A stretch of 64,000 bases of DNA from an uncultured delta proteobacterium (GTDB lineage Bacteria; Myxococcota_A; Polyangia; Polyangiales; Polyangiaceae), in the NCBI GenBank assembly GCA_963763745.1, contig CAVXQJ010000016.1, forward strand, positions 321,029 to 385,028, in the 5' to 3' direction. Shown here piece after piece: positions 1 to 64,000 of the stretch. Positions within the stretch are counted from its first letter, which is position 1. Each line of letters opens with the position of its first letter. Under the pieces are notes generated by a model. It was not told the DNA's origin. It was given only the letters and a program-made list of their open reading frames with translations, and did no database searches. Position numbers and translations under genes: made by a program.

Positions 1-800
1 ACGACGCAACTCACGTTGTCGGGGCCGCCGCGCGCGTTGGCCGCGTCGACGAGCGCAGCGCACGCGTCGCGCGGTTTTTCGTGCGCGAGGAGCGTCGCGC
101 GGATGACGTCGTCGCCCACCGGACCGAAGAGACCGTCGGAGCAGATGAGGAGCACGTCGCCCGATTGGATCGGCACGCGCGTGAGCGCCACGTCGACCGC
201 GGGGCGCGCACCGACGGCCTGAAGGATGACGTTGCTCCCGATGCCGAGCTCTTCGGCGGGTTTGCTCGTGCGCTCGGCGAGGAGCGCGGCGAGCGTTTGA
301 TCGCGCGTGAGCTGGACGAGCGCGCCTTTGCGAAAGAGATACGCGCGCGAGTCGCCGACTTGCCCGACGATAATCTCCGAGTCGCCGAGGGCCGCGACCG
401 TCGCCGTCGTCCCCATGCGTGAAAGGGCGGGATTTCCCTGCGCCGCGGCGTGAACGACTTGCGAAGCGTGCTCGACCGCGGATCGGATCGCGTGCGCGAG
501 CACGTCGCCCGTCGAGCCTTGCATGACGAGCATCGCGCCCAAGATCGCCTCGATCGCCATGCGGCTCGCGACTTCGCCGCCGGCCTCGCCGCCCATCCCG
601 TCGCACACCGCGGCGACCCAGTCACCGGGCGCCGCGGTCGCCACGGCTTCCGCGCCGCTCCCGATCGCGACGCCGCTCGACAAGTCACACACGAGCACGC
701 GGTCTTCGTTGTTCGTGCGCTCGCGCCCGACGTCGCTCGCCGCGGCCACGTCGACTCGAAAGGGGCAGGGGTTTGGAAAGGGGACAGGAAGGGCTTTCAT
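1..800 (-). CDS. PP2C-family Ser/Thr protein phosphatase. The 3' end (C-terminus) runs off the window start.
   Basis: The minus-strand frame ending at ATG 800 is not in the ORF track because it has no stop inside the window. It translates MKALPVPFP...GDWVAAVCDGMGG...ICSDGLFGPVGDD...ARGGPDNVSCVV. The DGMGG and GGPDNV motifs are PP2C hallmarks. Confidence 0.85.
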   Translation of the reverse strand, partial: MKALPVPFPNPCPFRVDVAAASDVGRERTNNEDRVLVCDLSSGVAIGSGAEAVATAAPGDWVAAVCDGMGGEAGGEVASRMAIEAILGAMLVMQGSTGDVLAHAIRSAVEHASQVVHAAAQGNPALSRMGTTATVAALGDSEIIVGQVGDSRAYLFRKGALVQLTRDQTLAALLAERTSKPAEELGIGSNVILQAVGARPAVDVALTRVPIQSGDVLLICSDGLFGPVGDDVIRATLLAHEKPRDACAALVDAANARGGPDNVSCV

Positions 801-860
801 GAATCTCAAGGTGCTGCTAGAAACTAAAGTTGTCAACCGAGGAAGCAAGAGATTCAGCGC

Positions 861-1457
861 ATGGTCATCGACGACTCGGACGGTTACGTTGACGAGATGC
901 CCCCGAGCATGAGCGATTGGCAGGAGCGCCTCCAAGAGGCGATGGAGGCGCGTGGGTTCAGCGGCGGTGAGCTCGCACGCCGCACGGGCTTCTCCGCGCA
1001 GTACGTCAACTCGCTGAAGAGCGGCGAGCGCGGCGCGCGCCTCCCGCTCGACACCGCGCGCAAGATCGCGCAAGCGCTCGCCGTGAGCGTCGATTGGCTG
1101 ACGCGCGGCGAAGGTCCGCGCGAACGCCTCAGCGACGTGTATCCGGTCGTCGCGGTTGCGTCGTCCCCTCACGGTGGCGAGGCGCCGCCGCCATCGGATC
1201 GCTACGCGGGACGCGCCGAGGCGATCGCGCTCCTCGCGCGGATCACGCCGCCCGAAGTGATCGATGCGCTCCGCGCCGTCGTTCCCAACGAGGAGGGATT
1301 CGATCCGGGCCGCGAGTGGTGGCTCGCCTACGCGAAGGATCTCGCGCGCGACTTCCGCCGCATCAAAGACGATCCCGATTTCGTCCCCGACGCGCACCCC
1401 GCGAAGAAAGCGCCGAAGAGCGAGTTCTCGCTCAAGCGCGCCCGACGCGTGACCTGA
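861..1457 (+). CDS. XRE-family helix-turn-helix transcriptional regulator
   Basis: This 198 aa ORF contains LARRTGFSAQYVNSLKSGER, which has the form of an HTH_3 (Cro/C1) helix-turn-helix. It is divergent from the PP2C gene across a 60 bp spacer. Confidence 0.65.
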   Translation: MVIDDSDGYVDEMPPSMSDWQERLQEAMEARGFSGGELARRTGFSAQYVNSLKSGERGARLPLDTARKIAQALAVSVDWLTRGEGPRERLSDVYPVVAVASSPHGGEAPPPSDRYAGRAEAIALLARITPPEVIDALRAVVPNEEGFDPGREWWLAYAKDLARDFRRIKDDPDFVPDAHPAKKAPKSEFSLKRARRVT

Positions 1458-2745
1458 CGCGTGACCTGAGCACGAGGCCCGCAAGGAGCGCGGCGAGCGC
1501 GAGGAGCCCCGCGGTCACGCTGGTTTCGGGGCTCGAGGAAGCCGCGGAGCAACCACCGCTACTCCCCGCATCGCCCGTCACGGAACCGCCGTCGTCGCTC
1601 GCATCGACCCCCGCGTCGATCTCGGGCGGCGCCTCGGTCGTCGAGAGCGGCGTGATGCAATCGGGGTCCGCGAGATCGACGAGCTCGTCTCCATCGTTGT
1701 CGAGCCCGTCTTCGCAGTCCGTTCCCGTCCCGCCAAACAGCGTTTGCTTCGAGACCGCGTTGCGCAAAAACGCCATGACGGGCTTCTCGTCGTAGCCGGC
1801 GCCCGCGTCGGGATCATGCACGCACACGCCGAAGTGATAGGGCGCTGGCGGCTCGTCGAACGACTCGTAGAAGATCGTGTTCGTCCACCACGGGCGCGTG
1901 AGCATGCTCTCGAGCACGCGCCGGTAATATCGAGTTTGCGCGGCGAGCGCGGCGCTGTCGCCGAGCGCCGCCTCGATGCCCGTCTCGGTGATCCAAAACG
2001 GTTGCTTCGCGCCGTGCGCGTCGATGATCTCTTTGAACGAGAGCGGACCTTCGTAGACCACGCTCGTTCCGACCTTCACGATGCGGTGCGAATCGAGCTT
2101 GTTGTAGAAGCTGTCCGATGCGCCGCCCGCGCCCGCCGTGTCTTGCGGGAATTGCGCGTAGTCGTGTCCGCTGATGACGTCGATCTTCGATTGCGCGCCC
2201 GTGAGCACCGTATCGAGGAATGTCGCGTAGCTCGTGCCCACCGTCGCGATCGCGGGGCCGACCACTTTGCACGTCGCGCACGCTGCGTGGAGCGCGTCGG
2301 CGCCTTTGACGAGGATCTCGTCCGTATATTGCTGCGCAGTTCCTTCCCAAAACGTTTGCAGGTCGGGCTCGTTCCACAGCTCGAAATACGTCACGCGATC
2401 TTTCAAGTGGTTGACGGCCGCGGTGACGTAATTGGCATATGCGCCCGAGACGGGGACATCGTTGTTGGGGCCATCGCCGAGCGTGTCGCCCGTCGAAGCC
2501 CACGTGGGCGTGTAAGCGAGCACGGCGAGCACGTTGAGATTGCGCGCTTTGGCGGCGTCGACGACGGCGTCGAACAAAGTGAAATCGAACTGGCCTTGCG
2601 TCTTCTCCGCGTCGAGCCAGTTCGCGTCGATGCGCACCCATCCGAGCGACGAAGCCTTCGTCGCGTCGAGGCCCACCGTCGTCGATTGATGGACGTTGAG
2701 CCCGAGCGACGCGGCCGCCGCGAAGAGAATCGCCGCTGCGTTCAT
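1432..2745 (-). CDS. Secreted GH5-like glycoside hydrolase with a MYXO-CTERM-type C-terminal sorting tail
   Basis: It has a signal peptide. ELWNEPD looks like the GH5 acid/base motif and WITETG like the nucleophile. The C-terminus is ...SGGCSAASS...AGLLALAALLAGLVLRSRVRSR, i.e. a G-C motif, a hydrophobic helix and an Arg-rich end. Confidence 0.75.
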   Translation of the reverse strand: MNAAAILFAAAASLGLNVHQSTTVGLDATKASSLGWVRIDANWLDAEKTQGQFDFTLFDAVVDAAKARNLNVLAVLAYTPTWASTGDTLGDGPNNDVPVSGAYANYVTAAVNHLKDRVTYFELWNEPDLQTFWEGTAQQYTDEILVKGADALHAACATCKVVGPAIATVGTSYATFLDTVLTGAQSKIDVISGHDYAQFPQDTAGAGGASDSFYNKLDSHRIVKVGTSVVYEGPLSFKEIIDAHGAKQPFWITETGIEAALGDSAALAAQTRYYRRVLESMLTRPWWTNTIFYESFDEPPAPYHFGVCVHDPDAGAGYDEKPVMAFLRNAVSKQTLFGGTGTDCEDGLDNDGDELVDLADPDCITPLSTTEAPPEIDAGVDASDDGGSVTGDAGSSGGCSAASSSPETSVTAGLLALAALLAGLVLRSRVRSRVGRA

Positions 2746-4652
2746 TGAGCCGACATGACGACGCTATTGAGCTTCGTGATGTTCGCGCCCGACGGATAGC
2801 CGTAGCTCACCCATCGCGTGAAGCGCGGATCGTCTTCTTGATCGGCTTGGAGCGTCGCGGCGCTGCCCCAACCCCAAACCGTCATTCCGAACATCGGCGA
2901 GCCCGTCGCCGCGTCGCCCGCGAACGTTGCTTGAATGACGTGAACGCCGTTGTTGCAGTTGCCGACGCCTTGGAAATTTCCCGTCGACAAATCCACGCGC
3001 GTGAACTGATACGTCCCGCTCGAGCCGACGTTCGTCCAGCTCGACAAGCTCCCCGCGCAATCGAGGTTCACGTCTGGAAATCCGAATTGCGGATCTTTCA
3101 CGCGCACGACGACGAGGTTCGTCTCGGGATACGTCGGATCGGTGAAGAACGTATAACGCGACAAATATTGTTGCGATGAGAGGACGTTGATGAACTCGGG
3201 ATCGCCCGTTCCGTCGTAAGGCTCGCCGCCCGTCATGTATTGCGCCATGTAGAACGGGTGCGATGCGTCCTGGCTGCGCACGACGAACGGCGTATTCGGG
3301 ATGAACTCCACCATTTGCCCGGCGGACAACGTCGTTGGCGCTCCGGCCGGAGTCGATGGCTCGTACGTCAGCGAAGTTCCATTCACGACGCCGACGACGC
3401 GATAAGGCGAATACTCCTCGATTTGCAGGTCTCGGGATCGGTAACGAACCGCGACGTATTCGCTCCCGAGCGCGCGAATCGGCGGAAGCATTTGGTGCGC
3501 GCTGTCCGCGCGTATGTGATTGAGCGGAACGTCCATCAGCGTCGACCCGCCGACGACGGCGACGGGCGCGGACGCTTGAATCGCGCTTCCCGTGAGCGGA
3601 TTCGGCTGCGTGAATTGAACGTACTCGCCTTTGTTCAATTGATATTTGCCGGACGTGTTCGCCGCGATGCCGGCGAGCCCGCCGCCCGCGAGGATGTCCG
3701 TGACGGGCTTGATCGTGACCGTCGTGTTGTCCGCTTGCGCGATGATCATCATCGTTGGACCCGCGCGATCCTCGGTGAAGCTCGTCGGCGTGTCGTAGGC
3801 ATTCACCGCGACGTAGTTGTCGCCCCACACGTTCGTCGGCAAGAGCAAGCTCGAACCCGTGACGCGCGCGCGCCCCGCGCCGAACGGCAACATCGAATAC
3901 GCGACGACGGGCACGTTCGTCTTGATGTGGAACGCCGCCGCTTTTCCCGTTCCGTGAAGCGACGCGTCGCCGTTCACCGCGGGAAGAACACCCGACGGAC
4001 ACGCCGCGAGCTTTCGCGGGTCGGTCGTGTTGGGATCTTGATCGGCCGCGGGATCGCGCGACAAGAACAAAACCGCGATTTGGTTTTGCGGCAAGCCGAC
4101 GTTCGGGTCGTATGGATTGTAAACGACGCTCGTGCCGAATCCGCTCGGGATGCGCGCGAATTGATCGATCGGCAGCACGGTGCCGGAGAGATCGACTTGG
4201 ATCTTCGCCGGCTCGCCGGTCTTCCACTGATTGACGATGAAGATCGCATAACAAACGCCGGCGGCCTCGGGCGTCATGTCCATTTCGGCCATGTAGAACT
4301 CGCAGCCGTTCGACGTGTCTTGGCCGAGCGTGTCGACGCACGGGTTCACGCATTTTCCTTCTTCGCATTGCTCGAGCGAGCTGCATTGAAAGACGCGCAC
4401 GCCGCACGCGTAGAGATAGCCGAGATCGTTCGGCTCGCAGTACGTGCTCGAGTCGGGGCAGTCCGTGACGACATCGAGCGGGCCGCCTTCGATGAGCGGG
4501 CCGTCGCCGGTGTGATCGATCGTCTGGTCCGTGGTCGCGTCGAACGGGGTGGTCGGCTCGTAGAGACCGGTGCGCGCGCCGCACGCGACGAAGACCGCGC
4601 TCACCGCGAGCGACACCGCGATCAAGCGAAGCAAGGAACGGCGACGGGACAT
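2742..4652 (-). CDS. Large secreted lipoprotein of unknown function
   Basis: This 636 aa ORF has an N-terminal lipobox (LAVSAVFVAC-G) and Cys-rich, protein-like composition throughout. Its stop overlaps the start of the GH5 gene in the ATGA style, which suggests an operon. Confidence 0.6.
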   Translation of the reverse strand: MSRRRSLLRLIAVSLAVSAVFVACGARTGLYEPTTPFDATTDQTIDHTGDGPLIEGGPLDVVTDCPDSSTYCEPNDLGYLYACGVRVFQCSSLEQCEEGKCVNPCVDTLGQDTSNGCEFYMAEMDMTPEAAGVCYAIFIVNQWKTGEPAKIQVDLSGTVLPIDQFARIPSGFGTSVVYNPYDPNVGLPQNQIAVLFLSRDPAADQDPNTTDPRKLAACPSGVLPAVNGDASLHGTGKAAAFHIKTNVPVVAYSMLPFGAGRARVTGSSLLLPTNVWGDNYVAVNAYDTPTSFTEDRAGPTMMIIAQADNTTVTIKPVTDILAGGGLAGIAANTSGKYQLNKGEYVQFTQPNPLTGSAIQASAPVAVVGGSTLMDVPLNHIRADSAHQMLPPIRALGSEYVAVRYRSRDLQIEEYSPYRVVGVVNGTSLTYEPSTPAGAPTTLSAGQMVEFIPNTPFVVRSQDASHPFYMAQYMTGGEPYDGTGDPEFINVLSSQQYLSRYTFFTDPTYPETNLVVVRVKDPQFGFPDVNLDCAGSLSSWTNVGSSGTYQFTRVDLSTGNFQGVGNCNNGVHVIQATFAGDAATGSPMFGMTVWGWGSAATLQADQEDDPRFTRWVSYGYPSGANITKLNSVVMSAQ

Positions 4653-4680
4653 GGAGATATCCTACGGCCGATGGCCAGCG

Positions 4681-5018
4681 TCGTCGATCGCGTCAACAAG
4701 CTCCTTGCGCTCAGCGCTTCGTCGAACATGCACGAAGCGCGCAACGCCGCGCTCCTCGCTGCGAAATTGATCCGCGAGCACGGTCTCGAAGTGCGCGAGC
4801 GCGACGTGCGTCGCAAGACGCCGCGCCCGACACCGAAACCGAAGCGACCGAGCTCGAAAAAAAATCGCGCGGTCGTTCCGCCGATCATCGAGAGCCCGCT
4901 CGGCGGCGATTGCGCCGTATGCGGCAAGCGCTATCGCGCGGGAACCGCCGTGCATTGGTCCGACGCGGACGGCGGCATCCACACTGCGTGCATCGAAGCG
5001 TGGTTGCGTCGCGGTTAG
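4681..5018 (+). CDS. Small protein with a DUF2786-like N-terminus and a Cys/His C-terminus
   Basis: This is the in-frame tail of a long junk [38 protein letters not shown] resembles the DUF2786 helix. The C-terminus has CAVCGK...H...H..C. Confidence 0.4.
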
Positions 5019-5942
5019 CTCAGCGCGAGCATGCGATCGATCGGCACGCGCGCCTTTTCGAGGAGCTCCGGGGACATCTCGATGCGCGGCTGCAAATCGC
5101 GGAGGCAGAGATACACCTTCTCGAGCGTGTTCTTCTTCATGAACGGGCACTCGTTGCACGAGCAGCTCGCCTCGGGCGGCGCGGGGATGAACGTCTTGCC
5201 CGAGCCTTCCGCTTGCTTCTGCATCTGGTGCAAAATCCCCGCTTCCGTCGCGATGATGAATTCCTTCTTCGGGCTCGCGAGCGCGTACTTCAAGATGCCC
5301 GTCGTCGAGCCGATGTAGTCGGCCATCTTCAAGAATCGAGTCTTCGCACTCGGGGTGCGCGAGGATCTCCGCGTCGGGGTGCCGCGTCTTCAGCGCCACG
5401 AGCTTCCGCTCGCTGAACGTTTCGTGCACTATACAACTACCTTGCCAGAGCTTCATGGGGCGATCGAGCTTCTTCTCGAGCCAGTGACCGAGGTTCTTGT
5501 CCGGCGCGAAGAGGATCGTCTTGTCCTTCGGGACGGCGTTCACGATCTTCTCGGCGTTCGATGACGTGCAGATGTAGTCCGACAGCGCTTTCACCTCGGC
5601 AGAGCAGTTGATGTACGTGATCGACACGGCGCCCGGGTTGCGCTCGCGCCACGCGCGAAAGCGTTCCGCGGGGCAACCGTCGGCGAGCGAGCAGCCCGCG
5701 TCGAGATCGGGCACGACGACGATCTTGTCGGGGTTCAAGATCTTCGCCGTCTCGGCCATGAAGTGAACGCCCGCGAAACAGATGACGTCGGCGTTCGTCT
5801 TCTTCGCGGCCTGCGCGAGCTGGAGCGAGTCGCCGATCACGTCGGCGACGTCTTGGATGTCGCTCTCTTGGTAGTAGTGCGCGAGGATGACGGCGTTGCG
5901 CTCCTTCTTGAGGCGGCGAATCTCGGCTTCCAAGTCGACCAT
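5015..5942 (-). pseudogene. nadA: Quinolinate synthase NadA, interrupted by a +1 frameshift near 5335
   Basis: The N-terminal 200 aa are in ORF 4662..5942: [60 protein letters not shown]. The C-terminal 105 aa are in ORF 5015..5332: [14 protein letters not shown]...[17 protein letters not shown]. One extra base at ...cttGaagatggcc... shifts the frame. Confidence 0.8.
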
Positions 5943-5982
5943 GCGTTGGATCGTAGGTACGAAATGCCGCTACGCCAACAGG

Positions 5983-6516
5983 TCAATAGTTGGCGCAGGC
6001 AGGCGCGTCGAATGCGCCCTTCACCGACCCATGCGCAAAGACGAGGTCGAGCGTTCCGCGGATCGACGTCGCGCTGATCGCTTCGATCGTGACGGTCCCA
6101 CGCGTGGCGCTCTCGACGAGCGCGCCCTTCGGGCCGTAGAAATTGGCTTCGACCGACATCGGGCTCATGGCGCGCGTGAGCTCGTACGTGCCGGGCGCGA
6201 TCGCACCCGACATGCGCGTGAACGCGAGCTTCACGGTTGGCCCCGATGGTGACTTCACATTTGCGCACGCATCGACGAACGTCGCGATCGTCAGGCCCGC
6301 GAACACGATCATTCCGTGCTTGTAAGACGAGATCGCGTCTTTGCTTTCAAACGCCGCGCCGGCGACCGTTCCGCTGACCGTGCGCGTGACGGGGGCGATC
6401 GATGCGACGGGCGTCGCCGACGAGGACGCGCTCGCCGCCACCGTCGTGGTGGCCGTCGGGCTCGGCTTTCCACACGCGAGCAGGCACGCGCAAGCGACGA
6501 CCGACGACCTCGTCAT
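5983..6516 (-). CDS. Lipoprotein of unknown function
   Basis: The internal Met of ORF 5983..7017 gives MTRSSVVACACLLAC-G, a lipobox, followed by about 160 aa of protein-like sequence. Upstream in that ORF is Arg-rich junk. The ATG at 6516 overlaps the PilZ stop. Confidence 0.6.
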   Translation of the reverse strand: MTRSSVVACACLLACGKPSPTATTTVAASASSSATPVASIAPVTRTVSGTVAGAAFESKDAISSYKHGMIVFAGLTIATFVDACANVKSPSGPTVKLAFTRMSGAIAPGTYELTRAMSPMSVEANFYGPKGALVESATRGTVTIEAISATSIRGTLDLVFAHGSVKGAFDAPACANY

Positions 6517-6926
6517 TCGTCCGGTTTGCGCGAGAGGAGCTTGCCGGAGATGTGCTCGCCGAGCGCGTCGGCCATGAGCTTCTCGACGATGTCGTCGAGC
6601 GCTTGCCGCTCGCTGTCGTCTTGGAAGAGAAAACGAATGCCCATGCCGGGGATGGCGTCGTCGCCGGTTTTCGTCGCGTCGGCGGTGGCGTTGACCCAAA
6701 TCACTTTTCCGCGAAGCTTGAGCTGCGTGTCTTGCGCGGGCAGCGAGAGAACGAAGACAAACTCCGTTCCGATGTCGAGCGGCTTCGCCGTTTTGATGAA
6801 CGTCCCGCCCTTCGAAATGTTCTTCGTGTAGTCCGCGAAGAAAGTGTTCAGCCGTTTGTAGTCGACGCGCAGCGTGATGGCAGCGCGGTCGGCTTGGCGC
6901 TTCTCCGAACCGTCCATGGTAAGCAT
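6513..6926 (-). CDS. PilZ-domain protein (putative c-di-GMP receptor)
   Basis: RVDYKRLNTFFADYTKNISKGGTFIKT...GKVIWV...GMGIRF follows the PilZ pattern. The start is taken at MLTMDG (6926). The N-terminal 24 aa of the track ORF are junk. Confidence 0.65.
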   Translation of the reverse strand: MLTMDGSEKRQADRAAITLRVDYKRLNTFFADYTKNISKGGTFIKTAKPLDIGTEFVFVLSLPAQDTQLKLRGKVIWVNATADATKTGDDAIPGMGIRFLFQDDSERQALDDIVEKLMADALGEHISGKLLSRKPDE

Positions 6927-6931
6927 CGTAC

Positions 6932-8593
6932 ATGGCGTCGAGGCTCGAGGACATGCGCAAGCGCATCGCGGACGTACCCGCGCGCGCGCGTGCGGCATGG
7001 CACATGGGGCGGAACACGGGGGCGATTTGGGAGCTCCGGCCGCGCGGCCTCGTCGAGATGGCGCGCTCGCTGAACCGCGAGTACCAAAACCCGTCCGCGA
7101 TCTACACGATCCACGCGAGAAACCATCCGGGTCGCGTCGCGATTCGATTCCGCGGTCGGTCGATCACGTTCGGCGAGCTCGACGACAGGCTCGATCGGCT
7201 CGCGTCGGGTCTCGTCGACCGCGGGCTCGAGCGCAAACAGAGCGTCCTCGTGATGATGAAGAACCGCCCCGAGTTCATCGAGATCGGCGCGGCAGCCGGG
7301 CGCGCGGGCGCGGCGGCGGTCGCGGTGTCGTGGCGATCGACGCCGCACGAGCTCGCATACCTCGCGAACAACTCGGGCGCGCGCTTCATCTTCTTCGACC
7401 ACGAATTGTGGCCGACGATCGAGCACGCGCTCCCGCAGATCACCGTGCCGCACGAGAAGCTCGTCGCGGTGGGCGGCGACGTGCCCGGTTGCGCGCGCTA
7501 CGAGGATCTTCTCTCGGGCGCGAAGCGCACGATCGAAGGCGACGACGAAGCCGCGGCGGTCGTCACGTACACCTCGGGCACGACGGGAAAACCGAAGGGC
7601 GCGGTGCGCAGGTTTCCGCGCGAGATGTTCGTGCAGATCCTCGAGTTCATCGCGTCGACGCCGATCAAGTCGACGGACGTGCACCTCTGCGTGTGCCCGC
7701 TCTATCACATGACCGCGTTCGCCTTCTTCACGATGACCCACGTCGTCGGCGGCACCGTCGTCATCGCAGACGACTTCAAGCCCGAATCGTTCCTCGAGCT
7801 CGTCGAGCGCGAGCGCGTCACGACGACGGCGATGGTCCCGACGATGCTCCAGCGTCTCCTCACGCACGGCACGGACGCCATCCACGCGCACCGCACGCGA
7901 TCGCTCCGCGCGATCTTCCTCGGCGGCGCGCAGCTCCCCGCGCAGCTCGCGATCGACGCGATGGACATCCTCGGCGACGTCGTCTTCAACTTCTACGGCG
8001 CGACCGAGCTCGGCATCGTGACGCTCGCGTCGCCCGCCGATTTGCGCGCCGCGCCCGGCACCATCGGCCCCGTCGTGTCCGGAAACGACGTGCTCCTCCT
8101 CGACGACGAGAAGAACCCCGTGAAAGACGGCGCGGTCGGCGAGCTCTACGTGAAGAACGCGATGTTGGTAGCAGGGTACCATGGTAACGAATCAGCCATG
8201 CGCGAGAGCATGCACGCGGGTTACTTCAGCGTGGGCGATCTCGCGCGCCGCGACGGCGACGGGCGTTACTTCATCGAAGGCCGCAAGCGCGACATGGTCA
8301 TCTCGGGCGGCGTGAACGTGTATCCCGCGGAGGTGGAGGGCGCGATCGAAGCGCACCCGCAGGTGCTCGAAGCGGCGGTCGTCGGCGTGCCCGATCCCGA
8401 GTGGGGCGAGCGCGTGAAGGCGTTCGTCGTCGCGCGCGCGGGCGAGCGCATCGACTCCGAGCAGCTCAAGCAGTTCCTCCGCGAGCGCATCGCGGGCCCG
8501 AAGATCCCGCGCGAGTACGCGTTCATCGACGCGCTCCCGCGCAACCCGACGGGCAAGGTCTTGAAGAACGATCTGCGCGCACAGCGCGTTTGA
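6932..8593 (+). CDS. AMP-dependent acyl-CoA synthetase/ligase (FadD-like)
   Basis: The 553 aa ORF carries TYTSGTTGKPKG (the AMP-binding P-loop), YGATE, and ...PRNPTGKVLK at the C-terminus. Confidence 0.85.
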   Translation: MASRLEDMRKRIADVPARARAAWHMGRNTGAIWELRPRGLVEMARSLNREYQNPSAIYTIHARNHPGRVAIRFRGRSITFGELDDRLDRLASGLVDRGLERKQSVLVMMKNRPEFIEIGAAAGRAGAAAVAVSWRSTPHELAYLANNSGARFIFFDHELWPTIEHALPQITVPHEKLVAVGGDVPGCARYEDLLSGAKRTIEGDDEAAAVVTYTSGTTGKPKGAVRRFPREMFVQILEFIASTPIKSTDVHLCVCPLYHMTAFAFFTMTHVVGGTVVIADDFKPESFLELVERERVTTTAMVPTMLQRLLTHGTDAIHAHRTRSLRAIFLGGAQLPAQLAIDAMDILGDVVFNFYGATELGIVTLASPADLRAAPGTIGPVVSGNDVLLLDDEKNPVKDGAVGELYVKNAMLVAGYHGNESAMRESMHAGYFSVGDLARRDGDGRYFIEGRKRDMVISGGVNVYPAEVEGAIEAHPQVLEAAVVGVPDPEWGERVKAFVVARAGERIDSEQLKQFLRERIAGPKIPREYAFIDALPRNPTGKVLKNDLRAQRV

Positions 8594-8617
8594 TGCAGTA
8601 GAGCTTTCGCAGGCGCC

Positions 8618-9919
8618 GTGGAGCTCGTTCCTGGATCCGTGTTGCAGGGAAAATACCTGCTGACCTCCAGCATTGGGCGTGGCGGGATGGGCGAGGTGTT
8701 CGCCGCGAAGCGCACGGACGACGGGCGCGAGGTCGCGATCAAAGTCGTCAGTCATCGCATCGTCGACGACACGCTCATGGCGCGCCTCGAGCGCGAGGCG
8801 GTCGCGGCGCGTCGCATCCGCAGCATCTACATCCCCGAAGTCTACGAAGTCGATCGCACGCAAGACGGCGAGCTCTACCTCGTCATGCGTCGCCTTCACG
8901 GCGAGTCTCTCGCGACGCGCCTCAAGGAGCGACGCGCGCTCCACTTCCCGGAAGTCGAGCGCATCGTCGACGACGTGCTCTCCGCGCTCGCCGATGCGCA
9001 CGCCGCGGGCGTCGTGCATCGCGATCTCAAGCCGGCCAATATTTTTCTCGAGCAAGTCGAGGAGCCGACGATCCCGAGCCACACGCCCGCGGTCGGATGG
9101 CGGCCGTCGCTCGAGATCCACGGCATCGAGCGCGCGATGATCCTCGACTTCGGCGTTTGCAAGATGGACGCGAGCGACGGGCCGAAGCTCACGGTGACGG
9201 GCGAATCGGTCGGAACGATTTCGTACATGGCGCCGGAGCAAATCCGCGGCGCGTCGGACGTCGACGGTCGCGCGGATTTGTATTCGCTCGCGATGGTCGT
9301 GTTCGAAGCGATCACGGGGCGCATCGCGTTCGACGCGACGGGGCAGATGGCGATCCTCGCGGCGAAGCTCGAAGGGCGCCCGAAGCGTCTGCGCGATCAC
9401 GCGGTCGTCGCGATCCCGCCCGGGCTCGACGCGCTCGTGAACAAAGCGCTCTCGCGCCGCGCCGAAGATCGCTTCGCGAGCGCGCGCGAAATGCAACAAG
9501 CGTGGCGCGCGCTCGGTCCCGCGACGGAAGCGCCGCACGCGCAGCTCGGCGCAGAGGTGACGGACGCGCACCCGACGCAAACCGCGCTCACGGCGGGCAC
9601 GCACACGCGCATGGGCACGTTCATGCCGCGCCTCGGTTTGTTCGTCGCGTGCGCCGGCGTCTTCGCGTCGGCCGTCGCGATCGCGATGGCGCTCCACAAA
9701 CCGAAGCACGCGGCGGCGCCCGCGCCCGCCGATTTCGTCGACGCGATCGGCACGGCTTCGTCGTCCGCGCCCATCGCGCAACCGCCCGTGCCTTCCGCGA
9801 CGACCATCGAGCTACCCGACGCGCCCGACGCAGGAAAGCGAACCCAACGCGTCGTCCGCCACAGAAACGTACCGCCCGCGCAGACCGGTCCGCACATCAC
9901 GACCGAACCGCGCTATTAA
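8618..9919 (+). CDS. Hanks-type Ser/Thr protein kinase with a C-terminal transmembrane segment
   Basis: GRGGMGEVF, AIKV, HRDLKPANIF, DFG, SYMAPE and a TM helix (LGLFVACAGVFASAVAIAMAL) are all present. Confidence 0.85.
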   Translation: MELVPGSVLQGKYLLTSSIGRGGMGEVFAAKRTDDGREVAIKVVSHRIVDDTLMARLEREAVAARRIRSIYIPEVYEVDRTQDGELYLVMRRLHGESLATRLKERRALHFPEVERIVDDVLSALADAHAAGVVHRDLKPANIFLEQVEEPTIPSHTPAVGWRPSLEIHGIERAMILDFGVCKMDASDGPKLTVTGESVGTISYMAPEQIRGASDVDGRADLYSLAMVVFEAITGRIAFDATGQMAILAAKLEGRPKRLRDHAVVAIPPGLDALVNKALSRRAEDRFASAREMQQAWRALGPATEAPHAQLGAEVTDAHPTQTALTAGTHTRMGTFMPRLGLFVACAGVFASAVAIAMALHKPKHAAAPAPADFVDAIGTASSSAPIAQPPVPSATTIELPDAPDAGKRTQRVVRHRNVPPAQTGPHITTEPRY

Positions 9920-9925
9920 AGGAGC

Positions 9926-11161
9926 GTGAGGGTCTTTCTTTCGGTCGTGGGGCTCGGGCTCGTCTTCGGGCTCATGGCCTCCGGTTGCAGTGGCGACAAC
10001 GCGCAGCCCGACGCAGGCAGCGACGCGAGCGACGAAGGCGACGCCGGGTTCGCCGCGCCTCACGCACCCATGCCGCAGGTCGTGTCGTCCGGCGGATCTG
10101 TGATCGCATCACCGAAGGTCGTGGCGATTTCGTTCCAAGGCGATCCGCTGCAGAGCGACGTCGATGCGTTCGCCTCGCAGCTCGTCTCCGCACCCGCGTA
10201 TTGGAGCGGCGCGGTCGGCGAGTACGGCGTCGGTGCGATCAACGAGACGCCGTATCACGCGCAAGAGACCGCGCCCGCGGGAACGATCAGCGACACCGAC
10301 GTGCAGACGTGGCTGACGAACAAGATCAACACGGACTCGACTTTCCCGAAGCCCGACGCGAGCACGATCTACACGCTCTTTTATCCGGCCGGCACGACGG
10401 TGGCCTCGGGGCTCGACACGACGTGCAACCAGATGCAGGGCTACCACAGCTCGTATCCGCTCTCGTCGAGCGTCAACGTCATCTACGCGATCGTCCCGCG
10501 TTGTCCGCCGCCGCCCGTCGCCGGCGTGACCAACGCCGATCAAATGACCGCGGAGGCGTCGCACGAGCTCGTCGAAGCAGCGACCGATCCGCTCCCATCG
10601 CAGACCCCGGATTACCTCTCGGTGGATTCGGACAGTCACGCGTGGGAGCTCCTCGCGGGCGGCGAGATCGGCGATCTCTGCGCCGCGTTTCCGAACTCGT
10701 TCTACAAAGCGTCCGGGTTCGATCACCTCGTGCAGCGCGTGTGGTCGAACCAAGCCGCCGCGGCGAATCACGATCCGTGTCAGCCCGATGGAACGTCGCC
10801 GTACTTCAACAGCGCGCCTCTCGTCGGCGACACGATCACCGTGCGCGTCGGCGGCGTTCCCATCAAGACGAAAGGCGTCGCGCTCGCCGTCGGCGCATCG
10901 ACGACGATCGAGGTCGATCTCTACAGCGACGCGCCGACGTCCGGGAAGTGGACGGTCTCGGTCGTCGACATCACGAGCGCCTTCTTCGGAGGCGCGCCCG
11001 CGCTCACGCTCACACTCGATCAAACGACGGGTCAGAACGGCGACAAGCTGAACCTCACGATCAAGCTCCTTCGCCTCGTGGTCGGTGGCGCGCCGTTCTG
11101 GATCCAGAGCGATCTCGGGAGCGCGACGACGGTGTGGCTCGGAGCGGTGAATCCCAACTAA
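9926..11161 (+). CDS. Secreted lipoprotein of unknown function (contains an HELVE motif)
   Basis: It has a lipobox (LMASGC-S) and a protein-like 411 aa. It lies 6 nt after the kinase stop. Confidence 0.55.
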   Translation: MRVFLSVVGLGLVFGLMASGCSGDNAQPDAGSDASDEGDAGFAAPHAPMPQVVSSGGSVIASPKVVAISFQGDPLQSDVDAFASQLVSAPAYWSGAVGEYGVGAINETPYHAQETAPAGTISDTDVQTWLTNKINTDSTFPKPDASTIYTLFYPAGTTVASGLDTTCNQMQGYHSSYPLSSSVNVIYAIVPRCPPPPVAGVTNADQMTAEASHELVEAATDPLPSQTPDYLSVDSDSHAWELLAGGEIGDLCAAFPNSFYKASGFDHLVQRVWSNQAAAANHDPCQPDGTSPYFNSAPLVGDTITVRVGGVPIKTKGVALAVGASTTIEVDLYSDAPTSGKWTVSVVDITSAFFGGAPALTLTLDQTTGQNGDKLNLTIKLLRLVVGGAPFWIQSDLGSATTVWLGAVNPN

Positions 11162-11162
11162 C

Positions 11163-12077
11163 GTGGGTCTCCGTCGCGCGATCATCGCATCGCTCCTGCT
11201 CGTCGCGACGGTGGCGCGCGCGCAAAATCGCGACGCGCGCCCCGAGGAGCCGAACGAATCGCAGCAGAGGCAGGAGTCGCGCGCGGCGTTTCGTCGAGGC
11301 GTCGCGGCGCTCGAAAAACAAAAGTGGACGGAGGCGCGCGACGATTTCGTTCGCGCGTACGAGCTCTTTCCGCACCCGAGCATCTTGCTCGACCTCGGCT
11401 TGTCGCGATCGCACGTCGGCGAGTGGGTCCAGGCCGAGCAGGATCTCACGCGCTTCTTGGCGGACGACACCGGCGCGCTCCCCGACGAGCTCCAAACTGC
11501 GCGCGGTGCGCTCACCGAAGTGCGAAGGCACGTCGGGACGATACGCGTGCGCGTCGCGCCCGCCGGCTCGACGGCTTCGCTCGATCACAAACCGATCGCG
11601 CTCGCATCGAGCGACTTCGTCGAGGTCCGCGTCTCCGAAGGCGATCACGAGCTCGAGGCCACGGCGAGCGATCACGACGTGTGGAGCGGGCACGTCGCGG
11701 TCGACGGCGGTGGTACGAAGGTCCTCGACCTCACGCTCACGCCGCACGTCGAGAAAGAAACGCCCCACGGACCCGGACCGCAGCGCATCGCGAGCTTCGT
11801 CTTGTTCGGCGGCGCCGTCGCGCTCGCCGGCTTCGGCGTCTTCGCCGGCGTGCACTCGATCGATCTCGCGAATCAATACAACACGCCGAGCGAGACGAAC
11901 TACCAGAACCCCGGAACGAAATCCGAAGGCATCGCGTACCGCACGGCTGCGGACGTGACGTTCATCGTGGCCGGCGTGTGCGTCGTCACGGGCGTCGTCT
12001 TGTACGTGACCGCGCCTTCGCAGAAAACGGGCGCGAGCGTTTCGCTTTCGCCGTTTGGAATCGCCGGCCGTTTTTGA
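11163..12077 (+). CDS. Kinase-associated membrane protein: signal peptide, TPR-like region, PEGA-like beta domain, TM helix and a conserved ...G-R-F C-terminal tail (paralog 1 of 4)
   Basis: Its architecture is shared with 12500..13426, 56135..57136 and 60924..61856. It starts 1 nt after the preceding gene. Confidence 0.6.
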   Translation: MGLRRAIIASLLLVATVARAQNRDARPEEPNESQQRQESRAAFRRGVAALEKQKWTEARDDFVRAYELFPHPSILLDLGLSRSHVGEWVQAEQDLTRFLADDTGALPDELQTARGALTEVRRHVGTIRVRVAPAGSTASLDHKPIALASSDFVEVRVSEGDHELEATASDHDVWSGHVAVDGGGTKVLDLTLTPHVEKETPHGPGPQRIASFVLFGGAVALAGFGVFAGVHSIDLANQYNTPSETNYQNPGTKSEGIAYRTAADVTFIVAGVCVVTGVVLYVTAPSQKTGASVSLSPFGIAGRF

Positions 12078-12080
12078 TCG

Positions 12081-12503
12081 TCAATCCGTGGCGGCTGCGT
12101 CCGCGCACGCCGCTTGCGATGCGCATCCCGCGACCGTCGTGCACACGGTGCACGCGACGACGCAGTCGTTGAGACACGTCGTCTCCGTTTGATCGCACGC
12201 CTTCTTGCACGGACTGCCCGAGCAGCCCGCGCGACACGTCGTGTCCGCTTGCACGCATCCTGCGCCGCACGTGCCCGCTTCGACCAAACACGGCGTGATC
12301 GTCGCGCACGCTTCGACGTTCACATCGAGTGGCGCGTCGGCGGCGGCGTCCGTGGATCCTTCGGCGTTCGCGTCGGGCGGCGCCGCCTCGTTCATCGCGT
12401 CGTCGAGCCCGGCATCGCCGACGATGCGCGTCTCCGTTCCGACGAGAAGCGTGCATCCTGCAAGCATCGCGGCGAGCACGGCGAGCCTCGCGTGCTGCTT
12501 CAT
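12081..12503 (-). CDS. Small Cys-rich lipoprotein
   Basis: The internal start gives MKQHARLAVLAAMLAGC-T, a lipobox, followed by 18 Cys in 75 aa. It overlaps the stop of the upstream TPR/PEGA gene. Confidence 0.5.
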   Translation of the reverse strand: MKQHARLAVLAAMLAGCTLLVGTETRIVGDAGLDDAMNEAAPPDANAEGSTDAAADAPLDVNVEACATITPCLVEAGTCGAGCVQADTTCRAGCSGSPCKKACDQTETTCLNDCVVACTVCTTVAGCASQAACADAAATD

Positions 12504-13426
12504 CGAAAAGTCCCCGTGATCGACAAGCCAGCGACGCTCGGCGCCATGCGCACCTCGGTGGCGTGCGAAGTGAGCACGAGCACCAGGCCCACGATGGCGA
12601 GCGCTGCGCCGCCGAAGATCATCGCGTCGGCGACGTTCGCTTCGGTCTTCGCGCGCTCGTGAAGATCGACCGCGTGCTGATCGACGCACACGCTCCCCGC
12701 GCATGATGCGTTGCTCTGTCCGTTGTCGGCGAGCGCGAGCCCGCCGAACACGCCGCCGACCGCGGCGGTCGCAACGCCAACGCCGCCGATGACGAACCCG
12801 AGCGTCCGCGTGAACGGCGTGTGCGTGTTCGTGACGACGGGACGAGCCGCGACCTGCACGGTCGGAGTCTTCGCGGCGGGTCCCACGGCGAGCGCGAAAT
12901 CGCGGCGCTCGTTCTCGGCGAGCGTCACCTCGAACACGCGGTCCGCGTGCCCCGGCGCGCGGACGATGAAATGATGCGCGCCGGGATCCATCGGAACGGG
13001 CACGTTCAAGAGCGCGTCACCGAGCGGCGCGCCGTCACGCTCGACCGAAGCGCCATGCGCGTCGAGCACGACGCGAAGCCGTGGAACGCGCTGCTCCAGC
13101 GCCGTGCTGTGCGACTGCACGTAAGCGCGCCTGTCGTCGGCGGGCGGAAGTTGATCGAGCAGCTGATGGAAGTGTTGCCACGCGCTCGCGAGCTTGCCGT
13201 TGCGCTCCTCGCAGTCGGCCAAGTTGAAGAGCGTTCCTTGCGTGGGATCGAGGCGGTAGCTCGCGGCGAACTTCGGACATGCAGCGGCGTAGTTGCCCGC
13301 ATCGGCGTCCGCGCGCCCTTCGCGAAAGAGCGCTTCCGCGCCGACGGCGTCGTGCGTCTGCGCGGCCGCGGCCGATGCGACGCACGATGCGACGACGAGC
13401 GCACGGACCGCGATCGAAAAGCGCAT
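12500..13426 (-). CDS. Kinase-associated TPR/PEGA-like membrane protein (paralog 2)
   Basis: The true start is MRFSIAVRALVVASCVASAAAAQ (a signal peptide) inside ORF 12500..13588. It is followed by a TPR-like region, a beta domain, a TM helix and a ...GTFR tail. The start overlaps the end of the kinase. Confidence 0.6.
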   Translation of the reverse strand: MRFSIAVRALVVASCVASAAAAQTHDAVGAEALFREGRADADAGNYAAACPKFAASYRLDPTQGTLFNLADCEERNGKLASAWQHFHQLLDQLPPADDRRAYVQSHSTALEQRVPRLRVVLDAHGASVERDGAPLGDALLNVPVPMDPGAHHFIVRAPGHADRVFEVTLAENERRDFALAVGPAAKTPTVQVAARPVVTNTHTPFTRTLGFVIGGVGVATAAVGGVFGGLALADNGQSNASCAGSVCVDQHAVDLHERAKTEANVADAMIFGGAALAIVGLVLVLTSHATEVRMAPSVAGLSITGTFR

Positions 13427-13430
13427 GCGA

Positions 13431-14870
13431 TCAGTAACGCCGATCGAACAGGTTCGCCGTGGGCGCCGCGGTCGCGGCCGGCGCGCTCGCATCTCGCGCT
13501 GCATCTCGCGTCGCGGCAGGCGCGCGCGGTTTGTTCTTCGCGACGCGCGGGGACTCGGACACATCGGCCGGCACGATCGGAGAAGCAATCGCCGTCGTCG
13601 TCGTCGTGGCTTGCGTCGCGGCCGTCGTCGTCACGACCTCCGAGGACGGTTGCGGCAGCGCGCTCACGACGGCATCCGGTGCGCTCGCCGCCGTGCGCCG
13701 CTCCTTTACCATCCACGCCGTCGCGGCGATGCACGCGAGCGCGGCGCTCGCGACGATGACCCAACGCGCGCGCGAGCTCTTCGGCGCCGCTGCGATCGGC
13801 GGAACCGATGGCTGCACACCGGCCGCATGCGGCCGCTGCGACCACGTCGGCGAGAAGGACATGTTGACGTCCCGCGACGACGGCGGCTCGCTGGTGCCAA
13901 AACCCGAGCCAAAACCCGATAGCGATGGGTTGCTCAACCGCGGGAGCGGCGGGTTGCTCGGCGTCCTCGGGATGTCCGCTCCGGTCAGCGCGTGAAACGC
14001 GACGTGAACCGCTGCGCCCATCGCGCTCGCGTTGGCCCAACGCGCATCGCGCTCGAGACGCAGCCCACCATCGACGACTGCGACGAGCTCCGGCGTTGCG
14101 TCGGGCAGCACCTTCGAGAGAGACGGCGGCTCTTTCGTGAACGTTGCGGCGATCATCTCGGCGGCCGTCATTTGATCCTGATGAATCATCCGTCCCGAGA
14201 GGAGCGTGAACATCGTCGCCGCGACGCCCCACAAATCGCTGCGCGTGTCGACGAGATCCCAACGACCGCGCGCTTGCTCGGGCGACATGAACGCGGGCGT
14301 TCCCATCGACACGCCCGATTGCGTCGACGTCGGCGTGCGCTCGCTCTCGAGCATGCGCGCGAGCCCGAAGTCGAGCACCTTCACGAGCCCGGCGGTCGTC
14401 ACGAAGAGATTGTCCGGCTTGATGTCGCGGTGGACGATGCCGAGCGCGTGCGCAGCGCCGAGCGCGTCGAGCACCTGCGCGGCGTACGCGAGCACGTCAT
14501 CGACCGGCAAGCGACCGCCGCGATCGCACGCGAGATCCTCGAGCGTTTTTCCCGCGAGGAGCTCCATCACGAGGAACGCCGCGCCGTCCTCGGCGACGTC
14601 GTCGTCGAGCACGCGCACCGCGCCAGGGTGATCCACTTTGTTTGCGAGATAACCCTCGCGGAGAAATCGCTCGCGCATCGACTCGAGCCGCGAGAGCGAG
14701 AGGTCGAGCACCTTCACGGCGCCGCGCATCCCGTTGCGATGCGTCGCTGCATACACCGCCGCCATCCCGCCGAGACCGAGCAGCGAATCGAGGCGCCACT
14801 TTCCGCGAAGGGTCGTCCCCACGCGCGCGAGAGCCTCAGCGTGGCGGGTGTCGGTTTCTTGTTGCGTCAA
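13431..14870 (-). CDS. Hanks-type Ser/Thr protein kinase with a TM helix
   Basis: GLGGMAAVYAA, AVKVL, HRDIKPDNLF, DFG, GTPAFMSPE and a TM helix (WVIVASAALACIAATAWMV) are all present. Confidence 0.85.
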   Translation of the reverse strand: MTQQETDTRHAEALARVGTTLRGKWRLDSLLGLGGMAAVYAATHRNGMRGAVKVLDLSLSRLESMRERFLREGYLANKVDHPGAVRVLDDDVAEDGAAFLVMELLAGKTLEDLACDRGGRLPVDDVLAYAAQVLDALGAAHALGIVHRDIKPDNLFVTTAGLVKVLDFGLARMLESERTPTSTQSGVSMGTPAFMSPEQARGRWDLVDTRSDLWGVAATMFTLLSGRMIHQDQMTAAEMIAATFTKEPPSLSKVLPDATPELVAVVDGGLRLERDARWANASAMGAAVHVAFHALTGADIPRTPSNPPLPRLSNPSLSGFGSGFGTSEPPSSRDVNMSFSPTWSQRPHAAGVQPSVPPIAAAPKSSRARWVIVASAALACIAATAWMVKERRTAASAPDAVVSALPQPSSEVVTTTAATQATTTTTAIASPIVPADVSESPRVAKNKPRAPAATRDAARDASAPAATAAPTANLFDRRY

Positions 14871-14911
14871 GGAGGTCCCTCCCCAAAAAAGCGCCCCACC
14901 TTACCACCAGT

Positions 14912-16699
14912 TCAGTGCGCGAACATCTCTTCTTCGACGAGCGAGGGCGCAATCGTCCCGTGGGCGAGGAGCGCGTCGTGGAAGCGTTTGAGCGAGAACT
15001 GAGCGCCCCATTCGCGCTTCGCGCGCTCGCGAATCGCGAGGATTTTCTGCCGCCCGACGAGGTAACTGGAGGGCTGCGTCGGCGTCTCCGTGTAGCGCTT
15101 CACTTCGCTCACGGCGAGCGCGCGTTCGAGGTGGACCTTGTCGGTCAAGAACGCGACGCCCTGATCGAACGTCATGCCCTTCGTGTGCAGCCCGACATCG
15201 ATCACGATGCGCGCCGCGCGAACGAGCGTCCATTCGAGCTGCATGATGCGCTCTTCATCGGTGTACATGCCGAGCTCGCTCATGAGCTCCTCGGCGTAGA
15301 GCGCCCATCCTTCCGCGAACACCGCAGGTCCCGTCGCTTTGCGCACGACGGACGGATGACGCCGCGCGATTGACAGTTGCAAATGGTGACCCGGATACGT
15401 CTCGTGCGTCGCGGTGTCGACCTGATCGCCGTGGTCGTTCTCGCGAAGCATTTGCTCCTGTTCTTTCTTCGAGGCCTTCAGATCGACCGGCGTGACGAAG
15501 AAAAATCCCTTCGTGACTTTGTCGAACGGCGGCGGCTGATCGTACGCCGCGGTGATCGTCGAGCGTTGGAACGGCGGCGTCTCGATCACTTCGCAGTCGT
15601 CGCCTTCGGGGAGCGTGACGACGTCCTTGTCGACCAAGAATTTCCGCGCGCGCTCGAGCTCGTGCCGGTAGCTCGGGAGCAAGTCGTTCGCGGTGGGATG
15701 ATGCGACTTCACCTTCGCCACGACCTCGGGCCACGACTTGGCCTTCGGGTCGATGCGTTTGGCGATTTCGTTCATCTGCGCGTCGGTCTCGGCGAAGATC
15801 TTCTGGCCCATCGCGACGAGATCCTCCGCGCTCTCGGTCAGGAAGAAATCCTGCTTCAAGAGAAAGTCGAACGTCTCCGCGCCCGCCGCGTAGTCGTCGC
15901 CGCCCATCGGGAGGACCTGCTTCTCGAGAAATTGCTTGTAGTCTGCATAGGCTTTTTGGGCCATTTGCAGGGCTTTTTCGATGCGCGCCTTCTCTTGCGG
16001 CAGCGCGTCTTGGAGGGGCTTTCGCTCGTCGTCGAAGAACTGCTTCGCGCCGCCCGCGGCTTCGATCCCGACTTGCGTCCACACCTTCGGCGGCTTCGGG
16101 ACGTAGAGCCGATTGGAGAGGTTCTTCTTCGCGTCTTCGAGCTGCGCCGGGATCTTCTCGATGCGCGCGAGCGCGTTCTTCGCGCGGTCGGCGGCGGGCG
16201 CGTAGTCGCGCGCCGTCATGAGGAAGATCGCGTTCATCGGGCCCATGTACGTGTCGGGCTTTCGACGCAGCGGGTCTTGCGAGCGCTTCATCTTGATGTC
16301 GACCGCGAGCGCGTGCTCGGTGATCGCGAGATCGGTGAGCGCGGCGCGCGTCGCGCGCGGCTCGGCGAAGCGCTTCTTCAAATCGTAGAGCATCTTCTCT
16401 TCGAGCCCGACGTCGTGCTCGAAGCCCGCGAGCGTGCGATCGTCGAGGTCGGCGTCGCGTTCGTGGAGCCCGAGCTGCGTGGCCGTCTCGGGAGAAATCT
16501 TCACGATGAGATCGACGTACTCCTGCCCGGCGCGCGCGATGGCGGCGTCGTCGCGATCGGCGGGCGGAGCGTCGGGTGGTTTCACGCTCGCGACGGCAGA
16601 CGCGCTCGCTTGCGTGGTGGGGTGGTCAGGCGGGTGACCAGTCTCGGGCGATCCGCACGCAGCAACTGCGATCACGAAGAGCATCGAGTAGCGAAACAT
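14912..16699 (-). CDS. DUF885-family lipoprotein (putative metallopeptidase-like)
   Basis: MFRYSMLFVIAVAAC-G is a lipobox. The THETYPGHHLQ motif is typical of DUF885, recalled from memory. The protein is 595 aa and the start is approximate. Confidence 0.65.
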   Translation of the reverse strand: MFRYSMLFVIAVAACGSPETGHPPDHPTTQASASAVASVKPPDAPPADRDDAAIARAGQEYVDLIVKISPETATQLGLHERDADLDDRTLAGFEHDVGLEEKMLYDLKKRFAEPRATRAALTDLAITEHALAVDIKMKRSQDPLRRKPDTYMGPMNAIFLMTARDYAPAADRAKNALARIEKIPAQLEDAKKNLSNRLYVPKPPKVWTQVGIEAAGGAKQFFDDERKPLQDALPQEKARIEKALQMAQKAYADYKQFLEKQVLPMGGDDYAAGAETFDFLLKQDFFLTESAEDLVAMGQKIFAETDAQMNEIAKRIDPKAKSWPEVVAKVKSHHPTANDLLPSYRHELERARKFLVDKDVVTLPEGDDCEVIETPPFQRSTITAAYDQPPPFDKVTKGFFFVTPVDLKASKKEQEQMLRENDHGDQVDTATHETYPGHHLQLSIARRHPSVVRKATGPAVFAEGWALYAEELMSELGMYTDEERIMQLEWTLVRAARIVIDVGLHTKGMTFDQGVAFLTDKVHLERALAVSEVKRYTETPTQPSSYLVGRQKILAIRERAKREWGAQFSLKRFHDALLAHGTIAPSLVEEEMFAH

Positions 16700-18149
16700 G
16701 AACGCTTCATACTCGACTCGACCAGCCGAAAACATACTCGACTATGCTGGTGGGATGGTTCCGCCGGCGCCGCGCTCGAGCTTCTCGCTCCCCGCGCCGG
16801 GTGACTTGCGCGATCGCGCGGATCGCGCCGGTGGTCACGCGCGGAGGCGCGGAAGGCCGCGCGATCGCTTCATCGCCGAGCGACGCGCGACGCTCCTTCG
16901 TTATCTCGTCCCGTGTCTCGCGCTCGCATCGATCATCGGCGCGTCGGTCGCGGTGGTCGACGTCGCGTTCGCATCGTTCGCACCCGATGAGCGCGCGACG
17001 ATGGCCGAAGCGGGCGCATCGGTCGTGCTCGCGATCGCCGTCGTGCTCGTCCTCGTGCTTCGCCGTCACTTGCGCGCGCTCGTCGTCGTGCACGGCGCGT
17101 CGGCGGTCGCGAGCCAGATCGCTTGGGGTTTTGCGGCGCGGTACACGGGCGGCGCGGCGAGCCCGTATCTCCTCGCGCTTCCGCTCTCGCACGTTCTCTA
17201 CGCGGGCGTCGTCCCGGCCGACGCGTGGGTCGCGGCCGCGAGCGGCGTCGCGTGTTACGGCTCGCTCTTGATCGCGAGCCCCACGTCGCCGCTCCCCGTG
17301 CATCTCGTCGTGCTCGCGTCGGCGACGGGATCGGTCGTGCTCGCGCTCGCGCGTCATCAGCGATCGCTTCGCACGTTCCTCCGCGCGGAGCGGCTCGCGG
17401 CGTCGCTCGCGCGCGTTCGCCGCATGCAAGAGCAGCTCATCGTCGTCGAGAAGCTCGAAGCGCTCCGCGTGCTCGTCGGCGGAATGGCGCACGAGCTGAA
17501 CAACGCGCTCGCGATCGCGATCGCGTCGAACCAACAAGCGACGCGCGATCTCGCGACGAACGCGGAGCTCGCAAAGGCGGCGATCGCACGCGGCGACGGG
17601 GGCCTCCAGCGCATCAAGAAGACCGTCGATCGACTTCGCCGCTTCGCGATGGCCGCCGAGGGCGTGCTCGAGCCCGCCGATGTCGGCGCGATGCTCGACT
17701 TCGCGCTCGAGAGCGCGATCGGCCGCGCGCGCTCGGGCGTCGTCGTCGAGCGCACGTACGATCCGCAAGTCGGCTCGCTCGAAGTGCACGTCTCCGCGCT
17801 CGCCGAGGCGCTCTATCAAGTCGCGCGCAACGCGGTCGAGGCGATGCCCGGCGGCGGAACGATCTCCGCGAGCGTGCGCAAGGAGGGCGATCGCGTCGTC
17901 CTCTCCGTCGCCGATCAAGGGCAGGGGATCTCGCCCGAAGAAATCCCGCGCGTGTTCGATCCGTTCTTCCGCGCGAAGGGAAAGAGCGGCGTGACGAAGA
18001 GCGGGCTCGGTCTGTCCGCGGTGTACGGGCTCATCACGGCCATCGGAGGTCACATCGACATTCGCAGCGAAGTAGGCAAGGGCACCGAAGTCGCGATCGC
18101 GATGCCCGCGCGAAAAACCGCGTTGTCCGTTCGCCCACCGTCCACATGA
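16698..18149 (+). CDS. Membrane sensor histidine kinase. The start is uncertain and probably lies downstream of 16698.
   Basis: There are multiple TM helices, an HisKA H-box (GGMAHELNNAL) and HATPase motifs (DQGQGI, GKSGVTKSGLGL). The stop overlaps the next gene's ATG in an ATGA overlap. Confidence 0.75.
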   Translation: MNASYSTRPAENILDYAGGMVPPAPRSSFSLPAPGDLRDRADRAGGHARRRGRPRDRFIAERRATLLRYLVPCLALASIIGASVAVVDVAFASFAPDERATMAEAGASVVLAIAVVLVLVLRRHLRALVVVHGASAVASQIAWGFAARYTGGAASPYLLALPLSHVLYAGVVPADAWVAAASGVACYGSLLIASPTSPLPVHLVVLASATGSVVLALARHQRSLRTFLRAERLAASLARVRRMQEQLIVVEKLEALRVLVGGMAHELNNALAIAIASNQQATRDLATNAELAKAAIARGDGGLQRIKKTVDRLRRFAMAAEGVLEPADVGAMLDFALESAIGRARSGVVVERTYDPQVGSLEVHVSALAEALYQVARNAVEAMPGGGTISASVRKEGDRVVLSVADQGQGISPEEIPRVFDPFFRAKGKSGVTKSGLGLSAVYGLITAIGGHIDIRSEVGKGTEVAIAMPARKTALSVRPPST

Positions 18150-21100
18150 CGAAAAAAAACGGAGACGTCGTCGGCGCGCGTTTCGTGATCGAGAGCCTCG
18201 CAGGCGAAGGCGGAATGGGTGAGGTGTATCGCGCCAAGGATCGCGAGCGCGGCGCGGACGTCGCGCTGAAGATTTTTCGAACGCGCGCACGCGCGAACGA
18301 ACAGGAAGCGCGCACGCTGCTCGAGCTCGTTCATCCGAACATCGTGCGCTGCGTCGCGTTCGGCACGACCGACGAGGGGAGCGATTTTCTCGCGACGGAG
18401 TGGCTCGACGGCGAGACGCTGCGCGCCCGCCTCGCGCGAGGCGCGGTGCCGATGACGCAAACGATCCGCATCGCGCGCCGCGTCGCCGAGGGGCTCGCCG
18501 CGGCGCACGCGTGGGGAATCACGCATCGCGACGTCACGCCGGCGAACGTGATGCTGCTCCCCGACGGACAAGTGAAGCTCCTCGACTTCGGTCTCGCCGT
18601 TCACGGACGCGAAGGCGGCGCAGCGGGCACCGTCGGCTACGCCGCACCCGAGCAAGCGCGCGGCGATCCGCTGACGCCGCGCGCCGACGTGTTCTCGCTC
18701 GGCTGCGTGATCTACGAGTGTCTCCTCGGAGAGAAACCTTTCGCCGCCGAGACCGACGTCGCGGTGATCGCGCGCATGCTCGAAGGCGACACGGCGCGCG
18801 TGACGGCGCGCCTCACGGGCGTGCCGAGCGCGCTCGTGCGTCTCGTCGCGCGAATGCTCGCAAGCGATCCGGAGGCGCGTCCGCATGGCGCAGCGGCGGT
18901 CGCGTCGGAGCTCGCGGTGCTCGAAGCGCGCGAAGGTCAGAAGAGCGAGCCGGCCGCGACGATCTCGACGACCGACAAAGGGCCGTCCGCATTTCCGAGC
19001 AGTCGATCCGTCACGGACGCGGAGGCGCGCGCGTCGCAAGCGCTCGTCGCGGAGACGGCGGCCGCGGGCAGCGCGCGTTTGAACGCGGAGCTCGAAGCGC
19101 TCGGCGCGGCGGTCACGCGAGCCGGGTCGCGCGTCGTGTGCGTGTGGCAGACCGAGACGTCCGCGGTCGAGCGCGCGGTGCGCGGTGCGCGCGCGGCGCT
19201 CGCGGTGTTGCGATCGGATGCCCACGCGCGCGTCGCGCTCGCCGCGTCGACGTCCGCGTCGATCGCGGAGAGCTCCGCGATCGAGGCGCTCCCCGAGGCG
19301 CCGTCGATCCGCATCGACGCGGACACGGCGCGGCTCCTCGGCGATCGCTTCGTCATCCGTCCCGACGGCGACGAGCTCGTTCTCCTGCGCGAAGGCGCGA
19401 GCCCGCATTCGCGTACGTCGCTGCTCGGACACGAGACGCGATGCGTCGGTCGCGATCGCGAGATCGGCCTCATCGTGTCGACGTTCGAAGAGTGCCGCGA
19501 CGAGCCCGACGCGCGCGTCGTGTGGGTGACGGGCCCACCGGGAATCGGAAAGACGCGCGTGCGCGACGAGGTCATCACGCGCATCGTCAGCGGCGATGCG
19601 CCGCCGCGCGTGTGGAGCGCGCAAGCGGATCCGACTCGCGCGGGCGTCGCGCTCGGCGTGCTCGGGGATCTCGTACGTTCGGCGGCCGCGATCGTGGAAG
19701 GCGACGACGCGCGCCACGAGCACGCCTCGCTCGAGTCGCGCGCGTGCGCGCGCGTCAACGCGATCGACAAGCCGCGCGTCGTCGAGTTTCTCAGCGAGCT
19801 CTTGCGAATCCCCATCGCGGATCCGAGCCCGCAGCTCAAGGTCGCGCGCGAAGAGCCGCTCTTGATGGGCGATCAGGTTCGTCGCGCGTTCGAGGATCTC
19901 GTCCTCGCCGAGCTCGCGGCCGGATCGCTCGCGATCGTCGTCGAGGATTTGCAGTGGGCGGACGCCGCATCCGTTCGCGCGCTGTCCGACGTCGCGCGCG
20001 CGGCGCGCGAAAGGCCGCTCTTCATCTTGCTCCTCGGACGACCCGAAGCGAAAGACACGCTCCTTCGTCTCGTCGCGGATCGTCAGCCGACGGGCGTCGC
20101 GCTCGGCAAGCTCGGAACGAAGGCGATGGAGAAGCTCGTCGCGTCCGCGCTCGCCGGCGCCGACGGACAAGCGATCGACGCGGAGCTCGTCGCGAGCATC
20201 GCGACGCGCGCGGGCGGCAATCCGTTCTTCGCCGAGGAGCTCGTCCGCGCGACGGCGACGGGCGCGGCGCCGATGGCCGCGCTCGCGATGCTCGAGTCGC
20301 GCCTCACGAGCCTCGAGCCCGAAGCGCGCCGCGTGCTCCGCGCAGCGAGCGTGTTCGGACAGCAGTTCGTCTCGAGCGACGTCGCGGTGCTCCTCGGCGA
20401 CGACGGGCAAGGTGCGTCGGTCGAGTTCGTCGATGCGTGGTGCGCGTGGCTCGCCGAGCGCGAGGTGCTCTCGCAGAGCGCGGGCGTGTGGTCGTTCCGT
20501 CACGCGCTCGTCCGCGACACGGCGTACTCGATGCTCACCGACGCGGATCGAAAGACCGCGCACGCGCTCGCCGCCGAGCTCCTCGAGCGATCGCAACGCG
20601 CTCCTGGACCGGTCATCGCCGATCATTTCGCGCGCGCGGGCGAGCCCGAGCGCGCTTCGCGGTGGCTCGCGTCCTCCGCGACCGATGCGCTCGAGGCCAA
20701 CGACTTGAGCGCGTGTGTCGACCTCGGCGAGCGAGCCATCGCAGAGGCCGCGACGGGCGATTGGCGCGGCGAGCTCCTCGTCGTTCTCGCCGAAGCGCAT
20801 CGCTGGCGAGGCGAGTTCGAGCGCTCCGCGGCGTGCTCGCGTGAAGCGATCGATCTTCTGCCCGAAGGCAGCGCGCGGTTCTTTCGCGCCGTCGCCGAGC
20901 TCGCCGCAGCGACGGGAACGGCGGGGCCTCCCGATCAGTTCGAGCTCGCGCTCGCAAAGCTCGCGACCCTGCCGCACGACGACGCGAAGGGCGCCGCGTC
21001 GACCGCGTGCAGCCGCGCGGCGATGCACCTCATCGTGCGCGGCGACCCGCGCGGCGATGTGCTCCTCGCGCGCGCCGACGCGTCCGCGGACTCCAATCTC

Positions 21101-21877
21101 GCGCGCGGTCGCGTGAATCAAGCGTACGCATTCCGAGCAAACATTCGCGGAGAGCTCGAAGAGACGATGCACCGATACACCGCGAGCACGCGCGCGTTCG
21201 AAGCGGCCGGCGATCTTCGCACCGCGTGCGTGCAGGAGCTCAACGCGGCCGCGGCGCTCTGCGAGCTCGGGCGCGACGACGAAGCGCGTACGCGCCTCGA
21301 CCGCGGAGCACGCGAAGCCGACGCGCGAGGTCTCCTCTCCGCCGTCGCGCTCGCGCACCACCTCGGTGGAATCCTGCTCGCGCGCGAGGGCCGCATCGAC
21401 GAAGCCATCGCGGAGCAGCTCCGCGCGATCGAGACGTTCACCGCGCAAGGCAACGCGCGCATGGAGGGAGGCGTCCGGTGTCATCACGCCGAGCTCTTGC
21501 TCAAAGAGAGGAGGCTCGACGAAGCGCTCGCCGAAGCAAAGCGCTCCTGCGATTTGCTCGCGGCGGTCGCGCCGGCGCGCGCACGCTCGCTCGCGGTGCT
21601 CGCGCTCGTTCACATCGCGCGCGGCGACACGCCCGCGGCGCTCGACGCATCGAAGGAAGCGCTCGCGCTCGCCGAGACCGCGGGCGTCGAATCCGGCGAG
21701 GCCATCGTCTACGCCGCGCGCGCCGACGCGCTCACGCTCGCCGGCTCCGCCGAAGCCGCCACCGTGCGCGAAACCGGGCGAAAAAAGCTCCTCGCGCGCG
21801 CGGGCACGATCGCCGACGCGTCGCTCAAGAAGAGCTTCCTCGCCGTCCCGGAGAACGCGCGCCTCCTCACATCTTGA
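18146..21877 (+). CDS. Multidomain Ser/Thr kinase fused to an AAA/STAND-type ATPase with C-terminal TPR repeats (1243 aa)
   Basis: The kinase domain has GEGGMGEVYRA, HRDVTPANV, DFG and GYAAPE. The P-loop is VWVTGPPGIGKTR. A long TPR-like tail follows. The frame is continuous for 3.7 kb. Confidence 0.85.
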   Translation: MTKKNGDVVGARFVIESLAGEGGMGEVYRAKDRERGADVALKIFRTRARANEQEARTLLELVHPNIVRCVAFGTTDEGSDFLATEWLDGETLRARLARGAVPMTQTIRIARRVAEGLAAAHAWGITHRDVTPANVMLLPDGQVKLLDFGLAVHGREGGAAGTVGYAAPEQARGDPLTPRADVFSLGCVIYECLLGEKPFAAETDVAVIARMLEGDTARVTARLTGVPSALVRLVARMLASDPEARPHGAAAVASELAVLEAREGQKSEPAATISTTDKGPSAFPSSRSVTDAEARASQALVAETAAAGSARLNAELEALGAAVTRAGSRVVCVWQTETSAVERAVRGARAALAVLRSDAHARVALAASTSASIAESSAIEALPEAPSIRIDADTARLLGDRFVIRPDGDELVLLREGASPHSRTSLLGHETRCVGRDREIGLIVSTFEECRDEPDARVVWVTGPPGIGKTRVRDEVITRIVSGDAPPRVWSAQADPTRAGVALGVLGDLVRSAAAIVEGDDARHEHASLESRACARVNAIDKPRVVEFLSELLRIPIADPSPQLKVAREEPLLMGDQVRRAFEDLVLAELAAGSLAIVVEDLQWADAASVRALSDVARAARERPLFILLLGRPEAKDTLLRLVADRQPTGVALGKLGTKAMEKLVASALAGADGQAIDAELVASIATRAGGNPFFAEELVRATATGAAPMAALAMLESRLTSLEPEARRVLRAASVFGQQFVSSDVAVLLGDDGQGASVEFVDAWCAWLAEREVLSQSAGVWSFRHALVRDTAYSMLTDADRKTAHALAAELLERSQRAPGPVIADHFARAGEPERASRWLASSATDALEANDLSACVDLGERAIAEAATGDWRGELLVVLAEAHRWRGEFERSAACSREAIDLLPEGSARFFRAVAELAAATGTAGPPDQFELALAKLATLPHDDAKGAASTACSRAAMHLIVRGDPRGDVLLARADASADSNLARGRVNQAYAFRANIRGELEETMHRYTASTRAFEAAGDLRTACVQELNAAAALCELGRDDEARTRLDRGAREADARGLLSAVALAHHLGGILLAREGRIDEAIAEQLRAIETFTAQGNARMEGGVRCHHAELLLKERRLDEALAEAKRSCDLLAAVAPARARSLAVLALVHIARGDTPAALDASKEALALAETAGVESGEAIVYAARADALTLAGSAEAATVRETGRKKLLARAGTIADASLKKSFLAVPENARLLTS

Positions 21878-21914
21878 CGCGCGCGCGCGTTTTCCATAAG
21901 CGTACGGCCCGAAG

Positions 21915-22812
21915 ATGCAGTCGGTTGCGTCCGCCCGAAGAGTCGCGTCCCCACGCGTTTTGGCGCGCGACGTGCTCGCGCTCGCGAAGCCGCGCATCAC
22001 GTCGATGGTGCTTCTCACGGCGGCCGGCGGCCTGTGGCTGGCACCGGGTCACGCGTCGCGCACGGCGACCGTGTGCGCGCTCCTCGGCACCGCGCTCATC
22101 GTGAGCGGCGCGAACGCGCTCAACATGTTCATCGAGCGCGACATCGACGGCTTCATGAAGCGCACGAAGGATCGCCCGCTCCCGGCGGGTCGCATGCCCG
22201 CGCGCTTCGCGCTCGTGTTCGGCGTCGCGCTGTCGGTGCTCGCGGTTCCGATCCTCGCGCTCGGCGTCAACGCGCTCGACGGCGCTCCTCGCGGTCCTCG
22301 CGAACCTTCTCTACGTGCTCGCGTACACGCCGCTCAAGCAGCGCTCGCACTGGGCGCTTCAGGTCGGCGCGGTGCCCGGCGCGATCCCTCCGCTCCTCGG
22401 TTGGACGGCAGCGACGGGACGCGTCGACGCGGCGGGCTCGTCCTCTTCGCGATCCTGTTTTTCTGGCAGATCGCCGCATTTTCACGCGATCGCGCTCTTC
22501 CGAAAGCTCGAGTACGGACGCGCGGGCCTCGTCGTTCTTCCGAATGTCGAAGGAGACGAATCCGCGCGTCACAGCATCGTGCGCCACGCGAGCGCGCTCG
22601 CCGCGGTGAGCCTGCTCCTCTATCCGCTGCACGTCGCGCACGGGATTTACGTCGCGTCCGCGCTCGCGCTCGGCGCTTCGTTCATCGCCGTCTCGCTCCT
22701 CGGCATTCGCAAAACGGTCAGCCCGCGCTGGTCGCGCCGCGTCTTCGGAGCCTCGCTCGTGTATCTCGTAGGTCTCTTCGCAGCGATCGCCGCCGACGCG
22801 ATTTGCTCATGA
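21915..22812 (+). pseudogene. ctaB: Protoheme IX farnesyltransferase (heme O synthase), with three frame changes
   Basis: The protein is split across ORFs 21915..(frame 0) and 22315..22812 (frame 1). Recognisable pieces are [90 protein letters not shown](PHF)HAIALFRKLEY. The frame changes are a +1 event near 22280 (ctcGacggcg), a -1 event near 22440 (gggg to ggg) and a +1 event near 22478 (atcGccgcat). Confidence 0.8.
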
Positions 22813-23228
22813 CCCCTTGGCGCCTTGGCGCCTTGGCGATCTTTCTCTTCGCCTGCGAGACGCGCATGCCCGATTTCCACGGCGTCGCGCTCGGCATGGC
22901 CCCACGCGACGTGCGCGATCGCTTCGACGTGAAAGGCGCGTTCGACGTCGAGCCCTCGGCCGACGATTTCAAAATGCGATTTTCCCCCGAGACGAAGGCG
23001 ACGGTCACGACGGCGCAGTTCGAGTTCCACATGGGCGCGCTCGTCGCGATCCGCGCCGACATCGCGCCGAGCGATCCATTCGCGCGCGGCGAGGACACCG
23101 TCGTCACGAAAGCGATCGTCCTTCATCGCGCGCGCTCGCCCGAGTCGGTGCACATCGACGAGCTCGCGCGCGATTGCCCCTCGCATCACGCCGAGGCGGA
23201 GAAGCTCGTCGCGCCATCGGCGCGATGA
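22809..23228 (+). CDS. Small putative lipoprotein
   Basis: The ATG overlaps the ctaB stop (ATGA). MTPWRLGALAIFLFAC-E is followed by a protein-like 139 aa. Confidence 0.4.
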   Translation: MTPWRLGALAIFLFACETRMPDFHGVALGMAPRDVRDRFDVKGAFDVEPSADDFKMRFSPETKATVTTAQFEFHMGALVAIRADIAPSDPFARGEDTVVTKAIVLHRARSPESVHIDELARDCPSHHAEAEKLVAPSAR

Positions 23229-23268
23229 GCTCAGGTCGTCCCGGAGCGGCGTCAGCCGCGACGAGGAG

Positions 23269-23843
23269 CTAGTGCACTGACGGTCCGAGGATCACGCCGA
23301 GCCGCAATCCCGCCGTGAAACGCACGACGTCCCACTCGAGCGCCGTGCTCTTCGCGATGAGCTGAAGCGGATAAAAATCCGGACCGAATTCGACGCCGGC
23401 CAAGAAGCGCTGCCAAAAACGAAACGAGACGATGGCCGAGAGCGAGACCATCCCGAGCCACTGCGTCTGCGTGCTCCCGGCGGTCTCGGTGAACACGGTG
23501 ACGCTCTCGAGCGCGGCGGCGCCGCCGATCCAAACGTGCTCCTTCGCGAGCGCCGATCCGATCGCGAGACCAAAACCGCCCCGCACCGAATCGATCGTCG
23601 CACCCGCATCGCCCGGCCCGAGCGACCAGCCGAGCCGCACGAAAGGCTGAAGAGCTCGTCCACGAGCCATACCGCGGCCATCGCGTACACGCCGAAGTCG
23701 CCGTCCAGCGGATCGCGCAGCCCGAACGAGTTTCTCCCGCCCGCGCCAACCCAACCGCGAAGCGGCCCATCATCGTCGGCGCGAGCGCTCGCGGAGACGA
23801 GAATCGAGGCGAAGACGATCATCCGCGCGGCGCGCACAACCAT
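23269..23843 (-). pseudogene. Small outer-membrane beta-barrel-like protein, frameshifted near 23650
   Basis: The signal peptide (MIVFASILVSASARA) and N-terminal strands are in ORF 23292..23975. The remainder (PFVRLGWSLGPGDAG...RFTAGLRLGVILGPSVH) is in ORF 23269..23754. The junction between the two frames sits at ELFSL/QPFVRLGW. Confidence 0.45.
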
Positions 23844-24037
23844 CGCGTGTACCACGAAACCTTTTCGCGCTTTCGCGTGCGCGGACGATCTCGCGAATCT
23901 CTCTTGTGCGGTAAGCCCTGCGTCCCCTATAAGGACCGCGCGAACGAGCGTTTGGATCGCGCGCGCGCGATTCATCGAGCACCGTCATTCGTCGGGGCGG
24001 CGTGCTCGAGAGCGACGCTGTCGCAACGAGCCTCTCG

Positions 24038-24667
24038 ATGCAAATTTTCCCCCGAGCTCTGAACAAGCTGCCGCTCTACGGCGCCGTTGGCAGTCTATTC
24101 GCGATGACCGCGGTCGTCGGAGTGTTTTGGTATTACTTCTCGCCGAAGAACCTCCAGGTCGGGTACGCGCCGAAGCAACCGGTGCCGTACAGCCATCGCC
24201 TCCATGCGGGGCAAATGGGCATCGACTGCCGCTACTGCCACGCGCAGGTCGAGCGCGCCGCACACGCGATGATCCCGCCGACGCAAACGTGCATGGGGTG
24301 TCACGCGGTCGTGAAGACCGACAGCGCGATGCTCGCGCCCGTCCGCGAGAGCTGGGAGACCGGCGAGCCGGTGCAGTGGGTCAAGGTCCACAAGCTCCCC
24401 GAGCACACCTACTTCAATCACAGCGTGCACCTCGCGGTCGGCGTCGGCTGCGCAACGTGCCACGGTCGCATCGATCAAATGGACGTCGTGCGTCTCGATA
24501 AACCGATCGCGATGCAGTGGTGCCTCGAGTGCCACAGAAACCCGACACCGAACCTTCGCCCGAAGGATCAGATCACCAACATGAGCTGGACGCCCGAACA
24601 AGCGCCCGCCGGCTGGAAACCGCCGGAAGTGCATCCCCCCACGAACTGCAGCGGGTGCCACCGATGA
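24038..24667 (+). CDS. actA: Alternative Complex III subunit ActA (pentaheme cytochrome c)
   Basis: There are five CxxCH motifs (CRYCH, CMGCH, CATCH, CLECH, CSGCH) and an N-terminal TM anchor. The start may instead be at 24002. Confidence 0.85.
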   Translation: MQIFPRALNKLPLYGAVGSLFAMTAVVGVFWYYFSPKNLQVGYAPKQPVPYSHRLHAGQMGIDCRYCHAQVERAAHAMIPPTQTCMGCHAVVKTDSAMLAPVRESWETGEPVQWVKVHKLPEHTYFNHSVHLAVGVGCATCHGRIDQMDVVRLDKPIAMQWCLECHRNPTPNLRPKDQITNMSWTPEQAPAGWKPPEVHPPTNCSGCHR

Positions 24668-27600
24668 GCAAGCGGCAACCGTTTCCCCAGGAAGAGATCT
24701 CCCCGAACGCGAAAGCGATCTGGAAGAGCCTCGACGAAAAGCGCGATCCCGCGGCGGCAAAAGAGGAAGCGAAGAAAGAGTTCTTCGCGCCGATCCAGCT
24801 TTCGCGACGCGGTCTCTTCGGGTTCGGCGCGGCGACCGCTGCGCTCGCAACCTCGGGATGCCTTCGCCGTCCCGTCGAGCACATTTATCCGTACACGAAG
24901 GCGCCGGAGTACGTGATCCCCGGCGTCGCCGATCACTACGCGACGATTCTCCCGCGTCGCGGCGAAGTCGTCGGCGTGCTCGTCGAGAGCCACGAAGGCC
25001 GCCCGACGAAGGTCGAAGGCAACGAAGAACATCCGACGTCGCTCGGCGGCGCCGACTCGCTGCTCCAAGCCGCGACGATGGATCTCTACGACGCCGATCG
25101 CTCGACCGACGTCCGCGAAAAAGGAAAAAAGAGCGACTGGGCCGCGTTCGACAAAGCGTTCGCCGCGATCCTGAAGACGCTCCAAACGGACGGCGGGTCG
25201 AAGCTCCGCGTGCTCGTGCGTCCGTCGCAATCGCCGACGATGCTGCGCCTTCGCACGCTCGCATCGGAGAAGTTCCCGCACGCGCGCGTTCACATGTACG
25301 CGCCCGTCGCGGAGTCGAACGTCCGCGAAGGCGGGCGCATCGCGTTCGGAACGCAAGTCGTCCCGCGATACAACTACGCCTTCGCCAAAGCGATCGTCGC
25401 GCTCGACGCCGACGTGCTCCACACGGAGCAAGGCTCGATTCACGCGACGAAGGGCTTCGTGCGCGGTCGCAAGATCGAGCGCGCGAGCGATCCGATGAGC
25501 CGCTTGTACGTCGTCGAGCCGACGCTCACTGTGACGGGCGCGAACGCCGACGAGCGCTTGCGTCTCCCCGCCGCGCACGTCGACGCGTTCGCGCGCGCGC
25601 TCGCAGCGGAGCTCGCGGACAAAGGCATCGATCTCGGTCCGATCAAGGACTCGGTCGCTGGCGCGAAGGCGCCGGAAGGATCCGAAGCGTTCCTCAAAGC
25701 CGCCGCGGCGGATCTCGTCGCGAACAAAGGCAAAGGCGTGCTCGCCGCGGGTCGCCGTCAACCGGCGCACGTCCACGCGCTCGTTCACGCGATGAACACC
25801 GCGCTCGAGAACGTTGGTCGCACGGCGAGCTACGCGCCCGTCGTCGACGTGACGGAGCCGGCGGATCTCGCGGGCGATCTCAAAGCGCTCGCCGACGACA
25901 TCGACGCAGGCAACAAAGTCGACGTCCTCCTCATCCTCGGCGGAAACCCCGTCTACGACGCGCCCGGCGACATCAAGCTCGCCGCGAAGATCGACACGAT
26001 CCCGACGACGATCCACCTCTCCTCGCACTTCGACGAGACGAGCGAGCACTGCACGTGGCACATCCCGCTCGCGCACGAGCTCGAGAGCTGGGGCGATGGC
26101 CGCGCGTTCGACGGCACGTGGTCGATCCAGCAGCCGCTCATCGCGCCGCTCCACGACGGTCGCTCGATCATCGAAATCTTCGCGAACCTCACCGACGAAG
26201 CTCCGCACGGTCACGAGCTCGTCCGCGCGACGTTCCGCGAGCGCGCAGCGACTCCATCGCGCTTCGAAGGCGCGTGGAAGACGGCGCTCCGTCTCGGCCT
26301 CGACTCCGGCTCGAACTCGATTCAGTTCGAAGCGCACGCGACGCTCACCGACGTCGCCGCCGCGATCACGAAGGTCCCGCTCGGCAAGCCCATCGGCGCG
26401 CAGAACATGGAGCTCGCGATCGCGCCGTGCAACAAGCTCCACGACGGCGCATCGGGCAACAACCCGTGGCTGCTCGAAGTGCCCGATCCGATCACGAAGA
26501 TCGTCTGGGACAACGCCGCGCTCTTCTCGCCCGCAACCGCGAAGGCGCTCGGCATCGACGGCGGCGACATCGTTTCGATCGCGCGCGAGGGCTCACAGAC
26601 GATCGAAGTCGTCGCGTGGGTCCAACCCGGTCAAGCCGACAACTCGATCGCGCTCTCGCTCGGTTGGGGCCGCCAGAACGCGGGCCGCTACGGCAACACG
26701 CGCGGCTTCAACGTGAACCCCGTGCGCTCGTCCAAGTCGATGGACATGCTCGACGGCGCGCGCGTCTCGAAGACCGGCAAGATCTACAAGGTCGTCCAGA
26801 CGCAAGATCACGATCGCATGGAAGGCCGCCCGCTCGCGATCGACGCGACGCTCGACGAGTTCAAATCGAACCCCGCGTTCGTCCTCTTCCCGAGCACGTC
26901 GCGCAAAGACGAGGTCGTCACCGGTCCGCTCCACCGCGAGCTCGAGCGACCGGGCTCGCCCACGCCGAAGGCGCAACCGCTTTGGGACCGCGTGAAATAC
27001 GAGGGCCACAAGTGGGGCATGACGATCGACCTCAACGCGTGCACCGGTTGCAACGCGTGCGTCGTCGCGTGCATCGCCGAGAACAACATCGCGTTCGTCG
27101 GCAAGGAACAAGTCTTCCGCGGCCGCGAGATGCACTGGATCCGCATCGACCGCTACTTCGTCGGCGACAGCGAAGACGACCCGGAGGTCGCGTTCCAACC
27201 CGTCGCGTGCGTGCAGTGCGAAGAAGCGCCGTGCGAAAACGTCTGCCCCGTCAACGCGACGATCCACAGCGACGAAGGCCTCAACGACATGGCCTACAAC
27301 CGCTGCATCGGCACGCGCTACTGCGCGAACAACTGCCCGTACAAAGTCCGCCGCTTCAACTTCCTCGAGTGGCGCGGCCCCGAAGGCGCGCAGCAGCGCG
27401 TCCAAGATTTGTACGACAACATCCCCGAGACCGAGAAGCTCGCGTTCAACCCGAACGTCACGGTGCGCATGCGCGGCGTGATGGAGAAATGCACGTACTG
27501 CGTGCAGCGCATCGAAGAAGCCAAGATCGGCGCGCGCCGCGAGACTCGCGCGATCTTGCCGAACGAGATCAAGACCGCCTGCCAGCAAACCTGCCCGGCT

Positions 27601-27813
27601 GACGCGATCACCTTCGGCGATCTCAACAACCCGAAGGCGGAAGTGACGCGCCTCCAGCGCAGCGAGCGCGGCTACGCGCTCCTCGCCGTCCTCGGCACGC
27701 ACCCGCGCACGACGCACCTCGGAAAGATCCGAAACCCGAGCCCAGCACTCCACAAACCGAAGGTCGCCGATCAGAAACACGAAGGCGGAAGCTCGGGGGA
27801 GGCGCCGAAATGA
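24664..27813 (+). CDS. actB: Alternative Complex III subunit ActB (molybdopterin-oxidoreductase-like domain fused to an Fe-S domain)
   Basis: Tat signal [19 protein letters not shown]. There are three Cys-rich Fe-S motifs ([37 protein letters not shown]). It is 1049 aa and its ATG overlaps the actA stop. Confidence 0.9.
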
Positions 27814-29253
27814 GCAACCGCAACCTGCCCATCAAAGCCATCGGCGAGGTCTACCTCACGAAAGAGGGGATGACCTTCCACGAGATCTCGGACGTCGTAT
27901 GCGGCGTCACCGAGAAGAAGGCGCCACGCAACTGGTGGATCGCCTTCTTCATCGCGTCGACGTTCACCGGCATCCTCTTCTCGGCGATCGGTTACCTCTT
28001 CTGGCAAGGCGTCGGCGTCTGGGGAAACAACGCGCCCGTCTACTGGGCGTGGGACATCACGAACTTCGTCTGGTGGATCGGTATCGGTCACGCCGGCACG
28101 CTCATCAGCGCCGTCCTCTTCATCTTCCGCCAGAAGTGGCGCACGGCGATCAACCGCGCCGCGGAGGCGATGACGATCTTCGCCGTCATCTGCGCGCTCC
28201 TCTTCCCCGGCATCCACGTCGGCCGCGCGTGGTTTGCATACTACATGTTTCCGATCCCGAACCAGATGGCGATCTGGCCGAACTTCAAGAGCCCGCTCAT
28301 CTGGGACCTCTTCGCGGTCAGCACGTACTTCACGGTTTCGCTTTTGTTCTGGTACTCGGGCCTGATTCCGGACTTCGCGCTCCTGCGCGATCGCGCGATG
28401 GGCATGACGGGCCGCGTCGGCAAGGTCCGCCGCCTCGTCTACGGATCGCTCGCGCTCGGTTGGCGCGGATCGAACCGTCACTGGCAGAACTACGAGCGCA
28501 TGTACCTGATCCTCGCGGCCATCTCGACGCCGCTGGTTCTCTCGGTGCACAGCGTCGTCTCGTTCGACTTCGCGACGTCGGTCTTGCCGGGCTGGCACAC
28601 GACGATCTTCCCGCCGTACTTCGTCGCCGGCGCCATCTTCTCCGGCTTCGCGATGGTCATGACGCTCATGCTCGTGACGCGCGCCGTCTACGGCATGAAG
28701 AGCGTCATCACGATGCGCCACCTCGAGCTGATGAACAAGATCATCATGCTCACCGGTTCGCTCGTTGGTTACGCGTACGCGATGGAGTTCTTCATCGCCG
28801 GGTACTCGGGCAACGAGTACGAGCGCTACGTCTTCATGAACCGCGCCTTCGGCCCGTACGCGTGGGCGTACTGGACGATGATCACGTGCAACGTGATCAT
28901 CCCGCAAGCGTTCTGGTTCAAGAAGGCGCGCACGAGCATCCCGATCATGTTCGCGATCTCGATCACCGTGAACATCGGCATGTGGTTCGAGCGCTTCGTC
29001 ATCATCGTGACGTCGCTGCATCGTGACTTCCTGCCGTCGTCGTGGGGTTACTTCCGCCCGACGCATCATCGACATGTGCACGTACACGGGCACGCTCGGG
29101 TTGTTCTTCACGTGCTTCCTCCTCTTCATCCGCTGGGTCCCGATGATCGCGATCGCAGAAGTGAAGGGTGTTCTCCCGGCAGCGGATCCCCACGCAAGCG
29201 ACGAAGAGCACGCACCGGCACACGCGGAGGCAGCGGCGTCGCCCGCGGAATGA
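27810..29253 (+). CDS. actC: Alternative Complex III subunit ActC (NrfD-like membrane subunit), with one +1 frameshift near 29065
   Basis: About 417 aa of polytopic membrane protein are in frame 0. The C-terminal about 60 aa ([35 protein letters not shown]...) are in ORF 29023..29253. The join is at acgCatcatc. Confidence 0.8.
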
Positions 29254-29831
29254 TCATGGCGAAGCGTCGAATTGCTCTCTACTTGGCGAAGTACGACACG
29301 ACGGCCGACGTGCTGCACGCGGCGGAAAAAGTCCGCAAAGCGGGCTACACGAAGTTCGACGCGCACACGCCGTTCCCCATACACGGCATGGACGACGCGA
29401 TGGGCCTGCCCGACAGCAAGGTCGGTTGGATCGTCTTCTTCGGCGGTCTCACCGGCATCTCGTGCGCGTACTTGATGATGTGGTGGATGGGCGGCGTCGA
29501 CTACCCGCTCGTCATCGGCGGCAAGCCCGGCTTCACGCTTCCGTCGAGCGTCCCGATCATGTTCGAGCTGATGGTGCTTATCTCGGCCTTCGGCGCGCTC
29601 TTCGGCATGCTCCACTTGAACCGCCTCCCGCGCCATCACCACCCGGTGTTCGAGTCGGAGACGTTCCGCGAGGCGTCGGACGACAAGTTCTTCATTTCGA
29701 TCGAAGCGGAAGATCCGAAGTTCGATCTCTCCGAAACGAAAGCGGTGCTCGAGTCGACGCACCCCGCGCACCTCGAGCTCGTCGAGGAGCCCGTCGAGGA
29801 AGAAAAAGAAGAAGAGGAGCATCACGCATGA
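29250..29831 (+). CDS. actD: Alternative Complex III subunit ActD
   Basis: [17 protein letters not shown]...two TM helices, then an acidic tail. Its position is conserved between actC and actE. ATGA overlaps occur at both ends. Confidence 0.75.
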
Positions 29832-30412
29832 GAACGACGATGCTGCTCATGAGCGCGCTCGCGCTCGCTGCGTGTCGCGGTCAGACGTCGGAAGACCCGC
29901 CGATCGTCCCGATCCGCAACATGTACGACCAACCGAAGTACGAGATGCAACAGGCCGGTGAGTTCTTCTCGGACAACCGCGCGATGCGCCCGCAGGTCGA
30001 AGGCACGATCTCGCGCGAGCAAGAGATCGACCCGCGCATCGCGCACGGTCGTCTCGAAGACGAAACGGGCTACGTGCTCAACATCCCGCAAGAGGCGATC
30101 GACAAGTTCGGCGGAATGGATCGCACGCTCGCGCGCGGACAAGACCGCTTCGGGATTTATTGCACGGCGTGCCACGGGCTCGACGGCTCGGGGCAGGGGA
30201 TGGTCGTCAAGCACGGCTTCGTGCAACCGCCGACGTACCACTCCGATCGCCTCCGCCACGTCCCCGACGGTCAGATCTACGCGACGATCGAGAACGGTCT
30301 TCGCAACATGCCCGCCTACGGCCCGCAAATTCCGACGTTCGATCGCTGGGCGATCGTCGCGTACGTGCGCGCCCTCCAACTGAGCCAGCAGAGCGCGGAG
30401 AAGAAGCCGTGA
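29828..30412 (+). CDS. actE: Alternative Complex III subunit ActE (monoheme cytochrome c lipoprotein)
   Basis: Lipobox LALAAC-R and a single CTACH heme motif in 194 aa. Confidence 0.8.
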
Positions 30413-32085
30413 CCGACGAGAAAGATCCCAAAGAGGAATCTTCGAAGTCCGAGGAAAAATCGGAGGAGCCGAAGGCTGCCGCCGAGACGAAGGCGTCCGA
30501 CGAAAAGAAGGCCGACGAAAAGAAGGCCGACGAAAAGAAGGCCGACACGAAGAAGGCCTCTGACGAGAAGAAGCCCGAAGAGAAAAAAGAAAAGAAGAAG
30601 AAGGCCGAGAAGGATCCCGCCGACGCGTTCCGCATTCCCGCAAGCCACCCCGTGGCGAGCGTTTGGAAGACGTGCGCCGGATTCGGGCTCGCCGGAACCA
30701 TCGGCGCGGGCTACTCCTACTACGCGCAAGACCACACGCGCTTCGCGTATGCGTGGCTCTTCGGGTTCATCTGCGCGCTCACGCTCGCGATCGGCTCGAT
30801 GATGTTCGTGATGATGCATCACCTCTCGAACGGGAACTGGGGCATCGTCGTGCGCCGCGTCGCGGAGATCTTCGGCGCGTCGTCGTGGGTGCTCATCATC
30901 CTCGTGATCCCCGTGCTCCTCATGCGCGGAACGCTCTTCGGCGAGTGGTTGAAGGGCGAGTCGCATCAAGCGAAAGAACATGCGGCCCTCGAGCCGCAAG
31001 TCGACCCGCACGATTACGAGCTCGCGTCGAACGACTTCCAGTTCCAACCGCACGGGGGCCTCGGTGGGCCCGGTCGCGGCGGCCCGCCGCGCGGGAACCC
31101 GCACGGACCAGGCGGCGGACCCGGCATGCCACCCGGTGACTTTCACGGTCACTCGGGCGTCGGCACCGGTCCGATGTCGGGCACGCCGATCCACGTTCAA
31201 GTGGGCCGCGGCCCCGAGGAGCGCGCCGATCACGTCGAGCACGAAGAGGTGATGAAGGCGAAGAGCTGGTACTTGAACCAGACGTTCTTCTTCGCGCGCC
31301 TCATCGCGTACTTCATCATCTGGTACGCGGTCGGCTTCACGCTCCTCAAGTGGTCGACGGATCAGGACAAGACGAAAGACCTCCGCTTGACGGTGAAGCT
31401 CGCGCGCTTCTCAGCGCCGGGCATCGTGCTGATGGTGCTGACGCTCACGTTCGCCGCGTTCGACTGGATCATGGCGCTCGATCCAACGTGGTACTCGACG
31501 ATCTTCGGCGTGACGTTCTTCGCCGGCTCGATGGTGTGCGTCTTCGCGACGCTCATTCTCGTCTTCCTCGGTTTCCGCAGCAACGGCTTGCTCGTGAAGG
31601 AAGTGACGGTCGAGCACTACCACGACCTCGGCAAGCTCCTCTTCGGCTTCATGTGCTTCTGGGCGTACGTCTGCTTCTCGCAGTTCATGCTCATCTGGTA
31701 CGCGAGCATCCCCGAAGAGGTGACCTTCTATCACCACCGCTGGGACGGCGGGATGTGGAAGAACGTGAGCCTCGCGCTCGTCGGGCTCCACTTCATGTTG
31801 CCGTTCGTCTTCATCATGTCGCGCAACGTGAAGCGCAACCTCGGCATGTTGCGCTTGGGCGCCACGCTGCTGCTGACGATGCACATCATCGACATCTACT
31901 GGCTCATCATGCCGAACGTTCCGCACCAGGGCTCGAACTTCACGCTGGCCTTCGTCGACGTGTGCGGATTCTTCGGACCCGTCGGCATCTTCCTCGCCGT
32001 CGCGTTCCGTCGCATGACCGAATACCCGATCCTTCCGGTCGGCGATCCACGGCTCCAACGCTCCGTTCACTTCGTCAACGCATAG
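30409..32085 (+). CDS. actF: Alternative Complex III subunit ActF (NrfD-like), with an unusual Lys/Glu-rich N-terminal extension and a Gly/Pro-rich loop
   Basis: GTG start overlapping the actE stop (GTGA). There are about 90 aa of KKADEKKADEKKAD low complexity, then a polytopic membrane core (WYASIPEE, TFYHHRW). Confidence 0.8.
   Translation: MTDEKDPKEESSKSEEKSEEPKAAAETKASDEKKADEKKADEKKADTKKASDEKKPEEKKEKKKKAEKDPADAFRIPASHPVASVWKTCAGFGLAGTIGAGYSYYAQDHTRFAYAWLFGFICALTLAIGSMMFVMMHHLSNGNWGIVVRRVAEIFGASSWVLIILVIPVLLMRGTLFGEWLKGESHQAKEHAALEPQVDPHDYELASNDFQFQPHGGLGGPGRGGPPRGNPHGPGGGPGMPPGDFHGHSGVGTGPMSGTPIHVQVGRGPEERADHVEHEEVMKAKSWYLNQTFFFARLIAYFIIWYAVGFTLLKWSTDQDKTKDLRLTVKLARFSAPGIVLMVLTLTFAAFDWIMALDPTWYSTIFGVTFFAGSMVCVFATLILVFLGFRSNGLLVKEVTVEHYHDLGKLLFGFMCFWAYVCFSQFMLIWYASIPEEVTFYHHRWDGGMWKNVSLALVGLHFMLPFVFIMSRNVKRNLGMLRLGATLLLTMHIIDIYWLIMPNVPHQGSNFTLAFVDVCGFFGPVGIFLAVAFRRMTEYPILPVGDPRLQRSVHFVNA
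30499..30552 (+). repeat. Three tandem 18-nt repeats (gacgaaaagaaggccgac) encoding DEKKAD units
   Basis: Perfect triplication inside the actF 5' region. It is locally AT-richer than the rest of the genome. Confidence 0.8.
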
Positions 32086-32091
32086 GTTCCC

Positions 32092-32595
32092 ATGGCTTCC
32101 GAAGACACACGGCCCAAAGTCCGCATGCTGCTCACGATCGGCATCGTGTCGGTGTCGCTGCTCGTGGGCATCAAGTTCGTGCTCGACAGCTACTACCTCG
32201 ACATGGTCGAAAACTACGAGCACGGCCTCTTGCCGAAGACGGAGCTCCTCGACAAGACGCGCACGGATCAACACGCCGCGCTCGACAAGGGCGAGAACGG
32301 AAACATCCCGGTGAGCGTCGCGATGCAAACGCTCGCATCGAAGGGACGCGACAACGCCGACCCGCTCATCACGGCGCAACCCTCCGATGACATCGAGCCG
32401 CTCAAAGGTTGGACGAAGCTCCAACACCAAGTTCACCTCCCTCCACAAGTGACGACGATCGCGCCGCCTCCTCCGCAAGCACCGCTCGGCGACGCGGGCG
32501 CGACCACCGCGACGGACGCGGGCGCACCGCCGAAAGACGCGGGCGCTCCACACGTGATCCAACACCTCGACGCGACGAAAGACGGAGGCAAGTAG
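32092..32595 (+). CDS. Small membrane-anchored protein (possible ActG-like accessory subunit)
   Basis: One N-terminal TM helix (MLLTIGIVSVSLLVGIKFVL) and a Pro/Ala-rich tail. It sits between actF and sco1. Confidence 0.45.
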   Translation: MASEDTRPKVRMLLTIGIVSVSLLVGIKFVLDSYYLDMVENYEHGLLPKTELLDKTRTDQHAALDKGENGNIPVSVAMQTLASKGRDNADPLITAQPSDDIEPLKGWTKLQHQVHLPPQVTTIAPPPPQAPLGDAGATTATDAGAPPKDAGAPHVIQHLDATKDGGK

Positions 32596-32597
32596 CA

Positions 32598-33458
32598 GTG
32601 AGCCTCCGCGTCGTCCTCGTCGTGCTTCTTGCGCTTCTCGCGACCACACCGGCGTTCGCTCAATACGCGGGCGCGACGGGCGGTCAAGAGACCCCGCAAG
32701 CCGTGCTCGATGACGTCGGCGTGAGCGAGCAGCTCGACGGCCAAGTCCCGCTCGACGCGATCTTCAAAGACGAACAAGGCAAGATGGTTCGCTTCGGCGA
32801 CTTCGTCGACGGCAAACGGCCCGTCGTGCTCGTCCTCGCGTACCACTCGTGCAAGACGCTTTGCTCGTTCGTGCAGAACGCGGTGCTCGACTCGCTCAAG
32901 GCGATTCGGTGGACCGTCGGCAACGAGTTCGAGGTCGTCACGCTGAGCATCGACGCGCGCGACACCGTCGCCATCGCGAACGGCAAGAAGAACGAAACGA
33001 TGACGTCGTACGCGCGCGAAGGCGCGTCGCGCGGCTGGCACTTCCTCACGGGCGACGATCAAAACGTCCACCGCGTCTCGGACGCCGTCGGTTGGAAGTT
33101 CCACAAAGACATCGACGGCGAGATCGCCCACCCAGCCGCGGTGATGCTCCTCAAGCCGAACGGACGCGTCGCGCGATACCTCTACGGCATCGAGTTCGCG
33201 CCGAACGACATGAGCCTCGGTCTGCTCGAAGCGTCCGAGGGCCACAACATCACGACGATCGATCGCATCAAGCTCTATTGCTACCACTACGACCCGCACC
33301 AGCGGAAATACGCGCTGCTCGCGACGCACGTGATGGAGATCGGCGGCGGGCTGACCGTGCTGCTCCTCGCCGCGTTCATCGGCGGCATGTGGCTCAAGGA
33401 GCGGCGCAGCAAGAAGACGACGGACGTTTCACCTCGCATCGCGGAACAGACGCCATGA
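32598..33458 (+). CDS. sco1: SCO1/SenC copper chaperone (thioredoxin-like, for CuA assembly)
   Basis: GTG start, a signal/TM segment, a CxxxC motif (YHSCKTLC) and conserved His in a thioredoxin-like fold. ATGA overlap with coxB. Confidence 0.75.
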   Translation: MSLRVVLVVLLALLATTPAFAQYAGATGGQETPQAVLDDVGVSEQLDGQVPLDAIFKDEQGKMVRFGDFVDGKRPVVLVLAYHSCKTLCSFVQNAVLDSLKAIRWTVGNEFEVVTLSIDARDTVAIANGKKNETMTSYAREGASRGWHFLTGDDQNVHRVSDAVGWKFHKDIDGEIAHPAAVMLLKPNGRVARYLYGIEFAPNDMSLGLLEASEGHNITTIDRIKLYCYHYDPHQRKYALLATHVMEIGGGLTVLLLAAFIGGMWLKERRSKKTTDVSPRIAEQTP

Positions 33459-34465
33459 TTCACCACCTTCTCACTCCACCGCCTGCAGCCTTCGATCTCC
33501 CGCCGGCCATCGCCGCCGAATCGGGTGAGGTCGATTGGCTGTACAACATGATTTATTACGTCAGCGTCTTCTTCACGGTGATCATCACCGGGCTGATGCT
33601 GTACTGGGTGCGCATCTACAAGCGGAAGCCCGGCGACAAGCGCATGGACACGCCGCACTTCCCGCGCCTCGAGATTTTCTGGACGGTCGTCCCGATCTTC
33701 TTCGTCATCTTCTTGTTCCACGCGGGCTTCAAGGCGTTCATGAAGCAAGCGATCGCGGCGCCCGATGCGCTCGAGATTCGCGTGCGCGGACAGAAGTGGT
33801 TCTGGACGTTCACGTATCCGAACGGTCGCCAAGAGAACAACCACTTGTATTTGCCGGTCGGCAAGCAAGTGAAGTTCGTCATCTCCGCCGCCGACGTGCT
33901 CCACTCGTTCTACGTCCCCGGCGCGCGCGTGAAGAAGGACGCGGTCCCCGGCATGTTCACGACGATGGTGTTCACGCCGACCTCGCTCGGCGACACACCC
34001 GTCTACTGCGCGGAGTACTGCGGCGCGCCCATCGGTTATCCGGAGCCCGCGCTCGATGGCGCGCCCCACGGCGGACACTCCGCGATGATGGCGATGATCC
34101 ACGTCGTCTCGCAGGAAGAGTTCGACAAGATGCTGCGCGAGGGCCCGAAGAAACCCGAAGGCATGAGCGACGCGGATTGGGGCAAGAAGCTCTACAAGGA
34201 GAACGCGTGCTTGACGTGTCACTCCGTCGACGGCAGCAAAGGCACCGGTCCGACGTGGAAGGGCATGTTCGGCAAACCCGTCGAGCTCAACGCCGCGCTG
34301 TCGGGCGGCATGGGAAGCACGACGGCCGATGAGGCCTACGTCCACGAGTCGATCGCGAAACCGCAAGCGAAGGTCGTGCTCGGCTTCAACCCCGTCATGC
34401 CGCCGTATCAGCTGTCGAACAAGCAGGTCGACGCGATCATCGAGTACATGAAGTCCTTGCAGTAG
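33455..34465 (+). CDS. coxB: Cytochrome c oxidase subunit II with a fused C-terminal cytochrome c domain (caa3-type)
   Basis: Two TM helices. CuA site H...CAEYCG...H..M. C-terminal CLTCHS heme c domain. Confidence 0.9.
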
Positions 34466-34482
34466 AAGAGGCGAGATTACCC

Positions 34483-36135
<1,653 letters not shown>

Positions 36136-36137
36136 CC

Positions 36138-36902
36138 ATGACTGAAGCGGCAGCGGAACACGACGAACACGAGCACGCCGGGGAGGAGCACCACGGCGAT
36201 CATCCCAAGTGGCTGCAACACCACTGGGACACGCCCGCGCAGCAATTCGACGCGGCGAAGATCGGCATGTGGGCGTTCCTCGGGCAGGAGCTGCTCTTCT
36301 TCAGCGGGCTCTTCGTCGCCTACGCGATTTTCCGCACGTGGTACGGCGCGGCGTTCGCGGCGGGCTCGCACGAGCTCAATCGCACGATGGGCGCGGCGAA
36401 CACGTGCGTTCTCCTCTTCTCCAGCTTGACCGCGGCGCTCGGCGTCCGTTCGTCGCAGCTCGGCAAGAAGAACGAGACGTCGATGTGGATCGTCCTCACG
36501 ATCGCGTGCGCGTTCATCTTCTTGGTCGTGAAGTACTTCGAGTACCACGCGAAGTTCGAGCACGGCCTCTTGCCGGGGTCGTTCTTCGGCACGCCGCGCG
36601 ACATGCTCACGTTCCAGCCGCTCGTCGGGCACCACTCGCCCGCCGAGGAGCTGCCGGATCACACGCACGTCTACTTCTCGCTGTACTTCATCATGACGGG
36701 CATCCACGCGCTCCACGTCATCATCGGAATCGGCGTGTGGATCTGGATCCTGAAGCGCAACCTCCGCGGCGATTTCTCGAAGCGGTATTTCACTCCGGTC
36801 GACGTGACGGCGCTCTACTGGCACCTCGTCGACCTCGTGTGGATCTACCTCTTCCCGCTGATGTACCTCATCGACTACGTGCCGCCTGGCCACAAGGGCT
36901 GA
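36138..36902 (+). CDS. coxC: Cytochrome c oxidase subunit III
   Basis: 254 aa, polytopic. The C-terminal helices are typical of subunit III (HVIIGIGVWIW, LYWHLVDLVWI). Confidence 0.85.
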   Translation: MTEAAAEHDEHEHAGEEHHGDHPKWLQHHWDTPAQQFDAAKIGMWAFLGQELLFFSGLFVAYAIFRTWYGAAFAAGSHELNRTMGAANTCVLLFSSLTAALGVRSSQLGKKNETSMWIVLTIACAFIFLVVKYFEYHAKFEHGLLPGSFFGTPRDMLTFQPLVGHHSPAEELPDHTHVYFSLYFIMTGIHALHVIIGIGVWIWILKRNLRGDFSKRYFTPVDVTALYWHLVDLVWIYLFPLMYLIDYVPPGHKG

Positions 36903-36907
36903 CCGCC

Positions 36908-37483
36908 ATGACCGAAGAAGAAAAAGAGCACGAAGAGCACGAGGAAGAGGGTCACGATCACGATCATGATCATGATCACGACCATGATCACGATCCATAC
37001 GATCACGATCACGATCACGGCGAAGAAGGGCCCTACGGCGCGGACGAAGTGCACGCGCACATCGGGTCGTACAAGCTTTATGGCGCCGTCTTCGTCGCGC
37101 TGATCTTCTGCACGCTCCTCACCGTGGGCGTCGCGGCGATTCACCTCGGCAAGGCGAACCTCGCGGTCGCCGTCATCATCGCGTCGATCAAAGCGGCGCT
37201 CGTCTGCACGTTCTTCATGCACTTGAAGGACGACAACAAGTTCAACTCGCTCATCCTCATCGCGGCGGTCACGTTCATCGGCGTCTTCTTCGCGCTCACG
37301 CTGAACGACGTGAGCTATCGCGAGAAGCTCGACACGCAGAGCGGCAATCGCGTGTTCCTCCAGTCGGGCGACTCCGCGCCCGGAAGCTGGGAGAACCCCG
37401 TGAAGAAGGAAGAGAAAAAGGAAGAAGCCGCGCCGGCTCCGGCTGGAAGCGGCAGCGCTGCGCCGGCCCCAAAGCACGAGTGA
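36908..37483 (+). CDS. coxD: Cytochrome c oxidase subunit IV (prokaryotic caa3 small subunit) with a (His-Asp)n N-terminal repeat
   Basis: HIGSYKLYGAVFVALIFCTLLTVGVA matches the CoxIV-like helices. The N-terminus has GHDHDHDHDHDHDHDPYDHDHDHG. Confidence 0.7.
   Translation: MTEEEKEHEEHEEEGHDHDHDHDHDHDHDPYDHDHDHGEEGPYGADEVHAHIGSYKLYGAVFVALIFCTLLTVGVAAIHLGKANLAVAVIIASIKAALVCTFFMHLKDDNKFNSLILIAAVTFIGVFFALTLNDVSYREKLDTQSGNRVFLQSGDSAPGSWENPVKKEEKKEEAAPAPAGSGSAAPAPKHE
36945..37020 (+). repeat. Hexanucleotide (CAY-GAY)n microsatellite-like repeat encoding (His-Asp)n
   Basis: cacgatcacgatcatgatcatgatcacgaccatgatcacgatccatacgatcacgatcacgatcac within coxD. Confidence 0.8.
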
Positions 37484-37536
37484 GCTCGGCCGTGGAAAGC
37501 TGCGTCGTCACGGGGCGCGTCTGATAGCGTGAAACG

Positions 37537-38358
37537 ATGCGGCCTCGATCGGTCACGATCGTGCTGGGGGCATCCATGGCGGCGTGTGGTCTTTTTCCGG
37601 ATCTCTCCGGGCTGACGACGAGCAGCGATGCGAGCGCGACGGACGCGCCGAGCGAGAGCGCTCCGCCGAACGATGCGCCGGGCGTGGATGGGCCAATCGA
37701 CGCGAGTTGCCCGACGATTTCGCGCGTGCAAGTCGCGACGAACCCGGGCTCGTCGGAGAACCAAGACGTCAGCGTCACGATGAGCCTCACGGCTGGGCAC
37801 CTCGTCGTCGCGCTGCTCGGCGCGCAGTTCCTCGGCACGATCTCGCTGTCCGACAGCGCCAATACGCCATGGACGCTCCTCGACGAGATCGACAACTACA
37901 CCTGCGTCACCGACGCGGCGCCGTGGGGCTCGCGCGCTCGCATCGCCTACGCGACGGTCCCGACGAACGTGACGAACGACGTCATCAAGCTCTCGACGAA
38001 CGGCTCGCCGGACTACCTCACGATCACCGTCGCAGAGTACGCGGTCAGCGCCGGCAAGCTCGCGTTCACGACTTCGAACGCCAGCAGCGCGACCTCTTCG
38101 TCGAGCACCATCACGCTCCCATCACTCTCCACGACGGGCTGCACGAACCTCGTCGTCGCGATGATCGCCGACGAGTACCCCGGCAACGACAACTGGACGC
38201 CGCTCTCGGGTTTCGACACGCTCTCCGTCAACGGCGGATGGTCGTTCGTCACGATCGAGGACCTCGCGGCTCCGCCGAGCTCGGTCGTGGCTGGCGCGAC
38301 GCACCCCTCTGCGGAAGCCTGCTGGGTGACCGCCGGCGCGTCGTTCGCCGCGCAGTGA
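37537..38358 (+). CDS. Lipoprotein of unknown function
   Basis: Lipobox LGASMAAC-G and a Ser/Thr-rich 273 aa. Confidence 0.5.
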   Translation: MRPRSVTIVLGASMAACGLFPDLSGLTTSSDASATDAPSESAPPNDAPGVDGPIDASCPTISRVQVATNPGSSENQDVSVTMSLTAGHLVVALLGAQFLGTISLSDSANTPWTLLDEIDNYTCVTDAAPWGSRARIAYATVPTNVTNDVIKLSTNGSPDYLTITVAEYAVSAGKLAFTTSNASSATSSSSTITLPSLSTTGCTNLVVAMIADEYPGNDNWTPLSGFDTLSVNGGWSFVTIEDLAAPPSSVVAGATHPSAEACWVTAGASFAAQ

Positions 38359-38383
38359 CTGCCATCGGGTATGATGCCGCGCC

Positions 38384-38797
38384 ATGCGATTGGCTCTCCT
38401 TATGTCGTGCCTGATGCTTGCATTCTGCAATGAAAACAAGCCTGAAAATACGGCGAATCCGAAGGCGTCCGTCTCGGCGAAGGCGACCGCCACGGCGCCG
38501 CAGTCGCCCGCGGACGAAGCGAAGTCGCTCGCGCAGGTGCGCTGCGGAATGTGCCACGGAGCGGCGGGCAAGGGCGACGGGCCGAGCGCGGCGACGCTCA
38601 ACCCGAAGCCGCGCGATCTCACGAACAAGGAGTGGCAGAAGTCCGTGAGCGACGCGCAGATTCACGCGGTGATCGTCCAAGGCGGACCCGCGGCGGGAAA
38701 GAGCCAGCTCATGCCGCCGAATCCGGATCTGGCGGACAAACCCGCGGTCGTCGACGAGCTCGTGAAGATCGTCCGCGGCTGGGGCGGAGGAGCGTAG
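38384..38797 (+). CDS. Class I c-type cytochrome lipoprotein (probable electron donor to caa3)
   Basis: Lipobox LMLAFC-N, one CGMCHG heme site, and a Met ligand region (QLMPPNP). Confidence 0.75.
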   Translation: MRLALLMSCLMLAFCNENKPENTANPKASVSAKATATAPQSPADEAKSLAQVRCGMCHGAAGKGDGPSAATLNPKPRDLTNKEWQKSVSDAQIHAVIVQGGPAAGKSQLMPPNPDLADKPAVVDELVKIVRGWGGGA

Positions 38798-38799
38798 TC

Positions 38800-40635
38800 A
38801 TGAATCGAACGCTTCAAGATCTCAACGCGCGCTACCTCGCCGCGCACGTCGCGAAGGAAGACGCATTCTGGGCGCAGAAGATGGGGCACCACGCGTACGT
38901 CGAAGGCACGTTCGAGAAGGCCGAGATCGAGCTCCGCGATTTGACGAGCGACGATGCGTGGCTCGTCAAGGTGCGCGGCGAGCTCGGTCGCGGCGATCTC
39001 GACAAAGACGATCGCGTCGGGCTCGAAGGGTGGAAGCTCTTCTTCGAAGCGAACGTCATCGAGAAGGACGAAGCGAAACGCATCGCGAACGATCTCATCG
39101 TGAAGGAGGGCGCGCTCGAGCGCTCGCGCGCGATGATGAAGCTCGGCTACGGCGATCCGAAGAGCGGCGCACGCGTCGATTCGGACTACTTGAAGCTCGC
39201 GCTCGAGATCCGCACGAACGAAGACGAAGGCATCCGCCGCGCCGCGCACGCGGGGATGAAAGAGATCGAGACGCACGTCCTCGAGAACGGCTTCCTCGAG
39301 ATCCTCCGCGCGCGAAACAGGCTCGGGCGCATGCTCGGCTACGAGGACTACTACGATTACAAAGTCTCGCGGAACGAAGGCTTCGGAAAGAAGAAGCTCT
39401 TCGCGATGCTCGATGAGCTCGAGCGCGGCACGCGCGACGCGGCGAAGCGCGCCATCGCGGGCCTCCAAAAAGAAAAAGGCGACGGCGCCGACGCGGCGCA
39501 CAACTTCGGGTTCTTCACGTCGGGCTCGCTGACGGCGCAGCTCGATCCGTATTTCGGGTTCGAGTCGGCGGTCCCGCGCTGGGGTCGTTCGTTCATGCGG
39601 CTCGGCATTCGCTACCACGGCGCGGAGCTCACGCTCGATCTCATCTCGCGCACCGGAAAATACGAAAACGGTTTCATGCACGGACCCTTTCCGGGCTTCG
39701 TCGATCGCGGGACGTATCGGCCGTCGCGGATCAACTTCACGTCGCTCGGCACGCCCGGACAAATCGGCGCGGGGTACGTCGCGCTCCAGACTTTGTTCCA
39801 CGAGGGCGGGCACGCCGCGCACTTCTCGAACATCTTCATGCCCGCTCCGTGTTTCTCGCAGGAGTTCGCGCCGACGTCCGTCGCGTATGCGGAGACGCAA
39901 TCGATGTTCCTGGACAGCCTCGTCAGCGACGTCGACTGGCGCGCGCGCTACGCGAAGGACAAGAACGGCGGCGCGATGCCGCGCGCGCTCCTCGACGAAG
40001 CCGTGTCGCGCAAGCAACGCTACGCGGCGAACAACGTCCGGCAGCTCCTCGTCGTTCCATACGTCGAGCGCATGCTCTACGAGCTCGCGGACTCGGAGCT
40101 CGATGCTCGAACGATCTTGCGACGCACGCGCGAGATCGAACGCGATCTCTTGTTCCTCACCGAGAATCCGCGGCCGACGCTCTCGATTCCGCACCTCATC
40201 TCGGGCGAGAGCTCGGCGTATTACCACGGCTACGTCCTCGCGGAGATGGCCGTGCAGCAGACGCGCGCGTTCTTCTCGAAGCGCGACGGTCACCTCATGG
40301 ACAACCCGCGCATCGGTCCCGATCTCGCGAAGCACTACTGGAACCCGGGAAATTCCCGCACGTTCCTCTCGCTCGTCGAGGATCTCACCGGCGCGCCGTT
40401 CTCGGCGGCGGCGCTCGTTCAGGATTCGAATCGCGACGTCGGCGAGGCGCTCGCGGACGCGGAGCGCGCGCTCGCACGCGAGAAGGACATTCCCAAGACG
40501 GACGAGCCGATCGATCTCGACGCGCGCATCTCGCTCGTCCACGGCGACGAGGTCATCGCGACGAATCGCAACGGCGAGTCGTTCGATTCGCTCTCGTCGC
40601 AGTTCGCGACTTGGCTAACGCGCGCCGCGGGGTAA
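38800..40635 (+). CDS. M3-family-like zinc metallopeptidase (oligoendopeptidase-like)
   Basis: 611 aa with HEGGHAAH (HExxH) and downstream Glu. There is no signal peptide. It starts 3 nt after the cytochrome c stop. Confidence 0.6.
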   Translation: MNRTLQDLNARYLAAHVAKEDAFWAQKMGHHAYVEGTFEKAEIELRDLTSDDAWLVKVRGELGRGDLDKDDRVGLEGWKLFFEANVIEKDEAKRIANDLIVKEGALERSRAMMKLGYGDPKSGARVDSDYLKLALEIRTNEDEGIRRAAHAGMKEIETHVLENGFLEILRARNRLGRMLGYEDYYDYKVSRNEGFGKKKLFAMLDELERGTRDAAKRAIAGLQKEKGDGADAAHNFGFFTSGSLTAQLDPYFGFESAVPRWGRSFMRLGIRYHGAELTLDLISRTGKYENGFMHGPFPGFVDRGTYRPSRINFTSLGTPGQIGAGYVALQTLFHEGGHAAHFSNIFMPAPCFSQEFAPTSVAYAETQSMFLDSLVSDVDWRARYAKDKNGGAMPRALLDEAVSRKQRYAANNVRQLLVVPYVERMLYELADSELDARTILRRTREIERDLLFLTENPRPTLSIPHLISGESSAYYHGYVLAEMAVQQTRAFFSKRDGHLMDNPRIGPDLAKHYWNPGNSRTFLSLVEDLTGAPFSAAALVQDSNRDVGEALADAERALAREKDIPKTDEPIDLDARISLVHGDEVIATNRNGESFDSLSSQFATWLTRAAG

Positions 40636-40645
40636 GAATCATGGC

Positions 40646-43426
40646 ATGTCTTCACTTCGCTTCGTCTTGGTCGCGTTTTGTGTGCTGCACGGGTGCGATT
40701 GCTCCGAGCCACCGCCCATCACGCCTGCAACTTGGGAAATCGTCGGCAGCTCGCTCCCGAGCGCGCTCATGTCCGTCGGCGGAACCTCGTCGACCGACGT
40801 CTACCTAGCCGGCGCAGACAAAGGCTCCGGCCCGCTCGTCTTCCACTTCGACGGAAAGGCGTGGACCGAGCTCCAGACGGGCGTGAGCGGCGATCTCTGG
40901 TGGGTGCACGCGTTCACCGGTGGCCCCGTTTTCTTCGCCGGCGCGAATTCGCTCCTCCTTCGCTACGACGGAAACACGTTCGAGCGATTGCCCGTACCCG
41001 GCCTCGCGCGCCAAACGATCTATGGCGTGTGGGGCACGAGCCCGACGGACGTGTACGCAGTCGGCGGCGCCGCGGGTCGCGAAGGATTCATCTGGCACTA
41101 CGACGGACAAAGCTTCACGCCGGTGGATCTTCCGCAAGACACGCCGCGCACGACGAACGGCGAGGTGCCCGGTCTCTTCAAAGTGTGGGGGCAAGGGGAC
41201 GACGTGTGGGTCGTCGGCGGCGCGGGAACGATCTTGCACAAGAAGGGGAGCGGCGCGTTCACCAACGTCCCGAGCGGAATGGCGGACACGCTCTTCACCG
41301 TGAGCGGCGACCAGACGCGCGTCGTCGCAGTCGGCGGCGCCAGCAACGGTGAGGCCGTGCTCGGGAGCGCGAGCGGATTTGCGAACGCATCGCCGCAAGC
41401 GGCGGGCCTCCTCCAAGGCGTCGACGTCGCGCCCTCCGGCGACGTGTGGGCGAGCGGCGAAAAAGGCCTGATGTATTCGTTGCAGAATGCAAACTTCGTC
41501 CAAGTCGATCACGGTCTCCCGCTGACGGTAGGCTCGCTCCACGCGACGTGGGTCGACGACGTGGGCGGCGTGTGGTCCGTCGGCGGCAACGTGCTCACGG
41601 CGTCGCTGGATCAGGGCGCCGTGATTCACTACGGCGCGCAGATCCCCGCGCTCCCGTACATTCCCGGTCCCGAAGCCGGGACCGACGCGCCGCCGCCGGT
41701 CACGTGTCCGCAATCGGTGATCGACGTGGCGAAGGACAAATCCATCGCGCGGCGGTGGGACGAACAAACGCTCGCGTCGATTCGTCGCGATGTCCCGCGG
41801 CCGACGGTGCACGCGCGAAACCTCTATCACGTGAGCGCGGCGATGTGGGACGCGTGGGCCGCGTTCGACAACGTCGCGGAGGGCGTCTTCGTGCGCGAGA
41901 AACAAACTTCGTCGAGCGTGGACGCGGCGCGCGCCGAAGCGATTTCGTACGCCGCGTATCGCGTGCTCCTCGATCGCTACACGACCGCGATCGGCGGCGC
42001 GACGGACGTCGCGTGTTACCGCGCGGTCATGCAAGCGCTCGGTTACGATCCCGACGACAAGACCGACACGGGCGCGACGCCGCGCGCGCTCGGAAATCGC
42101 GTCGGCGAGGCCATCATCGCGAAGGGCGCCGTCGACGGCTCGGATCAATCGAAGAACTACGCCGATCCGAACCCGTACGTTCCCGTCAATCCGCCGCTCG
42201 TCGTCGACGACGTCGGCACGACGTTGAACGATCCGAACACGTGGCAGCAGCTCAACTTGTCCGTCGCGCAGACGCAGAACGGAATCATCTTGCCCGCGGG
42301 CATTCAGGGGTACATCGGCTCGCAGTGGGGAAGCGTCGTGCCGTTTGCGATGACGCGCGTGTCCGATCAAGTCCCTTGGCACGACGCAGGGCCGGCGCCC
42401 GTCGTCGATGCGCAGATGACTTCGTACATCCAAGAGGTGATCACGCGATCGAGCGAGCTCGACCCGAGCGACCCAGCGATGATGGACGTCTCGCCCGGCG
42501 CATACGGCAACAATTCGCTCGGCGCGAACGACGGCACGGGCCACGCGCTCAATCCGATTACGAATCAACCGTACGCATCGGTGATGGCGCGCCGCGGAGA
42601 CTTCGGTCGCGCTCTCGCGGAGTTTTGGGCCGATGGTCCGAGCAGCGAGACGCCGCCGGGACATTGGAACGTGATCGCGAACCTCGTCGCCGACTCGCCC
42701 AATTTCGGATTCCAACTCTTCGGGACCGGCACGCCGCTCGATCCGCTCTCGTGGGACGTGCACGTGTATCTCGCGGTGAACGGCGCCGTGCACGACGCGG
42801 CGATCACCGCGTGGGATCTCAAGCGCCGCTCCGTCAGCGTGCGACCGATTTCGCTCGTCCGATGGATGGGCGCCATGGGAACGCTGCCCACCGTGCCAGG
42901 CGTGATCGAGACGATCACCGACGCGTCGAGCGCGCCCGGCGAGCGCCACGCGCACCTCGCGCTCTACAAAGGCGAGACGGCCATCTACGCGTGGCGCGGC
43001 GAGCCCGCGGATCGCAAGACCCAGGTCTCGGGCGCGGGATGGATTCGCGCGGTCGACTGGATGCCGTATCAGCGGCGCACCTTCGTGACGCCGGCGTTTC
43101 CCGGTTTCATCTCCGGTCACAGCACGTTCAGCCGCGCGGCCGCCGAGGTGCTCGCGACGCTCACCGGCTCGCCGTATTTTCCCGGCGGGCTCGCGGAGTA
43201 CGTTCTCCCGCAAGACAAGTGGCTCACGTTCGAGCTCGGTCCATCGGCGGACGTTCACTTGCAGTGGGCGACGTACTACGACGCGTCCGATCAAGCGGGT
43301 CAGTCGCGCATTTGGGGCGGCATCCACATCACCGCGGACGACTTCGCGGGCCGCAACCTCGGGAGCCTCGTCGGCAAGGATGCCGTCGCGCTCGCGGCGC
43401 AATACTTCAACGGCACCGCGCCCTGA
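40646..43426 (+). CDS. Lipoprotein with an N-terminal beta-propeller-like repeat region and a C-terminal PAP2-superfamily / vanadium-haloperoxidase-like domain
   Basis: Lipobox VLHGC-D. Repeated ...VWxVGG... blades. The C-terminal motifs KRRSVSVRP, PGFISGHSTFS and SRIWGGIHITAD match the PAP2 KxxxxxxRP / PSGH / SRxxxxxHxxxD pattern. Confidence 0.65.
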   Translation: MSSLRFVLVAFCVLHGCDCSEPPPITPATWEIVGSSLPSALMSVGGTSSTDVYLAGADKGSGPLVFHFDGKAWTELQTGVSGDLWWVHAFTGGPVFFAGANSLLLRYDGNTFERLPVPGLARQTIYGVWGTSPTDVYAVGGAAGREGFIWHYDGQSFTPVDLPQDTPRTTNGEVPGLFKVWGQGDDVWVVGGAGTILHKKGSGAFTNVPSGMADTLFTVSGDQTRVVAVGGASNGEAVLGSASGFANASPQAAGLLQGVDVAPSGDVWASGEKGLMYSLQNANFVQVDHGLPLTVGSLHATWVDDVGGVWSVGGNVLTASLDQGAVIHYGAQIPALPYIPGPEAGTDAPPPVTCPQSVIDVAKDKSIARRWDEQTLASIRRDVPRPTVHARNLYHVSAAMWDAWAAFDNVAEGVFVREKQTSSSVDAARAEAISYAAYRVLLDRYTTAIGGATDVACYRAVMQALGYDPDDKTDTGATPRALGNRVGEAIIAKGAVDGSDQSKNYADPNPYVPVNPPLVVDDVGTTLNDPNTWQQLNLSVAQTQNGIILPAGIQGYIGSQWGSVVPFAMTRVSDQVPWHDAGPAPVVDAQMTSYIQEVITRSSELDPSDPAMMDVSPGAYGNNSLGANDGTGHALNPITNQPYASVMARRGDFGRALAEFWADGPSSETPPGHWNVIANLVADSPNFGFQLFGTGTPLDPLSWDVHVYLAVNGAVHDAAITAWDLKRRSVSVRPISLVRWMGAMGTLPTVPGVIETITDASSAPGERHAHLALYKGETAIYAWRGEPADRKTQVSGAGWIRAVDWMPYQRRTFVTPAFPGFISGHSTFSRAAAEVLATLTGSPYFPGGLAEYVLPQDKWLTFELGPSADVHLQWATYYDASDQAGQSRIWGGIHITADDFAGRNLGSLVGKDAVALAAQYFNGTAP

Positions 43427-43482
43427 CCCAACGCGGCACACGCGCGTCGCGTGGTTTCGCGCAGTTGAGAGCGGCACCTGGT

Positions 43483-44841
43483 ATGCAATGGGCAACTCTC
43501 ATGCGGAAGTTCGTCCTCGCGACAGCGGCGCTCTCCATCCTCGTGCTCGCGCGGCCGACACCCGCTCACGCGTGCGGCGGTTGCTTCTCGCCGCCGTCGC
43601 AGAATCCCACGGTCGTCACCGATCACCGGATGATCCTCAGCGTCTCGCTCCAGCAGACGACGCTCTACGACCAAATCGAATATTCGGGCGCGCCCGAGTC
43701 GTTCGCCTGGGTCCTCCCGATCGCCGGCACGGTCGACGTGGGTCTATCGGCGGACATCGTCTTCGACGTGCTCGACTCGCTCACGCACACGACCGTGTTC
43801 GCGCCGCCGCTCGGCTGCGCCCCGCCGCCGTATTGTCCGTCCGGCGCGGATGCTGGCGTCGCGCTCGAAGACGCGAGCGCGGGCGGCGTGAACGTCCTCA
43901 AACAAGAAGTCGTCGGCCCGTACGAGACCGTCCAGCTCCAGAGCACCGATCCGCAAGCGCTCAACACCTGGCTCACGAGCCACGGCTACGACGTTCCGTC
44001 GGACGTGCAGCCCGTCATCGACGCGTACGTGAGCGAGGGTTTCGATTTTCTCGCGATGAAGCTCGTGCCCGGCGCGAGCGTTCAATCGATGCGGCCCGTG
44101 CGCGTGACGACGCAAGGCGCGTCGCCGGTTCTCCCGCTTCGCATGGTCGCCGCCGGAACGGGAACGAACGTCGGCATCACGCTCTGGATCGTCGGCGAAG
44201 GTCGCTACGAGCCGCAGAACTTCCCGTTCTTCCGCATCGAAGACAGCGAGATCGTCTGGGACTACGCGACGCAATCGAGCAACTACGCGACGCTCCGCCA
44301 AGAGCACGAGCAAACGCTCAGCGGGCGCGGTTGGGAGATGGAGAGCTCGCTCTCTCTCGACGTGCCCACCGTCGAATCGCAGGTTCGATATGGAGGCACG
44401 TATCCGTATTACGGTTACGACGCAGGTGCCGACTACGATCCAATCACGACGGCCGACGGCGGAACGGAGACGCCCGACCAAGCGCGCGACGCGGATCTCG
44501 CGACGCTCTTCGCCGGCGTGAGCACGCCGAACGCGCGCGTCACGCGCATCCGCTCGGACATCGCGCGCGCCGCGCTCACGGCGGATCTCTCGCTTCAGGC
44601 ATCGCAAGATCAGAGCGTCCTCGCGAGCAATCGATACCCGACGAGCTCGATCAACAAACCCGCGTGTCCGAAATACCCGAGCTGCCCGACCGAAGACGCG
44701 GGCGACAACTCGATCCACGCGTACGGCGGAAGCGGGTGCGGCGTTTCACCCGAGAGTGATGGGAACGGCTTCTTGTGGATGTTCGGCGGCGTCGCGATGA
44801 TGATCGCGCACGGCGTGCTGGCGCGGCGTCGCAAACGCTGA
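43483..44841 (+). CDS. DUF2330-like secreted protein with a MYXO-CTERM tail (paralog 1)
   Basis: Signal peptide, then AHACGGCF. It ends ...GSGCGV...LWMFGGVAMMIAHGVLARRRKR. The start is at 43483 or 43501. Confidence 0.7.
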   Translation: MQWATLMRKFVLATAALSILVLARPTPAHACGGCFSPPSQNPTVVTDHRMILSVSLQQTTLYDQIEYSGAPESFAWVLPIAGTVDVGLSADIVFDVLDSLTHTTVFAPPLGCAPPPYCPSGADAGVALEDASAGGVNVLKQEVVGPYETVQLQSTDPQALNTWLTSHGYDVPSDVQPVIDAYVSEGFDFLAMKLVPGASVQSMRPVRVTTQGASPVLPLRMVAAGTGTNVGITLWIVGEGRYEPQNFPFFRIEDSEIVWDYATQSSNYATLRQEHEQTLSGRGWEMESSLSLDVPTVESQVRYGGTYPYYGYDAGADYDPITTADGGTETPDQARDADLATLFAGVSTPNARVTRIRSDIARAALTADLSLQASQDQSVLASNRYPTSSINKPACPKYPSCPTEDAGDNSIHAYGGSGCGVSPESDGNGFLWMFGGVAMMIAHGVLARRRKR

Positions 44842-44853
44842 CAAACTTCCTCG

Positions 44854-46197
44854 ATGCTTCGACTATTTTCGTGGGGTGCGCTCGCAGCGCTCGCGATGGT
44901 TCCGATCTCGCTCGAGCGCGACGCGCGCGCGTGCGGCGGTTGTTTTCGCCCGACGCAAGTCGTGACGGCGGTGAACGCGCACCGCATGGTGTTCTCGGTC
45001 TCTCCAGAGCAGACGGTGCTCTGGGATCAATTCACGTACTCGGGCAATCCGCAGGATTTCGCCTGGGTCCTCCCGGTGCACGCGGCGGGCGTTCAAGTCC
45101 AGCTCGCGCACGACGAGTTCATCGCGGCGCTCGACGCGTGGACGGCGCCGGTGATTCGAGGTCCGCAAGCTACCGGCGGCGGTGGTTGCAGCTCGAACGC
45201 GACTTCGTTCGAAGGGCCCGGCAGCGGCGGCGTCACCGTGATCAACCAACAGATCGTCGGGCCGTACGAAGTCGCGACGCTCGCGGCGACCGATCCGGGC
45301 GCGCTCGAAAATTGGCTCGCCGCGCACGGCTACGAGATCCCATCGAACGTCCAGCCGACGATCGCCGCGTACGTGGCCGGCGGGTTCGATTTCATCGCGC
45401 TTCGTTTGCAACCCGGTCAAGGCGTCGCCGCGATGCAACCCGTTCGCGTCGTGACGAGCGGCGCGGACCCGACCCTCCCGCTTCGCATGGTCGCGGCCGG
45501 CGTCGGCGCGGACGTGAGCATTCTCCTCTACGTGATCTCGGAGGGCCGATTCGAGACCGCGAACTTCCACAACCTCACGATCGACGAATCGAAGCTCGCG
45601 TGGGACAAGAACGCGAACAGCTCGAACTACGACTCGGTGATCAAAGACACGATGACGGGCGGCGACGGTCGCAACTTCGTCGTGGAGTTCGCCGGCCACC
45701 TTTTCTCGAACGATCCGTCGATCAACTCGAGGCAAGCGTTCACGCAGTTCTATTACAGCGGCGCGACGCAAGCGCAGAAGTGTCCGTATCAGTCGATCGA
45801 CGGACCGGATTTCTCGAGCATCGTCACGAATCCTTTCGACGCGAGCTCGGGCTTCGGCGATGCGAGCACGAGTGATGGCGGCGCGAGCGATGGCGGCGGG
45901 ACGCTCGCCGCGCCGTACGACCAGTGCTTCTTCGACGACCTCACGACGGCGACGCAAGGAATGAATCGCAACGACGTATTTCTCACGCGCCTCCGCGCCG
46001 ATCTCGCGGTCGCTTCGCTCGACAAAGATCTCGTGGTTCAAGCGGCCGCGGATCAATCGCCGTACGACAACGTCCACAACGTGACGCAGAGCACGAGCGG
46101 ATGCGCCACCGCAAACGAAGCGCCCGATCGCGGCATGCTCGTCGTGCTCTTCGGCACGCTCGCCGCGCTCTTCGCGTGGAAGCGCCGTGCGCGCTAG
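44854..46197 (+). CDS. DUF2330-like secreted protein with a MYXO-CTERM tail (paralog 2)
   Basis: ARACGGCF after the signal peptide. It is colinear with paralog 1 (FAWVLP, VGPYE, HGY.PS, EGFDF, MQPVRVTT, LPLRMVAAG). It ends SGCATANE...LVVLFGTLAALFAWKRRAR. Confidence 0.7.
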   Translation: MLRLFSWGALAALAMVPISLERDARACGGCFRPTQVVTAVNAHRMVFSVSPEQTVLWDQFTYSGNPQDFAWVLPVHAAGVQVQLAHDEFIAALDAWTAPVIRGPQATGGGGCSSNATSFEGPGSGGVTVINQQIVGPYEVATLAATDPGALENWLAAHGYEIPSNVQPTIAAYVAGGFDFIALRLQPGQGVAAMQPVRVVTSGADPTLPLRMVAAGVGADVSILLYVISEGRFETANFHNLTIDESKLAWDKNANSSNYDSVIKDTMTGGDGRNFVVEFAGHLFSNDPSINSRQAFTQFYYSGATQAQKCPYQSIDGPDFSSIVTNPFDASSGFGDASTSDGGASDGGGTLAAPYDQCFFDDLTTATQGMNRNDVFLTRLRADLAVASLDKDLVVQAAADQSPYDNVHNVTQSTSGCATANEAPDRGMLVVLFGTLAALFAWKRRAR

Positions 46198-47125
46198 CGC
46201 GATTGCGCTCGCCGCCGCGTTCGCGTGTCGATCCGAATCGCCCGGCACGCTGACGGCGGGCATCGAGGACAGTCAGCTCGGAGATTATCTGCAGAGCGTT
46301 CACGTCGTCACGACGGCGGACGGCGTCGTGACGAGCGACACGACGTACCGCGCGTCGCAGGGCGCGCTCTTTCCGCGCGAAGTGAAGATGGATCCGCACG
46401 GAGATCCCGAAGCGCTCGCGTCGGTGCGCGTCGAGGGGTTCGCGACGGACGATCCGTCGGCGTCCGCGCCCGCGATCGTGCGCACCGCGGAGACGACGAT
46501 GTCGCCCGCGCCGTGGAACAAGCTCCTCCGCATCGATCTGGATCCGCTGTGCGTCACGCTGCCGCCATCGGGCGGGATCGTCGGACCGACGTGCTCGCAA
46601 CCGGGCACGACGTGCATCGCCGGCAACTGCGTGAGCGACATGATCGACCCGGCGTCGCTGCAGGACTATCAGACGAACTGGCCATCCGCCGCGCCCGACG
46701 TGTGTCGCCCCGCGAACCCGGGCGCGCCCATCGTCGTCGTCGGCGAAGGGCAGTCCGACTACTTGCCGCTCACCGATGGCCAAACGCTCCAAGCGCAGAC
46801 GGGCCCGCAAGGCGGTCATCACATTTGGATCGCGACGCGCATGCAGAACTTGAAGCAATCGGGATCGACGACGACGGTGACCGCGGTGCAACCCGGCACG
46901 GGAGCTACCGTCGCGCCGTTCTCCGTCGTGTTCACGTTTCTTCCGGACGACGGCGGCTTCTGCAAGCTCTACGGGCTTCGATTTCAGCTCGACGCGAACG
47001 GTGTAGATTACACGCAATTTCTCGGAAAGCCTCTCGACGTCACCGTCACGATCGCCGACTCGCTCGGCGAGACGGGGAGCGGCATCGCGCACATCAACCT
47101 CGACACGACGGTGCTCCCTCTCTAG
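46187..47125 (+). CDS. Secreted Cys-containing protein of unknown function
   Basis: N-terminal signal peptide (MRASAIALAAAFAC). Protein-like 312 aa. It overlaps the previous gene by 11 nt. Confidence 0.5.
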   Translation: MRASAIALAAAFACRSESPGTLTAGIEDSQLGDYLQSVHVVTTADGVVTSDTTYRASQGALFPREVKMDPHGDPEALASVRVEGFATDDPSASAPAIVRTAETTMSPAPWNKLLRIDLDPLCVTLPPSGGIVGPTCSQPGTTCIAGNCVSDMIDPASLQDYQTNWPSAAPDVCRPANPGAPIVVVGEGQSDYLPLTDGQTLQAQTGPQGGHHIWIATRMQNLKQSGSTTTVTAVQPGTGATVAPFSVVFTFLPDDGGFCKLYGLRFQLDANGVDYTQFLGKPLDVTVTIADSLGETGSGIAHINLDTTVLPL

Positions 47126-47140
47126 GTCGCGTGCATCCTA
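47117..47140. terminator. 7-bp perfect inverted repeat (ctctagg-N10-cctagag) spanning the stop codons of two convergent genes
   Basis: Seen directly. Both genes end in TAG inside the stem arms. There is no U-tract, so this is only a weak terminator candidate. Confidence 0.25.
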
Positions 47141-48157
47141 GAGCGAACCGCCGAAGCCGATCTCGAGCCCGCCCGGGATCGGAAATGCGAGCGGGGAGAT
47201 CGAGACGTCGGAGGGGCGCGGCACGCGCGGCGCGCCATCTTTCGGAAGCCACGCGGTCGCGATGAACGTGGACACGAAGCCGATGCCGCTCCCGATCGCG
47301 ATCGCAGCGAAGGAGTCGGGCGCCTTGCAGTGATCGATGCACGCGAGACCGGGGATCACCGCGCCGCCGATCCAACCGAGGTCGATCAAATGCACGCGGA
47401 GCGTGCTCGGCGAGAGCCACGTCGCGGTCGCGATGCCGCCGGCCGTGCCCGCGATCCCCGCGAGCGCCGCCGTGATGCCTACGTTGCGATTGCCTTCGGG
47501 GTCGAAGGCTGGCGTTGGATATCCAGCGGGTCGCGATGCGGCGCCCGCGAGGCTCCCCGCGAACAAACCGCCGAAGAGCCCGGTCGTCGCGACCCACGAT
47601 GCGCGCCCCGGCGTCGTCTTCACGAAGCGCGTGAGAACGAGCCCCGTCGCGAGCCCGACGGCCGGACCGGCGAAGATCCACGCGATGTCCTTTCGATACG
47701 TGTGAAACGACGACGTCGCGCGGTTCGCGAAGTACTCGTTCCACGCGATGGCTTCGCCGAGCCCGAGGAGCATGCTCGTCGATACGATCGTCGGAGCGCC
47801 GCGCTCGTAGTGGTTCACGTGATCGATGAGGGGGACGAGTGCCGCGCCGAGAGGCGCGGTGAGCAGCGTGGCGAGCTCCGCGCCGATCGCCGCGCGCGCG
47901 AACGGGCTCGGCTGCGACATCCCGTCGATGAAGAGCGGCACGGAGCCTGCCCATTCGATCATCGTGAGGTAGAGAAGAACGAGCTCGCCGGGCTCGCGCC
48001 GGTTTGGATCGTGTGGGCGTCGCGGCTTTTTGACGTTCGTCTCGTCGAGCGTCGGTGTGTCGTCGTCGACGGCGACGTCTGCGAGCGCGCTGCGTGGCGC
48101 GATCAGCGCGAGCGCGATCGCCGCCGCACCAGCGACGCAAGCGCGATGAGCATGAGC
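47138..48157 (-). CDS. Integral membrane protein of unknown function (start uncertain)
   Basis: ORF 47138..48250 has several hydrophobic helices. Its 5' end overlaps the DUF2330 gene, so the true start is probably internal. Confidence 0.4.
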   Translation of the reverse strand, partial: AHAHRACVAGAAAIALALIAPRSALADVAVDDDTPTLDETNVKKPRRPHDPNRREPGELVLLYLTMIEWAGSVPLFIDGMSQPSPFARAAIGAELATLLTAPLGAALVPLIDHVNHYERGAPTIVSTSMLLGLGEAIAWNEYFANRATSSFHTYRKDIAWIFAGPAVGLATGLVLTRFVKTTPGRASWVATTGLFGGLFAGSLAGAASRPAGYPTPAFDPEGNRNVGITAALAGIAGTAGGIATATWLSPSTLRVHLIDLGWIGGAVIPGLACIDHCKAPDSFAAIAIGSGIGFVSTFIATAWLPKDGAPRVPRPSDVSISPLAFPIPGGLEIGFGGSL

Positions 48158-49635
48158 GACGTCGAGATCACGTTTCGATTTTCGCCGGCCGTCTCGCATC
48201 CACATCCATCTTTCGGCGGCGGGGAAGCAGTCGCCGGCGCGTTGGGACAAGGGTCGTAGCTCGGATCACTGTACGCGCTCGTCTGGATCGTGGTCGAGAG
48301 GGTCGATTGGTCGCCGCTCGCTTTGAGCTTCAAGTCGACCGCGAGCGCGTTCGCGGGGAGCGTCGTACGGAGGCGCGTCACGCGAATGTCGTAGGCATTC
48401 ATCGATTGCGTGGCGACGTCATAGTCGGTGAAGTACATGCACGCGGGTACGTAGTCGACGCACGTCGATGCGTCCGGTGCGCTGCCGTCGGCGATGCCGC
48501 CGTCGCTCGTCGTCGTCGTCGTGTCGTCGCTCGCGTCCGACGCATCGTCGCTCGCGTCGTCGCCGGCCTCCGCGGTCGCATCATCCATCGCGTCGTCCGT
48601 CGCGTCGTCGGGTGCATCCGTCGCCGCGTCGGGCGTGCCGCCGTCGTCGGGGCACGCGACGGGAACTTGCGGCGCCTTCAAGCACGCTGCTTGGTAGAGG
48701 CTCCCGAGATTGCCCACGGGCACGGACGATTCCGTCACCCAGCCGACGCCAGCCGTGACGGTGGTGTCGAACAGCTCCGAGTAGTTCGAGCGCTGAGCGG
48801 CGCCGTCCCAGACGACCTTCGAGCGATCGACGAGCAGCGCGGGAAAGCTCGAGGACTCGTAGCGACCTTCGCCGATGACGTAGAGCGTGAGCCCGACGGA
48901 CTGACCGATCCCGGCGGCGACCATGCGAAGCGGGAGCGTCGGGTCCGCGCCGGGCGTCGTCACGCGAACGGGTTGCATCGCGTTGACGCCCTCGTTCGGC
49001 GCGAGCTTCAGCGCGATGAAGTCGAAGCCTTCGTTCGTGTACGCGTCGAGCACGGGCTGGATCGACGTGGGAATGTCGAACCCGTTGTCGGTGAGCCAGG
49101 TCGAGATCGCTTCGCCGCTCGACGATCGAATCGTGACGGCGACGTATGGACCGACGACCTCTTGGGAGATCACGGTGACGCCGTTGCCGCCGTCGAAGTT
49201 GGCGCTCGCGTCGGCGTAGTTTCCGCCGCTGTACGAAACGGAGCTGTCGGATGCGCCGCAGCCGAACCCGCCCCCGCCACCGCCGCCATTGAATGCGCCG
49301 CAGCGCGACGGAAGCGGCGGCGAGTAGACAGCAGGGCTACTCGTGATGTCGAGCGCTTGAAGCCACTCGTCGCGCGCCAGATCGATCGTCGCGCCTTGTC
49401 CAACCGGGAGGACCCAGGCGAATTCGCTCGGGTTGCCCGTGTAACGAATCTGATCCCAGAGCACCGTTTGCGACGTCGAGATCGAAAACGCCATGCGGTG
49501 GTCGGTGACGACGCTCGTCGTCTGGTTCTGCCCCGGCGGCGGATGAAAACAACCTCCGCACGCGTGAGCGGGCGGCGCGTAAGTCACGATGGCCGCGAGA
49601 CCGAAGAGCGAAGAAAGAAGGAGTTGACGATTCAT
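48103..49635 (-). CDS. DUF2330-like secreted protein with a MYXO-CTERM tail (paralog 3), carrying an acidic Asp/Ala/Thr-rich insert
   Basis: AHACGGCF after the signal peptide. It shares the blocks of paralogs 1 and 2. It ends GCGCETAGEN...LMLIALASLVRRRSRSR. Confidence 0.7.
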   Translation of the reverse strand: MNRQLLLSSLFGLAAIVTYAPPAHACGGCFHPPPGQNQTTSVVTDHRMAFSISTSQTVLWDQIRYTGNPSEFAWVLPVGQGATIDLARDEWLQALDITSSPAVYSPPLPSRCGAFNGGGGGGGFGCGASDSSVSYSGGNYADASANFDGGNGVTVISQEVVGPYVAVTIRSSSGEAISTWLTDNGFDIPTSIQPVLDAYTNEGFDFIALKLAPNEGVNAMQPVRVTTPGADPTLPLRMVAAGIGQSVGLTLYVIGEGRYESSSFPALLVDRSKVVWDGAAQRSNYSELFDTTVTAGVGWVTESSVPVGNLGSLYQAACLKAPQVPVACPDDGGTPDAATDAPDDATDDAMDDATAEAGDDASDDASDASDDTTTTTSDGGIADGSAPDASTCVDYVPACMYFTDYDVATQSMNAYDIRVTRLRTTLPANALAVDLKLKASGDQSTLSTTIQTSAYSDPSYDPCPNAPATASPPPKDGCGCETAGENRNVISTSLMLIALASLVRRRSRSR

Positions 49636-49755
49636 TCCCGTTCTCCAAAGCGAAGACGCTCCATGACACGTTTGTCATGGAGAAGCATGCGAGAGACCCA
49701 CAAACCCCGCGGTTTCATGGGTAAGGCTCCGATGGAGTGCAACGCGCGCGCCATG

Positions 49756-50043
49756 TCAGCGAACGTGCTCGACCGACGTTCGTGGAGGCGCCGACTGGAT
49801 CGGGGGCGCCGAATTTTTTCCGTGCTCGATTATCTCGTACCCCGAAAGCGCGAGCACGAGCGCGCCGGCGATGACGAGGAGCGCGATCTGCGCGCGGCTC
49901 GGCTCGGTGCGTGAGCGGAGCTCGCGCGCTTTCTTCTTCACGTCATCGGACGCGTCGCTCTTTTCGATCTCGGTCACGCCGTCGCGCACGGCGCGGTAGT
50001 TCCCCGCTTCGAACGCTTTCTCGAGCGCGTCGAGATCCGTCAT
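49756..50043 (-). CDS. Small membrane protein (95 aa)
   Basis: MTDLDALEKAFEAGNYRAV...QIALLVIAGALVLALSGY (one TM helix). The ATG overlaps the stop of the upstream degraded gene. Confidence 0.4.
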   Translation of the reverse strand: MTDLDALEKAFEAGNYRAVRDGVTEIEKSDASDDVKKKARELRSRTEPSRAQIALLVIAGALVLALSGYEIIEHGKNSAPPIQSAPPRTSVEHVR

Positions 50044-51537
50044 GTCGCGATCGCGATGCCGAGCTGCTTGCGCAATTTCGCGTAGCGGTCGCTCGACACG
50101 AAGACGAGGAGATCGTCCATGCGCTCTTGCGTCTTCGTCTTGTCGTCGAGATCGAAGACGCGATTGCGCGGCGCGAAGATCGTTGGCGAGGAGGAGCCCC
50201 GCGCGGCACACCGTGCGATCGACGCCGCTCGCCCAGCGCTGCAAGTTCGTGCGCCCGCCTTCTTCGACGAAGCGCAGGAAGTGTCCGCGGAGCTGATCGA
50301 TCGCGAGCGGCTCGAGGATCGGCTCGATGGCCTTCGCGATCGGGACGACGATTTGTTTTCCGCGATCGTTCATCGGCATGCCGGGATTTCCGATCGAGAG
50401 CGCCGCGAGGAAAATGTCCTCGAGATCGGCGATGCCCGGAATGAGCGCGCGCATGAACTCCTGCGCGCGGTGATGCGCGAGGTGTTTGCCCGCGATGAAC
50501 GCGAGCTCCGCGGCGCTGCGGCCCGAGAGCGACTTGCCGCCGATCCGCGTCGCGGGCGGCATCGCCGGGGACGAGCTCGGCGGTGCCGTCGAAATCGGGA
50601 TCGACGAAGAGCGCCGGCGCGTGCATACCGAGGATCGCCGCGGCCCACGCGAAGCAGCGCACCGCTTGGATCGTCGAGGTCGCGGGGTCTTGGCGCTTCG
50701 TTGCGTCGAGCTTCGGCAGCGAGCTTGTCGCGTCGCAATGCGGAGACGCGACCGAGCAGAACGGCCGGCGCGACGACGGCGAAGATTTCGCCGACGAGCG
50801 GCTCTTCGTCCGGATGAAGGAGCAAGCGCGACCACGCGTCGGCCGTGAGCGCGGCCTTGGGCTTGATGAGCGCGGTCTCGCGAAACTGCGTTGAAGTGCG
50901 CGCGCTCGTCGGGCGACGCCTGATTCAGGATACACGAGCGCTTGCGCGACGCACCACTTGCCGTCGGCTTCGTTCTTCTTGTCGTACACGCGATAGAGCG
51001 AGTGAAGCGCCGCCTCGTCGCGCGGATCGTGTCGCAAGCGTCGTTGGAGCTCGATGGGATCGTCGTCGGGAACTTCCTTCGCGGTCACGCCCGAGAGATC
51101 GACCTCGACCGAGACGTTCGCGCGCGCCTCTTCGAGCTGCCGCTCGAGCTCGCGCGACGCGCGCCTCGAGGAGTGCACGCGACTTTTGCAGCGCGAGCGT
51201 TTGCTGATCGGTCGCGGGCCGACCGGCTGGAGCGAGGCGCGCGGCGCCTCTTGATCCTCCGCGCTCTCGTAGAGCTCCTTGATGATGACTTGATGCCGCG
51301 CCTCGTACGCCGACTGGAGCGCTTGCTCGAGCGTGCGCAGGCGCGCTTTGTCGAGGCCGAGCGAGTCGGCCATCTTGTCGAGCTTTTGCACGCTCTTCTT
51401 GCGTGATGATCCCGTCCTCGATCACCTCCGCGAAGAGCTCCTCGTACATCATCTCGAGCTTGCCGAGCCGCACGTTGCGCGGCGACCTCGCCGGGCTCGA
51501 ACGAAACTCTGTGCTCGAAATCGTCGTGTTCGCTCAT
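50040..51537 (-). pseudogene. Hypothetical protein gene broken by at least 6 frame changes (pseudogene or low-quality consensus)
   Basis: Protein-like segments alternate between all three minus-strand frames. In order they are MSEHDDFEHRVSFEPGEV, RLGKLEMMYEELFAEVIEDGIITQEERAK, QKLDKMADSLGLDKARLRTLEQALQSAYEARHQVIIKELYE, HDPRDEAALHSLYRVYDKKNEADGKWCVAQALVY, LLHPDEEPLVGEIFAVVAPAVLLGR, RCFAWAAAILGMHAPALFVDPDFDG, ELAFIAGKHLAHHRAQEFMRALIPGIADLEDIFLAALSIGNPGMPMNDRGKQIVVPIAKAIEPILEPL, and RVFDLDDKTKTQERMDDLLVFVSSDRYAKLRKQLGIAIAT. Confidence 0.45.
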
Positions 51538-51609
51538 GGTTTGGGAGCCTACTTGGTGGCACGGTCAAATTCACCTGCGCGTTACATTCGGCGAGTAGCT
51601 TGAATCGAA

Positions 51610-52301
51610 ATGGCACGCATTCTCGTGATCGAAGACGAACGCGATTTGCAGCAGGTGGTCGCGTACAACTTGCGACAAGCAGGTCACGACGTGGCGACGG
51701 CGTCGGGTGGGCAAGAGGGGCTGCGGCTCGCGCGTGAGGAGCCGCCGGATCTGGTGCTCCTCGATTTGATGCTGCCGGACATTCCGGGCACCGAGGTCTG
51801 TCGCGCGCTCAAGCGCGAGCCGGCGACGCAGGGCGCCGCGGTCGTGATGGTGACGGCGAAGGGCGAGGAGATCGATCGCGTCGTCGGGTTCGAGCTCGGC
51901 GCGGACGACTACGTCGTCAAGCCGTTCAGCGTGCGCGAGCTTCTCCTTCGCGTGCAAGCGATCCTGCGGCGCAGCTGGAGCGAGCAGCCCGTCGCGCCGA
52001 CGTTCGAGTTCGGTTGCCTGCGCGTCGATCGCGAGGCGCACCGCGTGTGGGTGGACGGGCAAGGAGGTCGAGCTCACCGCGCTCGAGTTCAAGCTCCTCG
52101 ACGACGCTCCACGATCGCCGCAACCGCGTGCAGACGCGCGGCGCGCTCCTCAGCGACGTGTGGGGCATCGACGCCGACATCACGACGCGCACCGTCGACA
52201 CGCACGTGAAGCGCCTGCGCGAGAAGCTCGGCGCCGCCGGCGAGTACATCGAGACGGTGCGCGGCGTCGGCTACCGATTCGCCGACGCGCCACCGAAGTG
52301 A
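51610..52301 (+). pseudogene. OmpR-family response regulator with two +1 frame changes in the winged-helix region
   Basis: The receiver domain is intact (VIEDERDL...[11 protein letters not shown]...VMVTAKGEE). The C-terminus is split over three frames (VWVDG / [13 protein letters not shown] / [22 protein letters not shown]...[14 protein letters not shown]...VRGVGYRF). The insertions are at gacgGgcaag and ctcGacgacg. Confidence 0.75.
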
Positions 52302-52323
52302 CGAGGCGTGCTACGACGGATTG

Positions 52324-52895
52324 ATGCGGGTCGCGGTATTGTTTGGCATGCGTCGCGTGCTCGAATGGGATCGCACCCAAGCCCGACGCGTCCGCTGACG
52401 CCACGCCGAGCGACGTCGTCGTCGGCGACGGAAATCCGTGCACAATACAACCAACTGCGACGATCCAAGGCACGTTCCTCGGCGCGACGCTCAAGCCGAA
52501 AGACGCGATTGCGCTCGTCACGCAGACGTCGGAATACGAAGTGATCGTGGCGGTGACGGATTACGCGGGCCGATGCCCGTACGGAAACGACACGAAGGCG
52601 AGCTCGAACGTGCTCGCGATCGTCTACCAACTGGACGACGCCGCTGTTGCAGCCCACGACCTTCGACCTCCAGCAGACGAAGCTCCGTGTTCGCGGAGTA
52701 CACGCAGTTCGACGGCGTATGCGGCACCTCCGCAACCGAGTCCGCGAGCTTCGGCGAACAGTGACGTACGACACCATCGACGCGTGCGGCATCACCGGGA
52801 AGTTCGATCTCACGTTCAACGCGGATCATGTGACGGGAACGTTCTCCGCACCGATCTGCAGACAACCCGCCCGATGGAGGCGCGGGGTCGTGTAA
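52324..52895 (+). pseudogene. Small secreted protein gene with several frame changes
   Basis: MRVAVLFG..CVACSNGIAPKPDAS...EYEVIVAVTDYAGRCPYGNDTKASSNVLAIVYQLDDAAV / PTTFDLQQTKL / FAEYTQFDGVCGTSATESASFGEQ / TVTYDTIDACGITGKFDLTFNADHVTGTFSAPIC are spread across three frames. Confidence 0.3.
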
Positions 52896-52906
52896 ATGAA
52901 CAAGCG

Positions 52907-54362
52907 ATGAGCGACGACGCAGACGAGCGGGCACAGCAGCGCGTCGGGAGCATGCTCAACGACAAATGGACGCTCGAACGGCTCTCGGCATCGGCGGGAT
53001 GGCGGCCGTGTACGCGGGCGTGCATCGCAACGGCGCGCGCGCCGCGGTCAAGGTGCTGCACCTGTCGCTCGCGCGGCGCACGGAGCTCCGCGAGCGGTTC
53101 TTTCGCGAAGGTTACGCCGCGAATCGCGTGGACCACTCGGGCGTCGTGAAGGTGCTCGACGACGACATCATCGAGGGCGGACCCGACGAGGGCGGCGCGT
53201 TCCTCGTGATGGAGCTCCTCGAGGGCGAGTCCGTCGAGGATCGCATGGAGCGCGGGCCGCCGATCGACGAGCGCGAGCTCCTGCGCGATCACCGCGGCCG
53301 TGCTCGACGTGCTCGCCGCCGCGCACAAGGCAGGCGTCGTCCATCGCGACTTGAAGCCGGAGAATATGTTCCTCGCGCGCGACCCGGAGAAGCCCACCGC
53401 GCCGCCGAAGATCAAGATCCTCGATTTCGGTCTGGCGCGCGTCGCCGAGGCCGGCAAACAAGACGATGGCCGGCATCGCGATCGGCACGCCGTCGTACAT
53501 GCCGCCGGAGCAAGCGGCGGGTCGCGTCTTCGAGATCGACGCGCGCTCGGATTTGTTCGCGCTCGGCGCGTCGTGCTTTCGCATTCTCGCGGGTCGCACG
53601 GTGCACCCCGCGGAGAGCGCGCTGGCGATCTGCTCGCTCATGGCGAAAGATCCAGCGCCGAAGCTCCTCACGCGTGGCGCCGAACGTGTCGCCGAAGACC
53701 GCGGCGATGGTCGATCACGCGCTCGAGTTCAAGCGCGAGGATCGTTTCCCGACGCGACCGCAATGCGCAAGGCGGTCGACGAGGCCATCGCGGATCTCGG
53801 CGGCGACACGATCGAGATCGACAGCGGCATGTACGAGGTCGAGCCGCCGCCTCCGCCGCCACCATCACCACCGCCTCCGCCTCCGCCGCCCGCGAGAGAA
53901 GAGAAACAGGAAGATCAGGAAGATCAGGAAGAAGTCGAGGTCGAGAAGAAGAAGGGTGGGGGGCTCGGGTGGGTGTTCGTGCTGCTGCTTTTGGTGGGCG
54001 GTGGCGTGGCGGCGAAGATTGCGTGGGATCGGCTTCAGCCGACGGCGCCTTTGGGCGTCGTCGATGCGGCGGGATCGGCGACGAACGTCGTCGTGGTCGA
54101 TGCGACGGTGCAAGCAGCCGTCGAAGACGTGCACGCGGAGGAAGTGCGCGAGGCGGCAAGCGAGGATGCTCCGGTCGAGGCGTCCACGGATGCAAACGTC
54201 GAAGACGGCGCGATCGACGCCACGGCGGACGTTTCCATCGACGCACCGGTCGACGCGGAAACCCTCGATGCACGAAGCACATCGATAAGTGCGCCCGACG
54301 CGGGACACCACCGCCGCGACGGCGGCGTCCACCACAACGTGCACCACGGCCACCACCACTGA
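52907..54362 (+). pseudogene. Hanks-type Ser/Thr protein kinase broken by about 5 frame changes
   Basis: The pieces are MSDDADERAQQRVGSMLNDKWTLERL (frame 2), LGIGGMAAVYAGVHRNGARAAVKVL...[14 protein letters not shown] (frame 1), [24 protein letters not shown]...[10 protein letters not shown] (frame 2), [17 protein letters not shown]...[13 protein letters not shown] (frame 0), and then a poly-Pro, TM and acidic C-terminus (frame 0). Confidence 0.7.
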
Positions 54363-56138
54363 TTGGGTTTCCAGGCGCAGCGTGTGTACAATGTGGTCGT
54401 GCAAGCGAACGCCCCGCAACCCGCGGGCGCGACCTCTCGAACCTTCGAGCGTGTCGCGGTCGTCAGAACGCTCGCGAATCGAAAGGTTCCGTCTGCGATC
54501 GTCCACGCGTTTGCGCCCACGGGCGCCGAGGTCGTCGTCGTCGAACGCCACGGGCAAGTCGACGGGGCGCTCGGGACGAGCGACCTCGACGCCATCGAAG
54601 CCGCCGCGCGCGCCGCGATGACGCTGCGTCACCCGAACGTCGCGAGCGTGCGCGACGTGTGGCGCGAGAGCGGCGAGGTGTGCGTCGCGAGCGAGTTCGT
54701 GGAAGGCGAGACGCTCGAAGAGCTTCGCCGGCTCGGGACGGGTGGCAAGGAGCTCACGCTCGAAGTCGGCGTGCGCGTCGTCGTCAATCTCCTCGCCGCG
54801 CTCAGCGCGCTTCACACGCTCGGCGCGGGGACGCTCGCGCACGGCGAGATCACCGCGAGCAACGTCATCGTCGGATTCGACGGGCTGACGCGCCTCGTGC
54901 GACCTTATCGCGGGCGCGTCGCCGGAAAAGTCGCCGAGGCCGATTGGTTTTCGTACGCCGCACCCGAAGTGATCCGCGGCGGACCCGCGTCGGTGCACGC
55001 GGATTTGTACGCGGTCGGCGTGATTCTCTGGGAGACGCTCTCGCGTCGAAAGCTTTTTCCGAAGGCCACGCGCGAGGGCCGCGCCGCGCGCAGCTTGCCC
55101 GTGGGCAAACCGTCGCCGCCGGCCGACGCGAATTGGGCCGCGCCGCTCGCGGCCGTCGCGGAGCGCGCGCTCGCGAACAATCCCGCCGCGCGTTACACGT
55201 CGGCCGCGGAGATGGCGGCTGCCGTGCGGCTCGCCGTGCGATCGAAACTGGCGATGCCACCGCGCGTCGCGGCCGCCGTGGACAAGCTCGCGGGCGAGCG
55301 CATCATCGCGCGCCGCAACACCAACGCGCTCCCCGAGGCGCTCTCGTCGCGCACGTCGGGGAGGCCGTCGCGCCCATCCGTTCCACCCGAAGCCGTGCGC
55401 GCGCTCTCCGCCATGCGACCGTCATCGCGTCCGCCAACGCCGGGCACGCCGTTCGTCGTCCCCGCGATGCCGAAGGCGGCGCCCGTTCCAACCGCGTTCG
55501 CCGCAACGCCGCCACCCGCGCCCACTGCGCCGGTGAAGCCGCGTCCGCCCGTGCCGCCGATCAAGATCGCCGATCCGACGCCGAAGCCGCCACCGGTCGC
55601 CGTCGCGCCTCCACCTCCCGTGATCGAAGAAGCGCCAATCTCGATCGATCCGTCGTTCATGAGTGAGGGCGTAGAGTCCGCGCCCGAGCCCGCGGTTGCG
55701 GCGGCTGCGCCCGTCGCGCCGCCGATCGCGCCGATCCAAGCTCCACCGACGCATGCGCCGGTCGTCGCGGAGCCGGAGGCGTTTGCTGCTGCCGGCGTTC
55801 CCCCGACGAACAAACGCGTTCCGATCATTGCGGGCGCCGCGTTGCTGCTCCTCATCGTGGCGTTCGTGATCGTGCGCGTGGCGACGAGCGGCACGAGCAC
55901 GAGCACCGCGCCATCGGCGAAGGCGTCGAGTGCACATCCGTCGTCGACGGCTCTAGCGACGAACACCGTGACCGCGCCGATGCCGTCACCGACCGAGACC
56001 GTGCCGCCACCACCGAGCGCGTCGGCGAGCGCAGAGCCCGAAACGTCAGCCGCGCCCGACAACACCGCGCCGATCCCCGACACCTCACATCGGCCGCACA
56101 CGAGACCGAGACCCACGTACGATCCCATGGGCATTTGA
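54363..56138 (+). CDS. Degenerate kinase-like protein (pseudokinase) with a Pro-rich linker and a TM helix. The start codon is uncertain (TTG at 54363 or GTG at 54399).
   Basis: It has a kinase-like fold ([43 protein letters not shown]). The HRD catalytic loop is replaced by [13 protein letters not shown] and DFG is replaced by GFDG. The intact frame runs for 1.78 kb. Confidence 0.6.
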
Positions 56139-57136
56139 TGCGGAAAAAACTTCTTTCTCTCTCTTTGGCTGGCGTGCTGCTTTGCGCCTTGCCCGCGCAT
56201 GCCGCGGGCGTCGACCCCGCGAACGCCACGGCCGTGCAGCGCGAGCAAGCGCAGCAGCACTTCTTGAAGGGCAAGGACCGCTTCGATCGCAACGACATGA
56301 ACGGCGCGCTCGAAGAGTTTCGCGCGTCGCTCGAGATCGTCGCCAGCCCCAACGCGCGCCTCTACGTCGCGCGCACGCTGCGCGAAATGGGTCGGCTCGT
56401 CGAGGCGTACGCGGAGTTCGGGCGCACCGCCGCCGACGCGAAAGAGCACGAGCGCGAAGACGGACGCTACGGAAAAGCCGCGCAGGCCGCGCTCGCCGAG
56501 CGCGACGCGATCGCGCCGCAAATCGGATTCGTTCAGCTCACCATCCACAACGCAAACGACTCGACCACGGTCACGGTCGGCGGCAATACGATCGTTCGCG
56601 CGGGTTGGGCCGATCCGATTCCGGTGAAGCCTGGCAACGTCGATGTCGACGTCGCCACCTCCGGCGCCGCTGCACCCTTTCACAAGACGCTCACGCTCAG
56701 AGCCGGCGAGAGAGCACCGCTCGACGTGGACGCCAACGCGCCCGGCACCGTCGTCGCACCACCGCCGCCGAAGATCGCGGAGCCCACGACGCACAAGCCA
56801 GGGTGGATGCTCCCCGTCGCGATCGCCGGCGCGGGCGTCGGCGTCGTCGGCATGATCATGTTCGCGATCGAGGGCGTCGCGTCGAACAACACGTACTCCG
56901 ATTTGAAGAAACAATGCGGTGCGGCGCCGTGTCCGCCGTCGCTCGCGAGCGAGGTCTCCAGCGGAAAGACGCAGCAGGCGATCGCGAACGTCGGTCTCGT
57001 CATCGGCGTCGTGGGGCTCGCGGTCGGCGCGACGTTCTTCGTGCTCTGGGTCCTCCCGCAAAAATCATCGACCGCGAGCGCGAACGTCGGGCTCACCGTC
57101 GGTCCAGGGTCGCTCGGCCTCGTGGGGAGATTCTGA
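56135..57136 (+). CDS. Kinase-associated TPR/PEGA-like membrane protein (paralog 3)
   Basis: Signal peptide, TPR-like region, beta domain, TM helix and a ...LVGRF tail. Its ATG overlaps the pseudokinase stop. Confidence 0.6.
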   Translation: MMRKKLLSLSLAGVLLCALPAHAAGVDPANATAVQREQAQQHFLKGKDRFDRNDMNGALEEFRASLEIVASPNARLYVARTLREMGRLVEAYAEFGRTAADAKEHEREDGRYGKAAQAALAERDAIAPQIGFVQLTIHNANDSTTVTVGGNTIVRAGWADPIPVKPGNVDVDVATSGAAAPFHKTLTLRAGERAPLDVDANAPGTVVAPPPPKIAEPTTHKPGWMLPVAIAGAGVGVVGMIMFAIEGVASNNTYSDLKKQCGAAPCPPSLASEVSSGKTQQAIANVGLVIGVVGLAVGATFFVLWVLPQKSSTASANVGLTVGPGSLGLVGRF

Positions 57137-57141
57137 TTCGA

Positions 57142-57684
57142 ATGAGGAAGCTCTGCGCGCTCGGCGTTGCGACCGCGATGTTCCTCTGCGGCGTCGCACA
57201 CGCCGAAGAATCGATCCTCAAGAAACCGGACGAGCACCCCGACGCGTTCGCCGAGCTCGACGTGCACGGCGTCGCCGCGTACTCGGCGGGCCCGCTGCTC
57301 ATCGGTCGCAATGGCTCCGTCGGCTTCGGACCCGGCGTGCGCGCGAACCTGCGCATCCTCAAGAACGGATTCATTCCGAGCTTGAACAACAGCATCGCGA
57401 TCAGCTTCGGCGCAGACCTCGCCTTCGCCATCGACAACAGCGTGCGCCTGCTCACGCCGGTCGCGCTTCAGTGGAACTTCTGGCTCACGCAACATTGGTC
57501 CGTCTTCGGCGAGCCCGGCATCGTGATCGAATTTCCCATGAGCACGCCGAACAGCAACGCGGAGCCCATCTACGTCGCGCCGTCGCTCGACGTGGGCGCG
57601 CGCTACAACTTCAACGACCACATCACGTTCACCGTGCGGCTCGGTTATCCGACGTCGACGATCGGCGCGACCTTCTTCCTCTAG
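57142..57684 (+). CDS. Small outer-membrane beta-barrel-like protein
   Basis: Signal peptide (MRKLCALGVATAMFLCGVAHA), alternating beta-strand pattern, and an aromatic C-terminus (...GATFFL). Confidence 0.5.
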   Translation: MRKLCALGVATAMFLCGVAHAEESILKKPDEHPDAFAELDVHGVAAYSAGPLLIGRNGSVGFGPGVRANLRILKNGFIPSLNNSIAISFGADLAFAIDNSVRLLTPVALQWNFWLTQHWSVFGEPGIVIEFPMSTPNSNAEPIYVAPSLDVGARYNFNDHITFTVRLGYPTSTIGATFFL

Positions 57685-58480
57685 TGCGAGGCCTTGAGCC
57701 AGCCGATTTCGCGCGCGGTCACGGGACCGATGGCGAGCTCGTCGAGCCTGTCGAGGACCTGCTCGTCATTCGGCGAAATCGGGCGGCCGCGTGTCATGAT
57801 CTCGACGAAGCGCTGCGGATAGCGCGGCGAGAGCTCGGGCTCGGCGAGCCCGTCGGGGATTTTCGCGCGGCCGAGCTCGTCGTATTTGTCGGTCGCGTCG
57901 AGCGTGTGGAGGAGCTCGTGCGCGATCACCGCGAGCGAGAAGTCGACGGTCCCCCCGTCGAGATCGACCGTGACCATGCCGATGCGACCGCCTTGCTCGC
58001 TCGAGCCCTCGATCATGTGCTTCTTGCTCGTCGGCCGGACGCACGGTCACGTAGATGCGCGCGTCGTAGCCGCCCGCCGTGACGTGCGCGCGATCGTCGA
58101 TGTCGCTCGTCCACTTGCGAAGGTTCCACGCGTGCGATGCGAGCGCGACGATGCCATCGCCGAGCGACGGGCTCGGGCGATGCGAGCGCGACCGGCCCAA
58201 ACACGGTGAACGAAAACGGAGCGGGCGCGTTCGGCGTGAAGCGGTGAAGCTCGCTCTCGAGTCGCGCCGCGAGCGCGGGGCTGCGGTCGCGCAGCGCATC
58301 GATCGATGCGTCGTCGACCGCGCCGCTCTTCAGCACGACGACGGCGACAGACAACGTGTGGTCCCACGTCTTTCGCGCGTTCCGCGACGCGCTGTCGTGC
58401 AGCGCATATGCGACGACGACGACCAAGATCGCGAGGAGCGCGATCACGCGCACGTAGAAGTAGCGAGATCTCCGAACCAC
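57681..58480 (-). pseudogene. Membrane-anchored putative zinc-metallopeptidase-like protein (HExxH) with at least 2 frame changes
   Basis: The N-terminal TM and soluble parts are in ORF 58013..58480 (MVRRSRYFYVRVIALLAILVVVVAYAL...). The middle is in ORF 57766..58299 (HAWNLRKWTSDIDDRAHVTAGGYDARIYVTVRP). The C-terminal part in ORF 57681..58016 has AVIAHELLHTLDATDKYDELG. Confidence 0.4.
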
Positions 58481-58500
58481 CGCGTGCGAGAATACGCTCG

Positions 58501-59472
58501 ATGCGGAGATCGATCATCGCTTCGATCGTGTGCGCCTGCTCGGTGGCGTTCGCGGACGCGCAGGCCCTCAAGATCGGCACGCTCGCGCCGCCCGACTCGC
58601 CGTGGGGACAAGTCTTCAAAGTGTGGAAGCGCGCGGTGGGCGAGCGCTCGCAAGGCGCGATCGACCTTCAATTCTTCTGGAACGGTCAACAAGGCGACGA
58701 CCGCGCGATGGTCGCGAAGATTCGCACGGGTCAGCTCGACGGCGCGACGCTCGCGGGCGCGGGCCTCGGCGAGATCGATCGCCAAGTGCTCGTGCTCCAG
58801 CTCCCTGGGCTCTTTCGCGAGTGGAGCAAGCTCGACGCCGCACGAAACGACATGCACGCGGGATTCGACGCGTCGTTCGAGCGGCAAGGCTTCAAGGTGC
58901 TCGGTTGGGGCGACGTCGGCCGCGCGCACTCGATGACGAAGGGTTTTCAGATTCGCGTCCCCGCCGACGTGAAGCATCGCCGCACGTTCTATTTGCCCGG
59001 GGATCCGATCGCGCCCGTCGTCTTCGCGCTCATCGGCGACGTGACGCCGCGCCAAGTCGCGGTCCCGGAAATTCTTCCGGGGCTCACCGCAGGGACGATC
59101 GACGCGCTCACCGCGCCCGCGCTCGTCGCCGAGCAGCTGCAGTGGGCATCGCGGCTCGACAACATCGGCGAGGACGTCGCGGGGATCGGCATCGGTGCGC
59201 TCGTGTTCTCGTCGGCGCGATATCGCGCGGTGCCGGCGGACGCGCAGGCGATCATCGCCGACACCGGACGCATCGCGGGCGAAGCGCTCACGCGACGCAT
59301 TCGTGCCGAAGACGACGCCGCGCTCGTTCGCCTCGAAGCGCGTATGACGCACTACGGCCTCACGGCGACCGAGCGCGCCGAGTGGGAGAAGCTCTTCGTC
59401 GAGACGGCGCGTCGCCTACGCGGCGCAGTCTTCGACGCCGCGATCTTCGACGAAGCCATCCGTCACAAATAA
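58501..59472 (+). CDS. TRAP-transporter solute-binding protein (DctP family); orphan, with no DctQM genes adjacent
   Basis: Signal peptide, then LKIGTLAPPDSPWGQVFKVWKRAVGERSQGAIDLQFFWNGQQGDD..., typical of DctP fold class. Confidence 0.65.
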   Translation: MRRSIIASIVCACSVAFADAQALKIGTLAPPDSPWGQVFKVWKRAVGERSQGAIDLQFFWNGQQGDDRAMVAKIRTGQLDGATLAGAGLGEIDRQVLVLQLPGLFREWSKLDAARNDMHAGFDASFERQGFKVLGWGDVGRAHSMTKGFQIRVPADVKHRRTFYLPGDPIAPVVFALIGDVTPRQVAVPEILPGLTAGTIDALTAPALVAEQLQWASRLDNIGEDVAGIGIGALVFSSARYRAVPADAQAIIADTGRIAGEALTRRIRAEDDAALVRLEARMTHYGLTATERAEWEKLFVETARRLRGAVFDAAIFDEAIRHK

Positions 59473-60924
59473 CTACTGCTTCTGCACCATGACGGTGCCG
59501 CTCACGATGAAGAGCTGCTGATTCACGGGCGTGATCGTGAGCACGGGACCTTCGACGCCGATGTCCACGATCGTGCGAACGGGCTCGCCGCGCGCGACCG
59601 ACCCAGTCACGTTGACGATCTCGTCGCCGATGCGCAGTTGGTCGGCGCGAATGACGCCGCGCGACGACTCGTAGATCGGATGATTCGGCGTGACGTGGAG
59701 GCGACCATTCACGAGGAGCAGGCTCTGCGGCTCGTGGCGATCGATCTTCGCGATGGGCGACGGGCGGAGCGCGTGCGTTCCCCAGTCGTACGTCATCACG
59801 ACGTCGCCCTCGTGGAGCGTGCCCATCGCGCGCTCGGTGCCGTCGCCCATGAGCACGGGCTCGCTCTCGGGGAAACATCCACCGCCGCCGCCGCAGCACG
59901 TCGAGCGCGTGCACGTGCGACCGCAGTTGTCGGTGCCGGTGCCGCAGCACTCCGAGCACGAGGTCAGGACCGACGTGCACCCGCACACGTTCGCGGTGCC
60001 GCCGCCGCCGCACGTGTCGGGCGAGACGCAGTTCGGGCCGCACGAAATGTTGCCGCCGCATCCGTTCGGCACGGTGCCGCAGTTCGCGCCCGTCGGGCAC
60101 GTGCCCGTCGGCGTGCATCCGCATTGATGCGCGGTGCCGCCGCCGCCGCACGTCTGCGGCGAGGTGCACGTGACGCACGGACCGACGTGCCGCCGCACCC
60201 GTTCGAGATCGCGTCGCACGAGGTTGCCCGCTTGCGCGCACGTCTTCGCGGTGCATCCGCATTGGTGCGCGGTGCCGCCGCCGCCGCACGTCTGCGGCGA
60301 GCTGCACGTCGTGCATGGACCGACGGTGCCGCCGCATCCGTTCGGGACGGCGTCGCATGGGTTGCCGATCTGCGAGTCACCGCATTTGTACGGCGTGCAT
60401 GGCGTCGCGCTGCATTTGCCGTTGTCGCAGTTCGGCGTGTTGCCGGAGCAACCGGCGCCGCAGTTGATGGTGTCGCTCGCGCAGCCCGTTGGGTACGTGC
60501 CGCACGCGGGATTGTTGTAGTCTGCACACGTTTTCGCGACGCATTTGCACGCGTTGTTCACGCACGAGTCCGTGCCGCATGCGCCGCAGTCGAGCGAATG
60601 ACCGCAGCCGTCGTCGACGGTGCCGCACGCCGCGTTGAGCTCGGTGCAGGTCTTCGGCGTGCACTCGCACTTCTGTCCGTTGCACGTGTAGTTCTGTGGG
60701 CATTGCGTGCCGCAGTCGAGCGTGTTGCCGCAGCCGTCGTTTTGAATTCCGCACGCGGCGAGCGATGCGCACGTCTGGCATTGCGTGGAGCCGTCGCCGG
60801 AGACGACGCCGCCGTCGGGGTTTTGGAATTTGTCGAAGTCGACGCCGAGCAGCGAGCTGCACCCGGTGAGAGCGAGCGCGAGCGCGAACCAAACGATCAC
60901 GTACTTCTGCATCGCCGCCTCCAT
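59473..60924 (-). CDS. Lipoprotein with myxobacterial Cys-rich repeats and a C-terminal Hint (Hedgehog/intein-like) domain
   Basis: Lipobox LALTGC-S. Repeated ...SPQTCGGGGTAHQCGCT... units. C-terminal CFPESEPVLMGDGTERAMGTLHEGDVVMTYDWG...TPNHPIY...GDEIVNVTGS. Confidence 0.7.
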   Translation of the reverse strand: MEAAMQKYVIVWFALALALTGCSSLLGVDFDKFQNPDGGVVSGDGSTQCQTCASLAACGIQNDGCGNTLDCGTQCPQNYTCNGQKCECTPKTCTELNAACGTVDDGCGHSLDCGACGTDSCVNNACKCVAKTCADYNNPACGTYPTGCASDTINCGAGCSGNTPNCDNGKCSATPCTPYKCGDSQIGNPCDAVPNGCGGTVGPCTTCSSPQTCGGGGTAHQCGCTAKTCAQAGNLVRRDLERVRRHVGPCVTCTSPQTCGGGGTAHQCGCTPTGTCPTGANCGTVPNGCGGNISCGPNCVSPDTCGGGGTANVCGCTSVLTSCSECCGTGTDNCGRTCTRSTCCGGGGGCFPESEPVLMGDGTERAMGTLHEGDVVMTYDWGTHALRPSPIAKIDRHEPQSLLLVNGRLHVTPNHPIYESSRGVIRADQLRIGDEIVNVTGSVARGEPVRTIVDIGVEGPVLTITPVNQQLFIVSGTVMVQKQ

Positions 60925-61856
60925 CAGAACGTCCCCGAAAAACTCGCGCCCACGAAGTCGGGACCGACGAGCGCCGTCGCATGCGCGCGCTTGCCGCCCA
61001 ATACGAAGAATACCGCACCCGTGGCGAGGAGCACACCTCCCGCGATGACCGTGATCGTCGAGAGCGGCGAAAGGACGCGTCCGTCGGCTGCGGCGTCGTA
61101 GCCCGCTTGATCCGCGCAGATGTTCGTCGTCGTGTTGCAGTGTGTCTTCACCGTGTTCGCGCGGTCGAGCGCCATGACGCCCGTGACCACGCCGGCCGCG
61201 AGGCTCGCGACGCCGATCGAGGCGACGACGATTCCAATCGGCCGAAGCGGCGACGACGACGAGACCGTCTCCGGCGCGCGGGTCGTCGTCGTTTCCACGA
61301 TGGTCGTGTGCTCTTGCTGCACGTCGCCGACTTGGAGCGTGAGATCGATCGTGTCGCCGTCTTTGATCGTGAGCGGGTAGGGGCGATCGACGCGCCCGGG
61401 CGACGTCACGACGAGCGACGTCGCGCCGGGATCGATCGGTGTCGTCTTTCCGAGATCGGCGAGCGCGACGCCATTGCGTTTGACGACGGTGCCGTCGGGC
61501 GTGCTCGGCGCGAGGTGGAGCGTGATGTGCGCGATGCGCGCGTCGAGATCATCGGCCTTCTTCGCGCAGAACGCGCGGCGCGGATCGTTCTTCGGGAAAC
61601 CCGACGCGGCGAGCCTGTAGTGCTCTTGCGCGGAGATGAGCTGCCCGACGTTCTTCTCGCAATCGGCGAGGTTGAGGAGCGTGCCGGGCGCGGGCTCGAG
61701 CCGCTCGCTCTCGGCGAACATCGGGCATGCGCGCGCGTAGTCGCCCGCCTCGACGAGCTTGCGCGCGTCTTTGAAGAGCTTGTCGGCGTCTTGCGCGTGC
61801 GCGGTCGCGGAGAGAAGGGCCACCGACGCCGCGGCCATGATGATCGTCCGGCGCAC
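60924..61856 (-). CDS. Kinase-associated TPR/PEGA-like membrane protein (paralog 4)
   Basis: Signal peptide, ACPMFAESERLEPAPGTLLNLADCE (shared with paralog 2: ACPKFAASYRLDPTQGTLFNLADCE), a beta domain, a TM helix and a ...FSGTF tail. Confidence 0.6.
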   Translation of the reverse strand: MRRTIIMAAASVALLSATAHAQDADKLFKDARKLVEAGDYARACPMFAESERLEPAPGTLLNLADCEKNVGQLISAQEHYRLAASGFPKNDPRRAFCAKKADDLDARIAHITLHLAPSTPDGTVVKRNGVALADLGKTTPIDPGATSLVVTSPGRVDRPYPLTIKDGDTIDLTLQVGDVQQEHTTIVETTTTRAPETVSSSSPLRPIGIVVASIGVASLAAGVVTGVMALDRANTVKTHCNTTTNICADQAGYDAAADGRVLSPLSTITVIAGGVLLATGAVFFVLGGKRAHATALVGPDFVGASFSGTF

Positions 61857-61857
61857 G

Positions 61858-63300
61858 TCAGAACCGTTCGTTCATCATCGATTGGTCGGTGGCCGGTTGT
61901 GCGGGCTTCGCGCCGTGCGTCGTCGTCGGCTTCGTGGTCGTCGTCGTGGTTTGGGGCTTCGCGGACGCAATCGTCGCGGTCGCGGGTTGCGCGGATGCGG
62001 TTGGCGGTGCCGTCATCGTCGCGGGCGGCGCCGCGCTGACGATCGGTGGCGGCGGCGGCTCGACGGGCTTGGGATCGTTTGTGACGATTTGCGTCGGCGG
62101 AGTCGGGGCGGCAGAGCGCTGCTTGAAGAAGAAGAACCCGCCCGTCGCGAGCCCGACGACGAGCGTCGTGGCAAAGACGCCGATCGCCACGCCCAGGTTG
62201 CTGCCCGACTTCGGCGGAACCGTGCCGCCCGCGACGAGCGGGCGCGACGTCGTGAGTCGCGCGTCGAGCGGGTCGAGCGGAAGCGTCACCGCCTTGTTCA
62301 TCACGGGGGCGGTGTCCGGCGAGAAGGTCATCGCGAGCGGTGACGACGCCGGAGACCCGAAATGCGACGATGCGAGCGGCGACGTCGCGCGCATGGAGTC
62401 GCCCGCGCGCTTGAGCGCGACCTGCATCGAGCGCGCGTCGGGCCAGCGCTGCTCGCGATCGAACGCGAGCGCGCGATCGACGACGCGACGACCGCGACGC
62501 GGGACGATCGGCGCGAGCGTCGCGAGCGACGGCGCGGCTCGGGTCGTCGCCGAGCAAGAGCTCTTCGTCTGACCGTGTCCGCCTTGCGTGAGCCGCTCGC
62601 GCCGGCAGAGCAGCGTGAACATGCGTCGCGCCGACGGCCCAGATGTCGCGTGCGCGCGTCGACCTCGTCCCACGCCCGCGCGCCTGCTCGGGCGGCATGA
62701 ACGCGGGCGTGCCGATCGCGTGCCCGTCTGCGTCGCGCGTCGATCCGCGCGAGCCGCAGCTCGCGCAGGCGCGCGATGCCGAAGTCGAGCACCTTCACCG
62801 CGCCGTCGCGCGTGAGGAAGATGTTCTCCGGCTTGATGTCGCGGTGGACGATGCCCTTGCGCGTGCGCGGCGGCGAGCACGTCGAGGAGCTTGTCGGCGA
62901 TGCGAGAGCGCCTCGCTCGAGCGGGCAGGCGCCGTCGCGCGGTCTGCCGCAGCGTCGTTCGAGCGTCTCGCCCTCGAGCAGCTCCATCACGAGGAACGCG
63001 GTCGCCGTCGTCGGCGCACGTCGTCGTCGAGCACGGGCACCGCGCCCGGGTGCTCGACCTTGTTCGCGACGTAGCCCTCGCGCAGGAAGCGCTCGCGCAC
63101 CTCGTCGACTCGAGCGCGAGCTCGCGCGTGGAGGATCTTGATCGCGCGCGCCGCTTGCCGTTGCGGTGCGTCGCCGCGTAGACCGCGGCCATGCCGCCGA
63201 CGCCGAGCAGCGCTTCGAGCCGCCACTTGCCCTTCAGCACCATGCCCACGCGCGTGCGGGCCCGATCTTGGAGCGTGCGGAGATGACTCACCGAACGCAA
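61858..63300 (-). pseudogene. Hanks-type Ser/Thr protein kinase broken by at least 6 frame changes
   Basis: The kinase motifs are scattered over three frames: GVGGMAAVYAATHRNGKR, AIKILHA...[64 protein letters not shown]...VKVLDFGIARL, MPPEQARG...DIWAVGAT, MFTLL, and then an intact Pro/Thr-rich TM tail ending NERF. Confidence 0.7.
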
Positions 63301-63321
63301 ATCATAGCACTCCCCCGCGCT

Positions 63322-64000
63322 TTACGGGCGCTCGAGTAGGCCTGCCGCGCCCATGCCACCGCCGATGCACATCGTCACGATCGCGCGCTTTTGTTTGCGG
63401 CGCCGGAGCTCGTGCGTGGCCGTCGCGACGAGCTTCGCGCCGGTGCAGCCGAGCGGGTGACCGAGCGCGATCGCGCCGCCGTTCACGTTGAGCTTCTCCG
63501 CGGGGATGCCCAATTCGCGTGCACAATACACGGATTGGCTCGCGAAGGCCTCGTTCATCTCGATGAGGTCGATGTCGGCGATCGTGAGGCCCGTTTGCGC
63601 GAGGAGCTTCTTCACCGCCGGCAGCGGCCCGATGCCCATGATCGCGGGATCGACGCCCACGGTCGCGAACGCGCGGAACGTGGCGAGCGGCTCGAGGCCG
63701 AGCGCTTTGGCTTTCTCTTCGCTCATGACGAGCGCGGCAGCGGCGCCGTCCGAGAGCGGCGACGCGTTGCCCGCGGTGACCGTCCCGGTTTGCGCGAACA
63801 CGGGCTTCAGCGCGGCGAGGCCCTCTTTCGTCGTGTCGGGACGAACGAGCTCGTCGCGCGTGAAATGGAAATCGACGTGCTTGTCGCCGTCGAACTTCAC
63901 GGCCTTCACGGGGACGATCTCTTCGTCGAACTTGCGGCTCTCGATCGCGGCGGACGCTTTCTTCTGGCTCGCGAGCGCGAAGTCGTCTTGCTGCTCGCGC
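63322..64000 (-). CDS. Acetyl-CoA C-acetyltransferase (thiolase), C-terminal part. The N-terminus lies beyond the window end.
   Basis: [18 protein letters not shown] and [12 protein letters not shown] are the thiolase C-terminal active-site motifs. The frame stays open to position 64000. Confidence 0.85.

Follow-up and report, generated by a model that had tools for sequence, protein, structure and literature searches.

Within a window of 64,000 nucleotides from an uncultured delta proteobacterium, four consecutive genes are each broken over several reading frames, which raises the question whether the genes have decayed in the organism or whether the recorded sequence is at fault. The original prediction had assigned about 17 frame changes to a block from 49756 to 54362 and had named a hypothetical protein, an OmpR-family regulator, a small secreted protein and a Ser/Thr kinase as the broken genes. 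The genes of this block are the following:

49756..50043, minus strand: small membrane-protein gene (95 aa), a complete ORF downstream of the hypothetical gene and outside the damage
50040..51537, minus strand: conserved protein of ~495 aa, function unassigned; nine frame events
51610..52301, plus strand: response regulator of the PhoB/OmpR family; two one-base insertions
52324..52895, plus strand: lipoprotein gene with the lipobox LACVAC; about four events
52907..54362, plus strand: Hanks-type Ser/Thr kinase; a TM segment lies at the C-terminus and the tail is of low complexity; five events

Frame changes were located with two independent methods, namely a codon-usage HMM which makes no use of homology, and a frameshift-aware protein-to-DNA alignment combined with a MAFFT nucleotide alignment against the syntenic relatives L003, L012 and L013. 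The positions obtained in both ways agreed. In a first pass the HMM missed closely spaced shifts and called a further kinase gene of the window, the third, "non-coding"; the breaks in this gene were revealed only by homology. Twenty minimal edits between 50161 and 53746 (16 one-base insertions, three one-base deletions and one ambiguous site; nine, two, four and five events in the hypothetical, regulator, lipoprotein and kinase genes, respectively) were sufficient to restore four complete ORFs with zero internal stops. The frame breakage was recovered by both methods, whereas the number of events is 20 instead of about 17. The damage is also shorter than predicted, as the stretch from 49756 to 50043 is a separate intact gene and the kinase carries no shift past 53746. 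The events are:

50161: one-base insertion of C, private to the window (MAFFT against L003, L012 and L013; HMM switch 50182)
50565: one-base insertion, C to CC (MAFFT; HMM switch 50545)
50720: one-base insertion of C between G and G (MAFFT; HMM switch 50720)
50889: one-base insertion, aactg[C]gttgaag, with identical flanks in L012 (MAFFT; HMM switch 50890)
50931: one-base insertion of T between A and A (MAFFT; HMM switch 50930)
51152: one-base insertion of G between C and C (frameshift-aware alignment and MAFFT)
51215..51216: ambiguous, 2-nt insertion or 1-nt deletion in a divergent stretch; either correction restores the ORF
51389: one-base insertion of C between G and A (MAFFT; HMM switch 51399)
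51477: one-base insertion of G before CGCGG (frameshift-aware alignment and MAFFT)
52057: one-base insertion of G, giving GGG (MAFFT; HMM switch 52055)
52101: one-base insertion, ctcg[A]cgacg; L003 matches the 5' flank and the eight bases that follow the insertion (MAFFT; HMM switch 52104)
52340..52350: probable one-base insertion in the lipoprotein signal peptide, position approximate (three-frame reading; correction restores MRVAV..LACVACS)
52652: one-base insertion, within ~10 nt (frameshift-aware alignment to the paralogue in the window; HMM switch 52629)
52671: one-base insertion, within ~10 nt (paralogue alignment; HMM switch 52685)
52750: one-base deletion, within ~10 nt (paralogue alignment; correction restores the ORF)
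52984: one-base deletion, G or A in the relatives (three-frame reading and MAFFT)
53283: one-base insertion of G before CGCGAT (MAFFT; HMM switch 53284)
53455: one-base insertion of C before AAAC (MAFFT; HMM switch 53457)
53671: one-base insertion of C between A and G (MAFFT; HMM switch 53672)
53746: one-base deletion, T4 to T3, the sole classical homopolymer event (MAFFT; HMM switch 53743)

Removal of eight single bases and resolution of site 51215 converted the hypothetical gene into a stop-free ORF of 495 aa. Its product has more than 1200 full-length relatives, the best of which is 92% identical; for this family no match was found in Pfam and NCBIfam, a PDB profile search returned coiled-coil noise only, and the AlphaFold model is all-alpha and of low confidence (pLDDT 57). 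For the response regulator the removal of 52057 and 52101 gave a 229-aa ORF with 94-95% amino acid identity to L003 and L012, three removals and one pad gave a stop-free ORF of 189 aa for the lipoprotein, and three removals and two pads an ORF of 485 aa for the kinase. Pfam domains were only partial in the raw ORFs, whereas the corrected proteins matched Response_reg (1-110 of 111), Trans_reg_C (1-77 of 77) and Pkinase (4-257 of 263) end to end. The lipoprotein gene is a paralogue of the gene at 5983-6513 on the minus strand and is missing between regulator and kinase in the relatives, where only ~18-20 nt separate the two. The small membrane-protein gene is read in a single frame and is 65-74% identical to intact orthologues in L012 and L013. 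No structured RNA was detected in the block by comparison with Rfam.

Whether such damage may have arisen in the organism was judged from related genomes, as the original prediction had proposed. The related Polyangia genomes L003, L012 and L013 carry the same cluster with full-length genes, and the three broken genes with orthologues are 85-95% identical at the protein level to the intact copies. None of the three relatives shares any of the clean indels, which comprise 13 one-base insertions and two one-base deletions. Within the genes of the hypothetical protein and the regulator, 11 private frame-breaking indels in the window are opposed to 0, 0 and 1 in the relatives.

The most serious competitor of an artefact is a genuine and very recent pseudogenisation, in which the signalling island together with nadA, ctaB and other genes was inactivated and accumulated real frameshifts. 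The frames are indeed disrupted relative to intact orthologues, and several indels per gene beside intact neighbors resemble real pseudogenes, for which a mean of ~4.6 indels each has been described (PMC6054270). The substitutions, in contrast, do not bear the marks of decay. Not a single nonsense codon was present in ~1400 corrected codons (~1200 of them from the three genes that have orthologues), and of 138 residues invariant in the family 137 were kept. Private substitutions in the hypothetical and regulator genes amount to 40 synonymous and 20 non-synonymous changes in the window and to 34 and 19 in the intact L013, so that an excess of non-synonymous or nonsense changes indicative of relaxed selection on the window's branch was not found for these two genes. 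The only "stop" in the codon alignment is a misaligned start codon.

Natural indel rates lie about 10-fold below substitution rates (PMC6054270). At ~1 indel per 10 substitutions, the 11 indels in the hypothetical and regulator genes would imply ~100 neutral substitutions, but the non-synonymous excess over L013 is ~1. The indel spectrum is equally foreign to decay: all resolved events are 1 nt in size with an insertion to deletion ratio of 16:3, whereas natural pseudogene indels show a ratio of 0.76 and power-law sizes (PMC6054270), and the probability of at least 16 insertions among 20 events is 9e-4. Bacterial pseudogenes under neutral decay, for example those of the leaf-nodule symbionts Ca. 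Burkholderia, offer a natural parallel, with several frame-disrupting indels per gene beside intact neighbors. Such pseudogenes are, however, deletion-biased and contain many direct-repeat insertions as well as non-synonymous and nonsense substitutions (PMC6054270), none of which is seen here. Finally, under pseudogenisation a large genome of the free-living type would have lost the function of ~16% of its genes within the window, among them nadA and ctaB, which are conserved and of the housekeeping type. We therefore regard it as unlikely.

The damage is strongly concentrated: of roughly 30 events known at that point of the analysis, ~20 fall within 3.6 kb of the 64-kb window (P ~1e-18). Damage is not confined to the block, contrary to what had been assumed; at least five or six patches exist, of which the block is the largest. 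Further patches are:

5325..5345, minus strand: +1 frame break in nadA; the frame changes between NadA Pfam positions 2-199 and 201-295 (HMM switch 5334)
22282..22478, plus strand: the gene of heme-O synthase (ctaB/cyoE, UbiA family) switches frame about three times; UbiA positions 1-90 are not in the frame of positions 94-247 (HMM switches 22282, 22437 and 22478)
57693..58480, minus strand: two insertions near 58024 and 58165 in the gene of an HExxH protein; the intact 262-aa orthologue from L013 matches frames -1, -2 and -3
62400..63276, minus strand: at least 10 frame changes in the kinase domain of the third Ser/Thr kinase; two guide proteins agree on the breaks within the catalytic domain

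In the third kinase at least 10 shifts fall within 850 nt, which makes this patch denser than the block itself. Another patch is located at about 23700. Altogether about nine of the roughly 55 genes in the window are broken, while ~15 kb of other homology-checked genes were clean and the long genes of 3-4 kb are read in a single frame by the HMM, as had been stated before.

The sequence context of the events was inspected as well. It had been supposed that homopolymer events pointed to a flow-based or similar chemistry. This cue did not hold: the inserted base equals a neighboring base in only two of the 13 cleanly mapped insertions, compared with an expectation of 34%, and homopolymers of 5 nt or more are absent from the block, where homopolymers are in general less frequent than elsewhere in the window. 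With most events outside homopolymers, a homopolymer or flow-chemistry cause was rejected. This argues against nanopore, HiFi, 454 and Ion Torrent errors specifically, not against an artefact in general. Among the 13 insertion sites no motif was apparent beyond a weak and unconvincing enrichment of CG dinucleotides beside the inserted base (9 of 13 versus 36% background, P = 0.015, uncorrected for multiple tests).

Insertion bias, patchiness and this slight CG preference would also be compatible with a real, localized and indel-specific mutagenesis, in which repeated error-prone repair of breaks, for instance, or the untemplated addition of nucleotides gives rise to bursts of +1 changes. The CG enrichment is too weak to carry much weight, however, and the patches strike unrelated genes on both strands. 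Moreover, we know of no bacterial process that would place ~20 independent +1 insertions outside repeats within 3.6 kb and leave no substitutions or larger lesions. Mutagenesis of this kind appears very improbable, and the same holds for the general proposition that the extra bases are real and that a Polyangia bacterium underwent a burst of non-repeat +1 insertions in kilobase patches with no accompanying substitutions. If this were true, it would point to mutagenesis or repair by insertion only, of a kind not described so far, or to a novel manner of expressing such genes.

Programmed recoding by ribosomal frameshifting or transcriptional slippage, as well as phase variation, would agree with frame changes inside genes whose fragments are fully coding in character in each successive frame. 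In such systems each gene has a single slippery or repeat site, which is conserved among the orthologues. Here ~20 unrelated sites without a common motif would be needed, slippery or homopolymeric tracts are absent, no indel lies in a long homopolymer or simple repeat (only that at 53746 is found in a short run), the old frame remains open for 150-2200 nt beyond most sites and therefore offers no stop-codon pause, and the orthologues are unshifted at all these positions, so that this explanation is effectively refuted.

The evidence consequently favors patchy consensus or polishing errors as the cause of the broken genes, to which we assign, from sequence comparison, a probability of about 0.9. 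The preference for a locally poor consensus over ancient decay in the original prediction is in line with the intact relatives, the lack of decay signs, the unnatural indel spectrum and the similarly broken nadA and ctaB. The gene cluster is composed on one strand of the ~495-aa hypothetical gene and the small membrane-protein gene and on the other strand of the PhoB/OmpR response regulator, the lipoprotein, the Ser/Thr kinase and a kinase-like gene. Under a consensus-error origin, the record would contain ~20 single-base consensus errors, mostly a spurious extra base, in the 3.6-kb patch from 50161 to 53746, and errors of this kind would recur in other patches of the window, which are smaller or denser. 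Such errors probably originated in sequencing or assembly, where coverage was low or polishing had failed.

Long-read assemblies with insufficient polishing are known to be marked by gene fragmentation driven by indels (PMC9262707, PMC12007338). The block shares with such assemblies and MAGs, the problem addressed by the IDEEL test, one-base indels that split otherwise intact ORFs, full-length orthologues in relatives, the lack of substitution-level decay and the involvement of housekeeping-type genes, and its patchy severity is as expected if the damage tracks local coverage or polishing. It differs in that published nanopore and HiFi errors are mostly linked to homopolymers and often deletions, whereas 16 of the 19 resolved events are insertions. 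The mostly non-homopolymeric position of the events, unlike that of published nanopore and HiFi consensus errors (PMC12007338, PMC9262707), is an observation which counts against an artefact. PacBio CLR errors are randomly distributed (PMC4678779), and the insertions described here, of which two of 13 duplicate a neighbor, look more like such random single-pass noise. An insertion-dominated profile in random context is more readily explained by single-pass noise of the long-read type than by noise of the homopolymer or flow type. A collapsed repeat or close paralogue within the window was rejected as a cause, as no nucleotide match there exceeds 71%, and so was a GC-driven dropout of coverage, the GC content of the patches being ordinary (0.60-0.73 versus 0.66 for the window). 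Neither GC content nor repeats and paralogues within the window revealed a sequence feature accounting for poor coverage of these patches.

Taken at face value, the block would yield an annotation of four pseudogenes and could be misread as the loss of a signalling module, and the same caution applies to nadA, ctaB, the HExxH protein gene and the third kinase. Since the block and the other patches look erroneous, inferences on gene content, pseudogene counts and metabolism from this assembly need caution. For comparative work the frame-corrected sequences are ready to use. The frame breakage of the block is of low biological interest and almost certainly reflects a locally poor consensus rather than gene decay. 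The evidence speaks for genes that are whole in the organism and for a record in need of polishing; the block is a real and conserved gene cluster which is almost certainly functional.

The source bacterium is a Labilithrix-like member of the Polyangia, and the nearest genomes available for comparison are MAGs. Its DNA in the window is GC-rich (62-73%), and since long spurious ORFs occur in every frame at such a GC content, ORF lists by themselves are uninformative. In a GC3 frame plot the coding phase hops repeatedly from about 49.9 to 54.3 kb. A codon-usage HMM, trained on the long genes of the window itself, divided the flagged block into segments of 49-811 nt, compared with 0.4-3.7 kb for most of the remaining window, and nearly all of the block's segments have no terminal stop codon of their own, which is a frameshift signature. 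The genes concerned are the following:

5983-6513, minus strand: gene for a 176-aa lipoprotein at about 6 kb, paralogue of the gene at 52302-52900 (plus strand)
48103-49635, minus strand: DUF2330 gene, intact, flanking the block
50040-51537, minus strand: gene for a hypothetical protein of about 495 aa, from a large family in Polyangia/Myxococcota MAGs with 138 invariant residues
51610-52301, plus strand: PhoB/OmpR response regulator
52302-52900, plus strand: lipoprotein gene between regulator and kinase, in the window genome only
52907-54362, plus strand: Hanks-type Ser/Thr kinase
54363-56138, plus strand: kinase-like gene, intact, directly downstream of the kinase

Frame changes were counted by frameshift-aware protein-to-DNA alignment against the proteins of L003, a syntenic locus of a related genome, and amounted to nine in the hypothetical gene (minus strand), two in the OmpR-type regulator and five in the Ser/Thr kinase. 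Alignment of the lipoprotein gene to its paralogue within the window, with which it shares 47% identity over the C-terminal 34 aa, gave three robust frame events and a probable fourth in the signal peptide. Break points from HMM and homology coincide within about 20 nt. After twenty minimal edits (16 one-base removals, three one-base pads and an ambiguous site at 51215), the four genes read through without an internal stop as full ORFs of 495, 229, 189 and 485 aa. Compared with L003, the corrected hypothetical protein is 85% and the regulator 94% identical, while the kinase reaches 67% overall with a catalytic domain conserved to a similar degree as these two; none of the three contains an in-frame stop. 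Pfam domains are only partial in the raw ORFs, whereas they are close to full length in the corrected proteins (Response_reg 1-110/111, Trans_reg_C 1-77/77, Pkinase 4-257/263). The original prediction of a frame-broken four-gene block is thus confirmed, but of its extent, 49756-54362, only 50161-53746 is damaged, and 49756-50043 holds a separate small gene which is intact. The flanking DUF2330 gene carries a weak MYXO-CTERM sorting signal; its protein is at most 57% identical to those of available genomes (best L003; Labilithrix luteola 43%), and the gene evolves much faster than the block genes (85-94%).

Comparison with close relatives, proposed as a check on the prediction, agreed with it. 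L012 and L013, loci of two further Polyangia genomes, carry the same divergent cluster with all genes intact: the hypothetical gene (494-497 aa), the small gene, the regulator (229 aa), the kinase (460-476 aa) and the kinase-like gene (580-592 aa). In MAFFT alignments with L003, L012 and L013, 13 isolated one-base insertions and two one-base deletions were private to the window, often flanked by otherwise identical sequence, e.g., aactg[C]gttgaag and ctcg[A]cgacg. Private indels that break the frame number 11 in the hypothetical and regulator genes of the window, and 0, 0 and 1 in those of the relatives. In the alignments, L003 (MAG MFD01872.bin.1.328) also has a few indels of its own with lengths not divisible by three, one in the hypothetical gene and six in the low-complexity C-terminal tail of the kinase, which may be alignment noise or consensus errors of L003.

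Genuine recent pseudogenisation, which would appear as stops or substitution-level decay, is very unlikely. The sole "stop" in the codon alignment is a misaligned ATG. Substitutions private to the window lie mostly at third codon positions, as in intact relatives, and their synonymous/non-synonymous counts (hypothetical gene 27/17, regulator 13/3) match those of L013 (21/15 and 13/4). Of the 138 residues invariant in 59 relatives, 137 are present in the corrected hypothetical protein, intact relatives having a mean of 0.5 and a maximum of four private changes at these residues. In natural bacterial pseudogenes indels are deletion-biased (insertion:deletion 0.76) with sizes following a power law, about half of the insertions form direct repeats, and indels arise at about a tenth of the substitution rate (PMC6054270). 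In contrast, the block shows a ratio of 16:3 (P = 9e-4 for at least 16 of 20 insertions), all resolved events are of 1 nt, and the inserted base equals a neighbouring base at only two of 13 insertions, whereas 34% would be expected. With eleven natural indels, about 100 neutral substitutions would be expected; the observed non-synonymous excess over L013 is about one. Recent pseudogenisation would therefore need an indel-only, insertion-biased spectrum of single nucleotides without neutral substitutions.

The flagged block is not the only broken place. In all, frame breaks affect roughly nine of the approximately 55 genes in the window, an implausible share in a living bacterium with a large genome. 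Outside the block, the broken genes include:

about 5334: nadA, Pfam profile positions 2-199 in one frame, 201-295 in another
22282-22478: heme-O synthase ctaB/cyoE (UbiA family), UbiA positions 1-90 in one frame, 94-247 in another
about 23640-23760 (near 23.7 kb): signal-peptide-bearing gene, probably one shift
57693-58480: HExxH gene, two shifts relative to an intact 262-aa orthologue
62400-63276, minus strand: kinase domain of a third Ser/Thr kinase, at least ten shifts in about 850 nt

In the third kinase the breaks are denser than in the flagged block and are masked by a long spurious ORF (61858-63324). About 15 kb of homology-checked genes, including COX1-4, the M3 peptidase, DctP, the DUF2330 gene and the kinase-like gene, are full length in a single frame.

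The absence of stops and substitution decay, the private, insertion-biased 1-nt indels and the similar damage to other genes support the earlier reading of the block as locally poor consensus, to which we assign a probability of about 0.9. A real, localised, insertion-specific mutagenic process, for which we know of no precedent, is a very unlikely alternative; the one observation in its favour is a weak CG-context enrichment at the insertions (P = 0.015). Programmed recoding and phase variation can in effect be discarded, given some 20 mutually unrelated, non-repeat sites, a previous frame that stays open for hundreds of nt past the shift and orthologues none of which is shifted.

As to the kind of consensus error, the homopolymer cue of the original prediction failed: homopolymers are scarcer in the block than in the remaining window and none there reaches 5 nt, and the only run-associated events are at 52057 (GG to GGG), 50565 (C to CC) and 53746 (T4 to T3). 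PacBio CLR errors are dominated by insertions. They have been reported as randomly distributed (PMC4678779). For nanopore and HiFi data, the published consensus errors are linked mainly to homopolymers (PMC9262707, PMC12007338). Residual errors that are mostly insertions and lie in random context are consistent with single-pass noise left without averaging; the sequencing platform behind them we infer. No cause emerged for the location of the patches: they are ordinary in GC, the window contains no close repeat or paralogue, and the block has no match in Rfam.

The frame breaks are not a biological feature, and the value of the block is that of a quality flag for the assembly. Judged from the corrected genes, the cluster would be divergently arranged and conserved in Polyangia, with the 495-aa protein and a small membrane protein on one strand and the PhoB/OmpR regulator, a presumably membrane-anchored Hanks kinase and the kinase-like protein on the other. 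Homologues of the corrected hypothetical protein number more than 1200. Nearly all of the 120 listed are full length (about 490-530 aa), with identities of up to 92%, and no match reaches 97%. Its family has no match in Pfam, NCBIfam or PDB, and an AlphaFold model is all-alpha with low confidence. The three relatives examined all have the gene of this protein in divergent orientation to the regulator, kinase and kinase-like trio, and their regulator-kinase spacer of 18-20 nt contains no lipoprotein gene. The kinase-like protein covers Pkinase profile positions 53-254 only and, read by eye, has HGEITASN in place of HRDLKPEN (HGE for HRD) and no obvious DFG motif; with 65-82% identity in L012 and L013, these features suggest a conserved pseudokinase partner.
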